Program-made: the position numbers and the translations under genes
The notes under the pieces: generated by a model
What the model saw: only the letters and a program-made list of their open reading frames with translations
Databases searched by the model: none
Told to the model about the DNA's origin: nothing
Sequence record: NC_061450.1
Direction: 5' to 3' (one strand)
Length of the DNA: 64,000 nucleotides
Part shown: one piece after another, positions 1 to 64,000 of the stretch
Numbering within the stretch: position 1 is the first letter of the stretch
How the letters are laid out: the number at the start of each line of letters is the position of its first letter

Positions 1-404
1 TCCGAGGCTTTCTTATCAATTTCGACAACAACCATCTTCCCAGAGAGGTCACTACACATAATGCGCTGAGGACAATGCTGAGCTAAGGCTAGTGCTGCAA
101 GCAACACACGGCCCCACACTCCTCCGAGAGTTACCTGAATGTTTAACTCAGGAACTGCAATCAGTTCTTGCATGGCAGTAAGATACTGCTCGGTGTCCTT
201 AATGCCAATGTCTTGCTCAGGTGCCTGTTTGTACGTTGCCTTGAGTTCGATAGATTTAGTTTCTAAAACGTACTCAAAGGCATTCGGGTCGGCTGCAATA
301 CGGCCCCACAGATCATCAGAAACTTCGATGCAGTCGGGACCATTGTGGTCCCTGCTGCGTCCGATGATTTGCCCCGTCTTTTCATTCACGCGGACAATTG
401 CCAT
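1..404 (-). CDS. Hypothetical protein, 3'-truncated by the window edge; possibly fibre-associated or a chaperone
   Basis: Hand translation: ATG at 404 directly follows the TAA of 405..1259 (TAAATG). MAIVRVNEKTGQIIGRSRDHNGPDCIEVSDDLW... stays open to base 1. Absent from the ORF track because it has no stop. Confidence 0.8.
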   Translation of the reverse strand, partial: MAIVRVNEKTGQIIGRSRDHNGPDCIEVSDDLWGRIAADPNAFEYVLETKSIELKATYKQAPEQDIGIKDTEQYLTAMQELIAVPELNIQVTLGGVWGRVLLAALALAQHCPQRIMCSDLSGKMVVVEIDKKAS

Positions 405-1259
405 TTAATCCCCCGTTGCCTGGTAAAAGAAGTCCCAATCCGCAACGTTCTGTCCAGTGGATTTAAGGATGAATCCACCAAGCAGGAAGTTCTCGTTGGA
501 TGCGCTGGTACCATCCAGATTGTAGATGGCATACGTCTTGGCTTGATTTACAGAAGCATTCAAGAACGTGATGTTTAAACTGGCGCAACGGTTGATAAAT
601 GGTGTGTTGAAGATTACGTGAACAGTGTCTTGGTTGCGTGAGAAAATCTGACGACCCATGTTCTGAGTAAAGCCGGTATTCAGATCGCGGTTAGAGGCAA
701 TGTATGCGTTTGGAATAGGCTGACCTGTAAGTGGGTCAAGCACCTGTGCTGCTGCATAATCGTCAATCGCGCTGTCACGTCCTGGGTTACCCGTAGGTCC
801 GGTAGGGCCCGTAGGTCCAACAGGGCCTGTGTCACCAGTAGCACCGATAGGACCCGTGTCACCAGTAGGTCCAATACGCCCCCGCTCACCTTTAACACCA
901 GGACAACCAGGAGCACCGTCGCGTCCATCACGACCATCAGCGCCTGGAGTACCCGGAATACCTTGCTTGCCCTGTGTACCTTCACGACCGCTTTTAAGCT
1001 GATCTGCTGTAGGCAGTCCTGAAACAGTGGCTTGAGTACCGTCTGGAAACACGATGGTAAACAGACCACTTTGAGTATCAAACTGAGCGGTACCCGCACG
1101 TTGAATCTTTTCAAGCTCGCTGGGCGGCGCAAAGGCTACTACTTTATCCGTTGTCTTCATCAGTACGTTACCGACGGGGCTGTTGCCACCGTCGAGCATA
1201 CTGGACTTAACTCTTGCTAAACTCATTTCAAAGTCCTCTAGCCAGTAAGCGACGTCCAT
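405..1259 (-). CDS. Collagen-like virion fibre protein with a C-terminal tail-fibre-type beta domain
   Basis: Uninterrupted G-X-Y run (GREGTQGKQGIPG...GPTGNPGRD); shared N-domain FD..SGL..I.F.DG....V.GLPT; C-terminal QNMGR...TVHVIFNTPF is typical of fibre tips. Confidence 0.8.
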   Translation of the reverse strand: MDVAYWLEDFEMSLARVKSSMLDGGNSPVGNVLMKTTDKVVAFAPPSELEKIQRAGTAQFDTQSGLFTIVFPDGTQATVSGLPTADQLKSGREGTQGKQGIPGTPGADGRDGRDGAPGCPGVKGERGRIGPTGDTGPIGATGDTGPVGPTGPTGPTGNPGRDSAIDDYAAAQVLDPLTGQPIPNAYIASNRDLNTGFTQNMGRQIFSRNQDTVHVIFNTPFINRCASLNITFLNASVNQAKTYAIYNLDGTSASNENFLLGGFILKSTGQNVADWDFFYQATGD

Positions 1260-1444
1260 TCAGGCTGACCGTTAGAGCCGTTGTACTCTGGGTTTTTGAC
1301 CATCGTGTTATTGATTGTCATACGTGCCCATCGCACACTGCCGTCCGCAGCCTGGTATCGAACTTTTGTTCCACCTGTAGCTAAATTAGCTACCCACTTG
1401 TCTGTACTCGGATCTTTGAAAGCTAATCTTGCATAAGCAGGCAT
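1238..1444 (-). CDS. Small fibre-associated protein (68 aa, three Trp-ended beta repeats)
   Basis: AAGGAG RBS; repeats RLAFKDPSTDKW / KVRYQAADGSVRW / TMVKNPEYNGSNGQPEW. Confidence 0.7.
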   Translation of the reverse strand: MPAYARLAFKDPSTDKWVANLATGGTKVRYQAADGSVRWARMTINNTMVKNPEYNGSNGQPEWTSLTG

Positions 1445-1453
1445 GATTGCTCC

Positions 1454-4342
1454 TTAACTGATTTCACTTGGCTCAAAGCACATGATTGGACGACGATATA
1501 CCTGATACACACCAACAGGAGCAGACTGACTGCCAAGATATTCTTTGGCGTTTGTACTCAGTGATTTCTCTGCTGTGAGTAACTTGGTACGGTCATGCGA
1601 CCACTGGCAACGTCCACAGGATTCTGCTTCGATTGATGCATCGCTGTCCCAGCCCGCAGTCTCAAACGTTTTGTGCCAGCCGTTGAAGTGGTGCGTAGAG
1701 AAGCCGCCGTTACCCGTCGAGCACAATACCATGTACTGATAGTCATTCTCCAACGTGATACCGTAGTTACTGCCTTTAGGCAATGCTGTACCTTGGTCGT
1801 TGTAGATAAGCTGCCAGCCTGTACGGTCACTCGGTCCAATAGACATATACAGAGGACGGCGGATGATCATCATGATACCGTTCTCTGCACCGTTGTTGCT
1901 TGTCTTGGTGCATCGTGCGTTGGCCGCAAGACTGCGACTTACTTCAAACAGGGTTGAGTTTGAGAAGTCTGTGTTATACAGGTTGGAGCTCCACTTAGGC
2001 AACTGGCTTGCTTCCGGCACGATAAAGTGGCGCTCAGCAAGTTCCAAAGTACCATAGCGGTCATACGCAAACACGATATACTCATAGCCAGCATCAATCT
2101 GAATGTTGTGTCCTTGAGTGCCAGGACCATTCCACTTCCAGTGAATCTGCCAGTCGTTGGTATCACGGCCAGGCGTACCATCAATCAAGTTATAGCTGCG
2201 CTGATAGATTTGCCACACACGAGCTTCGCCTGCTGAGAAGAACAGGCTTGATGGATTGTTTCGGTCACCACCACAGGCTAACAGATGGTCAGGTCCTGCT
2301 TCGTTGTACGCAATGTTGTTACCAACGCCGTCAAACATCGCCCAGTTCATCATCAGGTGAGAGGTACACAACTCGTTTGGACCGCTGTCATCTGTTGTTG
2401 TAACCAGATACTCAGTGAGGTTGGCAAACGGATAGTTGACCTGACTAGCACCAGCACCACTGTACACACGCACCCAGTCATGAGACTCAACAAGAGGCAC
2501 AGGGATGCATGGGTTTTCAACGCTTACCACAAAGTGAGTATTGTCTGTCAGAGGCAGCTTCTTAAAGCGTAGGTCAGTGATGCGTGCCTCATGGTCAACA
2601 CCGTAGGACTTTTGTGCGTCTACGCTGTCAATCTCTTTGTAGTAGTTCATGTGGGCACTTTTGGTATTCTCAAACAAACCAGCAATGCTCATGTTTACAG
2701 GCGTGATAGCATTAGTGCCTGTGATGTACGGGTTGTTGTTTCGATCAAAATGATAGCCAACATCAAAGTGCGCTTCTGGGTCACTCTCTTTCGTACCTTT
2801 CAACATTTCGTTGTAGGCATTACCCTCACCAACACCAGGACTGCCGAAGCAGTTGTACGCAGCGCGGTAGTAGAACTTGCTACCTTCAAAGATGCGGCGT
2901 GATGCGCCAATGCGATACATGGCAGCAGGCAAGCCACCAGCAGTTCGGTTGTACGCTGCCTCATCAAACATTGTGACCAGCACAAAGTAATCAGCACTGA
3001 TACTGTTGAGGAAGTTAGCACAAGCTGCGGCCGCTGCCTGTCCATCAGCACTACCCTGCCCCTGTCCGTGCAGGTCAAAACGTTGTCTGTTGATCAGTGC
3101 ATGGTCGGACTTTCTAATCTGGTAAACAGTCAGGCCACGAGCTTCGGTGTATACCTGATTGTTGATTGACGTATAGCCTGGGTAAGTTTGACCAAGACTC
3201 AAATCAGCACCAGGAACACCGTAGCCAACAACACGACAAAAGATGTAGCTGCGATTCTGTAGTCCAACGCCAATGCTTGATGCCCAATCGATTCTGTGTG
3301 TGCCTTTAGCAAGTCCTGATTGCCAAGAATCTGGCTTGTAAGGATTGGTTGTTATGTCAAACGACACAGCATAGCCATCACCGATATTGACACAGCAACG
3401 ATCTCGATAAAACACAGGACTGTTAACGCGAGTATCATCTGTCATGTCAACGGCCTGCTGGAAGAACTGCAACCACGGGCCAGACTGTCCGTTGATAGAT
3501 CCGGGTCCGCCCACAGTGCCTACACTAAACTGATAGGCAGCACTGATGCGCGTTGTTTCTTGGATGTGCAACGAAGGAACGTTTGTCCAACCGATGTGGT
3601 CACTGTACGTCTGCTTGCTGCGCTGCAATCCATTCTCCGTAGCAACAACATAAGCAGCGCCGTTACTGACAATACCCAATCCACCATAGATGGCGTTGAA
3701 GTTTGAATTGCCTTCAAATGGACCTTTCTGGAGAACGATAACACTCACGCCTGCCTTGATAGCGTCACGCAAGGCTGCACAGAAGTTGCTGTCCATCGTC
3801 TGGCCAGGAGCACTCAGCAACAGGATGATACCGCTGAACTGATGGAAGTAGTGAGATTGCCCATCGTATCCGTATGCGCCTCCAACTACTTCGCTGTACA
3901 TGTGAGGCAGGATGTCCATCTGGCTACGTTTCAGATGAGCAACAAACTGGCCCCAGTTATTGTAGTTGGTCTGATCATCGATAGAGGCATAATCACTCAT
4001 GACCAACCAACTAGTGCCTTCTGCCGTGTTGGCATTGTATCTGATCTGAGTCATCAACTGACGCAGGCAACCAATGTTGTTGTATGTCTTGTTCTGGTAG
4101 TCACCCACCCAGCCTTGACCTGATACAACAGCAATTGAGCCTTGTCGTGTAAACTGTCCGTTCATAAACACTGAACCAAAGCCGCACACATATCCTAATG
4201 CGGAGCCTTCAATGTTGAACGATGTAAAGCCTCTGCCGTCAATAGGCATTGCGTTGGCTTCTGCCTCAGAACCTCCTCCAGGACCGCCGGTAAACAGTGG
4301 AGTAAGTCCTCGAGCATAAAGCGTGCTGGTTCTAATTGTCAT
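1454..4342 (-). CDS. Large fibre/adhesin protein with an ILEI/PANDER (GG-type lectin-like) domain and three C-terminal repeats
   Basis: RGLTVYQI...RFDLH...ANFLNSI...VLVTMFDEA...AMYRIGAS...RAAYNCFG.PG matches the ILEI pattern; C-terminal W..(Y/W)..G...Y.Y.V...H...RR repeats. Confidence 0.7.
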   Translation of the reverse strand: MTIRTSTLYARGLTPLFTGGPGGGSEAEANAMPIDGRGFTSFNIEGSALGYVCGFGSVFMNGQFTRQGSIAVVSGQGWVGDYQNKTYNNIGCLRQLMTQIRYNANTAEGTSWLVMSDYASIDDQTNYNNWGQFVAHLKRSQMDILPHMYSEVVGGAYGYDGQSHYFHQFSGIILLLSAPGQTMDSNFCAALRDAIKAGVSVIVLQKGPFEGNSNFNAIYGGLGIVSNGAAYVVATENGLQRSKQTYSDHIGWTNVPSLHIQETTRISAAYQFSVGTVGGPGSINGQSGPWLQFFQQAVDMTDDTRVNSPVFYRDRCCVNIGDGYAVSFDITTNPYKPDSWQSGLAKGTHRIDWASSIGVGLQNRSYIFCRVVGYGVPGADLSLGQTYPGYTSINNQVYTEARGLTVYQIRKSDHALINRQRFDLHGQGQGSADGQAAAAACANFLNSISADYFVLVTMFDEAAYNRTAGGLPAAMYRIGASRRIFEGSKFYYRAAYNCFGSPGVGEGNAYNEMLKGTKESDPEAHFDVGYHFDRNNNPYITGTNAITPVNMSIAGLFENTKSAHMNYYKEIDSVDAQKSYGVDHEARITDLRFKKLPLTDNTHFVVSVENPCIPVPLVESHDWVRVYSGAGASQVNYPFANLTEYLVTTTDDSGPNELCTSHLMMNWAMFDGVGNNIAYNEAGPDHLLACGGDRNNPSSLFFSAGEARVWQIYQRSYNLIDGTPGRDTNDWQIHWKWNGPGTQGHNIQIDAGYEYIVFAYDRYGTLELAERHFIVPEASQLPKWSSNLYNTDFSNSTLFEVSRSLAANARCTKTSNNGAENGIMMIIRRPLYMSIGPSDRTGWQLIYNDQGTALPKGSNYGITLENDYQYMVLCSTGNGGFSTHHFNGWHKTFETAGWDSDASIEAESCGRCQWSHDRTKLLTAEKSLSTNAKEYLGSQSAPVGVYQVYRRPIMCFEPSEIS

Positions 4343-4355
4343 TGCTGTTCCTTAG

Positions 4356-4374
4356 AGGGAGGACAAGCCTCCCT
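4356..4374 (-). other. Intergenic RNA hairpin (AGGGAGG-5 nt loop-CCTCCCT) with no U-tract
   Basis: Perfect 7-bp inverted repeat between two fibre genes, just upstream of the RBS of 1454..4342. Confidence 0.5.
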
Positions 4375-4382
4375 GAGAAGGC

Positions 4383-6401
4383 TTAACCGAATACGATGTT
4401 TGTTACTGCGAGATATGCCAAGTCGTTTGAATCACCTCGGTCACCGCCACCAAACGCATACAGCCAAATCTCTTCACCAGCAGGAATGTTGGTGTTGAAA
4501 GTAATCGTCTGCATCTGTGTGTTGGAGAAGACACGCTGTGCTGCACCACGACCTGCGTAGCGCTCAAAGATGGACATATCATGCCAGCTACCGTTGTTAC
4601 CATCAAAGCGCCACTGGAAAGTAATCTGCTTGATTGGCTTGACGAAGCTGTTGTTGAACTTGAGCCAGCCTTGTGAGCCACCCCAGAAGTTCATGTAGCC
4701 GCCGTTGTCGCTGTGAGTAGTCTCCACACCACCACTAACAGTACGGCCACCGTCTTGAGTAAACGCATATGCGAACCAAGGCAGGGCGTCTGCGAATGGA
4801 GGATTGGTTGCTCCACCTTCGATAACAACACAACGGTAAGGCACGAGGAAGTCACTAACATCAATCTTTGGAGGCTGCACTGGACAGTAAACAAAATACT
4901 GCCAGTCACAACCAATTGGTGCTGTGACGCGTACCACGATGTTTTGACGCAGAGTATGCTCAGGGTACTTCCAGAACTCCAACGTACCACTAGCTCCAGC
5001 AGGCAAGATCTCAGTGTCCAGCAAGTTCATTGCCTGATCGAACACTTCAAACTTGGTTGCAAAGCTACCGCTGTTTACCTGAACCAGACCTGCACGAATA
5101 TCAGTCTGACCACCAAGAGCAAAGCAGTCTTCCGTGATTGGGTGACCCATACTATTAACTGAATAGCTTTCACATGGGTGACGATACTCACGCGCACCAC
5201 GCTCGGAAGGACAATACAGGTTATAGTAGTTGGATGCCAGACTAGCGGCCGAGCCGAAGTCTTTGCTGACAACACGAATCATCAAGTCATAGCAAGCTGA
5301 CGTAGTTGGGTCAAACAGGAAGTAGAGATAACCATCACCTGTTTGTGCATCAAGCGTGGTAGCAATACGATGGCCTGAGTGATAGACCTCGATAAAGTCG
5401 AATGTTTCCCACGAGGTATAGTCGAGGTACATCCATCCGGCTACCACGCCAATGTAATGATAATACTCAAAGGCATTTGCATCCTGTATACGCTCAGCAA
5501 TAGGATACACTGATGCATGACAAGGAGCAGGGAAGATTGGCGTGCCTATGTAGTCAGGATGAACAACGTCAGGGAAGTTGATAACGTCATAGCTAAGCTG
5601 GCTGTTCAGTTCCAAATTACCACGGTCAGACGTTACGACCAAGCGTGGAGGAAACACTTGAAGTGACCAATGTGCACCAGGTTCTGTACGCACACGAATC
5701 ATGATGCGCATGTCATCTGCATCTGGGTCAAATTGGAACTTGATACGACTACGACCACCAACACGCCCACACGTTGAGGCAACACGTACACCCATGTGGT
5801 ATACGTCAACGCTCATGCCTTTGGCAACATAGGATGCGAACATGAGTTCAACAAATCCTTCGATGCTCGGCATGGCGAACACTGTTTCTGTTATGGCTGC
5901 ACCGCGACCGTGAACACTGGCATAAGGCAAGTTTGGGTTAGCATAAGTACCAAGTCCTGTGCGGGAACCGGCACCCACTGGGTCATAGGACTCGAACGTC
6001 TTGATACCAGGACGATTGATACTACGACCAGTAGGCGCTGCACCGTTGTTGATAAGACCAAAGCCAACACGTCCAGCATCAGGCAAGTCATAGCCAGCAG
6101 GATATCCAGCAAGCTGATCGTACTTGGGACCACGCGAGCCATCACCTGTACCACTGCCTTTCGTTTGTGACGTAGGCCCACCGCCGCACTCTCCTGTTTC
6201 GAGATTGAGGCAAGGGTCATCATACGTTGGGTCAAACGAGTCATCGATTGCGTGCCAACGCTTGCCATACAAGTTGCGCACACTAAACTTTTCAGGCAGC
6301 AACGGCGCCCAATCACCTTGCTGTGTGCGCACGTACATCGGAGTATCAATGCAGTCAAGCCAGGCGTTGTTCGCTCTGTTTCTAACACGAAAACGTGCCA
6401 T
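4383..6401 (-). CDS. Virion fibre-associated protein with three internal beta-sandwich-like repeats
   Basis: GGAG RBS; repeated motif G.....Y.S......VDVYH.G.R.A.T.....G...(I/L).F.FDP....(I/L)M.RV. Confidence 0.7.
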   Translation of the reverse strand: MARFRVRNRANNAWLDCIDTPMYVRTQQGDWAPLLPEKFSVRNLYGKRWHAIDDSFDPTYDDPCLNLETGECGGGPTSQTKGSGTGDGSRGPKYDQLAGYPAGYDLPDAGRVGFGLINNGAAPTGRSINRPGIKTFESYDPVGAGSRTGLGTYANPNLPYASVHGRGAAITETVFAMPSIEGFVELMFASYVAKGMSVDVYHMGVRVASTCGRVGGRSRIKFQFDPDADDMRIMIRVRTEPGAHWSLQVFPPRLVVTSDRGNLELNSQLSYDVINFPDVVHPDYIGTPIFPAPCHASVYPIAERIQDANAFEYYHYIGVVAGWMYLDYTSWETFDFIEVYHSGHRIATTLDAQTGDGYLYFLFDPTTSACYDLMIRVVSKDFGSAASLASNYYNLYCPSERGAREYRHPCESYSVNSMGHPITEDCFALGGQTDIRAGLVQVNSGSFATKFEVFDQAMNLLDTEILPAGASGTLEFWKYPEHTLRQNIVVRVTAPIGCDWQYFVYCPVQPPKIDVSDFLVPYRCVVIEGGATNPPFADALPWFAYAFTQDGGRTVSGGVETTHSDNGGYMNFWGGSQGWLKFNNSFVKPIKQITFQWRFDGNNGSWHDMSIFERYAGRGAAQRVFSNTQMQTITFNTNIPAGEEIWLYAFGGGDRGDSNDLAYLAVTNIVFG

Positions 6402-6410
6402 AGCTACTCC

Positions 6411-6899
6411 TTAATCCCTGATCCACAGCGCCCCAGGAGAAACTTCGTTGTCGATGGCAGGGTCGGACGACTGAATGTAAACTTCCAACTTACCAGCAGC
6501 ACCTGTAGCACCAGTAGCACCCGTTTGACCTGTAGGACCTGGAGGCCCACGAAAGCCGATAACACCCTGCTTACCCTGAGCACCTTCGGTACCACGAGAC
6601 CCAGGACAGCCATCAGATCCCCGCTGCCCATCGCGACCAAACAGTCCGTTGAGACCATCACTACCATCACGTCCAGGAACACCAGCAGGACCATATCCGA
6701 TATCGTTAATAGTAGGCAGTCCGTTGATGACCAGCTTACCTATGTTGGGGATATTGATGCTGAGCTGTCCGTTGTTTCTATCAAACACACCATCAAGGAT
6801 ATCGCTAGACAGAGGACGAATTACTAGGCCCTGTTGCTCTGATACTACTTCACCATCAGAGTCAGAGCGCAGCATTCTTAAATCAACTTTAGTAACCAT
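6411..6899 (-). CDS. Collagen-like protein
   Basis: G-X-Y run GPAGVPGRDG...GATGAAG; GLPT N-domain; ends DP...GALWIRD. Confidence 0.85.
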   Translation of the reverse strand: MVTKVDLRMLRSDSDGEVVSEQQGLVIRPLSSDILDGVFDRNNGQLSINIPNIGKLVINGLPTINDIGYGPAGVPGRDGSDGLNGLFGRDGQRGSDGCPGSRGTEGAQGKQGVIGFRGPPGPTGQTGATGATGAAGKLEVYIQSSDPAIDNEVSPGALWIRD

Positions 6900-6909
6900 C
6901 TCTTACCTC

Positions 6910-7539
6910 TTATGGCCAAACTGAACCTTGATCGATATTCGGGTTAACCCATACAGTTCCTGCTGCTACGTTGCCTGGGTTAGTAGCGCTGACAATGATT
7001 GACAGACGACCACTTGGACCTGGAGCACCAGTTGGGCCTGTAGGACCCGTTGCACCTGTAGCGCCTGTAGGACCCGTACCGCCACGAGGGCCAGTAGGAC
7101 CCGTACCACCATCAGGGCCAGGAACGCCTGTGGGACCGCGTCCGCCATCTGGGCCAGGCAGACCAGGACGCCCATCTTTACCAGGACGTCCTTGTTGGCC
7201 TTCATTACCATCAGGACCCGTACAGCCAGGCTCACCCGGGGCACCGTCTCGTCCATCACGACCATCTTTACCATCAGCGCCTGTCTCACCACGACCACCC
7301 TGACGACCTACAGGGATATCACTTGCTGTGGGAAACCCTTTGACGTTGACAGTATCGCCGTTAGCAAACGTCAGGCTGAGCACGCCACTTGTTTCATCAT
7401 ACACACCTTCTGTGATTTCAGCGGTGGCAGTAGATTCAAGGCTAGACACAACCAGCTTGCTGTTCTGTGCTCGTAGGATACTTGAGGAGGCGGAGCTTCC
7501 GGTGCTGATTTGACTACTTTTTACTTTTACGAGACTCAT
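6910..7539 (-). CDS. Collagen-like protein
   Basis: Long G-X-Y run [10 protein letters not shown]...GAPGPSG; GFPT N-domain; ends [14 protein letters not shown]. Confidence 0.85.
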
Positions 7540-8972
7540 TATGTTTTCTCCGCCTGCGCAACGATGTCCGTATTATGAACCAAAATATCACCAACGTAAT
7601 AGCAATCATAAGGCTCAACATCAATGTCCACGGTTGAAACAGTTTCGTCATGGCGTTCACACTGAATGACACGCACAGGACCCTTGCGACCAACGACTAA
7701 ATCACCCTTGACGATTTCACGAGCGGGCACATACATCCAATTGTCTCGCTTGACCAGGACAGGGTGCTCATGCGTAAAGCGCTGTCCGTTGATCAGGAAG
7801 TAGTGGTCCTCTTGACCGTAGCGCAAGGCACGCACCGCTGCGTAATCATTACGGCCTGTGATAGCACGCGCAGACCACTCACGGAACTGTTTAGGCTGAT
7901 TGGTACGAGCAAGCAAGCTGTCACCAACTTGAATCTGCTCTACCTTCATAGTTCCCATCAGGGTTTCAACATCAGAGCCAAACACAATACAACCACGCTG
8001 CACACCTTGAGGGTTACGTGCAACGAAAGTGATTGAGCTTGAAGCAACTGCCGTAGGTCTTGATGTTTGGCCCAAGTCTGTTACAACGCAGGTAATTGTG
8101 CCGCGCAGAACTTTCTCGGAACCAGGTTCGACACGTCCATCAAACTTAATCTGAACGGTGTCTGTGGTGTCATCAGCAATGGTGATGTTATCCATCTTGC
8201 TGATTGACCACTTGTACTTGTAACCACCACGACCACCACGAACGTTAACAGGCAGGTAGGCAAGAGAGTTGAACAAGTCGCTGCCCTGTACTGATCGCTG
8301 ACCAACCATACTCACGTTAGAGCATGATGCAGACAGCACTTGAATAGTAGGCAGAGGAGGTGCAGGCGTACCAGCAGCAGTAGGATAAAGCCAAGCAAAC
8401 ACTCTGCTATCGCCGGGTGTTACTGTGCTTACTACAGCAGTGGTGATGGGCGCGGGACCCGTAGGACCTGTAGGACCGGCGATGCAGCTTGGACCGTCAT
8501 TACCACGAGGCCCGATAGGCCCCGTTGGTCCTGGTGGGCCTACTGGACCCGGATTGCCTGGGTCACCTTGATATCCATCGTAACCGGTCTGTCCCTGAAT
8601 ACCATCATCGCCGTCATTGCCGTCAGGCCCAGTGAGACCACGCTCACCAGGACGTCCAGCACATCCAACAGTACCTGTCTCACCATCACGACCGTCTCGA
8701 CCGTCTCGACCAGGAGCTCCTGGAGCACCACGTTTACCCGGCTTACCTGAACCAAACGCAGACAGCGTTGGCAGGCCTGCTACTTGCAACACATCACCAT
8801 TCTTCTTGATGAATGTTAGCAGGCCCATGTTGCTGTCAAAGCGTATCTTGCCAATTGATTTAAGGGTTTCGAGATCTGACGCAACGTACTCGACTACGCC
8901 ATTCTCAGACACAGCCTCTTTGCCGCTATCGTTCGGGTCAGTCTCAATGTCTGATAATCTCAGCGTTGTCAT
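7539..8972 (-). CDS. Collagen-like fibre protein with an Ig-like domain and a C-terminal Hint domain
   Basis: G-X-Y run; beta-sandwich [11 protein letters not shown]...ITCVVTD; Hint motifs CIVFG / FTHEHP / LVHN-T. Confidence 0.85.
7572..7991 (-). other. Hint (intein-like/BIL) autoprocessing domain, Cys328-Asn467, no endonuclease
   Basis: C1 (TGT at 7991-7989), block B TxxH (THEH), block F VDIDV..Y..YYVG, terminal His-Asn (7577-7572), then Thr. Confidence 0.85.
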
Positions 8973-11299
8973 TTAGGCTCGACCTTGATACATAGGTTAG
9001 CAGTCAGCTTGCTACCGTAAGAGCTTACTTGGCTATCGGTAACACGCACCTTAGCCACAATCTCAATGTAACCCTGTGGCTGGTTATCGATACTAATCGC
9101 CCACATCTGCGAGGCTGACACGTTGGCGTATGCAACAGCTTCCGTACTGGACTCATCCACCACGTTAAAGCCAGCTTTACCCGTACCCTTTAAGCCACGA
9201 GCATAAGCAGGTTCAGCGGCACCCGGCGTTTTGATGCCCAGCACATACTCGATGTGTTCCTTGCCACTTTTAGGAGCAAAGCCTGGGCCGAGTTCAACGC
9301 CAAAGTCAGCACTTACCGTAATGATAAGGCCTTTCTTAAACTCAATGCGTTGGGTGATGATCAGTTCTTCGCTGTCTTCGTCAATCAGCTGGATGTTGTA
9401 GACGTTCTTAGGGTCTACGGCTGCCGCTTCTGCCGCTGTGTTGACAACGCGCATGTTTGGCCATATGCCTTCCAGACGAATACCAGTGCCGGACTGTAGC
9501 TCTGGCGTAACACCAGGAACGATCAGTGGAGTCTGGTTATGACGACGGAACATCATACCTGTAGGGGTTGGGATAACGTCCGTGATAACGCCGTCGATTG
9601 AGTTCTCTTTTGAACCAACCGCTTTAACGTTCTCAAATACGGTTACCTCAACAAACGTATCGGCATCGACAACATTTGTCAGGCGCAGCACATCGTTGAC
9701 AACACTGAACTGCGAGGTGTGAGCGATTACACCACCTATGTTTACCACACAGTATGCTTTTGACAGTGGCGTGATTGGCAGTACAAAGGTATCCGTCTCA
9801 TAAGGGTGGCGATACTGTGAGACACGAATGCGCGTAGACCAGCCCTGACGTTCTTCATAACGTGCGCAGTAAAGACTAACACCTGCACCGCTAGGGATTG
9901 CCTCTGTGAACGCTACTTCATTGCCTTGGTTCAGCTTGTAACTTGTGCTTGGCTGCCATGTATTACCAATAACGGCAAACACATGATCGGCAGATTCAAC
10001 AGCCTGTCCGATGTTGAACGCGTTTGTCTGACCATCACCCGTGCTTTCATACACGTCAAAAAGCACAACGTGACCCTGGGACGGCTCCAAACGGAACTGT
10101 CTTAGGTCAAGCGTCATTGTTTCAGGCGGTGATTCACTGAGTTGCATCTCCAAGCCCTGTGCTGTGTAAGCAGAGCGATGCTGGAGAATACCACTGAGTG
10201 CAACAAACAAGTCTGTAGCGCTGTCAACGTCTTCGGACAGTGGATAGATAAGCTGCTCAGGCACGGCAGTTGTCACGATGCTTGAGAACATCAGCTTGCC
10301 TGGGGCTGTGAACAACGTTGCTGTAGCAGCACTACCACCAGTTGCCTGTGGCGCCCACACAGGTTCTTCATCTTGTCCACGCTGCAACACCCAAGTATCA
10401 GGCACGTCGCTGTTGAGCGGCCAAGGCAATCCTGCCGTAGGAACAATCGGGTTGGTGATGCGCTTCCAGATAGCTACTGTGGTCTGTGCGCTGATAAAAG
10501 GAATCACAGCACCCTTGTTGACCAGTTGTCCATTCTTCTGATATTCAAAGTGGCGACTTGCACCAGCGCCAGGACCAGAAACAGCATGAACAATAACCGT
10601 CTCGCCTGACTTGAGATTCAGGTTTGGAATGTCAAACGTGTTGGCATTGATAAACCCTGTACCAAGCTGTTTGCTGTACACACGGTCATGCTCACTGAAT
10701 CCCCAATAAAAGCCACCCTGACCATAGCGATATGCCATGCCTGGGCTTGCAGTACCATCGGAGTTTGAGTGCAGGTCAAGCACGGCTACCGCGTTGAAAA
10801 TATTGTCGTTAAGACTAGGCAGATTGTCCAGCGTGGCAACACTAGGCACGGATGAGAAGTCTGCCATTTCAACAGCAAGAACTTTCTGAATATCCTGCTG
10901 GATGTGAACCAAGAGGCTGATACGAGTAACAGCATTTGGCACTGCCAAAATTGGCTCGTTGAGGACTACATGACCAAACGGCCTGTTGTCTTTCAACATG
11001 ATAAGAATTTCGCCAATCTGTTTGAGATTGTCGCCTGCATTGAATTGCAGTTGGACGTCAAAGTTGAAACGCGCTGAGTTCTCTGTCAACACTTGGACGA
11101 AGCTGAGTTTGCCGCTTGCAAGTTCATTGCCCAGCAAGCTCGTAGGCACATCGCTGGGCTGAGTTCCTGTGAAGTCACCAACCTTGAACGCTACTGGTTC
11201 GATGGCCAGGCCACCACTATTCGCGTCAGCAACGGCCTGCTCACCTTGTGTTGTAAGTCTTAGCGCATCAACATAAATTGAAGATGTGGCAGCCATCAT
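8969..11299 (-). CDS. Baseplate/tail-collar fibre-attachment protein
   Basis: N-terminal LTTQGEQAV....I....FKVGD resembles tail-collar fibre N-domains; repeated G..Q...Y beta modules; sits directly after the wedge operon. Confidence 0.6.
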   Translation of the reverse strand: MMAATSSIYVDALRLTTQGEQAVADANSGGLAIEPVAFKVGDFTGTQPSDVPTSLLGNELASGKLSFVQVLTENSARFNFDVQLQFNAGDNLKQIGEILIMLKDNRPFGHVVLNEPILAVPNAVTRISLLVHIQQDIQKVLAVEMADFSSVPSVATLDNLPSLNDNIFNAVAVLDLHSNSDGTASPGMAYRYGQGGFYWGFSEHDRVYSKQLGTGFINANTFDIPNLNLKSGETVIVHAVSGPGAGASRHFEYQKNGQLVNKGAVIPFISAQTTVAIWKRITNPIVPTAGLPWPLNSDVPDTWVLQRGQDEEPVWAPQATGGSAATATLFTAPGKLMFSSIVTTAVPEQLIYPLSEDVDSATDLFVALSGILQHRSAYTAQGLEMQLSESPPETMTLDLRQFRLEPSQGHVVLFDVYESTGDGQTNAFNIGQAVESADHVFAVIGNTWQPSTSYKLNQGNEVAFTEAIPSGAGVSLYCARYEERQGWSTRIRVSQYRHPYETDTFVLPITPLSKAYCVVNIGGVIAHTSQFSVVNDVLRLTNVVDADTFVEVTVFENVKAVGSKENSIDGVITDVIPTPTGMMFRRHNQTPLIVPGVTPELQSGTGIRLEGIWPNMRVVNTAAEAAAVDPKNVYNIQLIDEDSEELIITQRIEFKKGLIITVSADFGVELGPGFAPKSGKEHIEYVLGIKTPGAAEPAYARGLKGTGKAGFNVVDESSTEAVAYANVSASQMWAISIDNQPQGYIEIVAKVRVTDSQVSSYGSKLTANLCIKVEPK

Positions 11300-11312
11300 A
11301 AACTCCTGTTCG

Positions 11313-11332
11313 ATTAACGCTTAGAAATTAGC
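11313..11332 (-). promoter_or_regulatory. Putative phage late promoter GCTAATTTCTAAGCGTTAAT
   Basis: Identical 20-mer at 24851..24870; lies between a terminator and an RBS. Confidence 0.6.
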
Positions 11333-11340
11333 AAGAAACA

Positions 11341-11380
11341 AAAAAGGGCCTAAGGAACACATAGCTCCCAAGGCCCTTTT
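11341..11380 (-). terminator. Rho-independent terminator, possibly bidirectional
   Basis: AAAAGGGCCT...AGGCCCTTTTTT stem with a U-tract after the 1509-aa gene. Confidence 0.85.
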
Positions 11381-11382
11381 AT

Positions 11383-14300
11383 TTAGGTATAACGCACTGT
11401 AATCACAGCACTTCCGAAGGCACGCGCATTGGTTCGATAAACGTTGATGTTCTCTGTGAGATTGTCATAGACTTTTCTCAATACCAGAGGACCACGTTGA
11501 CCGTCATCACCAGTCACAGGCCACTTGGCAGCATCAAACCCATTCCAATCAGGGTTAACATTTCCTTGTGCGTCTGCACCCGCAGCAAACACAGCCCGTC
11601 CATAGTCAGCCCGAGCTGCAAAATATCCATACTCATCTGTTTTAGGAGTGAGTACAAACGTTCCGCCGTTAGAGCTACGCATACGGTTAGTGACTGCCTG
11701 TTCAAGTCCAGCAATGTTATTAACGCCAAACTGTGCTGTACCGAAACGTGGGTAGGATGAGAACGCCCTCATGTAATGAACTTGAGTCAGTCGGACAGAG
11801 TTTTCGATATACGTTGCACGAACACCAAAGTCCGCGTCAGACAACAGTTGGTTGATGGTCAACATACCTGTTTGAGCATTGACTGTAATGCCAGGAATGG
11901 TAACCACATCGCCTTTGCTGTTTGTCGTCTGCCACAAGGTCTTTGTGGTAACGTCATCTTTCACAAATGTGCCAGTGCGTCCAAGTGAGGCTTTCATCTG
12001 CATCGAACTATCATCACGAACGTTTGTGAATCCAACGATAGCAAGATCTTGAGGGAATCCAATACCAGGGCAGGTGACTTCCTGAACCATCGTCAGGTTG
12101 GTACGCTGCTCTGTCAGCATACATTCAATCTTGACTGTTTGAGGATTCTTCTGAGGAATAAAAGAAAACTCGCCGGTCTGTGTGTTGATTTGGAATCCAG
12201 GCACACTTGAAATAACAGACCACACAAACTTAACCGTGTCTGAATCTGGCACAACACTGGTACCCGTTTGTCCGTCCCGGCGTTCGTATTCAGCGATTGC
12301 CTGATAGGTCTTGTTGGGTTCAATGTTAGACGCAGGCAGTTCGATAGCACCTGTGAGAATTGTGCGTGTCGAGTGCATCTGAATAACGCGTGTGATGTTT
12401 AGTGTTTCACTTGCCTGGGTTTCAGGGTTGATGGCACTATACACAGCGTTGATTCTGATACGTCCGTCGGAGCGTTGTTGATCTGCGAGATACAAGTGAC
12501 CGTTGAGTGGGTCGATGCTCACGCTGTCCACATCAGTATCATCACCAATAGACCACAAGGCGGCTGTTGTGGTAACTTCCTCTCCGCTTTTCAAAAGAAT
12601 GCGCAGTGAGTAAGGCACGTACCAGCGACCATTGGCGTATTCAAATGTAGGGTTCTTGTCCACAAGGTCCCAGAAGATTTCAGGACCCAGCACAGCCCCA
12701 GACTGGAGATACGTGTTGGCCAATGTGATGTACACCGTAAGGAACTTCTCTATCGCATAGCCATCGCAGATAAACTGAGCACGTATACGAATAGCACAGT
12801 TAGCATTGACGCTAGGAATAACGTCGCCGTTATCATCAATTTCTGCAACAACGTCGTCGGTAGGTTCGAGGATGATGTTGTTACCATCTCGTGTAAAATA
12901 CCAACTGTTGACGATAGACCAATCGGCCGATACTTCAAGGTCAAACGTTTTCTTTTCACCCTGCGCATAGCTCCCATCAAGCTGTCTAACAATGCCACCA
13001 GTCTCGTAGGTGTTGACCAGTGCATAACTCTCCAAGCGTACGGCAGCACTGATGGTAGTAGCCCCTTCAATGCGACTGTTGAGGATTGTGTTAATACTCG
13101 GCTGAGGAGTTGGCACGATCACAATTTCAAGCTGGTTCTCAATGCGATAGAAACGAGCACGTACCGCTGCGTTGGTTTGCTCATTGCACTTGCCAATCTG
13201 CACAATAGCACCGTCATACATGGTGGTAGCCAGTTGATTCATGTCACCGATATCATCAAACATAGGCAGCTTGCTGATACGCATCTGACGGAAGTCTTTG
13301 ATATCAGTAGGCACGCGTCCATGTACTGCTTCAACGATTGACGCACCGCTGTATGTACCAGGAACAAATCGCAGGACCTGATAAGGGTCTGTGTCTTGAT
13401 CTGGCCACACGCCTGACCAGTGTGCAGCTTGAACATATTCCTGCACACCATCAGCATACGTTGCAAACAGACGAGCAAACGTTCTGCTTTGATCGATAAC
13501 CTCATCAGGCATTTCAATCAGGATGCTTTCGACCAAGGCACGTACAGGCACAACTTGGAAGTCACGCGAGTTGGTGATTGTGGTACCGTCATCCGATTTG
13601 TAGGTGATATGCACACGCGCTACTCCATGCAAATCTCCCTTGAAGTACAGTATCTGGATGGGTTGACTGCGGTCCAGAATCGGGTCAAACAGTGTTCCAA
13701 CACCGTTAGAGATTTCAACACTAACCCACTGCGAGTAATCTGGTGCATCCGGATCATACACAGTTGGGTCTTGACCCAAGATAACAGCCTGCTTTTGCAG
13801 TTCAATCGTTCTTGTGCGGGCCTCCTCAACAGCACTCGCACTAGGAACGTACTCAACGGTCATTGTCGCCGCTGCCGCATAGCTTTTGCCATTAGACCAC
13901 AAGCACACGGTAGGCAGGCTGATAAAGTCACCACTGGCCACACGAGTACCGCTTGTGATATCTACCTGACGAGGCATCAGTACGGTGTCGTATACAGGAA
14001 AGATTTCGCTGAATGTACGAGCCAACTGTCCGTCAATCACTGTAACGTGAAGGCTGTAGTCACGATATCCTGTGTCAACCCAAGGTGCCTGAAACTCGCC
14101 TGTTTCTGGATTAACGTTTTGCAGCCCATAGATATCCTGCGACAGGTCTTCACTGGTGAACCACCGCCCACGCAGTTCCTGATAGGCAACAATCACCGCA
14201 GGGTCACGGTCAATAATCTGCTGCTGGGTTGCTGTTTCCAGTACGTACAAGCCCATTGCTTTTGGTGTAATATTGTCTCGCTCCATGATGGTATCAGGAA

Positions 14301-15912
14301 TGACAATATCAACAGCCGCCAACAAGTTGACTGGAGCACGCAGCTTGACCTGTGCCGTTGTCTGCACTGATCCACCGTCATCGAACTTGGCTACAATGTT
14401 GGTCATGTAGTCTTGACGGCGAATCTTGGACTTGAGCACGTCCTGCACAATGTTTGCATCACGGCTGGTGGACATAAGCTGCGCCGTAACGATCTTGGAC
14501 GTTTTATCGTTGTAGGTGCAGACACACTGGAGTTCAACATCCACGCCCTGTGTGATAACGTCAGGAACGAGAACGCTGAGTTCAACAGGAGTTAAAGCAC
14601 GTACCGATTTGAGTACCGCAAAGTCATTGACGATGGAGATATCTGCCTGACCTTTGTACACAGCCTTGATGGACATTGTGGTATCAGCAACAACGCTAGG
14701 CAAGACAAGACTTGTACCGTCCAGTGTGCCCAAACTAGGCTCCATCTGGAGAGTGTTGCTGCCTGTAAGGTCACGCGTTGTTCCATCCTTGTATTTACCG
14801 TAAACACGCAGACGGTTGGTACTGTTGCCATACAGCATAGGAGCAGCCACATAAATCTCAACAGGGTCAGGCTCGATGCCCAGAGGAAACAGACGTGTTG
14901 AAATTTGATGCCTGGTACCCTTGTAGGTAACTATCAGGTCAACAGCAAGAATAGCGTTAGGCTCAGCAAACACAACAGCGTTGCCATTACGACTTTGTAT
15001 GTTCGGGTTGTCTTCAACGTAACACTCCTCAGTCCGTTCGGTGTTATCTGAGTAGCGTACCAACACACCAAACACAATCTCCTGGCCGCCATGAATATAC
15101 TCAGGCTCGATAAACTCCAGAGATTGCGTTAATGGTCTGCCTACAAAGAAACGCCTAACAGGCTCAACAACAGTGTGCGCTGTGAGGAATATCTGCATTG
15201 TTAGGCTAACGGTTGTGTTAACTGCGTGCAGCACGTCCTCAATAGGCGCCCATTGGTAAAACAGCTTGGTGATGCGGCGATTCAACATCACGTTACGCGC
15301 TGTACGCTGAGTCAGGTCTTTGTTTACAGGGTCAAAGCCTACGTGATTAACATGCCACTCGATAGCCTGCTGTTCCGTCATGCCAATCTGCTGCAAGGCG
15401 GCAACAATATCTGCTTGCGCCTCTTGGTCAACAGTCAGGTCAAGTCCCGCATCAATGATGTGCGCATCCACATCAAGGTCAACGTGAGTAGTCCTGTACC
15501 ACTGACCACCATCCTGCACTAATGCACCTAGTGGCTTGGGCAGGAATGTCTGATAGTCTGCGGTATACAGGCGCTGTGACTCAAACTGGCCACCAAGCAA
15601 CATGCTGACAAACTTCGGCCAGCTTGATGTGCCGCTTACAAGATTGTAGTCAGGCAAGGTGTCAAAGATACGACGGTAGGTGTCAATGCGATACGTCATC
15701 ATATCGCGGCTGATGTTGATGCCAAGCAGACGCAGGCTTTCTTCTGCAAGCTCTACTGGAGAACTGCTTGTGATCTTGCGAACGTCCAGCAGTTGTTGAA
15801 TGGTTGCAAGGTTAAGGGCGTCATTGGCCTCGCCCATTGTCTCGAACAACTCTTCCCAAGCTGGGTTGTCCTGCAAGAAGTCAATGAAAAACTTTTCGGT
15901 TTCCGACTTCAC
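11383..15912 (-). CDS. Baseplate wedge protein with multiple Ig-like (Big_2-type) domains
   Basis: Follows gp25- and gp6-like genes; repeated ..L.I.GP.....(Y/V).A...Y.DG...(W)S modules; C-domain shared with the Ig protein at 60173. Confidence 0.7.
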   Translation of the reverse strand: MKSETEKFFIDFLQDNPAWEELFETMGEANDALNLATIQQLLDVRKITSSSPVELAEESLRLLGINISRDMMTYRIDTYRRIFDTLPDYNLVSGTSSWPKFVSMLLGGQFESQRLYTADYQTFLPKPLGALVQDGGQWYRTTHVDLDVDAHIIDAGLDLTVDQEAQADIVAALQQIGMTEQQAIEWHVNHVGFDPVNKDLTQRTARNVMLNRRITKLFYQWAPIEDVLHAVNTTVSLTMQIFLTAHTVVEPVRRFFVGRPLTQSLEFIEPEYIHGGQEIVFGVLVRYSDNTERTEECYVEDNPNIQSRNGNAVVFAEPNAILAVDLIVTYKGTRHQISTRLFPLGIEPDPVEIYVAAPMLYGNSTNRLRVYGKYKDGTTRDLTGSNTLQMEPSLGTLDGTSLVLPSVVADTTMSIKAVYKGQADISIVNDFAVLKSVRALTPVELSVLVPDVITQGVDVELQCVCTYNDKTSKIVTAQLMSTSRDANIVQDVLKSKIRRQDYMTNIVAKFDDGGSVQTTAQVKLRAPVNLLAAVDIVIPDTIMERDNITPKAMGLYVLETATQQQIIDRDPAVIVAYQELRGRWFTSEDLSQDIYGLQNVNPETGEFQAPWVDTGYRDYSLHVTVIDGQLARTFSEIFPVYDTVLMPRQVDITSGTRVASGDFISLPTVCLWSNGKSYAAAATMTVEYVPSASAVEEARTRTIELQKQAVILGQDPTVYDPDAPDYSQWVSVEISNGVGTLFDPILDRSQPIQILYFKGDLHGVARVHITYKSDDGTTITNSRDFQVVPVRALVESILIEMPDEVIDQSRTFARLFATYADGVQEYVQAAHWSGVWPDQDTDPYQVLRFVPGTYSGASIVEAVHGRVPTDIKDFRQMRISKLPMFDDIGDMNQLATTMYDGAIVQIGKCNEQTNAAVRARFYRIENQLEIVIVPTPQPSINTILNSRIEGATTISAAVRLESYALVNTYETGGIVRQLDGSYAQGEKKTFDLEVSADWSIVNSWYFTRDGNNIILEPTDDVVAEIDDNGDVIPSVNANCAIRIRAQFICDGYAIEKFLTVYITLANTYLQSGAVLGPEIFWDLVDKNPTFEYANGRWYVPYSLRILLKSGEEVTTTAALWSIGDDTDVDSVSIDPLNGHLYLADQQRSDGRIRINAVYSAINPETQASETLNITRVIQMHSTRTILTGAIELPASNIEPNKTYQAIAEYERRDGQTGTSVVPDSDTVKFVWSVISSVPGFQINTQTGEFSFIPQKNPQTVKIECMLTEQRTNLTMVQEVTCPGIGFPQDLAIVGFTNVRDDSSMQMKASLGRTGTFVKDDVTTKTLWQTTNSKGDVVTIPGITVNAQTGMLTINQLLSDADFGVRATYIENSVRLTQVHYMRAFSSYPRFGTAQFGVNNIAGLEQAVTNRMRSSNGGTFVLTPKTDEYGYFAARADYGRAVFAAGADAQGNVNPDWNGFDAAKWPVTGDDGQRGPLVLRKVYDNLTENINVYRTNARAFGSAVITVRYT

Positions 15913-17369
15913 TGCATCTTCCTTTCGCTGTAACTAACAATGACTCGAATGTTACGCAGGGCAACATACTCTGTCTTGCCGTTAGGAATAATATCCTGCA
16001 GAGGGCTATCGATGTTAACGTAGTCCACCTCAGGGCGTTTGACAGGACTATCGGGATTTGCGTAGTCATACTTGACACGGTCCATAATGTCACTGATGGC
16101 CAGACGCTTGCCCAAGATACCAACACGACGCTCAAACAGCTTTTGCACTGCTGCGCTGAGTTTATCTTCGTTGGTCTGCTTGGAACCCGGAGCATCTTGG
16201 AACAGAGTGACACGAATAACGCAGTCGATTGGTAGCTTGGTTGGGTTGTAGGTCTGTACATCCAGCATAGCCCTGAACTGTGCCAGCCAGTCGAGAAACT
16301 TGTTCCACTGCGCTGAATCAGGGTTGGGATTAACACCTCCCCAAGTGCTGGTATTAAGAGGCAGCACACATACTCGAACAACTCCCATCCATGACTTGTC
16401 GTTTGGAGCTATCTCACGCTGCCCTTGAACAACACAATCAGCCACATCCGGATAAAGCATCACGGCTGCGTGCCATTCATCTTCACGAATCAGTTTCTTT
16501 CTACTGCGTGCTACGATTGGCGCAAACGTGCGATAGTAACTCAGGTCTGTGTGGTCTGAGGCACCAGTAATGCTCGACACTGTTTTACCAACAATATTGC
16601 TTTGATTCAGGCTAACAACTTTAAGTCCAGTAGCCTCGGTGTTAACTGCTGCGCCCACTGACCGCACGGCACGGACTTTTAACGTATACCCAGCAGGCAG
16701 GGCTGTGCCCCACTGCTCACCACCAAACTGGAGTTCAACGTCTCCCGTGTCTGTGGTGATATCTTGGAAGATACGCTGTCCTGCATACGCCTCAAACAAG
16801 GCACTGTCAAAGCGATCATAAGGAGTTTTCAATCCACGGACATCTTCAATCCACACAGTCAGGTCTTGAGTGAGTTCAAAGTTCTCACTGCCCAAGGCCA
16901 CACGAACATAGTCCTGTGTAGATTCGATGGGCTGGCTGAAAGAGAAAATGCTGCCAACAATCATGTCAACAGTCTTACTCTCACCAGACTCCCACTGAGT
17001 TACCTGAGCAAGCAACGCATCGGTTCCGTTGATCTGAAACGGCTCATGCTTGTCCAGAGTTATCTTCTGTCCTGTGTTGTTGATGATCAAGCAGCTAACG
17101 CTACCAGCAGACTTGCGTCCAATATCAACACCAAGGAATCTAGCACCCGCCATGATACTGGTATCGCGTCTTGCCAATCTGATGAATGCTTCACGCGCTG
17201 CAATCATACAGGCATAGGCATTCGATACGCCGATATCGCCCAACGCATCTGCAATCAGACTTGTAAGGCTGCTGACCTGATCATCTGTCCAATAACTTTT
17301 GGCATTAATGCGACTAAGGAAGTCCTGAGCAAACTCCTCATGTGTTGTGTAAGTATTGAGAAGGCTCAT
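15909..17369 (-). CDS. Baseplate wedge subunit, T4 gp6 / baseplate J-like
   Basis: AREAF...ARRDTSI...ARFLG; GDVELQFGG..WG; LIREDEW....YPDV..C.V.G pattern; synteny. Confidence 0.8.
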   Translation of the reverse strand: MSLLNTYTTHEEFAQDFLSRINAKSYWTDDQVSSLTSLIADALGDIGVSNAYACMIAAREAFIRLARRDTSIMAGARFLGVDIGRKSAGSVSCLIINNTGQKITLDKHEPFQINGTDALLAQVTQWESGESKTVDMIVGSIFSFSQPIESTQDYVRVALGSENFELTQDLTVWIEDVRGLKTPYDRFDSALFEAYAGQRIFQDITTDTGDVELQFGGEQWGTALPAGYTLKVRAVRSVGAAVNTEATGLKVVSLNQSNIVGKTVSSITGASDHTDLSYYRTFAPIVARSRKKLIREDEWHAAVMLYPDVADCVVQGQREIAPNDKSWMGVVRVCVLPLNTSTWGGVNPNPDSAQWNKFLDWLAQFRAMLDVQTYNPTKLPIDCVIRVTLFQDAPGSKQTNEDKLSAAVQKLFERRVGILGKRLAISDIMDRVKYDYANPDSPVKRPEVDYVNIDSPLQDIIPNGKTEYVALRNIRVIVSYSERKMQ

Positions 17370-17782
17370 GCCATACTCCTCATGCTGAATGAGATTGTTT
17401 TCTTGTTTTCGAGTTTAGGTACGTGGAATGCAATGCGCACACCGTACGTCTGGTCGACCTTGCGCACAACTTCAACGTTGATGCCTGTAACATCGTTTGT
17501 CAGTCCGTTGTATGGACTTTCCAAGGCATCTTTGATGTAAGTCTGAATCCATCCGGCAGTGGTGTCATCAAAAGGTTCAAACAGTTGTCGGTACACATCG
17601 GACCCAAAGTTTGGACGCCATTTACGACTGCGCTTACGGGTACCAACAATCATGAGTATCTTCTGCGAAATACTGTCCATGTCTAGGACGTCATCGCGAT
17701 TCTCCAGTTGAATCCACGCACTGATATCGGAGTAGGTTGCCTTGCCCGGAGGCAGCTTAACAGCGCTTGATGCAATGCTCAT
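17366..17782 (-). CDS. Baseplate wedge subunit, T4 gp25-like
   Basis: SISQKILMIVGTRKRSR.WRPNFGS.VY..LFEPFD matches gp25/GPW. Confidence 0.85.
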   Translation of the reverse strand: MSIASSAVKLPPGKATYSDISAWIQLENRDDVLDMDSISQKILMIVGTRKRSRKWRPNFGSDVYRQLFEPFDDTTAGWIQTYIKDALESPYNGLTNDVTGINVEVVRKVDQTYGVRIAFHVPKLENKKTISFSMRSMA

Positions 17783-18069
17783 CCGAACCTCACGTTTTTG
17801 CTGCCATTAGATGCAGTATCTTGGCATGTGTTGGGATCGCCTGCACGTTGTGCCTGTTTACCGTTGACGCGCACTTTACCACGGCCAATAGCTCGACCCA
17901 CATGTGGTGGCTTTTTGGGAGCGGAGTGAGGCTGGTAGGGATCGCCGGTTCGCACACTGCCCTTTCCGTTGATAAACACATTGCCAGATGCAGCTACAGC
18001 CACAACAGGAGAAAAGCCCTGATGGCCTGTAGACTTGTCAGCACCTAGTCGGATAGCTGGCTTGCCCAT
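17779..18069 (-). CDS. PAAR spike-tip protein, T4 gp5.4-like
   Basis: AIRLG.D...GH.GF.P......NVFING....R.GD...PH...H......V.VNG...QR.GD...C...GS..V. Confidence 0.9.
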   Translation of the reverse strand: MGKPAIRLGADKSTGHQGFSPVVAVAASGNVFINGKGSVRTGDPYQPHSAPKKPPHVGRAIGRGKVRVNGKQAQRAGDPNTCQDTASNGSKNVRFG

Positions 18070-18194
18070 TAGCTAGACCTCCGTGGTACTTTGGGACCTT
18101 TAGCAGGCAAAAACACCTTGCCTGACATTACTGGCTTCTCACCACGCAGCATACGCAGGTAATTCTGTTTTGCTAGTTCTGTGAGTCTGGTCAT
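18069..18194 (-). CDS. Small basic hypothetical protein (41 aa), below the ORF-track cutoff
   Basis: Hand translation MTRLTELAKQNYLRMLRGEKPVMSGKVFLPAKGPKVPRRSS; strong GAGGAG RBS; TAATG overlap with PAAR. Confidence 0.65.
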   Translation of the reverse strand: MTRLTELAKQNYLRMLRGEKPVMSGKVFLPAKGPKVPRRSS

Positions 18195-18217
18195 AGTGAT
18201 CTCCTCTTTGATAGAGG

Positions 18218-18224
18218 AAATTAC
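18218..18224 (-). promoter_or_regulatory. Putative late promoter core GTAATTT
   Basis: TAATTT core just downstream of a terminator, at the head of the wedge operon. Confidence 0.4.
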
Positions 18225-18245
18225 TCAGAACAGGACCATAGACGC

Positions 18246-18270
18246 AAAAATGGGCGACCGAAGTCACCCA
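18246..18270 (-). terminator. Rho-independent terminator
   Basis: TGGGTGAC-TTCG-GTCGCCCA-TTTTT. Confidence 0.9.
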
Positions 18271-18425
18271 CTTTGCCAATCTTGCTGTGCTGTAATCATT
18301 GGTCGCCAGGCGGCATGAGTTCCCGCGCTACGCTGTGCGCAGGATTGCTTCACGAGGCAACAGCGCCGTTGTTTGCGAGTCATTCTGTGCGTCCACAGGT
18401 TGTGTTAACTCGCTAACGGCTGTAG

Positions 18426-18620
18426 CTAGATTGAGATATTTCCTTTCGCTCTTTTTAATGTCGCTCGTCGCTCCCACATCCCTCGAACGTGTGCCTCGGT
18501 CTCCGTAGAGACATAAGCCGGAGCGCGTGTTTCGCTGATAACTACGCGCCTAATATCATCAAAACATGACTGCTTGCCGAGCAAACAAACAGCCAAGAGC
18601 GACAGGATAAATGCGAGCAT
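18426..18620 (-). CDS. Hypothetical protein with a hydrophobic N-terminus
   Basis: ORF with GGGGAA upstream; MLAFILSLLAVCLLG signal/TM-like. Confidence 0.4.
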   Translation of the reverse strand: MLAFILSLLAVCLLGKQSCFDDIRRVVISETRAPAYVSTETEAHVRGMWERRATLKRAKGNISI

Positions 18621-18683
18621 ACATTCCCCATCACTGTTTTGAGGCTTAGCCCCAAAGTCGGTTAATCGTCAAAGAACCAATCG

Positions 18684-18863
18684 CTAAAGATCATCGCTGC
18701 TCCCCAATCGTTGTGCATCAATCAATTTGTTGATGGCGTGTGCCAGTTGTTCGGCATCTTCACGGTCACCAACAATCTCCCACTCATCATCTGCAAACTT
18801 CAATATAGGGTTTGTCGAATCTGAGTAGTGCTTAACTACTGCTTTTCCTATCGGCTTCGGCAT
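18684..18863 (-). CDS. Hypothetical protein (59 aa), below the ORF-track cutoff
   Basis: Hand translation MPKPIGKAVVKHYSDSTNPILKFADDEWEIVGDREDAEQLAHAINKLIDAQRLGSSDDL; overlaps the upstream stop. Confidence 0.6.
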   Translation of the reverse strand: MPKPIGKAVVKHYSDSTNPILKFADDEWEIVGDREDAEQLAHAINKLIDAQRLGSSDDL

Positions 18864-18984
18864 CTTCTCTTGCCCACTTGGCTAGTGTCTGATTAGCTTG
18901 CTTTTGGGCCAACCAAGGAGCACCAAACAACAAGAACCCAACATACACAAGGAAAGCTACGGCTATCCAATTATCAGCAGTCAT
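18832..18984 (-). CDS. Small single-pass membrane protein (about 50 aa)
   Basis: WIAVAFLVYVGFLLFGAPWL TM helix; start reassigned to the ATG at 18984, coupled to the upstream stop. Confidence 0.6.
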   Translation of the reverse strand: MTADNWIAVAFLVYVGFLLFGAPWLAQKQANQTLAKWAREDAEADRKSSS

Positions 18985-19141
18985 CGGGACCACCAGCATC
19001 TTGAGCAAACTCACCATCCATCACATACTGACGGAACTCTTCGGCCGTGTTGCAGGCAGGCTCGACAAACTCACAATCGAATGCCTCTTCCATTTCTTGG
19101 ATGTTGAAATCAACACCATCATTACTTTGATTTTTCTGCAT
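18974..19141 (-). CDS. Small acidic hypothetical protein (55 aa), below the ORF-track cutoff
   Basis: Hand translation MQKNQSNDGVDFNIQEMEEAFDCEFVEPACNTAEEFRQYVMDGEFAQDAGGPDDC; fills the gap between two ORFs. Confidence 0.55.
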   Translation of the reverse strand: MQKNQSNDGVDFNIQEMEEAFDCEFVEPACNTAEEFRQYVMDGEFAQDAGGPDDC

Positions 19142-19334
19142 CAGCTTTGTCCAGAGCGGCGCGTACTAAACAGTCTTTCGCTTCAAGCAGTTTGCGAAGA
19201 CCGGCGGACTTTTCAGCACTATCAGGCAGTGTGTTGTCCATCTGAGTTGCCAGTTCACCGATAGGTCTGGATACTTCCTGCAGGAAGCCAGGCAAGTGAT
19301 CGAACTTGAAATACTTCATGATAGGACTAGGCAT
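19122..19334 (-). CDS. Small helical-hairpin protein; candidate Acb2/Tad1-like nucleotide-signal sponge
   Basis: YFKFDHLP..LQEVSRPIGELA..MDNTLPDSAEKSAGLRKLLEAKDCLVRA. The S.EKS.GL.KL.EA motif recalls Tad1 (SRENACALTHVEEA). The fold link is inference. Confidence 0.55.
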   Translation of the reverse strand: MPSPIMKYFKFDHLPGFLQEVSRPIGELATQMDNTLPDSAEKSAGLRKLLEAKDCLVRAALDKADAEKSK

Positions 19335-19752
19335 TTACAGTCTCCAGACTTTTCAAGAACAGGTTGCGTGCATTGCACAGATACTGATAAGCAAAAAACT
19401 TATCAGCACGCTCGTTAAGATCTGAGTCCAGCTTGATAACAAGCTCACTGATAGCCTGAGTCACACTGAGACTTGCGTCGGTGGTGCTATCGATTGTTGT
19501 CAGCACGTCAAACAGAGTACGGCAATCAGCCTCAGACAAGGCAGACTCTGTTTGACGACCTAGGCAATACCACAGTTGATTGCGTGCCCACAACAAACGA
19601 CTTAGGCTCTCGCGGCTGGTGGCCTGAGTTGAGTTTCGGCCGAAGTTGTCTATGATCAAACGAGCAATATTGGACATAGGCTTGATGATGCGATCACGCA
19701 CTTCATCAGTTGCAGTGCTGTCCAGATCAAACGATTCCAGATTAACTGACAT
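19327..19752 (-). CDS. Tandem two-hairpin paralogue of the adjacent 70-aa protein
   Basis: Both halves (KPMSNIARLIIDNF...SLSRLLWARNQL; QAISELVIKLDSDLNERADKFFAYQYLCNARNLF) align by eye to RPIGELATQMDNTLPDSAEKSAGLRKLLEAKDCL. Confidence 0.7.
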   Translation of the reverse strand: MSVNLESFDLDSTATDEVRDRIIKPMSNIARLIIDNFGRNSTQATSRESLSRLLWARNQLWYCLGRQTESALSEADCRTLFDVLTTIDSTTDASLSVTQAISELVIKLDSDLNERADKFFAYQYLCNARNLFLKSLETVNA

Positions 19753-19754
19753 AT

Positions 19755-19980
19755 AAGTTTACCCTGTATTTGGTGTCAACCAGATACGCACTCAAGGTGA
19801 AAGCATGAATGCGCACCAGGTTGTCTTTCCAACTGCCAGCTCGACGAGCGCCCGTCTCCCAACTGAGATAGGTATCGCCCACTGTCTTTGACCCTACTGC
19901 AAGGTTTCGTTTATCGGCTAGAGGTGTTAAGGGCACCTCAGGCTCTAAACTACAGTATGTCCAGCTGCGGATGTTATCCA
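19755..19980 (-). ncRNA. Putative structured ncRNA or leader, unit B
   Basis: Hairpins GAGGTG/CACCTC, GCTC/GAGC, GTAT.TGGT/ACCA.ATAC; shares AGCCTGAGG and a 23-mer with unit A; the overlapping 79-aa ORF has a GTG start and no SD. Confidence 0.45.
19851..19873. repeat. 23-nt direct repeat, copy 1 (cccgtctcccaactgagataggt)
   Basis: 22/23 identical to 20137..20159. Confidence 0.95.
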
Positions 19981-20019
19981 CTTATTAAGTACATTTGACA
20001 CTAGGCGAGAAAATTGAAA

Positions 20020-20430
20020 ACAGGAAAAAACTAGCCTGCGTCTTCGATGTGTACTCCGCTTGTCACCGTGAACGATTCATCATGTTTCCTACGATGTAGA
20101 CTCCTGCAAGAATCTACAAAGGGCCTCATATCGGTTCCCGTCTCCCCACTGAGATAGGTCTAACCTCCACAAGTTTTAGAGCACGCAACATGACAAGTGC
20201 TGGGAGACACTTGGACCAGGTAGCCGCGTCAATTCCTCAGGCTGTTATTGGCACTCACTTTTAAGACGTTTACTTGAACAGCGCCTTTCACAGACCAACG
20301 TCAAACCAGTTGAGAAATCTGTGTGGCTGAAACAATGCCGAACAAGTGCCGCAGGATAGAAGGCGTGGCAGACATGCCTTCAAGAGTAATCAAGCATTAG
20401 CCAGTGCGCTGAATCACTCGCTGCTACTTG
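20020..20430 (-). ncRNA. Putative structured ncRNA, unit A
   Basis: No ORF >=60 aa on either strand; dense hairpins GAAGGC/GCCTTC, CACAGA/TCTGTG, AAGTG/CACTT, TGTAGA/TCTACA; preceded by a terminator and TGTAAATA; ends near a T-run. Confidence 0.5.
20137..20159. repeat. 23-nt direct repeat, copy 2 (cccgtctccccactgagataggt)
   Basis: 22/23 identical to 19851..19873. Confidence 0.95.
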
Positions 20431-20442
20431 CTATCTAATTAA

Positions 20443-20450
20443 TATTTACA
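20443..20450 (-). promoter_or_regulatory. T4-late-like promoter TGTAAATA
   Basis: One mismatch from T4 TATAAATA; the same octamer occurs at 51260..51267, upstream of the ligase. Confidence 0.4.
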
Positions 20451-20464
20451 GATTTATCTGAAAC

Positions 20465-20501
20465 AAAAATGGGGCAAGAAAAATAAATATTTTCCGCCCC
20501 A
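20465..20501 (-). terminator. Rho-independent terminator
   Basis: TGGGGC...GCCCCA-TTTTT after the 591-aa gene. Confidence 0.75.
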
Positions 20502-20506
20502 CTCGG

Positions 20507-22282
20507 TTAGAACATAGATTTACGCACTACGTTGTTATACAGCACATCGTACGGGCTGCCAAACAGTTCTGGACCACGTTGAGCACGCACAGTAACCATG
20601 CCGGTGTGGATGTTGATATTGGTGATTTCAACAGTAGGCTGCTTGGGCTTGATAGTCTCATACGCAGGACTGTTGAGCGTAGGCTGTTCAGCCACCAGCC
20701 GTTCAATGCTTGCACGCTGTTCCGCAGTTGGATTAGGCAGCTTGAAGCGAATCTCTGCGACCTTGTTGCCTCTGACTGAGGTTACTTTGCCACGCATATC
20801 AACGCCCTGTTGAACCAGGTAAGCAGCAATGCGGCGCGAGCCAGCAACAACACGATCATACAGGTCATCGGTCATAACAGGAGCAGCAAAGCGAATCGCA
20901 TTACCCGGCTGCTGTTCAGATAGGTGCAGGCCAGTAACAAAGAAGCCTTCGCTGATAAGACGTACCAGAGTTTCGACAATCTTGCCTTCGTTCTCTGCAA
21001 TGGCAGGCACAGTAAGTTCCGGCGCACCAGTAGCAGGCTCGACATACTCAGGAGCCTCATAGCCTTCTGCACCAGCTACCTGCATACCAACTTGTTGAGC
21101 ACGCGGATAAGCTGAACGCAACAGACCACTAGCGCGAATGATAATGCGACCGTCACGAGCAAGGTCAAACAGTTCATCATTGCTAGAGGTCTGGAACATG
21201 AAGTAATCAACCGGGCTGGTCATCGCGCTGATAGCACGACGGGCCTGTTCCTGTACCTGAGCCGCTGTTGAGCCAAACACGATACGACTGCGGTTTGGAG
21301 TTGCAGGACTGACAGCAAAGAACGCACCGTAAACAACGCTCAGAGACTTGCTGCCTTTGAGTGGTGCAACGCTTTTGGCTTTCTTAGCATTCTCCAGCTT
21401 AGGCAGTTTGATGCCTACTTCGCGGCCTTTGGCGATAGCGCGTGGACTTGTCTGTGCTTTGACTGAGGCAAGAATCTTATCAAGATCACCTTGGCTAACA
21501 ATCTTCTCAAGAGGCACAACCAGGTTCTGCGCAAGATAGTGGCGCTTGCGGAACATGTACACGGAAGTGCCTTTCTTGATTTGCAGAGGCTGTGCCATGT
21601 TGCGACTGACTTCGCCTACAGGTTCAAACGTTGCTTCACGATTAGCACCAACACAGCCAAACGCTTTAGGCCAATCAGACTGTCCGATGAGGTTGGCTGC
21701 ACGCACATGACCACGCACAACAAACTTGATCTTGGGTTCGTCATGCGTAACCAGTTCATAGCTATCACGGTTGAGATACGTCAGGCTGAACTTCTCGCCT
21801 TTGGTCAGTTCCAGTTCGTACTCATCATGAGCATCATCAATGGTCATGCGACGACCTTGATACGTTGCCCACGTGCGTGTTGCTGATTCACTGGCAATCA
21901 ACATCTTGCCAGTAACGTCACTGCTGGTGGTTGCGTAATCGATAGCAGCCTGCAGGACGTCGCGACGATCAACAACTGGCAGAGCGGTGCGTTGTGGATG
22001 CAAGGCGATGTGAACAGCCTTTGACGCAGACATAAACGCAGTCTGTCCATTGTCCAACGTACCAGCAAACTTCATGCCGCTGAGGCGCTCAATAGTTGCA
22101 GCACTCACGCTTGGAAAGTTAACAAAGTCACCAGGAACAAACTCACGGACTTCGCCGTTGCCCCATGCATAAGCGGCTGTAGCGCTTAGTCCCACATACA
22201 TATCTTTAACGCGACTGATGGTATTCACTACAATCCCGAGATCGCGATGAAGACGATTGCCTTCCTTTTTAATCAGAGCCAT
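20507..22282 (-). CDS. Hypothetical protein, probably virion-internal; contains the shared W..(Y/F).G.R domain
   Basis: Long ORF with RBS; internal domain aligns with 35295..35975 and 51271..53148; GLSA at residues 31-34. Confidence 0.75.
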   Translation of the reverse strand: MALIKKEGNRLHRDLGIVVNTISRVKDMYVGLSATAAYAWGNGEVREFVPGDFVNFPSVSAATIERLSGMKFAGTLDNGQTAFMSASKAVHIALHPQRTALPVVDRRDVLQAAIDYATTSSDVTGKMLIASESATRTWATYQGRRMTIDDAHDEYELELTKGEKFSLTYLNRDSYELVTHDEPKIKFVVRGHVRAANLIGQSDWPKAFGCVGANREATFEPVGEVSRNMAQPLQIKKGTSVYMFRKRHYLAQNLVVPLEKIVSQGDLDKILASVKAQTSPRAIAKGREVGIKLPKLENAKKAKSVAPLKGSKSLSVVYGAFFAVSPATPNRSRIVFGSTAAQVQEQARRAISAMTSPVDYFMFQTSSNDELFDLARDGRIIIRASGLLRSAYPRAQQVGMQVAGAEGYEAPEYVEPATGAPELTVPAIAENEGKIVETLVRLISEGFFVTGLHLSEQQPGNAIRFAAPVMTDDLYDRVVAGSRRIAAYLVQQGVDMRGKVTSVRGNKVAEIRFKLPNPTAEQRASIERLVAEQPTLNSPAYETIKPKQPTVEITNINIHTGMVTVRAQRGPELFGSPYDVLYNNVVRKSMF

Positions 22283-22293
22283 GTTGCTTTTTC

Positions 22294-22728
22294 CTACAGT
22301 GATACAGGATTGAAAGAGTGACGACGTAACAAGTCCAAGTTACCAAGCATCAAATTGTATGCCTGAGTGCCAAATGAGGCAAGTAACTCTTCCGGTACCA
22401 ATGAGCCAAAGTACAGGCTGTTGGGAACGCGCGTCGTGATTTCTGTTGCAAAACTTTTAAGAGGGTTGGGCACAATGAATACCCAAGGCTCGGCAATAAA
22501 CTTTCCAGAACGCTGTTGAATGCGATAGCCTACAGCCACTCGTTGTTGTTCAGCAGGAACATAAGAAAAGATGTCCGTGCGCTGGCGTAATTCTTTGGTG
22601 CAAGTGAAAAACGCCATTGTGCGAAGTCGTTGCTCAAACTGAGGGATGTAGCCACTGTCCGAGCAAACTCTTTTCATTACTCGTTCTTGCTGCTCAGGCG
22701 TTGCTTGTCCGAACAGGTTGAGATTCAT
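22294..22728 (-). CDS. Hypothetical protein
   Basis: ORF in an operon with tmk. Confidence 0.7.
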   Translation of the reverse strand: MNLNLFGQATPEQQERVMKRVCSDSGYIPQFEQRLRTMAFFTCTKELRQRTDIFSYVPAEQQRVAVGYRIQQRSGKFIAEPWVFIVPNPLKSFATEITTRVPNSLYFGSLVPEELLASFGTQAYNLMLGNLDLLRRHSFNPVSL

Positions 22729-23356
22729 TAAAGATATATCCTAAGATTTGGCGAGTAACATCGCTGACGGATAAGTTGTCTGTGTTGATAACCAAATCAT
22801 ATCCACCAGGGACTTGGGTGTATCGATTACGCATTTCGTTGAACTTTTCTTCTGTGAGACGTTGTTCAATGCGGTCAGCAAAGCCTTCACGCTGCTTGCG
22901 ACGTTCACAGGAAACATCATAACTCACGTCCAACAGAATACTGAGGCGAGACTGCGGTGCCAGCATCTGCCAAGTGTTCTCATACACCTGCTCTGTCTGA
23001 CTATCGCACACCTGATAGGCAAACGTTGAAGGAAAGCCTCGGTCAGCGATAACAAACGTGTCGGGCTGCGCTTCAATGAGGCGTTTCACACAGGCCATGC
23101 TTTGCGTGCGTGCCGCCAACAGCATAAACATTTCAGCAAGAGGTGTAATCTCCTCACTCTCACTGAGGCGAAGATAGTCCGTGCCCAATATCACACTACG
23201 AAGATGCTCGGCGATAGGAGTACCGCCTGGTTCACGCATACGAACAACATTCTTACGGCGCTTTTGCAGTATCTCAGCAAGAGCGGTAGCTGCGGTTGTC
23301 TTGCCGGAACCGTCCGGGCCTTCGACAAGAATATAATTGGGCTGTTTTTGAATCAT
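22694..23356 (-). CDS. tmk: Thymidylate (dTMP) kinase
   Basis: P-loop ILVEGPDGSGKTT; REPGGT; LLAAR; ADRGFPSTFAYQ. Confidence 0.95.
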   Translation of the reverse strand: MIQKQPNYILVEGPDGSGKTTAATALAEILQKRRKNVVRMREPGGTPIAEHLRSVILGTDYLRLSESEEITPLAEMFMLLAARTQSMACVKRLIEAQPDTFVIADRGFPSTFAYQVCDSQTEQVYENTWQMLAPQSRLSILLDVSYDVSCERRKQREGFADRIEQRLTEEKFNEMRNRYTQVPGGYDLVINTDNLSVSDVTRQILGYIFNESQPVRTSNA

Positions 23357-23378
23357 GGAAGAATCCCACTAATAAAAG

Positions 23379-23870
23379 TTAACTAAAACGTCCACCACGC
23401 CATGCACATTTGATCAGCATACGCGCTAGGACTTCATTTTTCATTTTTGTGCGCCGAGCATTGGAACGTACGGCTGCGTTGCCCCGCGCATCGATAACAA
23501 TCAGACCGCAGCTATGGCCTTCGATTGCTTCGAGTATCTTTGTACCGTGTGTGGCAAAAAGAGTTTCGTCAATTGCGAAGTACATCCGCATACAGAATGG
23601 CTTGTAGTTCTGCCACTTCTTGTCTGTTTTGAAATCCTGCCAGCAGCTTTTTACTTCCGTGATTACTGTATCACTTTTGGTATTGAGGCAGAACACGTCA
23701 GCACGTAGATGGCCACGCTTTTTCAGTCCCAACTCAATATGACAGGAGTAGCGCTTTCCAATCCAGTATTGAACAACGGCCTCCGTAATGAAAGCCGTTT
23801 TATCAGGTCTGCTCAACGATAGGAAATCTACTTGCGACGGTCTAACATAAGTCCGTCGTCTTAGTCCCAT
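23379..23870 (-). CDS. mmcB: MmcB-family PD-(D/E)XK nuclease / DNA repair protein
   Basis: ELGL....RADV.......ITEVKS...DFKTD.KW.NY..FC.R.YFA. Confidence 0.8.
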   Translation of the reverse strand: MGLRRRTYVRPSQVDFLSLSRPDKTAFITEAVVQYWIGKRYSCHIELGLKKRGHLRADVFCLNTKSDTVITEVKSCWQDFKTDKKWQNYKPFCMRMYFAIDETLFATHGTKILEAIEGHSCGLIVIDARGNAAVRSNARRTKMKNEVLARMLIKCAWRGGRFS

Positions 23871-23874
23871 GCTG

Positions 23875-24333
23875 CTATCCTATGGTGCGACGATTCAACA
23901 GCTTGATGGCACGCTTGAGAATCGGATGGAAACCTTTGTCGATCTTACGCAGGGCCTTATCAACTTCAAACCACTTGCGCTCACGCAGGTTGACTTCCAT
24001 GTAACTGTCTTTGAGACGTTTAACCTGCATCAAATACCAAGTTACATGTTGGTCACGACCGGTGCTGCCTTTGGTATATTCGCTGGTCATAACGAACTCT
24101 TCCGGCTTGCCAATCGCACCTGCTTCTTCGTCAGCTTCTTTGAGAGCTGAGGCAATCAGACTAAGATGAGGTTCTTTGCCACCCTTAGGTAATCCCCAAT
24201 TACGCGCATGTTTTGTGCGTATCATGAGGATTTCAATCTCGCCTGATTCCATGTTGAGACGATATGGAATAACACCGCTTTGGATTCGAGGCATCTGCGT
24301 CTTTTTCGCAGACAATGATACGCGCAGTTTCAT
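23875..24333 (-). CDS. NUDIX hydrolase (Ap4A/DIPP-like)
   Basis: QSGVIPYR; WGLPKGGKE....ASALKEADEEAG Nudix box; E...R.RKW. Confidence 0.9.
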   Translation of the reverse strand: MKLRVSLSAKKTQMPRIQSGVIPYRLNMESGEIEILMIRTKHARNWGLPKGGKEPHLSLIASALKEADEEAGAIGKPEEFVMTSEYTKGSTGRDQHVTWYLMQVKRLKDSYMEVNLRERKWFEVDKALRKIDKGFHPILKRAIKLLNRRTIG

Positions 24334-24845
24334 TACAGGGTATCTCCCGCACGGGCTGAGTCTTGATGCCAGTTAAGACTGTTATCAATCCAGTAGCCAT
24401 TGTCTTTGAGCACCTGCACCGCATCGGTGTAGCTAACGCTGCCGAGGAACTCATACAGTACAGGCATGCCCTGAGGCTTACCGTAAGAGGCGTACACGTT
24501 GGGCGCATAGCTCAGTCGGCTGCCTTCGTATGGGTCATAGATAAGATTGCCCTGCTGATCAGTAATGATAGCATTGCATGCTTGACTGTTGCCCAAGATG
24601 GAAATCACGTGGTTTGGATTGCGTCCATAGTCACGTTGAATATATTGAGCACAGTCAGCAAACGGACGAGCCAGCACAGCGGCCCGCGAAGATTCAGCAC
24701 GATAGGCTTGCTCAATGACAGGACGGGCACCGGTGAGATTCATAGCGCCAGCAACTACCATCACAGCAAGATCGTTGGGTTCGATCTGAGTAGGGAAGAA
24801 GTCTGTTCCCCACGCACTGTTCAGACTTAACATGGTGTTCTCCAC
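24333..24845 (-). CDS. Hypothetical protein
   Basis: GGAG RBS; promoter motif upstream; coupled to the NUDIX gene. Confidence 0.75.
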   Translation of the reverse strand: MENTMLSLNSAWGTDFFPTQIEPNDLAVMVVAGAMNLTGARPVIEQAYRAESSRAAVLARPFADCAQYIQRDYGRNPNHVISILGNSQACNAIITDQQGNLIYDPYEGSRLSYAPNVYASYGKPQGMPVLYEFLGSVSYTDAVQVLKDNGYWIDNSLNWHQDSARAGDTL

Positions 24846-24850
24846 AAGTT

Positions 24851-24870
24851 ATTAACGCTTAGAAATTAGC
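24851..24870 (-). promoter_or_regulatory. Putative phage late promoter GCTAATTTCTAAGCGTTAAT
   Basis: Identical to 11313..11332. Confidence 0.6.
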
Positions 24871-25192
24871 GTCGTTCGAGTCTCTTCTCGGGACAGTTGA
24901 CTACCTGTTCACGCTTCGTGTAAAAGCTTGGTGGAGCCTTGCCTATCACGATACCCAAGTGGCAGGGAATGCGCAACTGCATGGAGAAATTGAGACTGAT
25001 GCCACGACAATGATCCCTGAACTGTTCTGCAAAATCACCCATCAGCCACAGGCAGTGTCCGTAATATGGACGTCCTGCCTTGGCCTGAGTACGCACGATA
25101 AGATCGCGCACGTTTAACACTTCTGTTATAGAAGGTGCTTTACCGCAATAAACATCAACATTAAGCATCTTCGTTAATAAGGGCTTGCCCAT
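24866..25192 (-). CDS. Hypothetical protein
   Basis: ORF contiguous within the operon. Confidence 0.6.
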   Translation of the reverse strand: MGKPLLTKMLNVDVYCGKAPSITEVLNVRDLIVRTQAKAGRPYYGHCLWLMGDFAEQFRDHCRGISLNFSMQLRIPCHLGIVIGKAPPSFYTKREQVVNCPEKRLERR

Positions 25193-25808
25193 TTATGGCT
25201 CCTGCTTGAAGCACAATGCCCTTGATGAAGTATGGACTAAAGCCTCTGTTCTTTGTACTGCGATCAACTTCGACCAGAGGTGCGGCATCAGCAATCTCTA
25301 TGCGCTTGTCCAGCACGACGTTTTGCGGTACATCCTGTTTGTCTGTCAGGACTTCGTAGCCAACAAGTGCACCACGATCGAGGTCAAACATCTGACAACG
25401 CCGCATCTTGCTCACGCCAATTTGTAAGCTGCGCAGGATGGATTTGTTATCGTCTGAGTGGCACGAATATGCCTCAACATTACAACTAAACAGAGCGCTC
25501 AAATGCATAGACAAGGCATCGGCGATAACACTAAATTCGGACAGGTCTTGGCTGACAATATCGATACCAATACCATGATGTGGGAAACTCACATGCTTGA
25601 ACTGTGCGATACCTGCCACGCTATCGATCAACATTTCTTGGTCAAAGAAAGCAAACACATGCGCGGCAAGGTGCTGCTGAATATTTACAAGTTTCTCGGG
25701 GCTGTCTGCCAAATCCGTGAAGCCTACAGTAAATTCCATGTTACGGACATGCGGCCAGCCGTCTTCGATATAGGTGACGCGCCGCTGAAAGGTATGCACT
25801 GTTCTCAT
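25161..25808 (-). CDS. Hypothetical protein (weak QueD/T-fold resemblance)
   Basis: ATGA overlap with the upstream gene; FAFFDQEMLID is loosely like QueD LDHxxLND. Confidence 0.65.
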   Translation of the reverse strand: MRTVHTFQRRVTYIEDGWPHVRNMEFTVGFTDLADSPEKLVNIQQHLAAHVFAFFDQEMLIDSVAGIAQFKHVSFPHHGIGIDIVSQDLSEFSVIADALSMHLSALFSCNVEAYSCHSDDNKSILRSLQIGVSKMRRCQMFDLDRGALVGYEVLTDKQDVPQNVVLDKRIEIADAAPLVEVDRSTKNRGFSPYFIKGIVLQAGAINGQALINEDA

Positions 25809-26500
25809 TTTGTGAGCACCACGTTGCGGAAAATGCCATACGTTGAAAAATAAGACTTCAACGCAGTATAGTCAAGGTTGTATGTGTCAGGCTGATTCAC
25901 AACATACAGGCGATTACCACTCACTGTAGCATTGCCTTTGCTGCGATTCACAATCACACATTTGCGGTCCATGCGAACTGCATCGGTCAGCATGATACCA
26001 CTACGCCACAATCCGTTGTGCAGAATTTCAATAACAGGTGTTTCGACAAACACAGGAGTGACCATGCCGAAAGGTTCCTGCGCCTCAATCCAGTCTGCTT
26101 CTGGCAAGTCTTGAGGAATGATCTCAAATTCAAAGCCAGTTGCCAACAAGGTTGTTAAGTGGTTGTGCGTGCGGAAGTATTCTTCCACAGAACAACAGAT
26201 GCAACTATAATCATGCTCCACAGAAGCACGAACGCGTTTGATCATTTGCAGATCAAGCGCAAAGCCGTCAATGCTTACATAGTCGCTGACCAGAGTCTTG
26301 CGCGGCTCCTGTACTTCAACATCTTCATCGTCCATACAAAAGAACATGTAGCTGTTGAGCATAGAGGCACGTTGGAAAAAATCTTCAATTGCAGGTAAAT
26401 GGTCAGTCGTGCCTTGAGCGACAATCACGGCAGACGTGACAAAAGGAACTCCTCCATCCATGTGAGTAATAAGTATCTGCTTTTGTGCAGTGGCTTGCAT
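25805..26500 (-). CDS. Hypothetical protein
   Basis: TAAGGA RBS; follows the spike gene. Confidence 0.75.
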   Translation of the reverse strand: MQATAQKQILITHMDGGVPFVTSAVIVAQGTTDHLPAIEDFFQRASMLNSYMFFCMDDEDVEVQEPRKTLVSDYVSIDGFALDLQMIKRVRASVEHDYSCICCSVEEYFRTHNHLTTLLATGFEFEIIPQDLPEADWIEAQEPFGMVTPVFVETPVIEILHNGLWRSGIMLTDAVRMDRKCVIVNRSKGNATVSGNRLYVVNQPDTYNLDYTALKSYFSTYGIFRNVVLTK

Positions 26501-26509
26501 GGTTGTTCC

Positions 26510-27298
26510 TTAGTTGAGGTTGATTACTTGACCGTTAGCTTTGATTTCACCACCAGCAGTAGTTTCGATATCGCGTTTAACTTTGAGGGTATCACGGCCA
26601 TTTACGGTCACATGGCGATCACCCTCAACAATAACTGTCTGGTTGCCTTTGACGTGCAGATACTGATTACCTGCATCACCTTTAGCTTTGCCCAAGAACT
26701 TGATACGCTTGGCAGGGCTGGCCTTCAATTTGCCTGCTGTCATTGCAGGATCATTGAGAATATAGTCTGGAATATCTGACTTGTTGCCTGTAACCACAAG
26801 GCTCTGATTACCGACAATGGTCTGCGTTACATCACCAAAGATGGTTTGATTGTAGTCGCCGCTGAGAATCAAGAACGTCTCACGGGTCTTGCGATCAATG
26901 ATCATCTGAGTGCCTGTTGATAGCTGTATCACGATGCGGTGAGGATAGTTAATCAACGACGCAGGCAGTTGTTCTGCTTCTGTAGGACGAGCATGGCCGC
27001 TGTACTGACCTTCGTACAATTCACCTGTAGGGAAGTTGACTGTGACACGACTTCCTCTGACAGGAACGCTGAACATGCCAAACGCATTGACTTGGCTGCC
27101 GCCCAGATATCCTTCCAGATGGCGAATATGAGGACGCAACCACGGCAGGTTTTCATCTTCAACATCGTCCATCAGTCCTTTGATGCGCACTTTGACTTGG
27201 CTTATACGCTGGGGATCGTTGTTGTCGATAACAACCCCTTCGTAGTCCATGAATCGATCAATCCCTTTCTTGCTCACGTTATCATTCAATGGAATCAT
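26510..27298 (-). CDS. Baseplate central spike, gp5/VgrG-like (OB fold plus beta-helix, no lysozyme)
   Basis: YEGVVIDNNDP...VKVRI.GL...LPW; repeated V.GN.T..V.G beta-helix. Confidence 0.85.
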   Translation of the reverse strand: MIPLNDNVSKKGIDRFMDYEGVVIDNNDPQRISQVKVRIKGLMDDVEDENLPWLRPHIRHLEGYLGGSQVNAFGMFSVPVRGSRVTVNFPTGELYEGQYSGHARPTEAEQLPASLINYPHRIVIQLSTGTQMIIDRKTRETFLILSGDYNQTIFGDVTQTIVGNQSLVVTGNKSDIPDYILNDPAMTAGKLKASPAKRIKFLGKAKGDAGNQYLHVKGNQTVIVEGDRHVTVNGRDTLKVKRDIETTAGGEIKANGQVINLN

Positions 27299-29184
27299 TG
27301 GGATACCTTAGGCATATACATTTCTAACTTCTGACCGTTTGGTGTGCCCGTTGTATTCGAACCATCAACGGTACCATCACCCAAGCTACACAGGAAGTTA
27401 CGCAAATCTTCCTCTGCCTGACGCAGCAACTGGCTGAGATTTGTTTTGGGGCCAAGCAGACGACCCATGCTCAAGGCATCCATACACTTGTCAGGCAAGG
27501 CATCAGACACAGACTTTTGCAGGTCACTGAGTTTGTTTGATACACAGGTCTGATTGATCTGTGGGCCATCGAGATAGTAGTCAGGAATGTCACCGCTTGA
27601 CACAAGATTGTTTATGTCTCCTGTGAAGCCGCTCATCATTCCTTCCATACGGTCAATGCGTGAGCCAAGCTGAGTCAGCACCGAAGGACCGATATCGATA
27701 GCCAAGTTGATGCTGAGTTTCTCCAGCTTAGACAAGGCACCACAAATGCTGTTGATGTAACTGGCCATGCTAAACTCTTGCATCAAACTTTTCAGGTAAT
27801 CAGCACCCTCACCGTACTTCTGAGCCAGCTCTGGAAACTTAAACATTTCAGATTCCGACTGGAACTCATCAAGCATGAGATTAAGATGTAGTTCATGCGA
27901 TTGACTCAAGAAGTCGATTGGGTTTAGACCATCCAGTGACTGTTTGATGTTGGTGTTGAGCTGGAAGGGACGCAGGATATCAGCGATGGTGGGAAACGTT
28001 TTAAGTGCGAGGTTGGTACCGCCACCAACACCTGTTGTGCCTTCTACAGGTGTGAAATTGCGACTAAGCATCAACGTCTCCGAGTATTGCCCAGAGTAGT
28101 AGCCACGAGTCTTGCCAATAACAATCCATTTGCCGCTGGTTTTAACGTCTGTGAGCATTGACTGATCACGCGTTGGTAGACCTGCACGCACCTCAACACA
28201 GTCCAACAAGTTTACGTTAGGGCAGCCGCCTTGTATCAGGCAGCGAGCCGTTTCTGTGTACGTCATTGCCTGACGACGCCAGTTGTAATAAGCCTTGTTA
28301 TACTCAGAGTGGATGTTTGTATCATTGGTAGGACGCGCATACTGACGACGGGCACCAACAATCTCACCACGAACATCGCTGTTGATGTTGAGTGGGTCTC
28401 GGGTTTTGATGTTGACCGAGTTAAGTTCGTTGATGTTGCCTTTGCTGTCAGCCCACAGCAATGTATCACCGTAGTTGGAAACGCCATTGAACGTACCGGC
28501 AGCCGACTTGGTACGCATTTCTGCAACGTTGTACTCATTGCCAACTGCTTTGTCGTTAAACACCAGTGTGGCGCTAGGCTGTTGCTCTATAACCTGAGTT
28601 AGGTCACGAACTACCATACGACGGTCGGCAGTCAGCATCAGTTTGGGCATAGCCTCATCACCAAGCCAGATATGCTTCTCAATATCAGAGGCGAATCGCT
28701 TGGGACTCACTGTGGAACTCAGCCACAGCATGTTGTCCTTAGGCTGTAGGGTGTCAGGCATGTCCAGCAGCATGTTACAGCGTGTGGCGATTTCCTGCAG
28801 GGCATCACGACTTGTGCCGCGCACTGAATAGCTGCGACTGTCATAGATGAATGCATGGGCGTCAAAAGCACAAACGGCTCGGATAATACGAGTACCACCG
28901 TCATCGTATTCTCTCAAGCCAATCGTACTGAAATTAAATTCTTGGATTGAGTCCTCGTTGGGACCCATGTGGAATGTGAACTTGGTGCCGTCCACAATCG
29001 CATTTTCGCTACGCAGTTTGTTGTTGTGATCAGCAAACTCCACAACAGCACATGGGATAGATATAGGGTTTTCGATAACAAAGCAACTGCGGAGGAGTCC
29101 TGGTGTTGCTGGTGGGGTCTTGCCATCGATAAGCAGTCCGAAAAACCCGAGGCCGTCAATACCACCTACTGAAACTTGTGCCAT
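27295..29184 (-). CDS. Baseplate hub protein, gp27-like, with a helical C-terminal extension
   Basis: Directly upstream of the spike; S.RGTS..AL.EIA..C; G.W.V......Y..G.Y...L.LSR. Confidence 0.6.
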   Translation of the reverse strand: MAQVSVGGIDGLGFFGLLIDGKTPPATPGLLRSCFVIENPISIPCAVVEFADHNNKLRSENAIVDGTKFTFHMGPNEDSIQEFNFSTIGLREYDDGGTRIIRAVCAFDAHAFIYDSRSYSVRGTSRDALQEIATRCNMLLDMPDTLQPKDNMLWLSSTVSPKRFASDIEKHIWLGDEAMPKLMLTADRRMVVRDLTQVIEQQPSATLVFNDKAVGNEYNVAEMRTKSAAGTFNGVSNYGDTLLWADSKGNINELNSVNIKTRDPLNINSDVRGEIVGARRQYARPTNDTNIHSEYNKAYYNWRRQAMTYTETARCLIQGGCPNVNLLDCVEVRAGLPTRDQSMLTDVKTSGKWIVIGKTRGYYSGQYSETLMLSRNFTPVEGTTGVGGGTNLALKTFPTIADILRPFQLNTNIKQSLDGLNPIDFLSQSHELHLNLMLDEFQSESEMFKFPELAQKYGEGADYLKSLMQEFSMASYINSICGALSKLEKLSINLAIDIGPSVLTQLGSRIDRMEGMMSGFTGDINNLVSSGDIPDYYLDGPQINQTCVSNKLSDLQKSVSDALPDKCMDALSMGRLLGPKTNLSQLLRQAEEDLRNFLCSLGDGTVDGSNTTGTPNGQKLEMYMPKVSQ

Positions 29185-29186
29185 TG

Positions 29187-29606
29187 TTACTCTCCGTCAA
29201 TCTCCTTTGCGAACTGGCGAAGCTGTGCCGCAAGGATTTTGAGTTCAGCGCTGCTTGCCTGCATGTTGAATCCACCACGTGCAGGCTTTTTCTCGCTGTC
29301 ATTTTTAGTTGTGTAGAACTTACGGAAGGCAACAACCTTGTTACCCCCGTCGTCCTCAGTAAGAGCAACGGTAAGATAGCCATGCTCACCCAACTTGAGA
29401 TATCCAGGCTCAGGCTCGCTTGTTTCTTTGCGCGTCTTGGCTTTAGACTTCTCAGCTTTGGGCTTCTCAGCTTTAGACTTCTCAGCTTTAGACTTCTTGT
29501 CCTCGACTTTGAGTTCAGTCTTGGGCTTTTTGGGCTTGGGATTATCAAGCACAGCCTCAAGTTTCTTTTTCTTGAGACCGACAATCTTACCGTTTTTCAT
29601 TACCAT
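29187..29606 (-). CDS. PC4-like ssDNA-binding protein with a Lys-rich N-terminal tail
   Basis: YLTVAL.ED.G...VAFRKFY....E.KP.RGG.N matches the PC4/whirly pattern; KSKAE repeats. Confidence 0.65.
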   Translation of the reverse strand: MVMKNGKIVGLKKKKLEAVLDNPKPKKPKTELKVEDKKSKAEKSKAEKPKAEKSKAKTRKETSEPEPGYLKLGEHGYLTVALTEDDGGNKVVAFRKFYTTKNDSEKKPARGGFNMQASSAELKILAAQLRQFAKEIDGE

Positions 29607-29896
29607 TATATCGTTGTCCTTTTCAATTGCTTGACTGCGGCGCGTGCCTGCTTGATAGGTAGTTTGACCGACATGCCTGCCTTCATTTCTGATGGGTGAA
29701 CCAAGGCATTGGCGATCAATATCAAGTTCCAGAACTGCGTCGAACCATAGTTGTCTACGCTAAGGAGTTGGGGATTTCCCTCCATAGATGCATCAATGGT
29801 CTTTACAGTATGCTGGCTGCTGTCCGCATCATTGAAAAGCTCAACACTGAGTGGGTCTATGCCCCACTCATCGACGCTTGCGACAATTTGAACCAT
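29606..29896 (-). CDS. Baseplate protein, LysM/gp53-like
   Basis: LLS...YGS..FW.LILIAN....P..M..G..V.LP. Confidence 0.75.
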   Translation of the reverse strand: MVQIVASVDEWGIDPLSVELFNDADSSQHTVKTIDASMEGNPQLLSVDNYGSTQFWNLILIANALVHPSEMKAGMSVKLPIKQARAAVKQLKRTTI

Positions 29897-30615
29897 TTGC
29901 GTAAGTCCTCACGAGTAACGGCAAAGTAGCTGGTCATCTGGAGAACAAAATCACAGCTAATAGGATTGCCTGTACCGTCCTCATAGATGTTGTCGTAGTT
30001 CACGCTTACGCTGTCTACCACGGCAGGCTTCATTGAGAAGAAATTACCAATATCGACCGTGAATGCCTCAGGATCGTCATACTGGAAATCAGAACCTACC
30101 TGATTAGCAGCTTCATTGGCTACCTGTTTGAACGGGCTTGGTCCAGGAGGAATCAAGATACCGCCCACGCTTTCGCTGGGAGCACACAGACTCAGCAACT
30201 GTACCAAGTTCTCGACCACTTCTTTCTTGCTGTCTGTGTAGGCATCAAGGAAGATAGGCATTGAGATTTCAAAGTAGCTAGGCTGTGTCCAACGCTTGGC
30301 ACTCATAATCTTTGAGATACTGGACGCACCACCAAACTTGATAGCGCGATCAGCAGCCTGCAAAGGACCACCAATCCCAGGAACTTTGTCTATGGCTTTC
30401 TCACCCAGCGAAGTATCGCCGTAGGGAGGTGTCCAAGCACTAGCAAGGCTCATTGAGAAATCAGGCGGTGTATAGCCAGTGAACTGAATCGTGCCGGAGG
30501 AGTTGTAGATGCGCATCTGATACATCTTGTTGATAGAGATAAAATCACCTCTAGAACCTCCTCCGGAAACAGGAGCAGCGGCTTGGCCTGTGTCGGGCAT
30601 AAGATAGTTAGCCAC
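29857..30615 (-). CDS. Tail tube initiator / baseplate protein (gp48/gp54-like)
   Basis: Synteny between tape measure and LysM genes; PAVVDSVSVNYD...PISCDF.L. Confidence 0.55.
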   Translation of the reverse strand: MANYLMPDTGQAAAPVSGGGSRGDFISINKMYQMRIYNSSGTIQFTGYTPPDFSMSLASAWTPPYGDTSLGEKAIDKVPGIGGPLQAADRAIKFGGASSISKIMSAKRWTQPSYFEISMPIFLDAYTDSKKEVVENLVQLLSLCAPSESVGGILIPPGPSPFKQVANEAANQVGSDFQYDDPEAFTVDIGNFFSMKPAVVDSVSVNYDNIYEDGTGNPISCDFVLQMTSYFAVTREDLRKWFKLSQASMSGA

Positions 30616-30624
30616 AGTTGTTCC

Positions 30625-33237
30625 TTACATATAACCGACGTTGATCATTTGCAGCGTTGGGTCATCCAAGAACACAGGGAAATCATCAAGCGAGTGCGTC
30701 TTGGCTGCACCGCCACCTGGGTTGATTGTTTGACGCTGCGTACCAGCTACCGCACCACGAGGTTTGTCAGGCTGTGCTGTGCTTGCTGTCTGTGTTGGTT
30801 GTGGATCTGGGTCAGGAATATCAGCGGCTGTAACAAGAGGCTGACGATCAACGATTGCTGATGCCTGCTCTACAGGTCGGATAGGCTGCTGTCTGTCCAT
30901 CACATAATCCATGTGACGTGCATATTCCTCAGGTGTCATGCGAGGAGTAGCAGGTCCACGGGCAGTCAAATCAGGCACAGGCTGTGAGTCAACAGGTTTG
31001 ACTTGATAGTCCTCAGGACGTCCTGTGCCTTTGTTAAGCTCAGGAAACTTCTCAGCAACCTTGCGATCCATTTCAGCGTCACGTTGCTGTTCTGGAGTTC
31101 GCGTCAGAGGTACGTTAGCATCTTGAGGTGTTGCAGTAGGACCATCAGGCGTTAAAGCATCTGTGACTTTCTGCTTGACTTCATCCTGACTCATTTTCTC
31201 CAACACTTTGCGCTCATTCTCAGCACGGGCAGCAACTCCTGCCTGAACATTGGCGGAACTTGATTTAAAGTCCGTACCTACGTTCTGTGCTTTCGACTGC
31301 TGGACAGTGTTAATGATCTGACTGTCCGTCATGGCATCAAGGTTGAGACCCTGCAAGGCACGCTTGATAGCATTGGTATTGCCACCATACTGCACCGCTG
31401 TTGAGTACACCATCTCCTGAACAGCCTTGCCTCGTTTAGACACATCAAGCCCTAAGTCGTTTTGCAGCTTGGCAGCCTGAGGTGCATAGTGAGTACGCGT
31501 GATATAATCATCCTGCGCTTTGGCAAGAGCATCACCCTGAGTTGAAGCAAGGTTCTTGTATGCGGCAGTGAATCCAGCAGAGCCAGGAGCTTGACCACCG
31601 AACTGAGCAAGGAATGGTTGACCTTCTTTAGAGTTCAAGAAGTTCATCATGCTGCCGTTGTTCGAAGCAAGCTGGTGGGCGCCATAGCTCACACCACCAT
31701 AGTCACCTGCACCGCTAGACACAGTAGACACACCACGACCGCCAGATTCGAACTGAGCACTCACAGACCCAAGTCCACCAGCAGCCGCTTTAGCCGCAAA
31801 GTCATTTATCTGCTTGCTATCAAACTGTGCGGGACGTGCTCTGTTGCCACCACCGCCTGATGTATTACCGGCAGAACCAAACAGGCCGCTAAACCAGTTC
31901 GGCATCATGCTCATGAATCCACCTGACGTGGATTGTGCTGTGCGATCTTTGGCGTCCTGTTCGTCTTGGCGTTGCTTTTCGACTTCGGCAGCTTTCTCGT
32001 TGCTTTCGTCCATCTTGTCAGCTACAGCATCACCGATTTTATCACCCAAGGCATCGCCGATAAGGCCTCCGATAACACTACCCAAAGCAGCGCCAGCAAG
32101 AGTGCCAGCGCCAGGAACGACGCTGCCGAGAGTACCGCCAATCCAAGCGCCCGCAGTAGCACCCAACCCACCACCAGCAGCGCCAGTAATGTTCTTGGTC
32201 TGTTCGCGCTTCTTCTCTTGTTCCGAGAGTGTGTCGTCATTAGCGATTTGCTCTGCATTATAACCAGCACCTGCCAGAGCTACAGCAGGACCCACAAACG
32301 GAATACGTTTAGCACCACCAATAGCCAGCGCACCCAGTGAAGTAGCATCGAACGCCATGTCCTTCTGCTCTTGCGTAAGCATGGGCTTAGGTTCTTGGCG
32401 AGCTACTTCTGGCTGAGGCTGGGCAGGACTGACTTGAGGTTCATCGCCATTAGGGCCATCCTGCTCTGACTTCTCGTGGTTAGCCCACCAGAACGCACCA
32501 CCAACAGCAGCAAGTCCTGCAAGCGCTCCCCACTTACCTCTGCCACGGAAGCCACGAGTTCTAGGCTCACGACGAGGACGACCATCACGTCCATAACGTC
32601 TGCCTCTGCGTCCACGACGACCGCGATCTTCATCAGGGAAATCAGCATCAGGCAGGGATAGGTCAGTACCGGATTGACGTACAGCAGGCAGATTCTTGGT
32701 CGGCTCAGGAGCAGCATCTTCCGTACGGGCACGATTAGCATTCTTGAACGACTCTGCCTTTTCCCACTCCATCCACTCATGCAGTGTCTTGGCTGTCTGT
32801 GCGCTTATCTCTGTGCTTTGGTGCAAGGCATCAACAATGTCGCCACTGGATGCAGCATTAGCCGTGAAGATATTCTCCAAAGCGTGCTCAAGCTCTGCAT
32901 CGTTGGGACGCGCAACTTCTTGAGGAACAGCCTGAATGGATTGCGGAGTACGTTGTACCATGCCATTACGCTGAGCCGCTCGACGTTCACGCAGTTCTCT
33001 GTTGAGTGCGCGACTTCCAGGACCAACATAATACTCGTAGTCTTCAAAGTCCGTGTTGTTTGCCAAGCCTTGCATAAAGTCTCTGGCACTAACAGCCTGA
33101 TCTTGCTTGCTGGCACGACGACGGCGACTACGTGGAGCACCTAAAACCTCAGCACTGAGATTATCGGCATGCTCCATCATCAATTCAAGAGCAGATAGTT
33201 GACGCTCATCTGCCTTAATGCCTAATGGTCCAGCCAT
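30625..33237 (-). CDS. Tape-measure-like protein with a VgrG3-C-type lysozyme-like domain
   Basis: Gly-zipper GGGLGATAGAWIGGTLGS; LGSVSAQFESGGRG..TVS.G.GD.GGVSYG.HQL...QEMVYSTAVQYG. Confidence 0.75.
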   Translation of the reverse strand: MAGPLGIKADERQLSALELMMEHADNLSAEVLGAPRSRRRRASKQDQAVSARDFMQGLANNTDFEDYEYYVGPGSRALNRELRERRAAQRNGMVQRTPQSIQAVPQEVARPNDAELEHALENIFTANAASSGDIVDALHQSTEISAQTAKTLHEWMEWEKAESFKNANRARTEDAAPEPTKNLPAVRQSGTDLSLPDADFPDEDRGRRGRRGRRYGRDGRPRREPRTRGFRGRGKWGALAGLAAVGGAFWWANHEKSEQDGPNGDEPQVSPAQPQPEVARQEPKPMLTQEQKDMAFDATSLGALAIGGAKRIPFVGPAVALAGAGYNAEQIANDDTLSEQEKKREQTKNITGAAGGGLGATAGAWIGGTLGSVVPGAGTLAGAALGSVIGGLIGDALGDKIGDAVADKMDESNEKAAEVEKQRQDEQDAKDRTAQSTSGGFMSMMPNWFSGLFGSAGNTSGGGGNRARPAQFDSKQINDFAAKAAAGGLGSVSAQFESGGRGVSTVSSGAGDYGGVSYGAHQLASNNGSMMNFLNSKEGQPFLAQFGGQAPGSAGFTAAYKNLASTQGDALAKAQDDYITRTHYAPQAAKLQNDLGLDVSKRGKAVQEMVYSTAVQYGGNTNAIKRALQGLNLDAMTDSQIINTVQQSKAQNVGTDFKSSSANVQAGVAARAENERKVLEKMSQDEVKQKVTDALTPDGPTATPQDANVPLTRTPEQQRDAEMDRKVAEKFPELNKGTGRPEDYQVKPVDSQPVPDLTARGPATPRMTPEEYARHMDYVMDRQQPIRPVEQASAIVDRQPLVTAADIPDPDPQPTQTASTAQPDKPRGAVAGTQRQTINPGGGAAKTHSLDDFPVFLDDPTLQMINVGYM

Positions 33238-34076
33238 TATTTTCTCCCTATGCCGCGTTTACCACGTTGAAGCGCAGCCTCTTCCTTAGCACGCTGCATA
33301 TCTTTGATAAAGCAGCTATGCCAATAAAGGAGTTTTTCGATAGTAATGTCATCCGGTATGTACGAACCTTTGTTGGTCGTGAGGTCCATACTCATGTTCA
33401 TCATGGAGGCATCACTGTACACACGCAGATAACCCAGCAGGTCAACGGAAGTGCGCTGCGTATAACTACGGAAGCACCTGCCGCACTTGAACGTTGTCTC
33501 CAGTTCGCAGATCTCAAACATGTGAGGGATAACGTTCATCAATTCATCAGGCGGTGTGTTGGCAATCGTGTCTTCCAGCGACAAGTCACTGTCGATATAC
33601 ATCGCCTGTAACGCTATAGGACCAATCGATTCACTCAACACATAGGCTTCAATCCAGCGCTGCACTGTTGGGTGACGCAAACCCTTAGGCATGGTACGCC
33701 ACTTGTTTGTCACCGTGCGGAACTTGGAAACTTCTTCCGTGTTCAGCATGTTGCACTGGAGTTCTTGATACGTGCGATCAAGAGGACGTGTGTAGAAGCG
33801 TTCACCACGCATGTCGATATAATAAGGACGGGTGCAGCGCCACTCGTACATCCTGTGGCTTCTAGGCCAACTATCTTTGTCGAACATGGCCAGCATATAC
33901 CGAAAATCTTCGAGATACATTTCTCTGATATTGGCATCGGTAAAGTGGTTAAGAGTATCGACAAGCAAGTGAGGCAGTTTATACTTTTGTGCGTTGTACA
34001 GACCGGTCATAAAGTCCGATGTAACTTTTTTGATACGCACATCAGGTCTGCCTGACGGTAGGCTTATCTCAAGCAT
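33237..34076 (-). CDS. Baseplate hub assembly protein (gp26-like) paralogue 2
   Basis: MLEISLPSG; DFRY.L; CGRC near the C-terminus; start reassigned to the ATG at 34076. Confidence 0.6.
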   Translation of the reverse strand: MLEISLPSGRPDVRIKKVTSDFMTGLYNAQKYKLPHLLVDTLNHFTDANIREMYLEDFRYMLAMFDKDSWPRSHRMYEWRCTRPYYIDMRGERFYTRPLDRTYQELQCNMLNTEEVSKFRTVTNKWRTMPKGLRHPTVQRWIEAYVLSESIGPIALQAMYIDSDLSLEDTIANTPPDELMNVIPHMFEICELETTFKCGRCFRSYTQRTSVDLLGYLRVYSDASMMNMSMDLTTNKGSYIPDDITIEKLLYWHSCFIKDMQRAKEEAALQRGKRGIGRK

Positions 34077-34767
34077 TGATAAACACTCGTGGGCGCATAT
34101 CCCACTCACGGCCAGACGCACGGCCACAGTGATCGCAGGTCACATTGATCTGCGTGCTGAGTCCATGACGCGCCTGAATAACCCAATCACTGAGACGAGT
34201 CCAGAGCTCCAAGTCCTGCTGAGACTCAAGACGGGCAATGTTCTCGTTGAAGTTTGGACCCATGTGGGCTGCGTGCCAGTTGAACAAGGCATTCTCACTC
34301 AGAGTGTGGTGATAGTGTCGCATACGGGCCAGATCAAATTCTTCTGATGCAGCATTCAACACTGCCACAGCACAGCTTTGGTCATCGATGATGCTCTGGT
34401 TAAAGTTCTCACATGGGAATTGGTCAAGAGGAGGAATGTCTGCTTGAATAGTGTTGAACACGCCTGTCGAATAACGGAACAGAGGCTTGCGACACGTCCA
34501 GTTGACTTTTACAGGACTGGCCTTGTTCATCAACATGCGCTGTAGGAACAGCAGGTGATGGGCGTCATTGATTGTCAGACTATCGATTGGAATAGACAGG
34601 CAATCAGGCAGCACTTCGGTCAACAGGATTTCCATGTCGTCTTTCTGTGCGGCCATAGCGATCTTCATTGTGTGACGACCGCTAAACTTCTCCATCTCAA
34701 AACTCTCAGGCAGCCCTGATTTCCAACCCCTGGAAGGAAGATTTAACGTGAGAATATCGATAACCAT
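34069..34767 (-). CDS. Baseplate hub assembly protein (gp26-like) paralogue 1
   Basis: LNLPSRG; LT..D..HLL..QR; C-terminal CDHC; start reassigned to the ATG at 34767. Confidence 0.6.
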   Translation of the reverse strand: MVIDILTLNLPSRGWKSGLPESFEMEKFSGRHTMKIAMAAQKDDMEILLTEVLPDCLSIPIDSLTINDAHHLLFLQRMLMNKASPVKVNWTCRKPLFRYSTGVFNTIQADIPPLDQFPCENFNQSIIDDQSCAVAVLNAASEEFDLARMRHYHHTLSENALFNWHAAHMGPNFNENIARLESQQDLELWTRLSDWVIQARHGLSTQINVTCDHCGRASGREWDMRPRVFINA

Positions 34768-34774
34768 ATGTGCC

Positions 34775-35290
34775 TCAGCTAAAAATGGAGCGTGATACGT
34801 CACACTCGAATTGAATACTAATATGACCGCGCCCACCAGTGCCGTTAAGCGATAGCTCCTGCATGCCTAATGGCCACACGTTACGCAGTTCTTGTATCAT
34901 GATTTGATTGCCCTGATTATCAAACAAGGCAACTTCAAGGCGCTTCTTGTACACTGATGGAAGTCTCATGCCACCGGTGTATGGGTTTTGAATCAAATTC
35001 TGCCACGCTGTGTAGTAGCGAATCACAGCAGCTTTCTGGTCAAGACCAAATTGCGCCGTAAAGCCATCAACGTTTGTTGCGTGAGGCCAAGAGAAGCTGG
35101 TGGTAGCTACCTCTTTTGTCTTTTGTTGGAAGACAGGAAAAGGCAGCCCAACTTCTTCACATGCTATTGGACTTAGGCTAACACCGCTGATACTAGGCAG
35201 TGTTAAGATACGCCATTTGTCCAGCATGAATGGATCTGCAAGGCCAGGCTGTGACGAGTCTTGCAGTTCATCAAGAGTTACCGCTGCCAT
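34775..35290 (-). CDS. Tail tube protein paralogue (gp19-like)
   Basis: Aligns with 36021..36539: VTLDE...ADP; W..LI; F...G.......VWP. Confidence 0.75.
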   Translation of the reverse strand: MAAVTLDELQDSSQPGLADPFMLDKWRILTLPSISGVSLSPIACEEVGLPFPVFQQKTKEVATTSFSWPHATNVDGFTAQFGLDQKAAVIRYYTAWQNLIQNPYTGGMRLPSVYKKRLEVALFDNQGNQIMIQELRNVWPLGMQELSLNGTGGRGHISIQFECDVSRSIFS

Positions 35291-35294
35291 ACGT

Positions 35295-35975
35295 CTATTC
35301 CTCTACCAAGACAAGCACGGGATGCACGGTACCATCATTGAACTTGAGGAACGTTGCACCTACAATAAGACCTAACTGGCCGGCCTTACGAATCACAGCG
35401 TCTTCCATGTCACGTTCCCACTTGGCACGCTGCTTGTTGTCGTAGCTGCTAAAAGTGGTTGATGCTTCGTAGTAATTATAAATCTCACCACTCGGGAAAG
35501 GAATGCGCGATAGATAGTGGATACCAGCAGCTCCATCAACAGGCAGTGCTTGAAGCAGCTTGGTAATCTTTTTGTTTTCTTGCTTAGCACCAGGTACGGC
35601 TGTCCACACCTTCATCTTGCCACGTTCAGCAGGGTCAGTTGGTGTATCCTTTGTCTGAGCTTTGGTTCCCTTGGGCTTTGATGTAACCTTTATGCCGCTG
35701 ACGGTACCTGTAAAAGGACGACTGCGACCAAGCAGGCTACGAACGGTTTTCGCATCGATCTCGAACTGGACTGAGGGGTCTTCTCGATGCAACAAAACGA
35801 ACTTGTTAACGCCAAGATTACTAATGCCATAAACGTCTTTATATTCCACATCGGCTTCAAACTCCGAGTTCTCGACACTGACAGCACGTTGTCCCTCAAA
35901 GCGATACCAATCACAGTCCTCAACGGCTACGCCCTTGGGCTTTCTGGCACTAACGCTGATGAAAAACGGCAGCAT
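35295..35975 (-). CDS. Hypothetical protein with the shared WY.F.G.R domain, inserted between the two tube genes
   Basis: GGGAG RBS before the ATG at 35975; N-terminal ISVSA. Confidence 0.75.
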   Translation of the reverse strand: MLPFFISVSARKPKGVAVEDCDWYRFEGQRAVSVENSEFEADVEYKDVYGISNLGVNKFVLLHREDPSVQFEIDAKTVRSLLGRSRPFTGTVSGIKVTSKPKGTKAQTKDTPTDPAERGKMKVWTAVPGAKQENKKITKLLQALPVDGAAGIHYLSRIPFPSGEIYNYYEASTTFSSYDNKQRAKWERDMEDAVIRKAGQLGLIVGATFLKFNDGTVHPVLVLVEE

Positions 35976-36020
35976 AGAAATTCTCCCAGAAACGAAAATG
36001 GGGCACAAGGCCCCATACGA

Positions 36021-36539
36021 TTAAACGGTTCGCAGCGCGTAGTCGAAGGACCATTCGATTGACACTGGTACTGCCTGAGCTGCACCACTGAACTGCAAGT
36101 CAGGGACCTGCTTAGGCCATACGCCGTAGATTTCGTACTCAGCCACAACACTACCGTCCTGTTTGAAGATACGGAAGATTGCTTTGGTTGCGTACTCGGC
36201 TTTCACAGCACCAAGCTGGGTCTGCGTAGCGCGAATTGCATCGTGCCATGCTTCCAGTGGTTTGTAGATAGCCATCTCGGCGTTTTCGTTGTACTCAGTG
36301 CTGAGACTGTGAGAGAAGATCTTGCGACCAGCATAGTTAAGCTGATGGCCAAATGCTTCTTTCAACACCTCTTCCACGGTACTACCAGGCTTAACGCCGG
36401 TCTTACACATGATGCGCAGCGCACGAGCATATTCCGAACCACCGGTTACTGCTGGTGGGTTAGGAACAAGAAACTCGAAGTTATCATCTAACAGCGGATC
36501 AGCCGTTGATGCAAATTCATCAAGAGTTACCTTAGGCAT
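36021..36539 (-). CDS. Tail tube protein (T4 gp19-like)
   Basis: Directly after the sheath; YAGR..F...LS.EY.E; GVWPK.V.DLQ.SG......EWSFDY. Confidence 0.85.
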   Translation of the reverse strand: MPKVTLDEFASTADPLLDDNFEFLVPNPPAVTGGSEYARALRIMCKTGVKPGSTVEEVLKEAFGHQLNYAGRKIFSHSLSTEYNENAEMAIYKPLEAWHDAIRATQTQLGAVKAEYATKAIFRIFKQDGSVVAEYEIYGVWPKQVPDLQFSGAAQAVPVSIEWSFDYALRTV

Positions 36540-36549
36540 TTAGAACTCC

Positions 36550-38241
36550 TTACAGGCTGCCTTTGTTGATGAGATCAAGCGCGTACTGGATATCGCCAAC
36601 AGGAGGCACGATAGCAGTAACGTGGATGCGCTTAGTGTATCGGGTTGGGTCGAGGAACACATCGATGATCAGGTCACCGCGTGCTTCATCTTCCGCACTG
36701 TTGTTCTTGTAGTTACAAGTAACAGCGTACCAGTCCAGACCACGACCCTGTTTGATAGGTTCGAGGATAGACTCCATACCCACACGTTGGTTCTGTTTCA
36801 GCACATCATCGTTCGGCTCGAACACTGCACGCAGGTTGTTTGCACGGACAGAGGCATGAAGCATTGCCAGAAGACGACGAACACCGATATCATTAAGAGG
36901 ACTCTTGGTCGTCATAGTGGTATCAGCGCCCCAGACATAAATACCTTCGCCATCAAACACAGCGATAGGGTTAATCTGGTTGTCGTTGAGAACGTCGCGA
37001 TCACCTTGTTTAAAGCGATAGCGGACGTCTTTTGCAAAGTCCAGTTGACCGCGATTCATACCGCCAGGGGCAAGCCACTGTGCAATCTGGTCTGTGTTCA
37101 GCATGGCATAAGCCATACACACAGAAGCAGGAATATAAATATCGCGTGCGTTTTCTGTATCGCGGTACAGGACGTCACTGTTGATCAAACATGACCAAGA
37201 GCTTGTGATAGAGAACTCATTGCCCATGTACGGCAGATTGCCACGACGGTAACCTACTGCTTTGTCACGCGCCTGCATTGCAACAGGAAGACCGTTGACA
37301 GCAATGGTATCTTGACGACCCAGTGCCATCTCGTCAAGTTTACTTGCAATCACGGGATGCTCAAGGCCACCAGCACACAGGATGCCTGCCTGAATGTCTT
37401 CCCAATCGCGATAGTTATCCCATGCGTTGAGAACAGCGCTGAGACTACGATTGGCGATGATTGGGTCACTGTGATCAATATCAATCACATCACCATCGCT
37501 GCCACCCATGAACTGACCGTTGATACCAGCAGGATCAGTAGGGTCCGCAGGGCCACCAGCAACTGCATTAAGAACGATGAACTTCGGATCTTGTAGCAGT
37601 TTATAGTTCGAATCATTGAGCTTGAAGCGAACGTATTCGGAGGTGTTGTTGATAACGTCTTCGATGAACAACTGGTTACCGTTGCCGTCCTTGTAATAGA
37701 ACGTGGTCACGGTAAAGCGCTCAACCGGAGTCAGGCTGCCTGTCTGATAGACCTTAACGATAGCACGAATGCCTTGCGCATCATTCACGTCAGGTTCAAC
37801 GGTAATGAATGTATCGTTAGCGCGGCTGTAACCGTTGATCGAGTAGAACAGACCGATATCCGATTCAGTGAATGGAATCTGTGCTGGGTCTACAAGACCA
37901 GCGTCGCCCAGTGGACGGCAGGTGCAGAAGTTTTTATAAAGAGTGAGATACACGCCACCGTACTTGACATTGAGACCCACACGCGTGATGTTCAGGCGAC
38001 TAGCCTTTGCCATCAGGATTTTGGCAATTGCAACGTTCTTTGCGTATGGGCTAGAACTCTTTGCAGGACCAAATTTTGCGTCGATCTCATCGGTCGAAGT
38101 AACAGTCGTGTTTACTCCCACATCACCTTTCGGGAATGGCAGGACCAAAGAACACACGCCATTAGTAACCAGCGTTTGTTGATTGGAACGGTCATTCTCT
38201 AAGGAGTATACCCCTGGGGAGGGGTGATTTGTTACGAGCAT
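36550..38241 (-). CDS. Tail sheath protein (T4 gp18-like)
   Basis: PSPGVYSLE.D.S; WLAPGGMNRG; D.L...QINPI....G.GI.VWG..T; I.VRRLL; start at the ATG at 38241 with a GGAGA RBS. Confidence 0.95.
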   Translation of the reverse strand: MLVTNHPSPGVYSLENDRSNQQTLVTNGVCSLVLPFPKGDVGVNTTVTSTDEIDAKFGPAKSSSPYAKNVAIAKILMAKASRLNITRVGLNVKYGGVYLTLYKNFCTCRPLGDAGLVDPAQIPFTESDIGLFYSINGYSRANDTFITVEPDVNDAQGIRAIVKVYQTGSLTPVERFTVTTFYYKDGNGNQLFIEDVINNTSEYVRFKLNDSNYKLLQDPKFIVLNAVAGGPADPTDPAGINGQFMGGSDGDVIDIDHSDPIIANRSLSAVLNAWDNYRDWEDIQAGILCAGGLEHPVIASKLDEMALGRQDTIAVNGLPVAMQARDKAVGYRRGNLPYMGNEFSITSSWSCLINSDVLYRDTENARDIYIPASVCMAYAMLNTDQIAQWLAPGGMNRGQLDFAKDVRYRFKQGDRDVLNDNQINPIAVFDGEGIYVWGADTTMTTKSPLNDIGVRRLLAMLHASVRANNLRAVFEPNDDVLKQNQRVGMESILEPIKQGRGLDWYAVTCNYKNNSAEDEARGDLIIDVFLDPTRYTKRIHVTAIVPPVGDIQYALDLINKGSL

Positions 38242-38284
38242 ATTACCGTCTCCATGAGAATGCACAACGTATTATGACTGTGTT

Positions 38285-38293
38285 AAATTAGCG
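38285..38293 (-). promoter_or_regulatory. Putative late promoter CGCTAATTT
   Basis: Same core as the other copies; intergenic, upstream of the sheath gene. Confidence 0.55.
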
Positions 38294-38304
38294 TGGTGGA
38301 GATC

Positions 38305-38649
38305 TTACGACTGGATTACGTTAACGGTAACCGGAACATCGCTGACCAACACACAAGCCGGCTGTTTGCCAGTAAGAACAAACTGGCCTTCAATGGTGAT
38401 TGCCGTTGTGCCTAACTGCATTTTGATAGGCTCAGCCACTGTAATGAATAAAACGTTTTGAGTAGGACGCAGTTCATAGCCCTCAGGACCCACGACAACA
38501 CGCTGCTCCATATAGGGTTCGTCCTGAGGAATGCCTGCTGCCGTTGAGTTGGAGGTCAAGATAGCGTTCTGTTGTCCTGACACACTACGCACACGGGTAT
38601 CAACTACCAGAGTACGATCAAGAGCGCGATAAGGCTTACGGGTGTACAT
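38305..38649 (-). CDS. Hypothetical structural protein
   Basis: ORF overlapping the upstream stop, beta-rich. Confidence 0.65.
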   Translation of the reverse strand: MYTRKPYRALDRTLVVDTRVRSVSGQQNAILTSNSTAAGIPQDEPYMEQRVVVGPEGYELRPTQNVLFITVAEPIKMQLGTTAITIEGQFVLTGKQPACVLVSDVPVTVNVIQS

Positions 38650-39361
38650 TGTCGTCGTCCTCTTCTACGTCATCAAAACCATCGCCAGTAGGAACAGGAG
38701 GCAGGTCTTTGACGCTTGGATCGTAATCATCAATATCAAGTTTGGTGTCTATCGTGACTTCGCCATAGTTGTTGATTTTGGCTTGGTCAGTTGAGAATCC
38801 AATCTTGGTTTGAATGGTGAGAGGTAGTATGATTTCAAAGCTGCCTGGAGTTGAACCATCGTCCAAGTCTTCAATGTAAGGCAGAGGAACAGAATCACCT
38901 TCAAGCAACACACGGACAGTGAACTTGGTTGTAGGCATCTGAACTTCAAAAGCCAGAAGCTCCACGATAGCAGCAACCATAAACTGCTGGCAGAAGGCCA
39001 AGGCATCATCAATGCTCATGAACTTGACCGTAGCTTCTGCATTGATGATCATCGGGAAGTAGTAGTTCTGAACAACAATGGCATTGTCTGGGTCTTCGTT
39101 GAGTGCCCAGCCCGTACCATAACGCCCCGCAGTCTTGGGGTTCTGCATGAGTTCACGGTTGAGCGCCATGCTGTTGAACTTAATCCACCCGTAGGGATAA
39201 TCAGTGGACTGTGCATTGAGTGCGCGAATACCCTGCTTGGGATTGTTGTGAACAGTCCAAACAAAGCGTTGCAGTCCAAAGCCATTACGGAACTGGCGTT
39301 GAATGCCAAAGATGGTTGCTTTGAGACTGGTGCTGTTCTTGATTATGTCTTTAATTGACAT
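38636..39361 (-). CDS. Putative neck / tail-completion protein
   Basis: Lies between the capsid and sheath genes; GGAG-like RBS; function from synteny only. Confidence 0.5.
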   Translation of the reverse strand: MSIKDIIKNSTSLKATIFGIQRQFRNGFGLQRFVWTVHNNPKQGIRALNAQSTDYPYGWIKFNSMALNRELMQNPKTAGRYGTGWALNEDPDNAIVVQNYYFPMIINAEATVKFMSIDDALAFCQQFMVAAIVELLAFEVQMPTTKFTVRVLLEGDSVPLPYIEDLDDGSTPGSFEIILPLTIQTKIGFSTDQAKINNYGEVTIDTKLDIDDYDPSVKDLPPVPTGDGFDDVEEDDDNVHP

Positions 39362-39380
39362 TTCCGTAGCTCCAGATACG

Positions 39381-39408
39381 AAAAAGGGGCCCCCTTAAGG
39401 ACCCCTTT
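39381..39408 (-). terminator. Rho-independent terminator
   Basis: AAAGGGGTCC-TTAA-GGGGGCCCCTTTTT. Confidence 0.85.
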
Positions 39409-39427
39409 GGTTACCCGCTATCGGGCC

Positions 39428-39838
39428 TTAATTGAATCGGATTAAAGAAGATGAGTTTGAAATGGCTTCGTCTTCTTCATCGTCTCCCAGGTCGAAATCA
39501 ATATCATCCTCATCTTCATCAGAAGACAGGCTAACATCAATCTCCTCATCATCACCATACAGTGATGCGCTGAGAGCAGCACGGCGATCTTGTTCATCCT
39601 GAATCTCAAGCGCAGCACTAAGGGCGGCAACAGATTCGGACATAGAACCGGATAACGTGCAGCTAACAGAATCAGCGATAGCAGCTACTACATAGTTCCC
39701 AGCAAGAGATTCTTCAAGGAACAGTTCACTGTCAGGAGCAACAGCCGCTTGGCTTAACATCCGAGCGGCGTCTTCCCAATTTCCGTCACGCGCAGCAAGC
39801 ATCGCTAGTGCAGCTAAGGAACCAGATAACGATTTCAT
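39428..39838 (-). CDS. Small acidic head-associated protein
   Basis: Follows the MCP; starts MKSLSG; several (A/S)LS motifs; Asp/Glu-rich tail. Confidence 0.75.
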   Translation of the reverse strand: MKSLSGSLAALAMLAARDGNWEDAARMLSQAAVAPDSELFLEESLAGNYVVAAIADSVSCTLSGSMSESVAALSAALEIQDEQDRRAALSASLYGDDEEIDVSLSSDEDEDDIDFDLGDDEEDEAISNSSSLIRFN

Positions 39839-39852
39839 GTTTGGTCCTCAGT

Positions 39853-39879
39853 AAAGAGGGCAACAATCAAGCTGCCCTC
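39853..39879 (-). terminator. Hairpin / weak terminator after the MCP
   Basis: GAGGGCAGC-TTGATT-GTTGCCCTC-TTT. Confidence 0.65.
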
Positions 39880-39891
39880 AGTTGCCTATGC

Positions 39892-41007
39892 TTATGCCTT
39901 AACTGCTTTGGCGACAGAACGCACGTTCGCCAGAGTGAAGGAGAAGGTGCTTGACAGCAACCAGCCGCGGTCTGTGTTACCCTGGTTTGCGCCAGAGGTA
40001 GGAGTAGACTGCGTACCGCCACGGGTGGTGTAGATACCGTGGTAATCCTGATCAGCAACAACGTACAGTTCGCCTGGTTCCAGAACGCGGTGCTCTGGAG
40101 CGCGGAAGCCATCAGTGATCAGCTCCATACCCAGCAGAGTACCCAGACGGCCGGTGGTGATCAGGTCATACTTGGACACTGGATCCAGAGCAGAGGTGAA
40201 CTGATCGTTACCGACGATATCGTTCCAGTAGTCAGCAGCCATGATAGCAGTGCTGACAGGCATCGGCCAGCTTGACACCTGAGTGCGAAGCTGAGACAGC
40301 AGGCGTGGAGTCAGGTCGCCGTGAACGTAGTTGATTGGGTTAGCAACGCCAACAGCCATATCTACTGAACGTTTCCACAGACGGTCTTCTGCAACCATGA
40401 TGGCTGACAGACCATCTTGCTGTGCGCGGTCCAGCAGGTCGCCGTTGATCTGATCCAGGTCCATTTTAGAAACGCGGATGTTAGATTTCAGTTCGAATTC
40501 CTGCGGGGTAAACACACGGCCGCGCAGCAGACGATAACCGTAATCAGTAGGACCGACAGCGATGATACCTTCAGCCTGGTGAGTTTTCAGCTCAACGCGA
40601 GCAACGTCGCCCTGACGGATGGTAGCACCTTTACAGATGCGACGCAGGATGCCCTGACGTTCAGCACGGTCTTCGATGGAGCCAACAATCGAGGCACCCA
40701 GAGAAGCCCACTTCTCACCAGTTGCATCAGCTACTGCTTCTTCCAGCAGTTGGCGGCGCTGCTCTTTAACCTGAGATTCAGACAGAGCAGATTCGCTTGA
40801 GCTGGTAGACTGTACGATGTTACCGTTAGCAGCTTCTGACAGCATACGGCCGATGTTCGCCAGCAGGTCTTTACTATCCCACGCGTTGACTTCACCAGTA
40901 GACTGAGACAGTGCAAGACCGCCTTTTCCACCAAAACGCAGGTCTTCAATTGGGGCACCGTTACGCAGAGTAACTTTAGCGCCGCGCATCATTTGGTTCT
41001 GAGCCAT
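39892..41007 (-). CDS. Major capsid protein (HK97 fold)
   Basis: Follows the protease, scaffold and decoration genes; I....EDR.....I.RRI; AIMVAEDR.W; G.LG.LLG..LITD; strong codon bias; CAGGAG RBS before the ATG at 41007. Confidence 0.85.
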   Translation of the reverse strand: MAQNQMMRGAKVTLRNGAPIEDLRFGGKGGLALSQSTGEVNAWDSKDLLANIGRMLSEAANGNIVQSTSSSESALSESQVKEQRRQLLEEAVADATGEKWASLGASIVGSIEDRAERQGILRRICKGATIRQGDVARVELKTHQAEGIIAVGPTDYGYRLLRGRVFTPQEFELKSNIRVSKMDLDQINGDLLDRAQQDGLSAIMVAEDRLWKRSVDMAVGVANPINYVHGDLTPRLLSQLRTQVSSWPMPVSTAIMAADYWNDIVGNDQFTSALDPVSKYDLITTGRLGTLLGMELITDGFRAPEHRVLEPGELYVVADQDYHGIYTTRGGTQSTPTSGANQGNTDRGWLLSSTFSFTLANVRSVAKAVKA

Positions 41008-41068
41008 TTGCAAATCTCCTGAGAAAAGCTCTCAATATTAATTGTTCGTTGTCACAATGCGCGACGGA

Positions 41069-41776
41069 TTACTGACCGTAGCTAGACGCCATCTCAAAGA
41101 TGATGTAGCCGCGATCAGCGGTTGGAGCCTGCTTGATCATAACGCCTTTCAGCAGGGTACCGGAACCACCAACAGTCAGACGACCGGCTGGGCCCAGGCT
41201 AGGGTGCAGCACGTTATCAGCAGACCAGTCAGCAGCGAAGTCGATCATGTTGGTAGCAACGTTGCCCAACTTGATGTAACCACAACGACCCAGCTGGTTA
41301 GCTGCCAGACCACCGATTGGTGCATCTGCCAGGAACGAGCGTGCTTCAACAGCATTCAGTACATAACCGTACTGGACGTAAACTTTCTTGCCGATGTCGT
41401 CTTTGTGGAAGTACAGGTTACCGCCTTCAACACCAACGTGGCCAGCAGCAGAGGCAGCGTCATCAGCGTCCTGAGTAGCTTTAACGCCTGCGATTTTAAC
41501 CAGCATGTTGCCAGCTTCCGGCAGACGGCCAGCAGTGAAGCGACCAGTCGCGTCGATGGTGAACTCTTCGACTTTGATCTGGTGGGTAGGAGGCAGCAGA
41601 CGAGCGATTGCAAAACCTGCAAACACTTCATCAGCAGCACCGGTAGAAACTTTCAGATAAGTTTTACCTTCGCTCTTAACCCAAACCAACGCTTGGCCTT
41701 CTTCCTGAATCATTTCGCCTGGCAGCAGGTCAGCTTCGTTGGTCTGAACAATGTCAGTTGCATTAGTAAACAGCAT
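41069..41776 (-). CDS. Head decoration / capsid-associated protein
   Basis: Directly upstream of the MCP with similar codon bias; VFAGFA; beta-rich. Confidence 0.6.
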   Translation of the reverse strand: MLFTNATDIVQTNEADLLPGEMIQEEGQALVWVKSEGKTYLKVSTGAADEVFAGFAIARLLPPTHQIKVEEFTIDATGRFTAGRLPEAGNMLVKIAGVKATQDADDAASAAGHVGVEGGNLYFHKDDIGKKVYVQYGYVLNAVEARSFLADAPIGGLAANQLGRCGYIKLGNVATNMIDFAADWSADNVLHPSLGPAGRLTVGGSGTLLKGVMIKQAPTADRGYIIFEMASSYGQ

Positions 41777-41833
41777 GATTATTCTCCGTTAGGAATTTAC
41801 GAATCACGTTTAAGTTGAAACCCACCAGCGCCA

Positions 41834-43936
41834 TTAAAAGCGCAGGAGGTTTACAGCCTTAGCAGTGAATGAGTCAACAGAAGCTGAACTCTGGGACTGT
41901 ACAGGAGCCTCATCGCGCTGGATATCCAGACGCTGTGCGGCGGATGGTTTTGGCTGCTCTTGCTGTACCGGCTGCTGGCGAGTTTCGCCTTCATCGTTAG
42001 AACGAGAGATACCGACAGAACTTGATACCGCTTCCGCGATTTCGTTCTGTGCGACTTCTGATTTGTTCATCAGCGAATTAGCTTGGCTAAGTGCGACGGT
42101 CAGGAAGTCAGAGCTGTGGGAGAAGAACGCACGCTCAACAACTTTACGTGGGTCTTTAACTCCAGCAGATTGCAGGGCGCTGCACAGGCTTTCAACCACA
42201 GGGTTTGAAACACCGTTCCAGAAGCCCTTGGTAACGCCCAGCATTGCGGTGGACAGCGCAGCAACGAAACGCTCTTGATAAGAGTCAACGCTGGCGCTAA
42301 TCGTTTGCTGTACGTCGCTGGTGGCTGCATTGATGCGGCTGTCAGCTTCGTTGGCCAGCAGGCGGTCAACAGGCATTTCGATTTTGAACGGCTCGAAGCC
42401 CATTTCGCTGCACGTTTCAACAACGCCAACATCACTGAGGCTTGCATTAACGGCACGGACGAAATTATCAGTTTTGAACGATTTCAGCGCGATTTCTTCG
42501 CCGACAGCATTCGATACTGATTGCAGAGTTGCGCGTGCGATAGGCATACCGTCATAGAACATATGAAGGGTAGGAATCGCACCACTCTGGTTGCGGCTGA
42601 TAGATACCAGTGCCGGGTCCAGAACAGTGTGCGCAGCCAGAACAGTAGACAGGCTGTCGAAGGTACGAGCCACTGGCTGAGCGGCTGAATCAGATTCAAA
42701 CTCGGAATCATCGATTTCGTCATCGCTGCCGTCCAGTTCGTCGAGGTCTTCGTCGTCGATCAACAGATCGTCGTCTTCTTCCTCTTCGTCGTCGGACACA
42801 GCAGATTCAGAATCAAAATCTTCGTCATCTTCTTCTTCATCGTCGTCGAGTTCGTCTTCTTCCTCGAGGTCTTCCGCATCATCCAGGAATTCGGAATCAT
42901 CCTCGTCTTCGTCTTCGAAGTCGTCCTCACCCAGATCGTCTAAGTCGTCGAGGTCGTCTTCTTCTTCCTCTTCGTCTTCATCCAGGTCCTCATCGTCTTC
43001 TTCCTCGTCTTCATCGAGGTCGTCAGAGCTGAGGCTATTGACATTCTTGGCGCTGGAATCGGATTCTTCTTCGTCGAGATCTTCATCATCAACGTCGAGG
43101 TCTTCGTCTTCTTCATCATCCAGAATATCGATATCGGCGCCTTCGTCATCTTCGCCAGACAGCGATGCTTGTGCGTCTGGTTGGATATCGATCAGGACCG
43201 AGGAGCAATGAGCACAGAACACAGGGTTCTCATCGCTTGAAACGGTGAACGGGTTTTCACAGTTAGCCGAGCAGCTATACATGTGAACTTCAACGTTCTT
43301 GCTGTCACCAACAATGCTGCTGGACAGCGCAGTAACCACTTCATCAGATGCCTGCGAAACGCTGGTAACGTCTGCACCTGTGTACGGGTCGAACTTGACA
43401 GCCATTGCCGCTTTGAACTGGCTGGTGCCAGATTCTGCAACAAAGCTGGTAGCCGAGCTGAGAGCGTGAACAAAGTTCTGTTGCGCTTCTTCGGCAGTAG
43501 CACCAACCGCTACCAGGCCGTCATGCGACACAGACTGAGTGTCCATAACTGTAGCAAGGTGGTCCGTGATGCGTTCGTCGCTAATCTCGCCCAGGTCAGC
43601 GCTGCAACTTGGGCAGTGCGTAACGTTGGCTGTGCTTTCGCTAACGATGTGCGTACCGCAACCATCAAGGCAGATGGTATAGTTTGCACGAACATCTTCG
43701 TTAGACGATGTGGACGCATAAGCGGCTTTCTCCACCAAATCAGGGCGCTCAGTCAGCAGCTCTTGGCTGCCGTCTGGTTTGTAGATGTCCGCGCCGCTCT
43801 GGGAAGCATAGGTCTCACCGCTCTGAGAAGCGAAGAACATAATGCCTTGACCGGTAGCGGTATTACGGAAGTTGTCTACAGCCTGCTGGTGGTTTTCGCC
43901 GACACACACGATCCCCTTAAGGGAAATCTTTGGCAT
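41834..43936 (-). CDS. Putative prohead scaffold/core protein with two Zn-ribbon repeats and a long acidic tract
   Basis: CLDGC..CPSC and CSANC..CAHC; very long Asp/Glu run; helical C-terminal domain; lies between protease and MCP. Confidence 0.65.
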   Translation of the reverse strand: MPKISLKGIVCVGENHQQAVDNFRNTATGQGIMFFASQSGETYASQSGADIYKPDGSQELLTERPDLVEKAAYASTSSNEDVRANYTICLDGCGTHIVSESTANVTHCPSCSADLGEISDERITDHLATVMDTQSVSHDGLVAVGATAEEAQQNFVHALSSATSFVAESGTSQFKAAMAVKFDPYTGADVTSVSQASDEVVTALSSSIVGDSKNVEVHMYSCSANCENPFTVSSDENPVFCAHCSSVLIDIQPDAQASLSGEDDEGADIDILDDEEDEDLDVDDEDLDEEESDSSAKNVNSLSSDDLDEDEEEDDEDLDEDEEEEEDDLDDLDDLGEDDFEDEDEDDSEFLDDAEDLEEEDELDDDEEEDDEDFDSESAVSDDEEEEDDDLLIDDEDLDELDGSDDEIDDSEFESDSAAQPVARTFDSLSTVLAAHTVLDPALVSISRNQSGAIPTLHMFYDGMPIARATLQSVSNAVGEEIALKSFKTDNFVRAVNASLSDVGVVETCSEMGFEPFKIEMPVDRLLANEADSRINAATSDVQQTISASVDSYQERFVAALSTAMLGVTKGFWNGVSNPVVESLCSALQSAGVKDPRKVVERAFFSHSSDFLTVALSQANSLMNKSEVAQNEIAEAVSSSVGISRSNDEGETRQQPVQQEQPKPSAAQRLDIQRDEAPVQSQSSASVDSFTAKAVNLLRF

Positions 43937-44015
43937 GGTGAAACCCTCACTGTTTTTGAAAGTCGTTGTTTCGACAGGAAAAAATTAACGATTTCAGAAA
44001 AAATGGACCAAAAAA

Positions 44016-45095
44016 TCAAATTTTTCTGGTATCTATGTCAGATTGGGGGATATACCGGTTTTTGAAGTATTTAGCCACGATTTCAACGCCATTCAGCGTA
44101 TAAACCTTGCGAATACTGTCTCCCCACACCATTAGCTCTGCAAGCGTCGCGAAGTGTTCTGCTGGTACGCTGCTAATTGCACCAGATCGAAGCGTGTCAG
44201 GGTGAATCTTTTTACCCTTAATCGCCTGTTCAAAACGCATACGGTCTACGTTTTTAATCATGGTGTGATCAACAAAGTGTGCCAGTTCGTGCGTTGTTGC
44301 GTGGGCCACACTCATGCTGTTATAACCACCAAACAAGGCTACCATCTGCTTAGGGTCAATAGCAATAACGCCATACAGGACGCCGGATACCCGATAGGTA
44401 ACAATATGCGTACCGTCACGGGCATCGTTGGTCAAGCCAACATAGAGACGCTTAAACGGTAGGTCAATCATTAGTCCTAGGCTTGGCATCACGTTGTCTT
44501 GGATATCCTGCATAACGTAATCAGGAGCATCCTGCGCATGTATGCCGCGGTCGCGAGGCAGCTTGTCTCGAATCTCCGACACGGGTTTGACCTCAAGCGA
44601 GATCTTGCCACAGCGAGGCAGTTTTTTAACAAGATAGTTACCAGGCGTACCGCCGCTATACACAGGTCGAACGTATTCCAGTGGACGCAGTTGGCCAAAG
44701 TCTTTGCTGACTTGTCGCTGGAATTCCTGTGCAGCACGGGCTGCTGGATCAGAGTCATCGTTCACACTAGGCTTGCGAACCTCAGGAACGATTTCAGATG
44801 AAGCAGGAGGGGTTTTGGATGGACGTGCTGAGCGTTTATCGTCAGGCAGAAAAAAATCAAAGCCTTTAAATAATGCGCTGGGGTCAGCAGTAAAATCGCG
44901 GCTGTTATCCAGAATCAATCTATAGGTATCACCATCGATTGAACCAACTACTGGATAGCGGGTGCTTGCAATATATGCCAGCCCATCGTTGACGGACATG
45001 AGTCCAACAACATCGCGGGGCTGGATTTCAACGCCGTTAGACTTGAGAGTATCAGCTCCAAGGTAACGGCGGAATTTGAAGTCAAACACGGACAT
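44016..45095 (-). CDS. Putative zinc metallopeptidase (HExxH)
   Basis: ATTHELAHFVDH plus downstream EHFATLAE; N-terminal shared-domain-like segment. Confidence 0.65.
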   Translation of the reverse strand: MSVFDFKFRRYLGADTLKSNGVEIQPRDVVGLMSVNDGLAYIASTRYPVVGSIDGDTYRLILDNSRDFTADPSALFKGFDFFLPDDKRSARPSKTPPASSEIVPEVRKPSVNDDSDPAARAAQEFQRQVSKDFGQLRPLEYVRPVYSGGTPGNYLVKKLPRCGKISLEVKPVSEIRDKLPRDRGIHAQDAPDYVMQDIQDNVMPSLGLMIDLPFKRLYVGLTNDARDGTHIVTYRVSGVLYGVIAIDPKQMVALFGGYNSMSVAHATTHELAHFVDHTMIKNVDRMRFEQAIKGKKIHPDTLRSGAISSVPAEHFATLAELMVWGDSIRKVYTLNGVEIVAKYFKNRYIPQSDIDTRKI

Positions 45096-45868
45096 TATTT
45101 GAGTTGCATCAGGTGATCAGAATAAGATGCAGCGCAGGCAAAGGCCGGGTCATCAACAGAACTACATTCAAAGCCACGGAGGCCGATGCAGTTGCGATAC
45201 ACCAACTTGCCTGTGCGTGGGTCGAGGAACGCAGGCTTGTTGAATGCCGTGTGCTCACAGAAGTTGCGTGCGCTTGGCGTTACAATCTGTCCGCAGATAC
45301 TGCACTCATACGCCTTGTAGGTTGTACCTTTTGAGTACGTGTTGAGTTCACCACGCAGGATACGATCACAACGCTCAGGACAGCGAGTACGGTCAAAGCC
45401 AAGCAGCAACGTTAAGCGCACATGGTTGCCTTGGAAGCCACGCAAAGGACTAAGGTGACTATCAAAGATAATACCCTGTGCCTTGGTGTGGTCTTTGTTG
45501 TTGTGCTCGATAAACGTTGGCTTGCCTTTAAACGTCTGAAACGCAAGGCGGCCTTCGTCTACGTTAAATCGCAACCACTCAGCTTTCGAGAACGCATCAC
45601 CGTTGGTGTTTGGCAGTTCGCTGATGTTAACAGGAACAGGCACCATGATGTAATCACGAATGTCGCTGCTGGTGTTAAACACCTGTGACGCAGGCTTGAG
45701 CCACGTATTAATATCGAGGTCAAAACTCGATACGCCACCCATGCGATCACCTGAAATACGCAGTGCGCTTGTACGGCGATCAGTGCCTTCTTTATGAAGG
45801 TCAATCGCAGCCATTCCTGTCATGCTCAGGTCAAATGATTGACTCGGCACCGTTAGTTCTGTTTTCAT
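45095..45868 (-). CDS. Prohead maturation protease (HK97/herpes-fold-like) with a Cys/His Zn insertion
   Basis: PNTNGDAF; TFKGKPTFIEH; G.I.DS; YSKG...CSICG...CEH; FECSSV.DPAF. Confidence 0.8.
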   Translation of the reverse strand: MKTELTVPSQSFDLSMTGMAAIDLHKEGTDRRTSALRISGDRMGGVSSFDLDINTWLKPASQVFNTSSDIRDYIMVPVPVNISELPNTNGDAFSKAEWLRFNVDEGRLAFQTFKGKPTFIEHNNKDHTKAQGIIFDSHLSPLRGFQGNHVRLTLLLGFDRTRCPERCDRILRGELNTYSKGTTYKAYECSICGQIVTPSARNFCEHTAFNKPAFLDPRTGKLVYRNCIGLRGFECSSVDDPAFACAASYSDHLMQLK

Positions 45869-45877
45869 TGCTGTTCC

Positions 45878-46297
45878 TTAATCGAAATACTGAAGGTTGT
45901 ATTCGTTGGATTTGACAATCTCAACGTTGCCCTCAGGTGCGATAAAAGCATTCATGTTGCAGTCACGCACGCGGTAGTACAGTCTGCCTCGCTCAATATA
46001 AGCAGCTTCAACAAGACACAACACAGGAGGCTCGTCACGACCAAAGCGGAAGTAATTAACCTCAATGCCTGGGTGCATTACATCAAACGACTTGGTACTA
46101 TACACGGCACGAACAACGTCCTTGATGTTGACGTAATCTGTACCTTGCGGAGTCTCAATGGTATAACCGTAAGTATCGTTAGCCACAATGATTGTGCGAA
46201 TAATACCACGAATGGTACCCCCACACGTACCTTCATCATTCTGAAAACGATAACATACAATGTCACCGATGTTGTGATCAAACTGGAAAGTTGACAT
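45878..46297 (-). CDS. Hypothetical protein with two SH3/KOW-like repeats
   Basis: IGD.V.Y....G.I..I....Y.I and PG.EV.Y....V.....Y.V repeats. Confidence 0.65.
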   Translation of the reverse strand: MSTFQFDHNIGDIVCYRFQNDEGTCGGTIRGIIRTIIVANDTYGYTIETPQGTDYVNIKDVVRAVYSTKSFDVMHPGIEVNYFRFGRDEPPVLCLVEAAYIERGRLYYRVRDCNMNAFIAPEGNVEIVKSNEYNLQYFD

Positions 46298-46298
46298 G

Positions 46299-47303
46299 TT
46301 ACGCCCTCAGTGCGCCGCGTGCCCAACTACGGGCCAAGTCCAATGTCATACGACTTGGGTTCTGGAGTTTAACCTCACCCTTGTGTACGGCAGTGAACGG
46401 TTCGTTTTTGTTCTCGCCACGACCACTGCGATAGGCAGCTTCATTGAAGCCATCGAACAGAGTAACAACCCAACCAGTAGATTTGTCACTACAGGCACCG
46501 CAGCTTGGGTCCCAGGCAATAACACCGCAGTTTGTGCCAGCACGATTGACAACGTAACTGACTTTCTCTGAGCCGTCATAAGGACTTTTAGCTGTGGCTT
46601 TCTTGAACGTGATACGAGCAGCAGCACTAAGCGACTGAGGCTTGATCAAGTCTTTGAGCTTGGTAACGTCCAGAGTTGACCACCAGCTATCAAACATATG
46701 CCCGATGCGATCTTCAATCGGAGCAGCAACACGGTTGAGACGAGCAACGGTGCTGGTGGGGTCATCAATGATGCGGTTAACAAAGTAAGCACCAAGCAGC
46801 AGAGGCAGAGTGGAGCCTGTAGAGGCAGACGCAACAGCAAGACCTGCTCCTGCGGCCGCAACTACTGCCATGCCGATAGCAACACGGGCCAGAGTTTTAT
46901 AAGTGTTTTGTTCGCCTGTACCACTCAGATCAGCCATGATACGGCTTGCTACATCAGGGTTGGCGGTACGCTTAACAATGTCCAGGATTTCTTCTTGGCT
47001 GAGACTGCGGCCCAGTTTCTTCTTGGCTGCAAGGCGCATTGCATTGTCCAACGCCGCCTTGTCATCATCGTTTAACTCATTGCGCAGACGCTCACTGATG
47101 CGTTCACTCAGGCTGGTCAGGTTTGGCCTGCGAGGAGCCACCTTCCTGCGTTGTACTTTGTTGTTCATGTTGGACGATTTCCTCGGTTGCTGGCGTGCCG
47201 TCACTCTGAGCTTCGAGCGTGGATGATCCTTGAGATACTGCTCCTGCTCTGCTTTGCTCAATTTTTTCCACCAGTCCGGATTGTTCGATAGACTGAGTAA
47301 CAT
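46299..47303 (-). CDS. Hypothetical protein with a hydrophobic segment; probably virion-internal
   Basis: Starts MLLSLSN; WWKKLS..EQ..YL..HP.SK motif; central Ala/Gly hydrophobic stretch. Confidence 0.75.
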   Translation of the reverse strand: MLLSLSNNPDWWKKLSKAEQEQYLKDHPRSKLRVTARQQPRKSSNMNNKVQRRKVAPRRPNLTSLSERISERLRNELNDDDKAALDNAMRLAAKKKLGRSLSQEEILDIVKRTANPDVASRIMADLSGTGEQNTYKTLARVAIGMAVVAAAGAGLAVASASTGSTLPLLLGAYFVNRIIDDPTSTVARLNRVAAPIEDRIGHMFDSWWSTLDVTKLKDLIKPQSLSAAARITFKKATAKSPYDGSEKVSYVVNRAGTNCGVIAWDPSCGACSDKSTGWVVTLFDGFNEAAYRSGRGENKNEPFTAVHKGEVKLQNPSRMTLDLARSWARGALRA

Positions 47304-48342
47304 CTTCGCCTCTCAAAGCTGCGAGTTGGATTAAATAAGTAAGGGCTGGTTCGTAGAGACCTAAGTTGTGCGATGCCCAATAAGCCACCTCCAAACATAA
47401 GTCTAAATTACTTTGACTGCGATCAAACAGCAGGGGTTTTTTGTTTGGATTATTGTATGCTGCAATCCCCTGAATCGCAAAGCCAAGAGCATTTACGTTA
47501 TCGCCTTGACGGTAGAAAGCATCGCAAGCAGTACCATAAGACTCAACACGGTCAGGACGTGCAGCAACTGCCGCATAAGCGCTGGCCATCCAGTTGCGTC
47601 CTGCCATGTACAAGGCACCCAGCAGTTCAACGTGGATAAGTGCTATGTAATCTTTCCAACGACAGATGCGTTCCAACTGTTGGACTTCGGCAAATGCTTC
47701 ATCAATCACTTCAAACTGACCAGCTTTAACCATGTAACACAGTTCACGCGCATAGTAGAAACGTGGACGATCTTCGAATGGCCAATTAGCAACGTCGGTA
47801 GCCAGTTCATTGACATAGTTACGCGGCTTTTCGAAATCAGGAAAGTGGTCCGTATGAAAGTCGTTGAGATCATACAGGCCTTCATTGCGATCATTTGGGT
47901 CATTAGCAATCAACACCTCATGAGCCGCATAGCGCCACTGGTAAAACTGTTTGCGATAGGCTTTCTTTTGAGGGTACTGAGAATCACCGTTGTGCATCTG
48001 AATCCAGATTGCACGCAGGTCATCAATACCTTCGAGTTGTGTGCGTAACACTTCAACCCAATTTGGGTCAGAGAAACGTTCATCGATATCCAACCAAACA
48101 ATAAGGTCATCATCGTTGAACGGCGCAGCGGCCAGATTACGGCTGCGTCCCAAGTCACGAACGTTTGACACGTCATAACTCAGAAAGAAGTTTGGATGGT
48201 TAAATGACTCATAGAAATCAGGAGTTGAGTCCGTGCTGCCTGTATCAACAATCGACACAGCATCAGCCGCACGAACATGCTTCAAAAACTCTCCAATATT
48301 CTTTTCTTCATTCCGGCAAATGGCCGCTACGCAAATTCTCAT
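47104..48342 (-). CDS. GT2 glycosyltransferase with TPR-like C-terminal helices
   Basis: ICVAAICRNEEKNI; VDTGSTD; F...RN.A; WLDIDE (DxD); HE; H..D..K.RNY...L; R.RFYYARE; start reassigned to 48342; the 3' end overlaps the next gene by 200 nt. Confidence 0.85.
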   Translation of the reverse strand: MRICVAAICRNEEKNIGEFLKHVRAADAVSIVDTGSTDSTPDFYESFNHPNFFLSYDVSNVRDLGRSRNLAAAPFNDDDLIVWLDIDERFSDPNWVEVLRTQLEGIDDLRAIWIQMHNGDSQYPQKKAYRKQFYQWRYAAHEVLIANDPNDRNEGLYDLNDFHTDHFPDFEKPRNYVNELATDVANWPFEDRPRFYYARELCYMVKAGQFEVIDEAFAEVQQLERICRWKDYIALIHVELLGALYMAGRNWMASAYAAVAARPDRVESYGTACDAFYRQGDNVNALGFAIQGIAAYNNPNKKPLLFDRSQSNLDLCLEVAYWASHNLGLYEPALTYLIQLAALRGEDVTQSIEQSGLVEKIEQSRAGAVSQGSSTLEAQSDGTPATEEIVQHEQQSTTQEGGSSQAKPDQPE

Positions 48343-48353
48343 GTGCAATCCCA

Positions 48354-49265
48354 CTAGATTAAAATGTTGCCGCTTTCCCACCAGCGCTGACCATAAATGT
48401 CAGTGGCTTTCATCAGAATGTTGATGGGTTGCGAAAGGTCTACTTGGTCCAATGAGGCGCCAGTAGTTGGGTTTTTAACTTGACGTGTTTTGGTGTACAG
48501 TTTGATTTCAACTTCCACATCACCCTGTAGTCCGAACGGGCTGAATGGAATATTTGTATCACCATCAAACGCTGGACCCAACGATGTATCAAGATAAGTA
48601 TCGTAAGTGACCTTATCGTATTGATTGATGATCGTTGGACGTGTTGCTGTGAGTGCGTTAAACGCCGTGTAGTTTGCCGTTGTCTTGGCAACTGCATAAC
48701 GACGCTTGTACACTCGCTTAACACCTTTGGCATCCAGCTCAAGTCTGTATTGGTTGTAGTACCAAGTGAACTCACGATACAGGACAGGGTCAAGTTTAGG
48801 CGTAGGCACTTCGTTGAGTACAAACTGGTGCCGTGAGCCTGTGGTGTCACGTTGATACACGCGCATCAGATATTGGTACCACTGATACACTTCAAAGTTA
48901 ATCTGAGCAATGTTGGATTGCTGTGTGCCGTTAGTCAGGACGTAGTTGCAGCAGTCCACACCGATGTAACCGCTTCGAGGTCGATACACAATCTCCTCAT
49001 TGGGAACATCAAGCAACACGGTACCACGCACTGTCTCAGACAACAGGATGGCGTTTAACCGCCACCCACGTTGAGCAGGAACTTTGTCCAGGATGCCCTC
49101 TGTAGGGCTGTGTCCTGTTTCCTCGTTGCGACTACCTTGAAGCAGCAAGGAACGCAAACTGAATCGCGTCTCCTCACTGTTCTTGGCAGGAATCTTGAGA
49201 TTCGGTGCGTAGGGGACAAAGTTGCGCCAGTAGTCAAACAAACAAACTTGTGCAAGCATGGTCAC
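48354..49265 (-). CDS. Virion protein with an Ig/cadherin-like (Big_9) domain
   Basis: RGTV......IVYRP..GY.G.D...Y.LTNG...SN.A.I...V. Confidence 0.7.
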   Translation of the reverse strand: MTMLAQVCLFDYWRNFVPYAPNLKIPAKNSEETRFSLRSLLLQGSRNEETGHSPTEGILDKVPAQRGWRLNAILLSETVRGTVLLDVPNEEIVYRPRSGYIGVDCCNYVLTNGTQQSNIAQINFEVYQWYQYLMRVYQRDTTGSRHQFVLNEVPTPKLDPVLYREFTWYYNQYRLELDAKGVKRVYKRRYAVAKTTANYTAFNALTATRPTIINQYDKVTYDTYLDTSLGPAFDGDTNIPFSPFGLQGDVEVEIKLYTKTRQVKNPTTGASLDQVDLSQPINILMKATDIYGQRWWESGNILI

Positions 49266-51232
49266 TCCAGTTTGTATCGTTGTTTAAACTCCGCAATAGA
49301 ATACACAGGAATGCCTTTGTCCATAGCCTTTTGCAGCTTGGCACTACCACTGCCCGGGTCTTTGGCAATCAACACTGTGGTGTCAGCCTTCATGCTGTCG
49401 GTAGCAACGCCACCCAGCGCTGTGATCTGAGCCATGAGTTCTTTGTCGCGAATACCCGTAAAGGCAACATGTACGCCACCGAGCTTGCTGCTTACCACAC
49501 GTATCTTGGCAGGAGCCACCAGCTTGATACCAATCTGACCGGCAAGCTGATATGCTTCGATACAGGCACGCGCAATGTCAGGCGACTTGTTTTTAATCCC
49601 GTGAATGTTTGAGATTACCTTAGCAAGTTCCAGTGCGTTCTGGCGACGAATCAGATGTTCAATATCAGGCACACTGTCGATCACCTTATCAAACGTTGTG
49701 TTGGCACCGCGCATGTAATAAGGCGCTGTTGCTTTTAACCACGCATTGACAGGCATAGACTGACGCTTGGCTTTCAGGTCACGGAACAACTGGCTGCCAC
49801 GAGCATCGCCCACAATGTTCTGCATTTGCTCAATGCCGAGCTGGAATACAGCACTAGGTTCAGTGATACCATTGTCAACAAACAGCTTGGCAGTAGATGG
49901 GCCCGCATTCTTGATCTCAAGCTGTTTCAGGAAGCTACCAAGCAGACGACTGGTACTCACGTCTGTTTTGTTCTTGGCAACAAACTCAACGCCATTGACC
50001 TTGTAAGGTACGTCAGGCAGCTTGGGCTTTGCAGCAGGCTTGATGATCTCCATGATGTATGGAATCACTTTGCCACTACGCACCAACTTGACTGTTGCAC
50101 CAGGACCAAGAGGACGTTTGGCATGTGGAGCTGTTGCTTTGCCTTTGGGCTTGAGATAGCCATGCTCAACATAATAACCGTTGTGGCCATTAGCACGCTG
50201 CACAGTCACGCCACCGGTCATGATAGTAGGCGGGAACGTTATAACGGGCTGCAAGATACCATACTTGGTTTCCTGATAGATAACGTCTTTAACTTTGACG
50301 ATTACCGTGTCGGCGTCAACATTCATCTTGAACTTGAATGCGTGCTTGGGATTAGATGCAGTCGCCTTTGGCTGAGGAATATCTTCCGTCAACACAACAC
50401 CGTCCAGCTCATAGATAGCCTTAGACAGGCGTCGCTCCAAGAACTCGATCAGTTGTTCTTCCGTATCAAAGCGCTGGGGAGGAGTATGTTTAACTACCTC
50501 GAATCCCCAACGTTCCAGCATAGCAAACTGTTTGGACTGACGCAGGTTAGCACCCTTGCCTCCAATGATACCAAAGCACACCTGACGCACATACTTGAAC
50601 TCTGAGGCTGTTTCAAAGTTACGAATCAGTCCTGACGCAGCATTACGAGCAGCCTTGAAACGACCACCAGCGGACTCATGTAGTTTGCTCATGAAGGTCT
50701 TTTGAGGAATCAAGGCTTCAAAGCGCATCACCACTTGCTCACGCGTAGGAATCTTTTTAGGAATCCTCATAGCGGGAATGTGGTGAGAAACGTCCTTGCC
50801 GTGAGTCGCATCGCCACGAGTGTAGGCAGCAACAGGCACACCAGCCTCATACACAATCTCAAGGCTCAAGCCATCCAGCTTGTCAGTTGCCACGTACTCA
50901 ACATCCTTTGACAGTGCTTTTGCAATCTGCTTTGAGCCTGCCTGAAACTGATTAAGACTTGCCATAGGCACAGGCAGTTTAACATCAGCATCATCACGCT
51001 GGCCAATCTTTCTCGCCAGCTTTGACTTTGGCCACTTGCTGTCAATGTAAAAACGAATCGCGTCATATACGGCGTCGCTGACAAGCCCTTCACCATCCGT
51101 GTGATAGGCGTTGTCCAGTGCTTTGATTAGATTACCAACCTGTTTCTGGTTCAACGTGTCCAAGACCTTTTGAGGGTTCTTGGACAGCATGTTCAGACTA
51201 ACCGATGCCGATAGTGAAAGCTGTACTTTCAT
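49262..51232 (-). CDS. ligA: NAD-dependent DNA ligase
   Basis: P.PMASL; KLDGLS adenylation motif; TRGD..HG.DVS; ELDGVV; AFK; HhH repeats; C-terminal BRCT (VAFTG.R...GG....S....T..LI); GGAG RBS before the ATG at 51232. Confidence 0.95.
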   Translation of the reverse strand: MKVQLSLSASVSLNMLSKNPQKVLDTLNQKQVGNLIKALDNAYHTDGEGLVSDAVYDAIRFYIDSKWPKSKLARKIGQRDDADVKLPVPMASLNQFQAGSKQIAKALSKDVEYVATDKLDGLSLEIVYEAGVPVAAYTRGDATHGKDVSHHIPAMRIPKKIPTREQVVMRFEALIPQKTFMSKLHESAGGRFKAARNAASGLIRNFETASEFKYVRQVCFGIIGGKGANLRQSKQFAMLERWGFEVVKHTPPQRFDTEEQLIEFLERRLSKAIYELDGVVLTEDIPQPKATASNPKHAFKFKMNVDADTVIVKVKDVIYQETKYGILQPVITFPPTIMTGGVTVQRANGHNGYYVEHGYLKPKGKATAPHAKRPLGPGATVKLVRSGKVIPYIMEIIKPAAKPKLPDVPYKVNGVEFVAKNKTDVSTSRLLGSFLKQLEIKNAGPSTAKLFVDNGITEPSAVFQLGIEQMQNIVGDARGSQLFRDLKAKRQSMPVNAWLKATAPYYMRGANTTFDKVIDSVPDIEHLIRRQNALELAKVISNIHGIKNKSPDIARACIEAYQLAGQIGIKLVAPAKIRVVSSKLGGVHVAFTGIRDKELMAQITALGGVATDSMKADTTVLIAKDPGSGSAKLQKAMDKGIPVYSIAEFKQRYKLE

Positions 51233-51259
51233 GTTATTCTCCATAATGCTCAACATCAC

Positions 51260-51267
51260 TATTTACA
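51260..51267 (-). promoter_or_regulatory. T4-late-like promoter TGTAAATA
   Basis: Intergenic; matches 20443..20450. Confidence 0.4.
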
Positions 51268-51270
51268 GCA

Positions 51271-53148
51271 TTAGGATGTAATCGGTTCTTTGTTAACAGG
51301 GTAATCTTCGGCGAGATCGTACACGCGGTTGAACAGCTTCGGCGTCATATCCTTAACGTGGGTGCAGTAATCAAACAAGTTCTGCTTACGCGCACGATTG
51401 ACACGCACCTGACGTACTTCGTCTGGGCTGTTGGTAATATCAAACACCGTATAGATCACAATGTTGTCTGAGGCGTTGTGGGTGCTGACTCGGAGGATAA
51501 CCCAATCACGCTGTAGTTTGGCATCGGCATTGAAACGAACAATGTCGCCCTCTTCTGCTTCACGCGCTTTGCTGCCTACAGGGTTAGCATTTTGCTTTGC
51601 ATAGTCCTGAGGAGTTTTTGAGGCTTCATCATCGGCAGCTTCTACATCGGGATCGGATTCTGCATCATCAGATTCATCAACGGCAGAGGAAGCGTCGGCG
51701 TCACTGTCATCAACGTCCTCATCTTCTTCGTCTGATTCATCTGTGTTTTCATCATCTGAGGCGTCATCGTCTGTATCTTCATCAGCCTCAATGTCCGCCT
51801 CATCGTCCGCGTCTGCATCCGCATCTTCGTCTTCCTCAACATCAGATTCTTCATCCTGATTGTCCTCATCGTCTTCGGAGTCATCGGGATTATCATCATC
51901 TTCTTCGGTTGCATCAGGAGCAGCAGCAACAGGAGCGGTGCCTTTCTTGCGCACTTTAGCCTTAGGCGCTGGTGGTTCTTCATCGTCCTCAGGCTCATCA
52001 ATAGCACTAAGGTCAAACGCACCATCATCGTCAACGTCGTCATCAACATCGTCATCACGGCCGAACAGCTTGGCAATGCTGTCCTCAATGCCGAGACTAT
52101 CTGCACCAAACGGGTTGGTAACAAGAATGTCGGACATGGCATCTTCTTCATGCGTCATGTCATTGCGCAGCACTTCGTTGAGGTCCAGTTCTTCATCATC
52201 CAGCATACGTTCTTCACGCAGCACACGACGAACACCGCGGCGAATGTCGGCTTTAAACACAGGATGCAGATCTTCAATGACCTTAGGACCAGGTGCTTCC
52301 ATTTCACCACTGCGTACTTTAGCACGTAGTTCAGCCATGCGCCTTTCCTCTTCGGCAGTTGCCTTACGCTGTTGGCGACGAACCTCACGCTGTTCCAACT
52401 GGAGAGCGATGCGATCAGCACGTTGAGCCAAGCGGGCGGCAGCAGCCTTTTCAACAGCGGTGGTTTGTTTCAGACGGCGCAGTTGTTTTCTGTATGACAA
52501 GACTTCTTCGGCAGTAAGCGTGCCTACTGGCCAGTCTGGGAAAGCAAGCACTTTGCTGTCAGCCACAATACGGTCGTACTCCTCAGTTGGCACTTTGATA
52601 TACATGCCATCCTGATTGATAACGATACCGCCTTTAGATTCACGCAGGAAACGCACACCAATCACATCGTTTTTGATGAACTGTTCAATGCCTTTCGAGT
52701 GCTTGATCTTGTAGTTGGGCTGCTCAATGATGCGCCACTGGTAGTTGGAGAAATCAATACCATGCGCAGATTCAACAGGCGTCTTGCGAGGCGCAAAGCG
52801 TGGGTTGTCAATCTGACGGCGGGCCAGTTGACGTTCCATAGTAACAGCACCAGCAGACTTGGTACGTCCTTCACGCTTGACGACACTCGGAACTGACCGC
52901 ATTTTCTTACTGCGATCAATAAAGAAATTTGCAGCAGCCTTATCGATAGGGAAATCGATGTGTGGCATATCAGGGAAAATCAAAGTGAATCGGCTGCCGG
53001 TACGACTAGCAACGAGGCCGAACACATCACCGTTTTTGATCATACGCTTGTGACTACGCTGAGTAACTTCGCGTCCTCTTGGGCCGTCAAATGTATACCA
53101 AGCATACTTGTTCACGGCGTCATCATAGGTAGCAGATAACGAGTGCAT
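51271..53148 (-). CDS. Hypothetical protein with two shared N-terminal domains, a basic coiled coil and a long acidic tract
   Basis: Starts MHSLSA; WYTFDGPRG domain; Arg-rich helix; Asp/Glu tract; SH3-like C-terminus. Confidence 0.8.
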   Translation of the reverse strand: MHSLSATYDDAVNKYAWYTFDGPRGREVTQRSHKRMIKNGDVFGLVASRTGSRFTLIFPDMPHIDFPIDKAAANFFIDRSKKMRSVPSVVKREGRTKSAGAVTMERQLARRQIDNPRFAPRKTPVESAHGIDFSNYQWRIIEQPNYKIKHSKGIEQFIKNDVIGVRFLRESKGGIVINQDGMYIKVPTEEYDRIVADSKVLAFPDWPVGTLTAEEVLSYRKQLRRLKQTTAVEKAAAARLAQRADRIALQLEQREVRRQQRKATAEEERRMAELRAKVRSGEMEAPGPKVIEDLHPVFKADIRRGVRRVLREERMLDDEELDLNEVLRNDMTHEEDAMSDILVTNPFGADSLGIEDSIAKLFGRDDDVDDDVDDDGAFDLSAIDEPEDDEEPPAPKAKVRKKGTAPVAAAPDATEEDDDNPDDSEDDEDNQDEESDVEEDEDADADADDEADIEADEDTDDDASDDENTDESDEEDEDVDDSDADASSAVDESDDAESDPDVEAADDEASKTPQDYAKQNANPVGSKAREAEEGDIVRFNADAKLQRDWVILRVSTHNASDNIVIYTVFDITNSPDEVRQVRVNRARKQNLFDYCTHVKDMTPKLFNRVYDLAEDYPVNKEPITS

Positions 53149-53178
53149 GTATTATTCTCTGTTGGTTGCGGTTACTGA

Positions 53179-53187
53179 AAATTAGCG
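53179..53187 (-). promoter_or_regulatory. Putative late promoter CGCTAATTT
   Basis: Same core, immediately after a terminator. Confidence 0.55.
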
Positions 53188-53195
53188 TCCTGAGG

Positions 53196-53220
53196 AAAAG
53201 CGGGGATATTACCCCCCGCT
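53196..53220 (-). terminator. Rho-independent terminator
   Basis: AGCGGGG-GGTAATAT-CCCCGCT-TTT, overlapping the stop codon. Confidence 0.75.
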
Positions 53221-56200
53221 GAGATAGCCTCTGGTGTCGCAGCCATATGAACCACAGACATTTTCGCAGACAACAACCTGTGCCCACGTCCAATATCCAT
53301 TTGGTTGTTTGATGCCGTACACAGCAGTCGGGTCATGGCCCCAGACCTCTGTAGCGTTTCTCAATGCATCCAGCTCTGTTGCAAAGTAACCCTGTTTCAG
53401 TGGGTCCTGCTCACCATAGTCAACAGCGATAGGCGGCATTTCAGTCACAGGACGAGGCACGTTGATCACTTTAACCACAGGACGAGTAGGACGAGCCTGA
53501 GTCACAGCAATCACAGTATTTGTCTTGCGATCAGCCTGTGCCGTATCAACAGGGTTAGACGCAGGAACAGCAACAAACTTAGCATCCACATTAATACTGG
53601 CAGATAGCACAACAGGCAGCACACGTCCAACACTTGTCTTTTGTCCGTAAGCAGCTTTGGTCACAACAAAAGCAGATTTGGCATTAACAACCTTACCTAC
53701 TTTAGTCGCTGGTGCATACTTGATCTTACCAGTGGCCAGTCTGTGCAACAGGTCATATACATGCCTAACACGGATGTTCAGCTTGTAGGTAAGGGTCTTG
53801 CCCACAGTGCGTCCATGCATCGAGATAGGATATGACTTGGGTTTGGTCACGATTCCCACATACATATCATAACGGAATGTTATACGAGGTACGTGAGTCC
53901 AGCGAGGTTCCCAACTATCAACGTGATACGTCACAGGGCTTGCGGATATATCAGACAAGGCACCGTCTACAGGCAGTGACGTGTATTGGCGTTGTAGTGC
54001 CTGCGCTGCATCAACATCAATGCGTGCTGTTGGTAAGATGACCTGAGGGACAAGGGCATCAATCCAATTGTGCGTGCCACTAGCTTTTTGTGCTCGGTCG
54101 TTTGATTGACCCAGCGCAGGACTAGATTGAATCCATTCAGCACGAGCCGCGTTGTCTATCTGTGCCGTGATAGGGCTGGTGGCATAACGCGCCCGACTTG
54201 TAGAGTCAACGCCAGATACCTTAGACCAAGCAACAAGGCGTACAGTAGGAAGGTCCAACAGCAGACTGTCATAATCAACAGCCGTATCAAACACGTTGAA
54301 CCCTTGCCACACTGGTGCCTCTGCCTCAGCAGAAACAAAGCGATTGTTGTCGTACAAGGTGCCAAGTTGGTCATCACCCGCAACAGGCTGTGTGCCAAAA
54401 CTATCGGTCACAACGGCGTCACGGTGAGGAACAAAGCGCGACAGGAACTCACTATCTGCATAGGCATCCGATACAACAAACTGCCTAGCGTACACAGTGT
54501 CGGCCTTGTCTCCCGTCTGTGCATCAAAGTCCTGATCGTGGTCAGTTCGCGCAGACACGGATGTAGCAACAAACTGAGGCATGTTTGTGGCGATTGTGTT
54601 TGGAGTGCGTGCAACAAACTGAGGAACTGCCGTAGCAACTGCCTTGTCTGCAATAGCCTGATACGTAGGGTCCACAGTAAAGTCATACAACCACTTGAGC
54701 TTAGCATCACCTAACAGGATAGTGTGTGGTTGATCATGACTAGGCAGGCCTTCCATACGCAGCACAGAGGTACAGGCAACGTTTCTGATCTCTGTTTGTG
54801 CATTGTATACGCCACGCACATCAAGAGGTAGATTGACATAAGAGCCATCAATCTGTAACAGGATGCCTGCAGGCACACGCAGGTGCGTATAGAAGTTTGG
54901 AGGTATGGCATCAAACTTTATATCACCGCTGTCGCCCAATACATAGCGCTCTGCTCGTTGCGTTGCGGGCTGAGGGTCAAGCCACACGTTGTCCGCCCAC
55001 ACCTGCCAGTCGTATTCAGTCTGGTCAGTGTTGAACGTGACATGGTATTGCTTGTTCTCTTGTGGGGTAAACTTGATCGTAGCAGACTGGCCTTGGTCAA
55101 GTGTAACCTGCTTGGTGCCGTTGCTGAACAGGGCTGTTGTATCATCAGTCAGCGTGAGATTGAGTTGCTGAGGTCCGGGGTTGGTGAGCGCGTCACTAAC
55201 AACTTCAATTCCTGTTGCCTGGTAAGCCCAGTTTCGGATTGAGTTGAGGATTGGCTCTGCAACAGTATAAATACCAAAGTTAGTGCTGCCGGTACCGACG
55301 GTAACAACAACACGGCTACGAGTGCCTTCATGCAGAACCTCTAAACGTAGTTTGCCATTGTTGGCAATCATGAATGGTTCCGTGGCTTCTACGCCATCGA
55401 TAAAGATCTGCACGTTGTCCGTTGCCGGCTGGCCGTTAACGGTTACACTCACAGGCACTTTGGTGTTGATGCCAGTGATTGTTATTTCTTCTGTACTGTA
55501 TACTTCGCCTTCATCGATACCGCTTACGCTTTCAAAATGGAAAGCATCAGGCAAGGTATCGGGCTTGAGTTCAAACAATCCACTCGAACGGCCAATGGTG
55601 AAAGCAAAGCTGTGACGAGTGATAGTCGGGTGGCTTGCAGTAAACTGCACCACATCACCGTCTTGAACGTACTTAACAGGCTGCCCATTAACCTTAGCAG
55701 TCCACACAACTCCGTCAGGAAAACGAATCTCCAGAGGGATATCTTTATCCGCTGTTTTTACGGTTAAAGAGAACTGAACATTAGCAGAGCCGATTTGATC
55801 AAAATCAGGAATCGTGGCTGAGTAGTCACGCTGATTAAGATGCATCAGGTTGCGAGTCGGTCGGGCTACGGCATAAAAGCGACGACTAGATGAATCGTCT
55901 GTGTATGATGTGCCATAAATTCCGAGATAAGAGAAACCCGGATCGGTGAATGTCGCAGTTGTACCATCAGCAAATCGGATAAGGCTATCAGTACCGTCAG
56001 TATCCAGACCACCAACAAGACCAGTACCGTCAGCAGTCCAGTCGGCCGCAGCGTTATAAACAACACGATTGTCTTGCACAAGATTGCGAGACGGTGCATA
56101 TAAGGCGTTATCCCGAATGTTGAACTGACACACGGCACCTGTCGCAGCGTTGACGCCTACAGCGATAAGTGTCCCAGGAACAAACTGATAAAACGCAAAG

Positions 56201-57156
56201 CCAGCTGGCTGGTTGCTTGTACCTGAACCAACAAGACGGCCTGAACGCGTACACAACACGTTGTAAGTGTCTGACGCATCCGTGTAAAACTGATCGTTGA
56301 GTACACTTGTCTGAGAATAGCTGGCGTTGAGTGTGTGCGCCTGACCCAGATTATCCAGCACGACATAAGTGTCAGCACTGCCGTTTGAACCAACATTCTT
56401 ACGGCGATATACAACGCGAGCTGTGTTAGTAATACCCGTATCAGCCTGACTAAGGAAGTTCATTCCCTTGTCATACACTTCAACCAAACCGCTTGCATAA
56501 AACACGGTGAACTCACGGGCTTGCCCGTTTAGTCGTTCAAACACTTGGACGATCGTTTGATCATCTGTGTCCGCAAGCACAGCACCAACAGTGACCTTAT
56601 CAAGCGTTGGAGCAGCATTCAAAAAGAATACTTTTCCATTGTAACGGTCGTGGGCAATGAATGGGCTTTTGGTTGTGTCAAACAAACTGCTCGGCATGAG
56701 ATTCAGGCTGAGAATATGGCCTGCATCAATTGCCTTCTTAAACTCTTCGCCTGTCGGAACCTTTGTTTCGCCCACCAGCACAAGGCCATTGTAGGACGAA
56801 CTGATATAAGACTCTTTAGGCAGCTCACCAAAGCCTTTACGCTGGATGCGATAATCGATCTCGCGAGACTGAGGCAACACAAGGATGCGCGACGCCTGTT
56901 GAGAAATCTGCCACTCGTTGTCGAACTCATAGTACACGCTGACGATCTGCGTGGTACCTTGATCGGTAGGAGGGCTGCCTGTGACTGCAACAGTGTATTG
57001 TCCATTGACCGGACTTACGGTCTTTTGGGTGTTGCCATCAGAGAACGTGCCGCCAACCGTATGAAAGACAATATCACCACTTGCGCCATCGATGGATAGT
57101 GAGGTACTCCAATTGGCCGCAGTAGCTGTCGCTATTGTTTGAATCTGATTGGACAT
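53209..57156 (-). CDS. Large virion fibre/appendage protein (beta-propeller-like region, Ig-like repeats, low-complexity stalk)
   Basis: PDAFHF.......Y....ITITGI...V Ig-like repeat; Cys-containing C-terminus VCENVCGSYGC. Confidence 0.65.
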   Translation of the reverse strand: MSNQIQTIATATAANWSTSLSIDGASGDIVFHTVGGTFSDGNTQKTVSPVNGQYTVAVTGSPPTDQGTTQIVSVYYEFDNEWQISQQASRILVLPQSREIDYRIQRKGFGELPKESYISSSYNGLVLVGETKVPTGEEFKKAIDAGHILSLNLMPSSLFDTTKSPFIAHDRYNGKVFFLNAAPTLDKVTVGAVLADTDDQTIVQVFERLNGQAREFTVFYASGLVEVYDKGMNFLSQADTGITNTARVVYRRKNVGSNGSADTYVVLDNLGQAHTLNASYSQTSVLNDQFYTDASDTYNVLCTRSGRLVGSGTSNQPAGFAFYQFVPGTLIAVGVNAATGAVCQFNIRDNALYAPSRNLVQDNRVVYNAAADWTADGTGLVGGLDTDGTDSLIRFADGTTATFTDPGFSYLGIYGTSYTDDSSSRRFYAVARPTRNLMHLNQRDYSATIPDFDQIGSANVQFSLTVKTADKDIPLEIRFPDGVVWTAKVNGQPVKYVQDGDVVQFTASHPTITRHSFAFTIGRSSGLFELKPDTLPDAFHFESVSGIDEGEVYSTEEITITGINTKVPVSVTVNGQPATDNVQIFIDGVEATEPFMIANNGKLRLEVLHEGTRSRVVVTVGTGSTNFGIYTVAEPILNSIRNWAYQATGIEVVSDALTNPGPQQLNLTLTDDTTALFSNGTKQVTLDQGQSATIKFTPQENKQYHVTFNTDQTEYDWQVWADNVWLDPQPATQRAERYVLGDSGDIKFDAIPPNFYTHLRVPAGILLQIDGSYVNLPLDVRGVYNAQTEIRNVACTSVLRMEGLPSHDQPHTILLGDAKLKWLYDFTVDPTYQAIADKAVATAVPQFVARTPNTIATNMPQFVATSVSARTDHDQDFDAQTGDKADTVYARQFVVSDAYADSEFLSRFVPHRDAVVTDSFGTQPVAGDDQLGTLYDNNRFVSAEAEAPVWQGFNVFDTAVDYDSLLLDLPTVRLVAWSKVSGVDSTSRARYATSPITAQIDNAARAEWIQSSPALGQSNDRAQKASGTHNWIDALVPQVILPTARIDVDAAQALQRQYTSLPVDGALSDISASPVTYHVDSWEPRWTHVPRITFRYDMYVGIVTKPKSYPISMHGRTVGKTLTYKLNIRVRHVYDLLHRLATGKIKYAPATKVGKVVNAKSAFVVTKAAYGQKTSVGRVLPVVLSASINVDAKFVAVPASNPVDTAQADRKTNTVIAVTQARPTRPVVKVINVPRPVTEMPPIAVDYGEQDPLKQGYFATELDALRNATEVWGHDPTAVYGIKQPNGYWTWAQVVVCENVCGSYGCDTRGYLSGG

Positions 57157-57182
57157 TTGTCACCTCAAGGCAGTAAAACGAC

Positions 57183-57205
57183 AAAGGGGAACCCGAAGGC
57201 TCCCC
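57183..57205 (-). terminator. Rho-independent terminator
   Basis: GGGGAGCC-TTC-GGGTTCCCC-TTT. Confidence 0.85.
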
Positions 57206-57211
57206 AGTGAA

Positions 57212-58402
57212 TTATACGCCACCGCCTTCGGTCAGCATGAACAAACGCATACCCGTGTTTTTCGGGCTGTTCGCACTTAGTGCTTTGTACTTACGCAGCT
57301 TAGGCTGGCCGTTCGCTGTTTCACCATAGACCTGAGTCTCAATGGTGGTGCCGTTGGAAATAACATCAGCAGACGCATAGCCCACCATGTCCATTTCGTA
57401 CGGATATGAGAAGCGCTGGGTGTTGAAGCCCTGCGGCAGACGGAAGTCAAACTGGTTGTTCTCAGAGAAAGCAACCTGTTGCAGTGGGTTGATTACCGCA
57501 AAGGCATCAGCACTGTGGACAGCAGCATTGACCGGCGGAGTTGGTGCGTTAACATCAGACTCACGAACGGTAAAGCGCTGGATGCTGTACGCCAGATTGG
57601 TATTCAGACCGCTCAGGGTGCTTGCAGCGAGGTTCAGAGGACGATCGTTGGTTGGGCTACCGCCGCCATTGACGCTGAACATACAGAACAGAGGTGCTTT
57701 ACCAGTTTTAACAATGGTACCATCGCTGTTGATTGCACGCTGGATAACAACCCAAGCGTGACGGCAGCCAGCATCATCCTGGCCTTCAATGCGAATGTGC
57801 AGCGCGATGCCGTGGTCTGAGATAGCCAGACTGTAGGTAAACGGAGTAGCTGCCGCATCACTACGAATCAGGCTTTCGCCGTTGGTCTGGTTAACAGTTC
57901 CGCCAACAGCGGTATCAGATGAGAAGCTCATGGTGCCAGCATATGCAGTGGCGTTAACGCCCTGAGCACTGTCAACACCGCGATGCCAGAAGCAGACTTC
58001 GTTGATATCGTTGCCGTCGGCATCCTGAGGAATCGCGTTGTTCTGAGCCATAAAGCGACTACCGATAGCACCGGCGTAGTTTGGCTTGAGCGCAGAAGAA
58101 CTGAAAGGCACTTGACCAACGCGGGCAATATCACCCAGATCTGAAATCTGCTCAGGTGCGCCAGCGTACATGCGGGTAGACACTGGGTAGCACTTGACAG
58201 CGATACGCCAAGGCTGCACGTCGAACAGTGGGTCAACGGCAACTTTTGGTTTGATCACGAAGCTGTCCAGCTTGGTGCTTGGAACAGTTGTAGCCAATGC
58301 GCCGTTAGCACTGATCAGATCAAAGCCGTTAGTAGTCAGGTCAGTCAGAATAGACTTCCACATCGATTGGTTACTGACAAATCCAGTTTTTTCGATAAAC
58401 AT
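57212..58402 (-). CDS. Virion structural protein, paralogue A (candidate whisker/hair subunit)
   Basis: Aligns end to end with 58415..59386 (DHG.AL, SIQRFTV.E, INP.QQV, NTQR, GY.SADVIS.G, N.GMRL); strong codon bias. Confidence 0.75.
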   Translation of the reverse strand: MFIEKTGFVSNQSMWKSILTDLTTNGFDLISANGALATTVPSTKLDSFVIKPKVAVDPLFDVQPWRIAVKCYPVSTRMYAGAPEQISDLGDIARVGQVPFSSSALKPNYAGAIGSRFMAQNNAIPQDADGNDINEVCFWHRGVDSAQGVNATAYAGTMSFSSDTAVGGTVNQTNGESLIRSDAAATPFTYSLAISDHGIALHIRIEGQDDAGCRHAWVVIQRAINSDGTIVKTGKAPLFCMFSVNGGGSPTNDRPLNLAASTLSGLNTNLAYSIQRFTVRESDVNAPTPPVNAAVHSADAFAVINPLQQVAFSENNQFDFRLPQGFNTQRFSYPYEMDMVGYASADVISNGTTIETQVYGETANGQPKLRKYKALSANSPKNTGMRLFMLTEGGGV

Positions 58403-58414
58403 GGTGATTCCTTA

Positions 58415-59386
58415 TTACGCAGAAGCTGGGAGGCCAACAGGGAACATCAGACGCATACCACGGTTATCTTTACCGTTAGCATTCATCCCACGATAGGTAG
58501 TCTTGGTGCCTGCCGGAGTCAAATCAATCTGGCTGCCAGCAGAAATAACGTCCGCCGAGGTATAGCCCAACAGGTCAAGTGTCACAAAGTACACATAACG
58601 CTGCGTGTTGATCAGTTTCGGGAACAGCACAACAGCCTTGTTACCTTCCGCCAGCATTACCTGCTGCATAGGGTTGATAATAGGACTGGCATCAGCACTG
58701 GCCTGCGAAGCACTGATAGACTTGGTAGCACTGTTGATGCCCGCTTCGATAACGGTAAAGCGTTGAATCGACGTAGCAACAGCCGTGTCAGGGTCACCAT
58801 TCTGGCCACCAGCATTGCTGTAGATGGCAAACAGTGGACTTTTCTCACCTGCAGCGGTCTCACCATCAGTCAAACCACGCTGAACAACAGCCCATGAGAA
58901 ACAGGTACCTGTGTTGTCATAACCTTCGGCGTTGATCTGGAGAGCAAAGCCGTGGTCGGTTGTTACCAGATCGTAGGACAGAGGGTAAGCGCCAAGATCA
59001 GCCGTTGCGTCCATCTTCCAGTCTGCTACGAAATCAGCAAAGTGGTTAGCAGCCAGGCCGTCACGAGACATGCGACCGATGCTGGTGGTTGCCGTACGGT
59101 TGAGTGCTTGGAACTGGCTGCTCATCTGCAACAGAGGCAGGACGCTGAGATCCAGATACTTGCCAGTATTTGACGCAGTGATAATCACAACCCATTTCTG
59201 AGCATCAGCCTGAGTATCAACGGCAGTGGTGGCCTGCAGGGCGAATGACTTTGAATCAGTGCCCACTGTAGTGCCAGCATTGCCATCAACACCGATCAGG
59301 TTAAAGCCAGAAGCCTTTAGTTTGGTGGCGAGGTCTCGGGCCAAGGCTTCTGGCCCTACGAAACTGCGCCCTGTTTGATATTGCAT
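58415..59386 (-). CDS. Virion structural protein, paralogue B
   Basis: Paralogous to 57212..58402; GGAG RBS. Confidence 0.75.
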   Translation of the reverse strand: MQYQTGRSFVGPEALARDLATKLKASGFNLIGVDGNAGTTVGTDSKSFALQATTAVDTQADAQKWVVIITASNTGKYLDLSVLPLLQMSSQFQALNRTATTSIGRMSRDGLAANHFADFVADWKMDATADLGAYPLSYDLVTTDHGFALQINAEGYDNTGTCFSWAVVQRGLTDGETAAGEKSPLFAIYSNAGGQNGDPDTAVATSIQRFTVIEAGINSATKSISASQASADASPIINPMQQVMLAEGNKAVVLFPKLINTQRYVYFVTLDLLGYTSADVISAGSQIDLTPAGTKTTYRGMNANGKDNRGMRLMFPVGLPASA

Positions 59387-59389
59387 GTA

Positions 59390-60160
59390 TCACTCCATTA
59401 CCAGATAGGTTACTGTGAGTTTCGGTTTTGCTGGTGCAGTGCCGATGTTCTTGAAACGCCAGTACTGCAAATTAGCGGCGTCTGTGTTGGAAACAAACGC
59501 AAAGCGTCTGCCCTTAACAAACTGTCCATCCTCTTCTCTAACGCCTTCATCAGTTAAGAAATTAGCTGAGGAGCGGAATAAATAAGGATTTACGTCTTTT
59601 CTGTCATTGGTGGTATGACAGGTCAGTTCGATATCAAACGCGTTGAGTGTGACTTCCAGCAACATACAAGTCTTGGCCATTTCCAATTCGAAATCAAACT
59701 GGAGACCAGGAGCAATGTAGTCTTGGAGTTCATACTCTTTTGTCAGACGCTGCCCTTTGTTTGCACTACCCGTGAGATCAAGCCACACATAGGTATTGTT
59801 TGGGCCACTGACCAGCGTATAACCTGCGCCAGGACTATCTGGAATCGAGTTGTTGGAGTTCAGGCCAACAACGATAGTACCATCGGCATCTTCCGCACTG
59901 ACTAACGGGCTTTGGAACTTGTAGTTCTTGCCGCCCAGATTAGCTTTCTCCCACGTTGTTTTATCTTCTTGCAGTTGATACAAGGTGCGGTTCTCTGACA
60001 CATACACCAACATGCCTGCCTTCTTGGTGCCAGCAGCAATTGCATCACGCTCAGCTAACGTGGAATAGCAGCGCATCCCTCCTCGAAGATATTTGTCCTC
60101 GAGGAGAAATGGCAGTGCAGCAGATACCGGCACTAGAAACGAGTTCATAGTTACCGGCAT
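59390..60160 (-). CDS. Fibre-associated structural protein
   Basis: LRGG.R...TLAERDAI....KAGMLVYV.E...LYQL motif, common in phage fibres. Confidence 0.65.
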   Translation of the reverse strand: MPVTMNSFLVPVSAALPFLLEDKYLRGGMRCYSTLAERDAIAAGTKKAGMLVYVSENRTLYQLQEDKTTWEKANLGGKNYKFQSPLVSAEDADGTIVVGLNSNNSIPDSPGAGYTLVSGPNNTYVWLDLTGSANKGQRLTKEYELQDYIAPGLQFDFELEMAKTCMLLEVTLNAFDIELTCHTTNDRKDVNPYLFRSSANFLTDEGVREEDGQFVKGRRFAFVSNTDAANLQYWRFKNIGTAPAKPKLTVTYLVME

Positions 60161-60172
60161 TGCTTTCTCCTA

Positions 60173-63100
60173 TTACGGGTTACCAGACAGCGGATCAGCA
60201 CTTCCGTAGATGATGCTGTATTTGTAGTAGGTGTTATCGAACGGGAAGTCGTTACGATAGATGATATACTGATTACCATCGATGGTCACCTCAGCAGCAC
60301 CGACGAAGTTGAAGTCGTCGTACTCCTGTGCGCCATCCCAACTACCAGCAAATCCATACGAGCCAGCAGAGTAATCACGGAAGTAGCCATAGCCCAGGGC
60401 TTTCGGCCAAATCACGTAGAAGAACTTGTTGTTGCTCGAAGTGGAACCACCAGCAGGACATTCAACGAACTGCTCACCGGTTGTTGTCAACTTGGTAGCA
60501 AGCGCTAAGGCCCAAGCTTTGGTATAACCCGCAGCGCTGGTTACTTTAGTGCTCACACCGAAGCGTGCACCAATCGGGTCAGTACCGCCACCACCAGTGA
60601 CGCTAATGTTCACGTCTTTGGTTGCAGTCTTGGTACTACCGCTGCGTGTATAGCTCAGGGTCACACGGATTACGCCTGCGACTGTGGTGTTACCTGTCTG
60701 CAACAGACCAGTTGTGCTAATCAGTGGGTTCGAGATTGTGCCGCTGATAACTTGCTGCGTCCACGTACCCTGATTGCCAACATCGATGATAGTGCCATCG
60801 CTGAGAGTTGCAGTACCAACATACTGACCGTTCTGTCCACCAACGATGCTGTCTGGACCTGTCAGCACAAGGCTGTCGATAGTCACAGGAGTAACGCTGT
60901 TGGTAACGTTCATGGTAGCGGTGTATTGCTGACCGTTGAATGTTGCCACACCTTTGATAGTCGCACTCTTGGTTGCCGCGATGGTGTTACCAGTGATCTT
61001 GTCATTACCTGGGTAAGTAAAGATCTTGTCTGTGTCAGTACCTGCACCGCCGTAGCTGATAACAGGAGTAACATCAGTGGTAGTGCCTGTATCAGGGAAG
61101 GTAAGACGCAGTACATAGGTACCAGTCTGTCCAGCGTTGACCTGATTAGGACCTACCAGGCTTGCCGTTGGCGTTGTAGCAGCGTTGATGAGTTTAACTG
61201 TCTTGGTCGGAGTAAACTTCTGACCATCGATTGTCAGTTCCTGCACAGTCAGCACGGCATTCTGGTCAGCGGTCAACGCATCTTTTGCTACGCTGATTTT
61301 CTTAGCGTAAGCAACAGTACCACTAACCAGTGAGGCATAAGCACCACCCGAGGAGAACAGATACACAGGGTTGGTTGCCTGATATGTCGCAGTCTTGCCA
61401 CTTGCGCTGGTGGTCTGCACGGTGTAGTCGGTACTTGTGGTACCTTCTGTCACTGAGTCTGGACCGATGATAGCAACAGAGACAACGGTGTCAGTCGGGC
61501 CAGTAACCTTGAACGTCAGACTATTGGTTTTAGTATCAGTTCCCACTTTTGCAGTCACGTTAACAGTGAATGACTTGTCACCGTAGTAACCATCCAGCTT
61601 ACGTTTGAGGCGAATAGCCCAACCAGCATTGCCTGTCGGCGGTACCAGTTCAAAGTAAGTCTGAGTATCACCAGCAGTCAACGTGTAGGTCAACTCGCTT
61701 GCCAGACCATCACGCGTTGAGTTATCGCTGAATGTCAGGACGCTGCGCAGGTCATGCACAGTACCAGACACATCGTTGAAAGCAAACGCAGGACTAATCG
61801 TTTGAATAGCAACGGAAGTCAGACTGATAACAATCACGTTTTTGATCAGGACAGTCTTCTGGACGCTGAGGCCGTTAGAAGCAGCACGAACCAGCACGGA
61901 TTGGTCTTGATCAACTGAGCCAGCAGTCAACACACCTGTTGAGGCGATTGATGCATAGGCAGTACCCTGAATGATTGACCACTGAGGGTTAGCGACTTTC
62001 ACACGGCTGCCATCTGAGTAAACAGCATAGCACTCCAGAGTCTGAGTAGTTACCTCATTCATCTGGTCATTGCCGACAATCTCAAGATTGACAACAACAG
62101 GTGCCGCGCCAGTCAGCGTTACGTCCATAGTTGCCGACTTGGTGATACCGTTTTCAGTGTAGGTCGCACTGATGGTAACGCTGGACGTGGCCACGTTGAT
62201 AGCGCCTACAGTCAAGGTACCGTCAGCAAACGTTGCATACTGAGAAGCGGCCGTCAGCTTAAACTCGTTAGGAGTAATCGTCGCTGTGTGGCCATCAGTG
62301 TACGTTGCCAGCACTGTGTAGTTTTCAACAGTGTTCTGGGCAGCAGTGTTAGCACCGATAATCTTAATCGAGGCTAGGTCAACAACCACGATAACATTAA
62401 GGATGGTAACAGTCAGGTCAGCAGTCTTGGTGATACCGCCTTCTGCGTAGCTTGCACTGAGAACAACCTGCTCATCTTGAGTCACCTGACCAGCAGTCAC
62501 CGTCTTGTTGACGATTGATGCAAACTGCCCACGGTCCACAGTGAAGGTCAATGGGTTGACAGTCTTGGTCGTGCCGTCAGAGTAGGTAGCGAGGAACGTA
62601 TAGTTCGCCGTCTTGCCTTCCTGAATCGAGTTGGCACCCTGAATCTCCAGCTTGCTTAGTGTAGGAGCAACTGTAGCGTGCAGGATGGTCACAGGCTTGG
62701 TGGCTTGAATCGTCTGGCCGTTAGCCGTGTACGATGCTTGCAGTTCAATCTGACGATCAGCAGTCTCTTCCTTACGCGCAGTCACCACATTTTTATCAAT
62801 GACTGTGTAGGTCTGAGGAGCAGCCAAGAAGGTCTGAGGAACTACCAGTTCAGTTTTGCCATTAGAGTACGTGACACGGAAAGTGTACGACGCAGAGGCT
62901 TCACTTTTGATTGTGTCTTGACCCAGGATTTCCAGCTTCTCAATCTTCTGGGCTTTGACCAGCACGGCTTTGGTAGCAGTGTAAGTTGTGCCTTTATAGA
63001 AGTAAGTAGCTGTCAGGGTAACTGTTGTATCAACAGCAACTGATCCAGCAGTGCCCACCAGCCCATTCAGAGACAACACTTGGTCGTTATCTGAGGTGAA

Positions 63101-64000
63101 GTTGGTAGGAGTTACTGGAGTTGAGCCAGCAGTCTTGAACTGTGCAACAACGCTGAATGTCTGCTTTTGGGCGGCAAACATTGAATCAGCGCCAACAATT
63201 TTGAGGCTGATGAGTTCGTCATCTGACACAAACTTGTTTTTGATCAACAGGTCATAAGTGCCAACAATCCAATCGCCGTACACAGGGTCGCGCAGTCGAG
63301 CCGTAACCTTGAGCACAACATCTGCCTGCAAGTCAGGCGCAGTTACGTTGCCTTGCTGATCGATAGTAACACCCAACACGTTCTGTTGAATAGACCATTC
63401 GATGTTCTTAGGACTCTGCTCAACGTGGTCTTCCCACTCAGCCGTTGCAACCATCTGCACTGTACTGTTGTCCTGCATAAAGCTGGCATCACCAGGCAGA
63501 CTCAGGCGCAGGTTGAGAAGACGTGGACTTGTCCACTTAACGTTTTTGTTGGTAGGCTTAATCCACTGACCGTAGAACTTGTTGAGGTCCTGAGGGTCAC
63601 GGCGTACCAATGCCAACACTGCACCAGCAACAGGAGCAATGCTTGATCCCACCTCAGCAAACTGCTTGCTGTTGATACGAATCATTGTGCGTGGAAAGTC
63701 TGGGTGCTCATGGTAGGTCGGATAACGCGCATCAGACATGCGTGGGTCATCGTCGGATACCACTACAGGGTCTGCTTTATCACGTTGGTCTTCATCGCCG
63801 CTGTCTTGCAGGGCCTGAACAACCACAGTACCAACACGGGTAGTGTTAGCATGAGGCAGAACAACGTCACCTGCTTCAATGCCCAGGTCTGAGGCGTTCT
63901 CGACAACACGACGGTAGATCTGTTTTGAATCAAACAGGTTGGCATAGTCATCGATGGTAATCCAACTACCACGGTGATTGCCGTCCGATACGTGTGAAGT
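60173..64000 (-). CDS. Large Ig-like (Big_2) repeat virion protein, 5'-truncated by the window edge
   Basis: The frame stays open from 63826 to 64000 (TSHVSDGNHRGSW...), so the track start is not the real start; about ten L..(I/L).I.G.......Y.V.A.Y.DG repeats; C-domain shared with the 1509-aa wedge protein. Confidence 0.8.
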   Translation of the reverse strand, partial: TSHVSDGNHRGSWITIDDYANLFDSKQIYRRVVENASDLGIEAGDVVLPHANTTRVGTVVVQALQDSGDEDQRDKADPVVVSDDDPRMSDARYPTYHEHPDFPRTMIRINSKQFAEVGSSIAPVAGAVLALVRRDPQDLNKFYGQWIKPTNKNVKWTSPRLLNLRLSLPGDASFMQDNSTVQMVATAEWEDHVEQSPKNIEWSIQQNVLGVTIDQQGNVTAPDLQADVVLKVTARLRDPVYGDWIVGTYDLLIKNKFVSDDELISLKIVGADSMFAAQKQTFSVVAQFKTAGSTPVTPTNFTSDNDQVLSLNGLVGTAGSVAVDTTVTLTATYFYKGTTYTATKAVLVKAQKIEKLEILGQDTIKSEASASYTFRVTYSNGKTELVVPQTFLAAPQTYTVIDKNVVTARKEETADRQIELQASYTANGQTIQATKPVTILHATVAPTLSKLEIQGANSIQEGKTANYTFLATYSDGTTKTVNPLTFTVDRGQFASIVNKTVTAGQVTQDEQVVLSASYAEGGITKTADLTVTILNVIVVVDLASIKIIGANTAAQNTVENYTVLATYTDGHTATITPNEFKLTAASQYATFADGTLTVGAINVATSSVTISATYTENGITKSATMDVTLTGAAPVVVNLEIVGNDQMNEVTTQTLECYAVYSDGSRVKVANPQWSIIQGTAYASIASTGVLTAGSVDQDQSVLVRAASNGLSVQKTVLIKNVIVISLTSVAIQTISPAFAFNDVSGTVHDLRSVLTFSDNSTRDGLASELTYTLTAGDTQTYFELVPPTGNAGWAIRLKRKLDGYYGDKSFTVNVTAKVGTDTKTNSLTFKVTGPTDTVVSVAIIGPDSVTEGTTSTDYTVQTTSASGKTATYQATNPVYLFSSGGAYASLVSGTVAYAKKISVAKDALTADQNAVLTVQELTIDGQKFTPTKTVKLINAATTPTASLVGPNQVNAGQTGTYVLRLTFPDTGTTTDVTPVISYGGAGTDTDKIFTYPGNDKITGNTIAATKSATIKGVATFNGQQYTATMNVTNSVTPVTIDSLVLTGPDSIVGGQNGQYVGTATLSDGTIIDVGNQGTWTQQVISGTISNPLISTTGLLQTGNTTVAGVIRVTLSYTRSGSTKTATKDVNISVTGGGGTDPIGARFGVSTKVTSAAGYTKAWALALATKLTTTGEQFVECPAGGSTSSNNKFFYVIWPKALGYGYFRDYSAGSYGFAGSWDGAQEYDDFNFVGAAEVTIDGNQYIIYRNDFPFDNTYYKYSIIYGSADPLSGNP

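Follow-up and report, generated by a model that had tools for sequence, protein, structure and literature searches.

The window we analyzed is a 64,000-nucleotide stretch of sequence record NC_061450.1, and all features given below lie on its minus strand. We focused on the open reading frame at 7539..8972, which is gp108 of the jumbo phage Erwinia phage pEa_SNUABM_5; it encodes 477 amino acids plus the stop codon and is annotated as a 'putative tail fiber protein'. The N-terminal domain (residues 1-75; 8748..8972) matches PHROG 8745/38766 and, in a three-protein alignment, is common to both downstream paralogues, gp107 and gp106. It is followed by collagen repeats (residues 76-174; 8451..8747), which comprise 29 + 3 G-X-Y triplets and match Pfam Collagen at 8.7e-15, and by a post-collagen segment with an Ig-like beta-sandwich (residues 175-322; 8007..8450). 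The original prediction, made from the letters of this window, described collagen and Ig-like domains. The collagen assignment stands, but we find one Ig-like domain rather than several: a single all-beta domain at approximately residues 214-320, with an intimin match of E=0.019. Overall, gp108 is a collagen-like fiber, probably serving as a tail 'hair' or baseplate fiber of this 'hairy' jumbo myovirus lineage.

The distal part of gp108 consists of three elements: (i) a flexible linker, G323-V-Q-R-G327 (7992..8006), whose last residue is the -1 Gly; (ii) a BIL-type Hint autoprocessing domain, C328-N467 (7572..7991), assigned from profile, model, and fold matches; and (iii) a ten-residue tail (7542..7571) with a penultimate Lys. 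The linker is predicted to be disordered, with low pLDDT at residues 322-326 of our structural model, and is the counterpart of a poly-Gly linker in distant relatives. Within the Hint domain, the block A nucleophile Cys328 (Cys1; 7989..7991) sits in the junction RG/CIVFG, the block B TxxH motif is T400-H-E-H403 (7764..7775), and block F, placed by alignment of orthologues and relatives, is V448-D-I-D-V452 (7617..7631). Block G, H466-N467, together with the +1 residue T468, occupies 7569..7577. The residue numbers and tail length given in the original prediction are exact; it had also reported that there is no homing endonuclease; the domain spans just 140 amino acids and therefore has no space for one.

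Both downstream paralogues lack a Hint domain, as judged by alignment and Pfam. gp107 (6910..7539) has 209 amino acids with 34 triplets, and gp106 (6411..6899) has 162 amino acids with 23 triplets. The gp108 stop and the gp107 start overlap in the sequence TAATG, and a Shine-Dalgarno-like GGAG for gp107 (7548..7551) lies inside the gp108 tail codons A474-E475. We found no further Hint domain in the 64-kb window. We note that the collagen Cys, which in gp108 is Cys104 within the 10th triplet, has an identical register in gp108, gp107, and gp106, and that the helix lengths of the three are unequal; a heterotrimer was considered.

Identity of the C-terminal domain

From the gp108 sequence alone, the Hint signal was weak. 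Hint_2 (E=1e-5) and PT-HINT (PF07591; E=8e-4) both scored under their Pfam gathering scores, the latter reaching 20.1 bits where 27.7 are required, and the NCBIfam intein models gave no match to gp108. The top phmmer match was the BIL domain of PDB entry 2lwy (E=6e-4). With a profile of relatives, the Hint assignment of the original prediction became unambiguous, as nine aligned sequences matched the 2lwy domain at E=2.4e-12. An AlphaFold2 model of residues 321-477, for which the alignments comprised the window sequence and search-returned proteins only, had a mean pLDDT of 93.1, with low confidence for the tail. Foldseek searches with this model ranked 2lwy first (TM 0.83, rmsd 1.9 A), then Tetrahymena BUBL BIL2, then mini-inteins, and then Hedgehog, with a probability of 1.0 for BILs, inteins, and Hedgehog. 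We considered and rejected a chance resemblance to Hint. The profile and modeled-fold matches thus make a solid case that the C-terminus of gp108 is a genuine Hint domain of BIL type with its catalytic set intact.

The best match in both sequence and structure is therefore a type A BIL domain, that of Clostridium thermocellum (2lwy), with which the gp108 Hint shares Cys1, TxxH, blocks A, B, F, and G, the terminal His-Asn, and a mini size without an endonuclease. In both cases the host proteins are variable, being surface, secreted, or fiber proteins rather than conserved enzyme sites, and the +1 nucleophile is unconserved at the family level, although the Erwinia clade itself has Thr, a nucleophile. 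Cleavage dominates in type A BIL domains, splicing is possible, and the absence of a +1 nucleophile is a defining trait (PMC4031507). The phage Hint domains differ in being found at the extreme C-terminus, with 1-15 residues after the Asn and nearly always a Lys among them, in following a Gly or poly-Gly linker on fiber proteins, and in being longer (median 150 aa).

Three other systems invite comparison. Hedgehog/Hog proteins likewise place a C-terminal Hint after a cargo, with a Gly-Cys junction (here G327/C328), a thioester that forms on the last cargo residue, and a Hint that is freed from the cargo; for gp108, these last two steps are predictions. Hedgehog folds match the gp108 Hint (1at0 and 6tyy, TM about 0.7), but Hedgehog lacks the terminal His-Asn and has a sterol-recognition extension, whereas the gp108 family has HN and, in gp108, the ten-residue tail. 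In sequence and fold, the gp108 Hint is nearer to BILs than to Hedgehog, which transfers its cargo to cholesterol via the Hint. The Tetrahymena BUBL BIL2 (6y75/6tmm), second best in profile as well as structural matching, resembles the phage arrangement in that the BIL directly follows a Gly-ending module, of which it is the proposed processor. It differs in being eukaryotic, internal, and flanked by ubiquitin-like domains, and is 16% identical to the gp108 Hint. PT-HINT, finally, is an HN-type Hint that serves release rather than splicing and matches gp108 weakly. However, it precedes the C-terminal toxin that it releases, and gp108 has ten residues after Asn467. We rejected toxin release for gp108, given the lack of a C-terminal toxin domain and the Pfam score below the gathering cut-off.

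Conservation of the cassette across phages

A locus search with the gp108 protein alone returned close relatives only. An exhaustive search yielded 415 relatives (cluster representatives), and among the best 150 of these, 93 Hint domains lie at the very C-terminal end of the protein; their shared features are a Gly-rich linker, Cys1, TxxH, HN, and a tail of 1-15 residues. The N-terminal partners of this cassette include collagen, Ig, Calx-beta, PASTA, fn3, and GP38-type domains. In phage NCTB the cassette is carried by a homologue of gp105, while the neighboring gp105 here is without it. Of 67 terminal relatives, 16 have collagen repeats and 31 match PT-HINT at E<1e-3. These comparisons are best read as showing a cassette for autoprocessing, type-A-BIL-like, domesticated, and portable, which is widespread on phage fiber proteins.

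The catalytic residues proved conserved. Cys1, TxxH, and HN are invariant across 21 orthologues (58-95% identity) and are the best-conserved columns among relatives of only about 30% identity. Of 60 terminal relatives that were aligned, 59 keep Cys1; among the 93 terminal relatives from the best 150, the T and H of TxxH are found in 89 and 86, and the H and N of the terminal HN in 92 and 93, respectively. The -1 residue is Gly in 39 of the 60. The +1 residue behaves differently. Orthologues that share the gp108 architecture carry T, V, A, S, or M at this position, and most of the 93 terminal relatives have a residue there that is not a nucleophile (the leading counts overall being A 21, V 11, K 9, S 7, and L 7). 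This variation implies that the conserved activity cannot hinge on a +1 nucleophile.

We then compared gp108 with its orthologue in Dickeya phage JA11, a 324-aa protein that is 51% identical, has the same flanking genes, and lacks both the Hint domain and the tail. It ends (...ARNPK) at the equivalent of gp108 residue 322, five residues short of the junction. When a tree is built from the N-terminal parts, the JA11 protein is nested among Hint-bearing orthologues, which indicates that the absence of the Hint is a loss, and we detected no copy of this Hint anywhere in the JA phage genomes. The JA11 protein shows that the cassette can be dispensed with, as it retains the whole fiber without it.

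These comparisons bear directly on the idea that the domain is a selfish mini-intein inserted near the C-terminus of gp108, which would splice through Cys328, Asn467, and Thr468 to join the linker to the tail. Phages are rich in inteins, and this phage shares the full class 1 residue set, +1 Thr included, with its 20 closest retrieved orthologues (58-95% identity). However, the JA11 protein has no counterpart of the C-extein, other orthologues carry V, A, S, or M at +1, and the domain has no endonuclease while being fixed in about 50 phage genomes. In addition, the cassette ends many unrelated proteins, interrupting no conserved site, and its closest relatives are BILs. We therefore consider a mini-intein extremely improbable; in its classical selfish form, it is largely refuted by the missing C-extein in JA11 and the variable +1 residue. 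The original prediction had already argued that the domain does not serve ordinary splicing, which agrees with the unconserved +1 position and with a JA11 fiber that is complete without Hint or tail. Such a pattern is what one would see for an add-on that can be removed.

It had also presented the roles it proposed for the domain as a covalent fiber-assembly route not normally described for phages. This is so in one respect: full-text literature searches turned up no functional work on a phage fiber that ends in a Hint or intein domain, and the terminal fiber Hint goes undiscussed in the papers on PaBG, AD1, CBB, and MIJ3 and in the jumbo-phage overview consulted. On the other hand, the GenBank/RefSeq notes of phages Y3 and NCTB already read 'putative phage tail protein, contains intein domain', and cleavage by type A BILs is established. 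The cassette is well defined, widespread, and found on many kinds of fiber, apparently without earlier study.

Probable self-removal and a possible retained tip

We favor the explanation that the distal cassette of gp108 (Gly-ended linker, BIL-type Hint of roughly 140-150 aa, HN, and Lys tail) removes itself from the fiber, to which we give somewhat better than even chances. We infer cleavage from the conserved chemistry of the catalytic residues, and the steps we propose are drawn from established intein and type A BIL chemistry. Cys328 would attack the carbonyl of Gly327 in an N-S acyl shift assisted by T400 and H403, generating a thioester at Gly327. Cyclization of Asn467, assisted by H466, would cut off the tail. 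Hydrolysis of the thioester would then leave a mature fiber of residues 1-327; alternatively, the thioester would be transferred to the tail, either through the side chain of Thr468 (in this clade) or through the freed alpha-amine (as in type A BILs), giving residues 1-327 plus ten. With either outcome the 15-kDa Hint would depart, and the N-terminal part would be the working fiber. As to purpose, the most likely would be to cap the fiber tip covalently for a time, or to keep it soluble, during assembly; provision of a reactive thioester is another possibility.

An alternative is that the virion retains the Hint as a knob at the distal end of the fiber, for instance as a binding domain, with the catalytic residues needed for folding or persisting as recent relics. 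Distal fiber domains are often dispensable or swapped, and the loss in the JA phages would also be explained by a non-essential, retained tip domain. Among orthologues, the Hint is conserved about as well as the Ig-like domain, with identities of 71% versus 88% in Yoloswag, 61-64% versus about 60% in the Alexandra group, and 51% versus 54% in the Yersinia phage. The annotation 'virion structural protein', given to gp108 orthologues, would fit, but this label does not tell which portion of the protein was detected. Conservation of Cys1, TxxH, and HN above all other columns at about 30% identity points to retained chemistry, not a binding surface, and the Hint always comes after a flexible Gly linker and is always terminal, whatever the N-terminal part. 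Taken together, we regard a retained tip as unlikely.

Self-removal has an analogue in phage fibers. Peptidase S74 is an established C-terminal, self-cleaving intramolecular chaperone (PMC7824862); it resembles the gp108 cassette by analogy only, as the C-terminal domain of a trimeric phage fiber that is self-removed after assembly (PMC7824862), and its fold and chemistry (a Ser-Lys dyad) are unrelated. Pfam and NCBIfam scans found no S74 domain in gp108. The procollagen C-propeptide is likewise an analogous removable C-terminal assembly domain.

Such analogues raise the question of whether the Hint is strictly a folding or trimerization chaperone, as the original prediction had suggested; it would nucleate or register the collagen helix from its C-terminal side and then be removed. 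Collagen helices need a registration domain, 16 of the 67 terminal relatives contain collagen, and S74 provides the precedent. Most cassette-bearing relatives, however, are without collagen, and the Hint-less paralogues gp107 and gp106 have collagen stretches about as long as that of gp108. The solved Hint/BIL domains among the matched PDB entries are monomeric autoprocessing units, and we know of no Hint domain that acts as a trimerizer. This point and the JA11 orthologue, which manages collagen and Ig without a Hint, weaken the chaperone proposal, and we rate it as very improbable.

If self-removal is correct, it has consequences for the view of phage fibers. To our knowledge, the self-removing C-terminal domains of phage fibers have so far been of the S74 serine-lysine type, and Hint thioester chemistry would constitute a second, unrelated maturation route for receptor-binding proteins. 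The annotation of fiber genes would change accordingly, with a mature gp108 of about 33-34 kDa instead of 50 kDa. For the intein field, the relatives are a sizeable collection from nature of BIL-type domains that are terminal and have minimal C-exteins, useful for asking how N-cleavage couples to Asn cyclization without a +1 nucleophile.

The tail, a predicted thioester and the downstream gene

Two conserved features sit uneasily with simple self-removal. Self-removal needs Cys1 alone and so leaves the invariant HN and the kept Lys tail unexplained, as does plain hydrolysis of the thioester; what selection maintains may therefore be an outcome in which tail or thioester takes part in another way. 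One such way would be ligation, a role also suggested in the original prediction as a cross-link to another virion protein or a small molecule, in which the activated Gly327 thioester is captured by an amine or hydroxyl of another virion protein or of the host surface, so that the fiber end becomes covalently attached in the manner of Hedgehog and as proposed for the ciliate BUBL BILs. The -1 Gly or poly-Gly would provide an unhindered, flexible thioester (compare the Hedgehog G/C junction and the GG end of ubiquitin), BUBL BIL2 is the second-best structural match, and the cassette is located at the distal end of surface fibers. Against this, no acceptor is identifiable, an external nucleophile would need no Asn cyclization, (near-)free-standing Hint ORFs occur with exteins of 7-17 aa, and the JA11 fiber works without such ligation. 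Capture by an outside acceptor is in our estimate decidedly unlikely. The same low standing applies to its extension, that the whole cassette from poly-Gly linker to Lys tail is an enzyme-free conjugation device, Hedgehog- or ubiquitin-like, acting in assembly or adsorption; in such a device the conserved Asn and Lys tail would set the timing of the transfer or direct it.

Of the 93 terminal relatives from the best 150, 89 keep a short tail in which a Lys is anchored relative to the C-terminus, and the gp108 tail is conserved above the protein average. In the gp108 clade this conservation is partly at the DNA level, since the ribosome-binding site for gp107 lies inside the tail; in the Erwinia clade the tail Lys codon, in GCG-GAG-AAA, is tied to this site of the next gene. 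We asked whether the Lys might be a side effect of the ribosome-binding site; this explanation fails for the loci L002, L003, and L009, where the site is 3' of the stop codon. A Lys among the last four residues occurs in 73% of cases here, compared with 28% of ORFs in a crude control.

The gp108 gene and its C-terminal Hint domain

The window shows 100% identity to Erwinia phage pEa_SNUABM_5 (NC_061450; 267 kb, genus Rivsvirus), which falls in the Y3/AD1/Yoloswag lineage, described as "hairy Myoviridae" by morphology (PMC6143709). Record positions were converted to window positions by subtracting 62,000. Its gene gp108 (7539-8972, minus strand), annotated "putative tail fiber protein", translates to 477 residues and lies in a baseplate/fibre module, with gp25-, gp6- and gp5.4-like genes, an Ig-like virion protein and a DUF4183 protein upstream. 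Downstream come gp107 and then gp106, both short and collagen-like and both named "tail fiber". The gp108 stop and gp107 start overlap (TAATG, within 7539-7553), and the gp107 ribosome-binding site, GGAG, sits within gp108 codons A474-E475. The same order of collagen genes recurs in a 311-kb metagenomic contig (a 723-aa collagen/Calx-beta/Hint protein, then 210- and 163-aa collagen proteins), and gene order in Alcaligenes phage Afa-NA1 matches too.

We note that gp108, gp107 and gp106 (6411-8972, minus strand) have in common an N-terminal domain of ~70 aa and a post-collagen motif. In all three, the X position of the 10th collagen triplet is a Cys, exactly 28 residues into a run that is 32, 34 or 23 triplets long, respectively. 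This equal depth suggests a common register or a disulfide knot, and the three proteins possibly form a heterotrimer. In gp108 this residue is Cys104, which is invariant in 21 orthologues and replaced by Asn in the Hint-less protein of Dickeya phage JA11.

Translation reproduced every Hint residue named in the original prediction: C328, THEH (400-403), VDIDV (448-452) and H466-N467, followed by T468 and nine more residues. The predicted collagen part was also recovered (29 + 3 G-X-Y triplets; Pfam Collagen, 8.7e-15), but the several Ig-like domains expected after it reduced to a single all-beta sandwich at ~214-320 in the full-length AlphaFold2 model, with only weak matches to Ig-type folds (intimin, E=0.019). 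In this model the sandwich leads through a disordered linker (322-326) into the Hint domain, and confidence is low for the tail. The proposed check against Hint and PT-HINT models gave a modest signal: the single sequence matched Hint_2 (1e-5) and PT-HINT (8e-4) below their Pfam gathering scores. The same sequence matched the C. thermocellum BIL domain 2lwy at 6e-4, and a nine-sequence profile of the domain and its relatives matched it at 2.4e-12. A model of residues 321-477, built from a 62-sequence alignment, had a mean pLDDT of 93.1, and its top Foldseek match was the C. thermocellum BIL (TM 0.83, rmsd 1.9 A), followed by Tetrahymena BUBL BIL2, mini-inteins and Hedgehog. Once relatives are included, the C-terminal domain is thus unambiguously predicted to be a Hint by sequence and model. 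It lacks a homing endonuclease, as had been claimed, since C328-N467 spans just 140 residues. We found no further Hint domains in the 64-kb window.

The domain works like type A BIL domains and is best filed beside them. We rejected a PT-HINT (score below threshold, toxin absent downstream) and a Hedgehog-type domain (HN present, adduct-recognition region absent). The S74 chaperone is unrelated, and is a functional analogue only. Database notes for phages Y3 and NCTB already credit this tail protein with an "intein domain".

Conservation and a Hint-less orthologue

A gp108-type protein is present in ~50 cultured jumbo phages of Erwinia, Dickeya and Yersinia. We aligned 21 orthologues (476-480 aa; whole-protein identity 58-95%, Hint region 59-92%) and found G327-C328, T400-H-E-H403-P, V448-D-I-D-V452, H466-N467-T468-D469 and A474-E475-K476 invariant. 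Some orthologues are labelled "virion structural protein", a label that gives no indication of the portion detected. Deeper orthologues of the same architecture retain Cys1, TxxH and HN with a changed +1 residue (the one following Asn467): Val in Yersinia phage fHe-Yen9-02, Ala in the Hint-search matches P0021 and P0023, Ser in P0022, and Met in P0024 and phage Afa-NA1. Selection thus preserves an activity that cannot depend on a +1 nucleophile, and the earlier view that ordinary splicing is unlikely to be the point of the domain holds.

Dickeya phages JA11, JA13, JA29 and JA33 match the gp108 middle domain at 50% identity, and a search of these four genomes for the gp108 Hint gave no match. 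The syntenic JA11 protein, HOU32_gp096 (3479-4453 of the JA11 locus, L010), has 324 aa, is 51% identical to gp108 and has the same neighbours, namely an upstream gene of 2.3 kb, two collagen genes (633 and 495 nt) and a gp105 homologue of 2.0 kb. Over its full length the JA11 protein aligns with gp108 residues 1-322, and it ends in ARNPK, five residues short of the Gly327|Cys328 junction; the alignment contains no counterpart of the ten-residue tail, and the next gene begins 10 nt past the stop. In a neighbour-joining tree of N-terminal parts HOU32_gp096 is nested among Hint-bearing orthologues, and we therefore regard the Hint-less state as a loss. By this comparison the working fibre is the N-terminal ~322-327 residues, and Hint plus tail form one add-on unit rather than an intein splitting an older C-terminus. 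A canonical intein was rejected on extein continuity, JA11 having no C-extein, and on the unconserved +1 residue. That a natural orthologue marks Hint and tail as a removable add-on appears to be new.

Terminal Hint relatives and candidate processing

Residues 321-477 of gp108, searched exhaustively with phmmer against 1.84 billion cluster representatives (E<=1e-3), matched 415 proteins. Among the best 150, 93 Hint domains sit at the very end of the protein, where 1-15 residues follow the Asn. In these 93, the Asn is universal (93/93), the penultimate His nearly so (92/93), and the TxxH Thr and His are kept in 89 and 86; Cys1 is present in 59 of the 60 aligned. Most have a non-nucleophilic residue at +1 (A 21, V 11, K 9, S 7, L 7). 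Gly occupies -1, directly before Cys1, in 39 of 60 terminal relatives from the same best 150, where the eight linker residues ahead average 3.35 Gly and often read GGGGGG. Among the matches, median Hint length is 150 aa for terminal and 132 aa for internal domains.

Tail Lys is present in 89 of the 93 terminal domains and is anchored to the C-terminus, not to the Asn (penultimate in 40%, last in 19%; K476-T477 in gp108). Lys falls within the last four residues in 73% of terminal relatives versus 28% of control ORFs, a crude control drawn from the window and related loci. Four phages share the codons GCG-GAG-AAA at the DNA level, and their upstream tail codons differ synonymously. The gp107 ribosome-binding site accounts for part of this tail conservation in the Erwinia clade; that account fails in loci where the site lies past the stop. 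Recognition of a distinct terminal Hint sub-family, marked by a linker and tail signature of its own, appears to be new. Other metagenomic matches differ in layout: P0025, P0028 and P0091 carry Hint domains in tandem, two or three per protein, and end in a hydrophobic transmembrane-like helix and a short basic tail, an architecture unlike the terminal one, and in P0057 and P0089 the Hint is nearly free-standing, its N-extein being 15-17 aa long.

Type A BIL domains have His-Asn, lack a +1 nucleophile, form an N-terminal thioester and cut the C-terminal bond by Asn cyclisation; their products are mostly those of cleavage, with some splicing in which the freed amine attacks the thioester (PMC4031507). 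Because gp108 holds all the residues needed and its nearest relatives in sequence and fold are BILs, we propose by analogy that Cys328 would form a thioester at Gly327 and that Asn467 cyclisation would free the decapeptide tail. Hydrolysis of the thioester would then leave a mature fibre of residues 1-327, or its passage to the tail, which in the Erwinia clade could use Thr468, would leave 1-327 plus 10 residues. Cleavage at Gly327 and Asn467 is what we infer from the sequence and the BIL precedent.

As to purpose, the simplest reading is that the Hint transiently caps the distal fibre tip by a covalent link. The folding or trimerisation chaperone, one of two roles put forward in the original prediction, is weakened in its strict sense: the JA orthologue and the collagen paralogues gp107 and gp106 do without a Hint, and many relatives have no collagen. 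Transfer of the Gly thioester to an outside nucleophile has precedents in Hedgehog and ubiquitin-like conjugation, and the second-best structural match, the Tetrahymena BIL, flanks ubiquitin-like modules; we consider this quite unlikely, and keep it because plain self-removal leaves the invariant HN and the Lys-anchored tail unexplained.

Carriers of the terminal cassette

The cassette, comprising a Gly-ended linker, BIL-type Hint, His-Asn and short Lys-bearing tail, is attached to varied proteins. Collagen repeats were found in 16 of 67 scanned terminal relatives, and other N-terminal parts included Ig, Calx-beta, PASTA, BACON, GP38 and phage-tail domains. The best predicted viral structure matches were phage NCTB proteins and uncultured Caudovirales proteins named for PASTA, fn3 and Hint. 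This spread over many phage fibre architectures appears to be new. Phage NCTB has the cassette at the end of its gp108 orthologue and also of its gp105 homologue (2356-6483 of locus L009; GGGGGGC...Hint...HN-APVDQKH), which at 1375 aa is twice the length of gp105 and 35% identical to it over 539 aa. The window's gp105 (4383-6401, minus strand), a neighbouring fibre-module gene, has no Hint and ends in NIVFG; among fibre-module proteins, then, the cassette is optional and portable.

NCTB also encodes, immediately behind its Hint-bearing tail protein, a free-standing 153-aa Hint ORF, BN7874_135 (L009, 744-1205). Only 7 residues precede its Cys and 3 follow HN, and the His of block B is replaced (TGYP). 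The window's gp105 has no Pfam match. When it was compared with its Afa-NA1 homologue by BLASTP, a second alignment lay off the diagonal (gp105 308-479 versus 167-315 of the homologue, E=0.02), with similar motifs, …VDVYHMGVRVASTCGRV… and …IEVYHSGHRIATTLDAQTG…; the sequence hints at a possible duplication of a ~150-aa module inside gp105. Finally, PV550095.1 (Alcaligenes phage Afa-NA1, 78 kb) and PV359490.1 (Salmonella phage Sen-NF, 108 kb) gave equal Hint and Ig-like match statistics. Their stated hosts and lengths differ, and their fibre module is syntenic with that of jumbo phages despite records of < 110 kb; the two records may have a segment in common, or their assemblies may be partial or mixed.

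What the first reader, a model, noticed from the sequence alone, without database searches (positions are those of the whole stretch)
19122..19752. Three copies of an Acb2/Tad1-like helical hairpin in two overlapping genes: candidate anti-defence sponge pair
Seen in sequence: the 70-aa protein (VSRPIGELATQMDNTLPDSAEKSAGLRKLLEAKDCLVRA) aligns position by position with the second half of the 141-aa neighbour (VTQAISELVIKLDSDLNERADKFFAYQYLCNARNLFLKS), and more loosely with its first half (IIKPMSNIARLIIDNF...SLSRLLWARNQL). The genes overlap by 8 nt. Established: Acb2 and Tad1 are small oligomeric helical phage proteins that bind CBASS/Thoeris cyclic-nucleotide signals at subunit interfaces. Inference: a single-domain and a diverged fused-dimer paralogue could form hetero-oligomers with new pocket specificities, widening the range of signals captured.
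Basis: partly seen in the sequence, partly recalled or inferred. Interest (0 to 1): 0.75.

Follow-up and report, generated by a model that had tools for sequence, protein, structure and literature searches.

The report
Duplicated orphan sponge-like hairpin gene pair
Two overlapping genes of an Erwinia jumbo phage encode one and two copies of the same small helical-hairpin unit; the unit belongs to a very large, very conserved phage family that looks like the Acb2/Tad1 immune-signal sponges, but no function has been shown for it.

Summary
The window is Erwinia phage pEa_SNUABM_5. Genes 00119 (70 aa) and 00120 (141 aa) overlap by 8 nt.

**Repeats.**
- With relatives added, it also matches the N-terminal half (P 8e-5).
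- AlphaFold models show one, and two, short-helix-plus-hairpin units.

**The 70-aa family.**
- It is a huge phage and prophage accessory family (phrog_5120/1761) with more than 4,000 clusters, 70-80% identical across Proteobacteria.
- It is unnamed in every source consulted.

**The 141-aa partner.** It occurs only in this jumbo-phage clade, always just upstream of the short gene. It evolves much faster: 35% identity against 71-81% for the same phage pairs.

**Acb2/Tad1 link (weak).**
- For: Pfam PF24729 hits are below threshold, and about 14 of the top 50 Foldseek BFVD matches are named Acb2/Tad1 hairpin proteins.
- Against: no similarity to solved Acb2, and no Foldseek match in the PDB.

**Sponge function (indirect).** Tal et al. 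2025 picked relatives as predicted hexamers with charged pockets, and list relatives fused to Sequestin. The rows read for those relatives showed no inhibition of Thoeris I/II, cGAMP-CBASS or Pycsar.

**Verdict.** A real tandem-duplicated paralogue pair of an orphan, sponge-like family. Hetero-oligomer formation is untested.

The parts
19122..19334 (-). Gene pEaSNUABM5_00119. It encodes a 70-aa single-unit helical-hairpin protein, a member of the very conserved phage and prophage family phrog_5120/phrog_1761.
   Evidence: ORF. Annotation. phrog_1761 E 2e-33 and phrog_5120 E 3e-24. 4186 clusters of relatives. AlphaFold pLDDT 94 with helices 4-9, 16-35 and 40-69.
19161..19289 (-). Core hairpin of the 70-aa protein, residues 16-58. 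This is the stretch that aligns to both halves of the neighbouring protein.
   Evidence: hhalign alignments. Smith-Waterman alignment.
19327..19752 (-). Gene pEaSNUABM5_00120. It encodes a 141-aa protein made of two diverged copies of the same unit (a covalent pseudo-dimer).
   Evidence: ORF. Only 8 relatives, all in the same locus of related jumbo phages. AlphaFold pLDDT 81 and pTM 0.80, with two helix-plus-hairpin units.
19537..19752 (-). N-terminal repeat of the 141-aa protein, residues 1-72. The core match is residues 20-66, at 19555-19695.
   Evidence: hhalign against the short family P 8.4e-5. Shuffle control. hmmsearch domain 1 in relatives. Positions 4-58 of the 141-aa family HMM hit short-family ORFs in L086 and L087.
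19330..19536 (-). C-terminal repeat of the 141-aa protein, residues 73-141. The core match is residues 92-134, at 19351-19479.
   Evidence: Smith-Waterman z 5.2. hhalign P 6.7e-6. Shuffle control. Reciprocal HMM hits through positions 92-135.
19327..19334 (.). The 8-nt overlap between the stop region of the 141-aa gene and the start of the 70-aa gene. It suggests coupled translation.
   Evidence: An equivalent overlap of 8 nt occurs in Yoloswag and of 1 nt in L003.
19777..20059 (-). Conserved, apparently structured non-coding element immediately upstream of the pair. It may be a leader or regulatory RNA, and whether it belongs to the system is not settled.
   Evidence: Near-invariant DNA blocks in four phages. 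RNAalifold gives 64 pairs, 8 of them with compensatory changes. Column-shuffle z is -11.9 and single-sequence z is -2.57. No Rfam hit. Single copy in the window and confined to this phage clade.

Best explanation
**Shown.**
- The two genes are paralogues.
- The 70-aa protein is a standard member of a very large, highly conserved family of about 62-aa phage and prophage accessory proteins. Each is a short helix followed by a two-helix hairpin. The second helix carries the near-invariant motif GLRKLLEAKD-x-x-VRA.
- The 141-aa protein arose by tandem duplication and fusion of that unit. It has diverged strongly and keeps mainly the structural positions: the Pro after helix 1, the LRxLL and A-[KR]-[DN] motifs, and the LP-x-x-x-[DE]-K turn.
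- The pair is conserved as a translationally overlapping unit in one clade of Erwinia jumbo phages.

**Inferred.**
- The short protein assembles into a homo-oligomer, predicted as a hexamer for relatives by others.
- It has positively charged pockets between subunits and soaks up a small, invariant host molecule, most likely a nucleotide immune signal other than the five tested so far.
- It may be a distant relative of the Acb2/Tad1 hairpin sponges.
- The fused, fast-evolving partner supplies two non-identical hairpins per chain. It then either joins the short protein in mixed assemblies or forms a trimer of pseudo-dimers. Either way it would create asymmetric pockets with a different specificity.
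For: **Paralogy and duplication.**, and matching secondary-structure units.

**Conserved pairing.** The long gene sits directly upstream of a 66-70 aa family member in Yoloswag, L003, L019, L020 and L025. The long gene is absent from the 76 other viral loci that carry the short gene and from all other phage records.

**Unequal rates.** For the same phage pairs the long protein is 34-40% identical and the short one 69-83%.

**Accessory ('moron') behaviour.**
- An identical 62-aa protein is found in prophages with different terminase and portal types.
- It sits between the lysis and terminase genes, or between head and tail genes.
- Its position varies in Acinetobacter, Mycobacterium, Gordonia, Brevibacterium and N4-like phages.

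**Conservation pattern.** It resembles that of a true sponge: Acb2 relatives are also 70-80% identical across genera.

**Sponge-like traits from the literature.**
- Three relatives were among 124 candidates chosen for high-confidence homo-oligomer models with positively charged interface pockets. They were predicted as hexamers (Tal et al., bioRxiv 10.1101/2025.07.12.664507, Table S2).
- The Sequestin homologue table of that paper holds this family's motif 12 times in the part stored. The three such rows read show the domain N-terminal to a Sequestin-like part (Table S1).
- The paper shows that sponge domains are often fused to one another.

**Acb2/Tad1 likeness.**
Against: - In the screen table, three relatives gave no culture collapse in any test read. 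[quoted passage not shown]
- That was a paired, high-throughput, heterologous screen. Its authors expect only a minority of the candidates to be real sponges.
- There is no significant sequence or profile similarity to solved Acb2.
- Foldseek finds nothing in the PDB for either model.
- Pfam PF24729 is not reached.
- Weak hairpin hits are unreliable: a family profile also matches a designed four-helix bundle at E 6e-6.
- Polar residues invariant in the short family (H13, S22, E41, R47, E51) are mostly replaced in one or both repeats of the 141-aa protein. The partner may therefore have lost the ancestral pocket.
- No oligomer model was computed here.
Confidence: 0.45

Rival explanations
1. The 141-aa protein works on its own. 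As a covalent pseudo-dimer it forms a trimer equivalent to the short protein's hexamer and binds a different ligand. The two proteins are neighbours by descent only and do not form mixed assemblies.
For: It is a complete two-unit protein with a confident compact model (pTM 0.80). It has diverged so far from the short protein that shared interfaces may be lost. Fused two-domain sponges that act as single proteins are known.
Against: The strict conservation of adjacency and of the overlapping stop and start codons in every phage that has the long gene fits stoichiometric co-production. No phage was found with the long gene alone.
Confidence: 0.25
2. The family is not a small-molecule sponge. These are small helical adaptor or inhibitor proteins that bind a conserved host or phage protein or nucleic acid, for example a defence effector or a component of gene expression. 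The duplication diversifies that binding surface.
For: No inhibition was seen in any screen result read, across five signalling systems. The hairpin fold is generic, and Foldseek against the PDB gives only unrelated helical hairpins. Family members carry varied extra domains: a P-loop-like N-terminus, a Cys-rich anti-TRAP-like tail and an unknown helical tail. Very high conservation could equally reflect a conserved protein target.
Against: The family spans phages of Proteobacteria, Actinobacteria and cyanobacteria, which is easier to explain by a universal small ligand. Relatives are fused to the sponge Sequestin, and others selected relatives for charged interface pockets. BFVD structural neighbours are enriched for Acb2/Tad1 hairpin proteins.
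Confidence: 0.22
3. The two proteins are virion or assembly factors, because they lie next to the baseplate genes.
For: In this phage the small-gene cluster lies between the PAAR-like, gp25-like and gp6-like baseplate genes and a conserved 591-aa gene. In some other phages the short gene lies among head genes.
Against: The position varies widely between phages: after the lysis genes, in early regions, and near nucleotide-metabolism genes. The identical protein occurs in prophages with unrelated structural modules. No structural-protein family was hit. The weak match to the phage P1 sheath is below significance.
Confidence: 0.05
4. The similarity between the two genes is a chance resemblance of amphipathic helices, and there is no duplication.
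For: BLASTP finds nothing. The two halves of the 141-aa protein do not match each other directly. Profiles of hairpin proteins can hit unrelated designed bundles.
Against: Shuffle controls. Reciprocal and specific HMM detection, with no false positives among 3195 ORF segments. Negative scores against another hairpin family. Matches fall at positions that are invariant in the family, the unit architecture is the same, and the genes are adjacent.
Confidence: 0.03

Closest known systems
Acb2 (PaMx33, JBD67 and T4 Vs.4 type; PDB 8h2j, 8ixz) and short Acb2 homologues such as Acb2_43 (PDB 9ptq)
   Same: A small phage accessory protein built on two long antiparallel helices. Relatives are predicted to form hexamers (Tal et al., Table S2). 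It occupies moron-like positions, for example between head genes as in JBD67. It is unusually well conserved across hosts. An LP-x-G-x-EKS-like turn aligns with Acb2_43. BFVD neighbours carry the Acb2/Tad1 hairpin name.
   Different: It does not reach Pfam PF24729. Profile-profile probability against JBD67-type Acb2 is 0.2%. No PDB fold match was found. Acb2's Tyr and Lys ligand contacts have no conserved counterparts across the family. In the rows read, relatives did not inhibit cGAMP-CBASS or type I Thoeris. No tandem-duplicated Acb2 turned up in the term search of the survey paper or in the sections of the other papers that were read.
Tad1 (Thoeris anti-defence 1; PDB 7UAW as cited)
   Same: It shares the hairpin domain grouped with Acb2 in Pfam PF24729, and it is a homo-hexameric sponge with pockets at the interfaces.
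   Different: Neither protein gave a Tad1 chain among the sequence hits (E up to 10) or the top 50 fold matches. Both models are all-helical.
Sequestin (Pfam PF21825), and fused sponges such as Tad2-Acb4, Tad2-Sequestin and Sequestin-Acb4
   Same: A short (60-80 aa) all-helical phage protein, usually stand-alone. Sponge domains tend to be joined in one chain, and this family's domain is found joined to Sequestin. The 141-aa protein is likewise two small units in one chain.
   Different: No PF21825 hit was found. In the 141-aa protein the fusion is of two copies of the same unit rather than of two different families, and a free single copy is kept next to it.
PHROG families phrog_5120 (79 positions) and phrog_1761 (148 positions), both of unknown function
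   Same: The 70-aa protein is a clear member (E 3e-24 and 2e-33).
   Different: The 141-aa protein hits no PHROG. phrog_1761-type proteins, for example Dickeya phage AD1 gp025, carry a P-loop-like N-terminal part instead of a second hairpin.

Membership tests
Acb2/Tad1 hairpin superfamily (Pfam PF24729) | Score above the Pfam gathering cut-off of 27 bits | tested here: not met
   The window's 70-aa and 141-aa proteins have no hit at E <= 1. Relatives score 12.8-16.4 bits. Divergent actinophage relatives have no hit. True Acb2 of JBD67 scores 59.6 bits.
Acb2/Tad1 hairpin superfamily (Pfam PF24729) | Core of two long antiparallel helices, and structural similarity to members | tested here: inconclusive
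   The hairpin is predicted with pLDDT 94. In BFVD about 14 of the top 50 matches are named Acb2/Tad1 hairpin proteins, the best at E 0.019, TM 0.72 and 35% identity. Foldseek against the PDB finds no Acb2 or Tad1 chain in the top 50, best E 1.2. The fold is generic.
Acb2/Tad1 hairpin superfamily (Pfam PF24729) | Sequence or profile similarity to solved members | tested here: not met
   phmmer and hmmsearch against the PDB give no Acb2 or Tad1 hit, except 9ptq at E 0.1-0.3. hhalign against 24 Acb2 sequences gives probability 0.2%. HMM cross-scores have a median of about -1 bit.
Acb2/Tad1 hairpin superfamily (Pfam PF24729) | Homo-hexamer with ligand pockets at the subunit interfaces | not testable with these tools
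   No multimer prediction is available here. Tal et al., Table S2, list an AlphaFold-Multimer 'hexamer' or 'dimer/hexamer' for three relatives.
Acb2/Tad1 hairpin superfamily (Pfam PF24729) | Conserved ligand-contact residues (Acb2 Y11 and K26; Acb2_43 T4, H5, L6, V7, K19, K55) | tested here: inconclusive
   No reliable alignment to Acb2 exists. Y8 and K23 of the family have the same spacing as Y11 and K26, but they are not conserved in actinophage members.
Acb2/Tad1 hairpin superfamily (Pfam PF24729) | Binds cyclic nucleotide or ADPR-derived signals and inhibits CBASS or Thoeris | not testable with these tools
   Published screen rows for relatives were negative in every test read, covering Thoeris I and II, cGAMP-CBASS and two Pycsar systems. 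Other signals were not tested.
Short hairpin family with the GLRKLLEAKD motif (phrog_5120 / phrog_1761) | Significant match over the whole unit, and the invariant second-helix motif | tested here: met
   For the 70-aa protein: E 2e-33 and 3e-24, 69-93% identity to relatives, and all invariant columns present.
Short hairpin family with the GLRKLLEAKD motif (phrog_5120 / phrog_1761) | The same features, tested on the 141-aa protein | tested here: inconclusive
   No PHROG hit, and several invariant polar residues are replaced. Remote homology of both halves is nevertheless supported. It is a diverged duplicated derivative rather than a standard member.
Sequestin (PF21825), Tad2 (PF11195), Acb4 (PF13876) | Pfam domain match | tested here: not met
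   No such hit for either protein or for 35 relatives at E <= 1.

The most novel reading that the evidence does not exclude
The ultra-conserved short protein is an orphan sponge for an immune or signalling molecule that has not yet been tested. In this jumbo-phage clade it works as a two-gene system. The fast-evolving covalent pseudo-dimer co-assembles with it into asymmetric particles whose pockets differ from those of the homo-oligomer. That would be a way of diversifying sponge specificity by duplication, fusion and hetero-oligomerisation. The pair may be under the control of the conserved structured RNA leader found just upstream.
Probability: 0.15. Interest if true: 0.8.

Novelty: new variant of a known kind. 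Interest (0 to 1): 0.55.

Why it matters
If the short family is a sponge, it would be one of the largest: more than 4,000 clusters here, and 317 of about 50,000 phage records. No function has been shown for it, and every screen result read for relatives was negative, so its target would be an unknown or untested host signal.

The pair in this phage gives a natural comparison. One copy has barely changed, and next to it is a duplicated, fused copy that evolves fast. This shows which positions are structural and which are free to change. It also suggests one way in which small oligomeric counter-defence proteins could gain new specificities.

If the family is not a sponge, the result still marks a very widespread and unusually conserved phage accessory protein for which no name or function was found.

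Tried and rejected
- **BLASTP of the two proteins.** No alignment. Smith-Waterman and profile methods superseded it.
- **Sequence and profile searches of the PDB.** No Acb2, Tad1 or Tad2. The recurrent weak hit to phage P1 sheath Gp22 (8jaj) was judged chance.
- **NCBIfam and PADLOC.** Nothing.
- **A bridge to Acb2.** I fetched true Acb2 (JBD67 gp34, accession given in PMC10312549) and built a 24-member alignment. No profile similarity.
- **A bridge through divergent actinophage relatives** (KayaCho, Hosp, Nigel, phiAsp2). None reaches PF24729.
- **Exhaustive HMM search with the 141-aa profile.** Only four representative clusters, all from the same clade. No link to other families at E <= 0.001.
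- **Y8/K23 as counterparts of Acb2 Y11/K26.** Rejected, because these residues are not conserved across the wider family.
- **TadIV-1 (T4 vs.3).** Considered and rejected: a different family, confined to Straboviridae.
- **Literature.** No paper text holds the family motif. It is absent from the supplements of three other anti-defence papers.
- **Promoter, terminator and Rfam scans of the locus.** Nothing above chance.
- **Sequestin fusion.** I could not confirm it with my own tools. The one long family ORF among the 80 fetched loci (L056) has a different, unassigned tail. The fusion therefore rests on the paper's table.
Full report
**Where this is.** The window is part of Erwinia phage pEa_SNUABM_5 (MW366843.1, genus Rivsvirus), a 267-kb jumbo phage. 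Window position equals record position minus 62,000. The finding covers genes pEaSNUABM5_00119 (19122-19334, minus strand, 70 aa) and 00120 (19327-19752, minus strand, 141 aa). Both are annotated as hypothetical proteins, and they overlap by 8 nt. They head a run of small, mostly overlapping genes. That run lies between a conserved 591-aa gene with a KMPT-N domain and the baseplate genes, which resemble T4 gp5.4 (PAAR), gp25 and gp6.

**Is the repeat real?** Yes.
It pairs residues 20-58 of the 70-aa protein with residues 96-134 of the 141-aa protein. Its score is 47, z 5.2, and 0 to 1 of 2000 shuffles reach it. BLASTP missed it.
- The N-terminal half is not above chance at that level (z 0.25).
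- I then collected relatives. The 141-aa protein has eight, found by a word-indexed search and by an exhaustive HMM search of 1.84 billion representatives.
- Against a nine-member alignment, the short family's profile matches the C-terminal half at P 6.7e-6 (probability 85%). It matches the N-terminal half at P 8.4e-5 (probability 61%). Both matches use residues 16/19-58 of the short protein.
- Column-shuffled controls give scores of 9.4 +/- 2, against 26.6 and 31.4 observed.
- A plain HMM of the short family finds two domains in the long proteins.
- The reverse search is specific. The long family's HMM scores 120 short-family proteins at a median of 13.9 bits, but 120 Acb2 proteins, another phage hairpin family, at -1.0 bits.
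- Among 3195 ORF segments from 80 viral loci it hit only short-family ORFs and true relatives at E < 0.01.
- The two halves of the long protein no longer match each other directly (P 0.14).
- AlphaFold2 gives the same unit once in the short protein: helices 4-9, 16-35 and 40-69, pLDDT 94. It gives the unit twice in the long one: helices 6-9, 16-36, 43-65, then 74-84, 92-109, 116-137, pLDDT 81, pTM 0.80.
- Shared positions include the Pro after the first long helix, an LRxLL stretch, an A-[KR]-[DN] triplet and a C-x-VR end in the N-terminal repeat. The C-terminal repeat of relatives shares the LP-E-R-V-D-K turn.

**What the short protein is.**
- It is a clear member of PHROG families 5120 and 1761, both of unknown function. 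It has no Pfam, NCBIfam or PADLOC hit.
- It has 4186 relatives at the 90%-cluster level. Most are 61-66 aa and 70-80% identical, from Enterobacterales, Xanthobacter, Rhizobiales and Methylovulum.
- It occurs in 317 phage records: Vibrio, Erwinia, Acinetobacter, Brevibacterium, Gordonia, Mycobacterium, N4-like roseophages and a Microcystis phage.
- Across this whole range 15 columns are invariant: F9, H13, L14, L18, S22, A29, L36, E41, L46, R47, L49, E51, A52, K53 and V57.
- The seven bacterial loci examined, for two of these proteins, all sit in prophages, in classic accessory spots. One identical 62-aa protein lies between the lysis genes and the terminase in prophages with HK97-like, P22-like and Mu-like structural modules. 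In a Xanthobacter prophage a copy lies between the head and tail genes after a 540-bp gap.
- In virulent and temperate phages its position varies freely.
- Some members carry extra parts: a P-loop-like N-terminus in Dickeya phage AD1 gp025, which is the phrog_1761 form; a Cys-rich tail; and an unassigned helical tail.

**What the long protein is.**
- It is confined to this phage clade: pEa_SNUABM_5, Yoloswag and a few metagenomic contigs.
- It is always directly upstream of the short gene, with overlapping or abutting stop and start codons.
- None of the other 76 viral loci that carry the short gene has a second copy.
- For the same phage pairs the long protein is 34-40% identical where the short one is 69-83%.
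- Several polar residues that never change in the short family are replaced in one or both repeats.

**Is it Acb2/Tad1-like?** Partly.

In favour:
- Pfam has a family PF24729 'Acb2/Tad1, hairpin domain' of 58 positions. Eight of 35 relatives, and a Brevibacterium phage member, match it in one register at 12.8-16.4 bits. The cut-off is 27.
- A broader family profile touches PDB 9ptq, 'Acb2 homolog 43', at E 0.1, through the turn motif.
- In the BFVD library of predicted viral structures, the six best matches to the 70-aa model are family members. Then come many proteins named 'Acb2/Tad1 hairpin domain-containing protein', about 14 of the top 50. The best has E 0.019, TM 0.72 and 35% identity over 71 columns.

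Against:
- The window protein itself has no Pfam hit.
- I fetched a true Acb2, JBD67 gp34, using an accession given in PMC10312549. It scores 59.6 bits on PF24729 and finds 8h2j and 8ixz. A 24-member Acb2 alignment shows no profile similarity to either family: probability 0.2% and 0.9%.
- Foldseek against the PDB finds nothing for either model.
- Divergent actinophage members do not bridge to PF24729.
- A family profile also hits the de novo designed bundle 4D2 at E 6e-6. Weak hairpin matches therefore have to be discounted.

My reading is that the family is plausibly a distant branch of the same superfamily, but membership is not shown.

**Is it a sponge?** The evidence is indirect and comes from one paper: Tal et al., bioRxiv 10.1101/2025.07.12.664507.
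- Their pipeline kept short phage proteins of unknown function whose AlphaFold-Multimer homo-oligomers have several positively charged pockets at the interfaces.
- Their candidate table holds at least three members of this family, of 61, 78 and 93 aa, predicted as hexamer, hexamer and dimer/hexamer.
[quoted passage not shown] For the 61-aa protein four are negative and one transformation failed. Of the 78-aa protein's row only the first test, also negative, was read.
- Their table of Sequestin homologues holds this family's motif 12 times in the part stored. The three such rows read show this family's domain N-terminal to a Sequestin-like part.
- The paper itself found Sequestin by the rule that sponge domains are fused to each other.
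- I found no other text that holds the family motif, and no paper that names the family.
- Conservation of 70-80% across distant hosts is also seen in Acb2. It fits a protein that binds an invariant small molecule.

**Most likely mechanism.**

Shown:
- A unit of short helix plus hairpin was duplicated and fused.
- The fused copy diverged quickly while the free copy stayed almost unchanged.
- The two genes are kept as an overlapping pair.

Inferred:
- The short protein forms a homo-oligomer with pockets between chains and sequesters a host signal that the published screen did not cover.
- The long protein contributes two different hairpins per chain. It forms either a mixed particle with the short protein or a trimer of pseudo-dimers, which gives asymmetric pockets.

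I put 0.45 on this overall. The paralogy itself I hold at about 0.9. The main rivals are that the long protein acts alone (0.25) and that the family binds a macromolecule rather than a small signal (0.22).

**Seen in passing.**
- The 525-bp gap upstream of the pair holds a strongly conserved element on the same strand, at about 19777-20059.
- Blocks such as a 23-mer at 19813-19835 are identical in four phages whose adjacent proteins are only 35% identical. The differences are not spaced by three, and the reading frame relative to the downstream start differs between phages.
- RNAalifold gives 64 pairs, 8 of them with compensatory changes. They include a hairpin of about 20 bp that ends 25 nt before the start codon.
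- Controls: column-shuffle z -11.9 and single-sequence z -2.57.
- There is no Rfam or tRNA hit. The element is single copy and confined to this clade.
- It overlaps the annotated CDS 00121, which may therefore not be a protein gene.

- No multimer prediction, ligand docking or Pfam profile-profile comparison was available.
- The Sequestin fusion rests on the paper's table, not on my own domain scan.
The short motifs used in literature searches were copied from the window's own translated protein.

Noticed in passing
window 19777-20059 (- strand): A conserved, apparently structured non-coding element lies just upstream of the gene pair. It has near-invariant blocks in four phages, 64 predicted pairs (8 with compensatory changes) and a column-shuffle z of -11.9. 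It has no Rfam hit, is single copy and is confined to this clade. It overlaps annotated CDS pEaSNUABM5_00121 (19742-19882), which may not be a protein gene.
   Followed up: partly
L017:2228-2680 (Dickeya phage AD1 gp025); also other Erwinia and Dickeya jumbo phages at about 17-20 kb of their records: The phrog_1761 form of the family is about 150 aa. It has an N-terminal part with a Walker-A-like GDVGSGKS motif, with weak Pfam hits to nSTAND NTPase 5 and CoaE, followed by the hairpin unit. A nucleotide-binding-like module is thus fused to the family domain.
   Followed up: partly
Table S1 of bioRxiv 10.1101/2025.07.12.664507; P0030 and P0090; BFVD A0A6G6XYP8; L056:1501-2007: The family domain occurs fused to other parts: to Sequestin at its C-terminus, to a Cys-rich anti-TRAP-like tail, and to an unassigned 100-aa helical tail.
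   Followed up: partly
PDB 8jaj chain a (phage P1 tail sheath Gp22), residues 426-471: Three different family profiles give a recurrent weak match (E 0.011-0.048) to a stretch of the P1 sheath protein. The match covers the first helix and the turn. It is probably chance and was not pursued.
   Followed up: no
PDB 7ah0, 9i38, 8ccr (de novo designed protein 4D2): A diverse family profile hits a designed four-helix bundle at E 6e-6, through repeated helix-turn matches. This is a useful warning about weak profile hits between helical hairpins.
   Followed up: no
window 18684-19141 (- strand): Downstream of the pair are further small overlapping ORFs. The 55-aa ORF (18974-19141) overlaps the 70-aa gene by 20 nt. 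A 61-aa ORF has a predicted membrane segment and a weak holin-family hit. A 59-aa ORF follows. The 55-aa protein is conserved as the C-terminal part of a 108-aa ORF in L003.
   Followed up: no
window 20507-22282 (- strand): A conserved 591-aa protein (phrog_32352) has a KMPT-N domain (PF20294, E 1.6e-17) at residues 137-197. It borders the small-gene cluster in all related phages.
   Followed up: no
P0125 (171 aa, from a contig of 259,559 bases): In one relative the 141-aa gene is called with a 30-residue N-terminal extension. That extension is the translation of the conserved upstream element. This is more likely a gene-calling artefact than a real extension.
   Followed up: no

Follow-up and report, generated by a model that had tools for sequence, protein, structure and literature searches.

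A predicted structured RNA with two homologous bulged-hairpin modules is kept in a group of Erwinia, Dickeya and Yersinia jumbo phages

Introduction

The described RNAs closest in kind to the one reported here are the ornate noncoding RNAs of bacteria and phages, represented in Rfam by the GOLLD, ROOL, OLE and raiA classes. These RNAs and the predicted phage RNA have in common a length above 500 nt, many covarying helices, a pseudoknot, carriage by phages, the lack of a known function, and conserved loops with the potential for tertiary or intermolecular contacts. To our knowledge, few phage RNAs of such size have strong comparative support, and we know of no function yet for GOLLD and ROOL. 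In contrast to these classes, none of which it matches at Rfam gathering or relaxed thresholds, the phage RNA is restricted to Erwinia, Dickeya and Yersinia jumbo phages, and it carries an internal tandem duplication, with 1 to 3 units.

Four other kinds of system resemble the locus in part. Antitermination elements of the lambda nut and rrn leader type, with the HK022 put RNA as a further analogy, likewise stand just behind a promoter, for which the phage locus has its promoter-like motif, at the head of a unit closed by a strong terminator ahead of late genes, and, like nut, the phage RNA has conserved hairpins with purine-rich loops. However, its conserved box hairpin combines 8 bp with a bulge and a hexaloop, compared with the 5-bp boxB, and the whole RNA is about 10 times larger (the lambda boxA octamer and boxB loop used for comparison are printed in PMC2724277). 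Tandem riboswitches also place two homologous structured modules upstream of ORFs, but the phage RNA has neither a family match nor an expression platform, and its downstream genes are variable. Type III toxin-antitoxin systems of the ToxI type and phage pseudo-antitoxin repeats, with an RNA repeat upstream of a small protein gene, are likewise a feature of Erwinia/Pectobacterium-group phages, but here the period is about 286 nt and the shared core just 23-39 nt; a repeat search found no short head-to-tail array, and the only large family was the two box copies, 286 nt apart. Finally, phage CRISPR-repeat mimics (RNA anti-CRISPRs, solitary repeat units) are also conserved, repeated, phage-encoded hairpins, whereas the box is embedded in a large covarying fold and has no match in E. 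coli genomes. A degenerate 23-nt pattern of the box, searched in the 185,579 representative bacterial and archaeal genomes of GTDB (596 Gb), gave one partial, chance-like match, to the inner part of the pattern only, in a Sphingomonadales MAG.

We found no account of the RNA in the literature, and it may be among the more than 10,000 candidate RNAs of viruses catalogued in 2023 (PMC10690425). Here, we describe a comparative analysis of the locus in the window, by which we mean the whole 64,000-nt stretch of NC_061450.1 that was examined.

Results

The locus and its boundaries

The window belongs to Erwinia phage pEa_SNUABM_5 (MW366843.1), and its positions 19700-20520 correspond to 81700-82520 of that record at 100% identity. 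A preliminary description of the sequence had proposed that about 700 nt without a convincing gene lie between a terminator and small genes, and this setting was borne out, since the gene-free stretch of ∼0.7 kb, in which the longest ORF is 79 aa, is flanked by an intrinsic terminator and by a 141-aa gene starting at 19752 on the minus strand. The features that frame the locus are:

20461-20500, minus strand: intrinsic terminator of the upstream operon, which holds the 591-aa KMPT-N gene; hairpin at 20500-20471 and U-run at 20470-20461
20436-20455, minus strand: conserved promoter-like motif AAATCTGTAAATATTAATTA, directly after the upstream gene in every clade
19742-19882, minus strand: GenBank CDS pEaSNUABM5_00121, a 47-aa hypothetical protein in the frame of the 79-aa ORF, overlapping box 2 and the 3' domain
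18243-18276, minus strand: strong intrinsic terminator closing the unit of RNA and small ORFs (-22.1 kcal/mol, z -4.4)

The upstream terminator (-18.8 kcal/mol, z -4.87) is kept in 7 close relatives. The motif AAATCTGTAAATATTAATTA also follows the upstream gene in Alexandravirus, Y3 and a Yersinia phage, it recurs ahead of each unit in relatives L013 and L021, and its core, CTGTAAATA, is found again 30 nt ahead of the DNA ligase start at window position 51268. We infer that the motif is a promoter, and the transcript probably starts just downstream of it; a sigma-70 promoter scan returned background-level matches only. At the other end, the terminator precedes a 41-aa gene and the PAAR baseplate genes, and AD1 (L016, about 5521-5550) and L011 (about 5512-5545) have comparable terminators at the corresponding point. 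The predicted short transcription unit, bounded by terminators on both sides (20500-20461 and 18276-18243), would run from the promoter-like motif through the RNA, which makes up its 5' third, and a variable set of tiny ORFs to the terminator. Because, in the window, neither a terminator nor a recognisable processing site separates the RNA from the first ORF, the RNA may exist only as a 5' leader.

Sequence and profile searches of the neighbouring proteins against Pfam, PHROGs, PADLOC, NCBIfam and PDB yielded the KMPT-N domain and otherwise only PHROGs without an assigned function, with no hint of RNA binding. The 141-aa protein had no Pfam, PHROG or PADLOC match and nothing ToxN-like was seen, and the downstream small proteins as a group had no PADLOC or Pfam match. 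Relatives that retain the RNA, such as L011 and the Alexandraviruses, have other genes in place of these small ones or lack them, and the 141-aa and 70-aa genes are absent from both; judged by this comparison, the RNA, and not the ORFs, is the constant cargo of the unit. No conserved pairing covers the ribosome-binding site of the first ORF, and the stretch from the last helix to the start codon is unconserved and unpaired. The earlier suggestion of a ligand-sensing leader for anti-defence genes is therefore not supported, given the missing matches, the changing genes and the unpaired ribosome-binding site. The ribozyme, decoy and guide-like RNA that the preliminary description also listed are no more than candidate readings.

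Coding potential

The preliminary description had found no convincing gene in the stretch and had named the 79-aa ORF as a possible source of the conservation. Several results speak against coding: among 9 relatives, substitutions on codon positions 1, 2 and 3 number 59, 56 and 66, with no codon-position bias, and 7 of the 9 run into an early stop when read from the homologous start. In addition, indel lengths in the relatives do not divide by three, the relatives share no conserved frame, and the ORF has no PHROG or Pfam match. A small protein gene would be in keeping with the 47-aa CDS annotated in GenBank and with a similar ORF in L006, but on the evidence above pEaSNUABM5_00121 is probably not a gene.

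Two boxes and their 5' motifs

The claim of tandem repeats proved real. On the minus strand, a 23-nt box is present at 20159-20137 and 19873-19851, spaced about 286 bp apart and identical at 22 of 23 positions. With up to 3 mismatches allowed, exactly 2 occurrences were found in 64 kb, compared with 0 in 100 shuffles, and there were no further boxes elsewhere in the 64 kb or, at the exact-pattern level, in the 267-kb genome. No antisense targets of the box arms were found within the window. About 100 nt upstream of each box lies a 5' motif common to both units, CTTAA..AGTGR..TAACANCC, at 20265-20240 and 19989-19969 (2 matches in the window, 0 in shuffles), which in RNA form reads CUUAA.AAGUGR..UAACANCC. 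The unit 2 motif was also found in L013, L021, Y3, the Yersinia phage and the Alexandraviruses.

Two details of the preliminary description did not survive comparison. It had treated the copies of AGCCTGAGG at 20243-20235 and 19944-19936 (minus strand) as equivalent, but the two are not homologous, and the second is not kept in relatives; this second copy overlaps the 5' arm of a hairpin with a CCCUUAA loop. It had also paired CTGAG with CTCAG, whereas the partners of these strands lie elsewhere in both units. In unit 1, GCCUG(AGG) pairs with an upstream loop (key pair CG in 6, UA in 3 and GC in 1), in unit 2 the letters GAGG form the stem of the local CCCUUAA-loop hairpin, and CUCAG is the 5' arm plus loop of the box's own hairpin.

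That hairpin is built from an outer stem that covaries, a bulge of 3 nt, an inner 8-bp stem that is nearly invariant, and a hexaloop. Among 25 copies, the outer pairs covary at 7 of 7 positions, while the rare changes in the inner stem (L008 unit 2, L013 unit 3, L021 and the Yersinia phage) are compensated. Box stem, hexaloop and bulge are invariant across lineages in which the neighbouring protein is 42% identical. The Alexandravirus versions, roughly 1 kb long, have no recognisable box hairpin, so some members of the wider family can do without the box.

Evidence for a selected RNA structure

Relatives were found via the upstream 591-aa gene, and comprised 12 metagenomic loci, Yoloswag, Y3, a Yersinia phage and Alexandraviruses. 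All of them have a gap of 0.7-1.45 kb at the same position, without a credible gene, and the number of units varies from 1 to 3 between lineages. In 10 close relatives, RNAalifold predicted 22 + 69 pairs, with compensatory changes in 9 + 24 (33 of 91). Paired cells amounted to 95-96%, compared with 35-53% when partners were slid, and pairs with double changes numbered 24 and 9, compared with 4-9 and 1-4 in the slid controls. None of 500 shuffles matched the observed percentage paired, number of double-change pairs or covariation score. This covariation supports the fold that had been proposed earlier, a duplicated structure with a conserved core and variable inserts.

The placement of the RNA on the minus strand was likewise supported. 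Many U-G and G-U pairs on this strand are invariant, indicating that the RNA strand is the gene strand, and the sense strand folds at -179.7 kcal/mol, with a whole-RNA z-score that is modest (-1.78), compared with +0.36 for the antisense strand. Identical blocks of 27-29 nt occur in phages that share just 36% and 63% identity in their flanking proteins. Taken together, we consider it very probable, from comparison of sequences, that 20435-19771 (minus strand) encodes a selected, structured and partly pseudoknotted noncoding RNA of ∼0.65 kb, and by the same comparison this predicted RNA is kept at the same position in the whole jumbo-phage group of Erwinia, Dickeya and Yersinia.

Parts of the RNA

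The RNA consists of two homologous modules, each with a 5' motif, variable hairpins and a bulged box hairpin, and the second module ends with two more conserved hairpins, with GAAAGA and GCUUUCACC loops. From 5' to 3', its parts are:

20324-20435, minus strand: 5' variable segment, poorly aligned among close relatives and assigned no structure
20289-20323, minus strand: hairpin S1, arms 20323-20316 and 20296-20289
20240-20265, minus strand: unit 1 5' motif, CUUAAAAGUGAG..UAACAGCC, from pattern match and alignment; the first AGCCTGAGG is the motif end
20183-20229, minus strand: unit 1 variable hairpin domain, closing helix 20229-20225 / 20187-20183
20130-20168, minus strand: box element 1, with outer stem, bulge AGA, 8-bp stem 20158-20151 / 20144-20137 and hexaloop AGUGGG
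20095-20118, minus strand: variable hairpin after box 1, from whole-RNA consensus fold and single-sequence fold; sequence differs in every relative
19987-20067, minus strand: start of the second domain, with strand GGUGACAAGC (20067-20058), predicted partner 19781-19772
20056-20050 / 19993-19987, minus strand, within the preceding feature: helix enclosing a variable hairpin (helix 3 of A3)
19969-19989, minus strand: unit 2 5' motif CUUAAUAAGUGGAUAACAUCC, including a small hairpin 19981-19978 / 19970-19967 (helix 4 of A3)
19891-19960, minus strand: unit 2 three-tier stem, 19960-19952 / 19900-19891, 19950-19946 / 19913-19909 and CCCUUAA-loop hairpin 19939-19921
19844-19882, minus strand: box element 2, with outer stem GGGCG/CGCUC, bulge AUA, the 8-bp stem of box 1 and hexaloop AGUUGG
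19816-19835, minus strand: GAAAGA-loop hairpin, invariant in 10 close relatives
19783-19817, minus strand: long hairpin of 11 bp with conserved GCUUUCACC loop, 99% paired
19772-19781, minus strand: 3' strand GGUUGACACC, the final element to be conserved; unchanged in 9 of 10 close relatives

In S1, two-sided changes were seen in 7 of 8 stem pairs and 3 of 5 loop pairs. Its loop (20315-20305) is predicted to pair with downstream 20242-20235, as a pseudoknot or an alternative pairing, and an additional strand of the loop, GACGU (about 20302-20298), forms a helix with ACGUC (about 20266-20262); the versions in relatives covary when read by eye. The closing helix of the unit 1 variable domain (helix 2 of A2) has double changes in 3 of 5 pairs and is 98% paired. 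In the second domain, helix 3 of A3 has double changes in 3 of 7 pairs (98.6% paired), and the long-range closing helix 2 of A3 is 95% paired, with zero double changes among close relatives. The three-tier stem (helices 5-7 of A3) has double changes in 11 of 15 pairs, and the stems of its CCCUUAA-loop hairpin differ in each relative.

Box elements 1 and 2 scored 54.5 bits (E 3e-18) and 53.8 bits (E 5e-18) against covariance model R1, and the outer stem of the second has double changes in 5 of 5 pairs. The GAAAGA-loop stem covaries in L013, L021 and the Yersinia phage, from GUUG/CAAC to GCUG/CAGC. In the 11-bp hairpin, 10 sequences show double changes at 4 pairs, adding distant units brings this to 9 of 11, and the fold of the 3' domain has z -2.99. 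The strand GGUUGACACC lies 20 nt ahead of the start codon of the first ORF, and has two candidate partners, 20067-20058 or CAACC at 19823-19819.

Searches against known RNAs and genomes

The view that the RNA belongs to no known family was upheld by Rfam 15, which gave 0 matches at the gathering threshold in the whole window and in 8 relatives, and, at relaxed thresholds in 19600-20600, only three chance-level matches (E 1.3-7.9, far below threshold). ARAGORN found 0 tRNA or tmRNA genes in the window, and neither the whole RNA nor the box hairpin showed a host-like segment in blastn searches of E. coli genomes. In IMG/VR, the first box pattern matched pEa_SNUABM_5 and Yoloswag only, and a pattern joining the 5' motif to the box found pEa_SNUABM_5 and a single metagenomic contig. 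This contig was recovered again with the box pattern in JGI metagenomes, together with two partial chance matches.

Discussion

The explanation we prefer overall, with somewhat less than even confidence, is that the unit produces a stable RNA whose invariant hairpins bind a partner. The RNA would be the main product of the unit and would act in its folded, stable form, and the invariant bulged hairpins (two here, one or three in some relatives) would be sequence-specific docking sites. Such recognition is suggested because paired stem, hexaloop and bulge are all invariant, beyond what a merely structural helix needs. The docking partner would most likely be a phage or host protein, and, more tentatively, the RNA might serve as a scaffold or decoy that holds or titrates this partner in the replication-to-assembly phase of infection. 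A version that agrees with the data equally well is a compact fold made of RNA alone, with the invariant stems acting as tertiary contact sites. It is also conceivable, if rather doubtful, that these RNAs represent a lineage-specific new class of large (0.65-1.4 kb), modular jumbo-phage RNA that acts by itself as an RNA machine, either as a self-assembling or self-docking ornate fold, or as a conformational switch timing the passage from replication to baseplate and tail genes. The units of such a machine would be gained, lost and reshuffled between phage lineages.

The strongest rival, which we regard as unlikely and yet worth serious attention, is a leader that works in cis, only on its own transcript. 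It could be a conformational switch near the first ORF, or a nut/put-type element through which polymerase, modified after the promoter, reads through 18276-18243 into the baseplate genes. The RNA does directly follow the promoter-like motif, with no terminator ahead of the first ORF, and a strong conserved terminator splits the unit from the baseplate genes. A switch would be consistent with the two mutually exclusive partners of CAAC (19823-19820), both of which changed together with CAAC in the Yersinia phage unit. For antitermination, 3 of 10 relatives (L014, L019 and L020) carry the exact lambda boxA octamer just 5' of the unit 1 motif, and the GAAAGA loop is purine-rich, as is the boxB loop (PMC2724277), although the hairpin with this loop (19835-19816) lies about 430 nt downstream and no short hairpin follows the octamer itself. 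However, the octamer is not conserved, being degenerate through a 1-nt deletion in the window, L006 and L007 and deleted in L009, and it would not be single-stranded, as boxA is, because this segment is the 3' strand of a covarying helix. Against the cis-acting leader in general, the ribosome-binding site is untouched by conserved pairing, 650 nt far exceeds known antiterminator RNAs, and the RNA is kept in relatives with other downstream genes.

A tandem riboswitch, in which each unit would be an aptamer for a ligand such as a signalling nucleotide and would control the downstream small genes, appears improbable. Two homologous structured modules in a 5' leader, with conserved nucleotides concentrated in junctions and loops, are what it would predict, but no Rfam family reached E 1 among the matches up to E 10, and there is no terminator/anti-terminator pair or masked ribosome-binding site to act as expression platform. 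Moreover, the downstream genes are not conserved partners and bear no defence or anti-defence signature, and the invariant nucleotides lie mostly within a helix, which is unusual for aptamers.

Still less probable is a pair of self-cleaving or self-processing ribozymes that would cut the transcript into unit-length RNAs. The tandem layout, the highly conserved core with variable peripheral hairpins and the predicted pseudoknot would suit them, but no Rfam ribozyme family matched at either gathering or relaxed thresholds, the conserved core forms a regular helix instead of a junction, and no conserved candidate cleavage site was identified.

The preliminary description had also considered that the repeats might be DNA sites, such as an origin or protein-binding boxes; a packaging signal would be a further case, and in each of them RNA structure would be incidental. 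The large gene-free stretch with repeated boxes, and a Yersinia phage GenBank record that begins inside the locus, could be read this way. Nevertheless, we give this only a very slight chance, since compensatory changes keep pairing and not sequence, the invariant U-G/G-U pairs would be A-C mismatches on the other strand, the sense strand alone folds better than shuffles, cumulative GC skew has no turn at the locus, and the boxes are confined to one pair. A small protein gene, largely refuted above, is the least probable source of the conservation, with next to no weight.

Several small hypothetical proteins at this locus in GenBank records are probably not genes, which corrects the annotation. 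The RNA is well suited to study, being found in cultivable phages of a well-studied plant pathogen and in natural one-, two- and three-unit versions, and its invariant bulged hairpin is predicted to be an unusually sharp recognition element, so that structure determination and identification of the partner should be directly feasible.

The RNA Locus in pEa_SNUABM_5

The region is 100% identical to Erwinia phage pEa_SNUABM_5 (Rivsvirus, 267 kb), with window positions 19700-20520 corresponding to 81700-82520 of that record, and no DNA relative other than Yoloswag turned up in the phage collection searched. All genes of this region are carried on the minus strand, and the features of the locus, listed in the direction of transcription, are:

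20500-20461, minus strand: intrinsic terminator (z -4.9), after which the gene-free stretch starts
20455-20436, minus strand: promoter-like 20-nt motif, after the terminator
20323-20289, minus strand: hairpin before unit 1, with a loop that pairs with the 5' motif end at 20242-20235
20265-20240 and 19989-19969, minus strand: 5' motif of units 1 and 2, ~100 nt upstream of the box
20243-20235 and 19944-19936, minus strand: AGCCTGAGG
20159-20137 and 19873-19851, minus strand: copies of the 23-nt box (identity 22/23)
19752, minus strand: start codon of the 141-aa gene, end of the gene-free stretch
18276-18243, minus strand: strong terminator (z -4.4) closing the transcription unit

The box pair, the AGCCTGAGG pair, the flanking terminator and the gene-free stretch of the preliminary description all hold. 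When as many as 3 mismatches were allowed, the box was found just twice in 64 kb, and in none of 100 shuffles.

A Structured RNA on the Gene Strand

The locus encodes a structured RNA in the orientation of the genes. To evaluate pairing, 10 close relatives were aligned as two halves (A2 and A3), in which RNAalifold placed 22 and 69 pairs, respectively. The percentage of cells paired was 96.3% in A2 and 95.2% in A3, compared with 35-53% in both when the 3' partner was slid by 1-3 columns. Changes on both sides with pairing kept in at least one sequence were detected at 9 of the 22 pairs in A2 (slid controls, 1-4) and 24 of the 69 in A3 (slid controls, 4-9). The duplicated structured fold proposed earlier is supported, with compensatory pairs above the controls. 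None of 500 shuffles of either alignment matched the observed percentage paired, double-change pairs or covariation score. Invariant U-G or G-U pairs, which would give A-C on the opposite strand, are numerous. The sense strand folds at -179.7 kcal/mol (z -1.78, with 4 of 100 shuffles equally good) and the antisense strand at -151.7 kcal/mol (z +0.36). Between pEa_SNUABM_5 and Yoloswag, the two flanking proteins share 63% (591 aa) and 36% (141 aa) identity, and the RNA contains identical blocks 27-29 nt long.

A coding reading was refuted. No reading frame is conserved, with stops in all three frames of all 10 aligned sequences, and most indels among the 10 relatives have lengths not divisible by three. 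Substitutions in the 47-aa GenBank CDS frame (19882-19742) fell on codon positions 1, 2 and 3 without bias (59, 56 and 66), and 7 of 9 relatives have an early stop. Small 'hypothetical protein' CDSs are annotated inside the RNA locus at window 19742-19882 (minus strand) and in the relative loci L018 (4753-4914), L027 (4361-4788), L029 (1430-1906) and L031 (2242-2385); they include pEaSNUABM5_00121, fHeYen902_001c-003c and 342c, as well as others, some on the opposite strand, and these small CDSs are probably not genes.

Relatives and Distribution

Because a scan of IMG/VR with the box pattern gave pEa_SNUABM_5 and Yoloswag only, relatives were sought by way of the 591-aa protein encoded upstream (Pfam KMPT-N), yielding 28 cluster representatives with identities from 100% to 41%. 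We fetched 12 metagenomic loci (L006-L014 and L019-L021), and GenBank loci from the genera Alexandravirus, Sasquatchvirus (Y3) and Snuvirus, plus a Yersinia phage. In relatives with enough contig, the 0.7 to 1.45 kb after the 591-aa gene is gene-free or holds tiny scattered calls; the contig of L012 stops ~660 nt past this gene, and the gaps of L009 and L019 bear longer calls of 196 and 171 aa, which we read as over-extended. Baseplate genes (PAAR spike, gp25-like, gp6-like) lie farther downstream of the gap.

The Rivsvirus/Yoloswag clade and L011 have 2 box copies each, L013 and L021 have 3 each, and Y3 has 1. The Yersinia phage, fHe-Yen9-02, also has 2, with its two units divided between the ends of the GenBank record; this linear-listed record (ends L027 and L031; positions 1 and 248678) begins between the units, which may reflect either an arbitrarily chosen start or a true end of the molecule. 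In the most distant relatives, L013 (4305-5740) and L021 (1804-3300), each of the three units follows a promoter-like motif copy of its own, and they could thus be transcribed separately.

No recognisable box was found in the Alexandraviruses, where a gap of ~1 kb, with 75-94% conservation across more than 30 phages of Erwinia and Dickeya, occupies the same position as the window RNA (gene-free in L015, L016, L018, L028 and L029; ~4264-5330 in L016). This gap has in common with the window RNA the promoter-like motif, the AACAUCCGCAG motif (two copies in the gap), a CUUUCAC-loop hairpin (weak nhmmer matches) and a CCCUUAA-loop hairpin. It is probably a divergent, larger second member of the family in which the box has been remodelled.

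Architecture of the Units

Alignment of 25 box copies (A4) revealed a bulged hairpin, with an outer stem of 5-7 bp showing covariation at 7 of 7 pairs, a 3-nt bulge on the 5' side (A-G/U-A), a near-invariant inner stem of 8 bp whose third pair is U-G, and a hexaloop of the form R-G-N-N-G-G. Inner-stem changes are rare and compensated (L008 unit 2, L013 unit 3, L021 and the Yersinia phage). A covariance model of the box (R1) matched the window exactly twice, at 20168-20130 and 19882-19844, with E values of about 1e-18.

A pairing of CTGAG with CTCAG had been proposed for both units, but is not supported. CUCAG spans the last bases of the 5' arm and the first bases of the loop in the box hairpin. 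In unit 1, GCCUG instead pairs with the upstream loop, with variable positions that co-vary (CG in 6, UA in 3, GC in 1), as either a pseudoknot or an alternative pairing. In unit 2, the GAGG of the second AGCCTGAGG, a copy present in pEa_SNUABM_5 and L007 only, is an arm of the CCCUUAA-loop hairpin. The two versions of the 5' motif in the window can be tied as homologues, because L013 and Y3 carry an intermediate form.

Unit 2 contains a three-tier stem with the CCCUUAA-loop hairpin, and is followed on its 3' side by a GAAAGA-loop hairpin and then an 11-bp hairpin with loop GCUUUCACC, which has compensatory changes at 9 of 11 pairs once distant units are included. The final conserved strand (19781-19772) has two candidate partners, either 20067-20058, giving a closing helix free of covariation in the close clade, or a CAACC strand that doubles as the GAAAGA hairpin's 3' arm. 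Since the equivalent shared strand in the Yersinia unit changed together with both its partners, the sequences hint at two exclusive conformations of the 3' domain. The GAAAGA loop (hairpin 19816-19835) and the GCUUUCACC loop (19794-19806), both on the minus strand, have 5 nt of complementarity, and because both loops are invariant in the 10 relatives and the Yersinia unit, a loop-loop tertiary contact is possible.

The Transcription Unit

In every clade the 20-nt motif lies just downstream of the 591-aa gene end, overlapping the stop codon in Alexandraviruses, and we infer that it is a phage promoter. Its core, CTGTAAATA, is also present at window 51260-51268 (minus strand), 30 nt ahead of the start codon for DNA ligase, suggesting that the RNA and replication genes may have a common promoter class. 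The unit-closing terminator is conserved in the Alexandravirus AD1 and in L011. Since the ORFs between the RNA and this terminator vary, from six or seven small ones in the window to two tiny hydrophobic ones in L011 and one in AD1, the constant content of the transcription unit is the RNA, not the ORFs.

The sponge or anti-defence label previously given to the downstream genes found no support, as the small proteins had no Pfam or PADLOC match; one matches PHROGs, with function unknown. The 141-aa and 70-aa proteins (window 19122-19752, minus strand) and a 128-aa protein of L013 (5752-6138) have a common C-terminal segment (…AEKSAGLRKLLEA…-like), and by sequence make up a small family of paralogues (phrog_1761/5120) whose function is unknown. 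A stretch of ~150 nt with no convincing ORF separates the final small ORF from the closing terminator (18276-18426, minus strand).

Possible Functions

The RNA had not been recognised earlier as a known family, in agreement with the Rfam search, in which no family matched the window or 8 relatives; the RNA is not in Rfam 15. ARAGORN gave no match in the window, E. coli genomes contained no match to the RNA or the box, and the box pattern matched nothing known in 185,579 representative genomes. We found no paper on this RNA; a bulk catalogue of viral RNA candidates published in 2023 (PMC10690425) could contain it.

We prefer the reading that this is a stable RNA with putative docking hairpins, because the unit's constant cargo is the RNA, hairpin copy number varies while hairpin sequence does not, and an expression platform is absent. 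A partner would dock on the invariant bulged hairpins, which would make the RNA a scaffold or decoy; in a variant of this reading, it would be a compact RNA-only fold.

A cis-acting switch or antitermination leader also fits, given that the RNA sits after the promoter-like motif and before a strong terminator, that two mutually exclusive pairings are available in the 3' domain, and that L014, L019 and L020 contain an exact copy of the lambda boxA octamer printed in PMC2724277. However, for antitermination, the octamer in the window is degenerate, with a 1-nt deletion, and lies inside a helix. The octamer (A2 columns ~96-104) is directly 5' of the unit-1 motif, and is 1-2 letters off in L008, L011 and Yoloswag. 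A tandem riboswitch was considered, but the missing platform, together with downstream genes that vary between relatives, argues against it, and a ribozyme is disfavored by the lack of a family match and by a core that is not junction-type. A DNA element is contradicted both by compensatory pairing specific to one strand and by the lack of any turn in GC skew at the locus. The RNA thus represents a new family of a known kind, the large structured RNAs of phages that have no known function.
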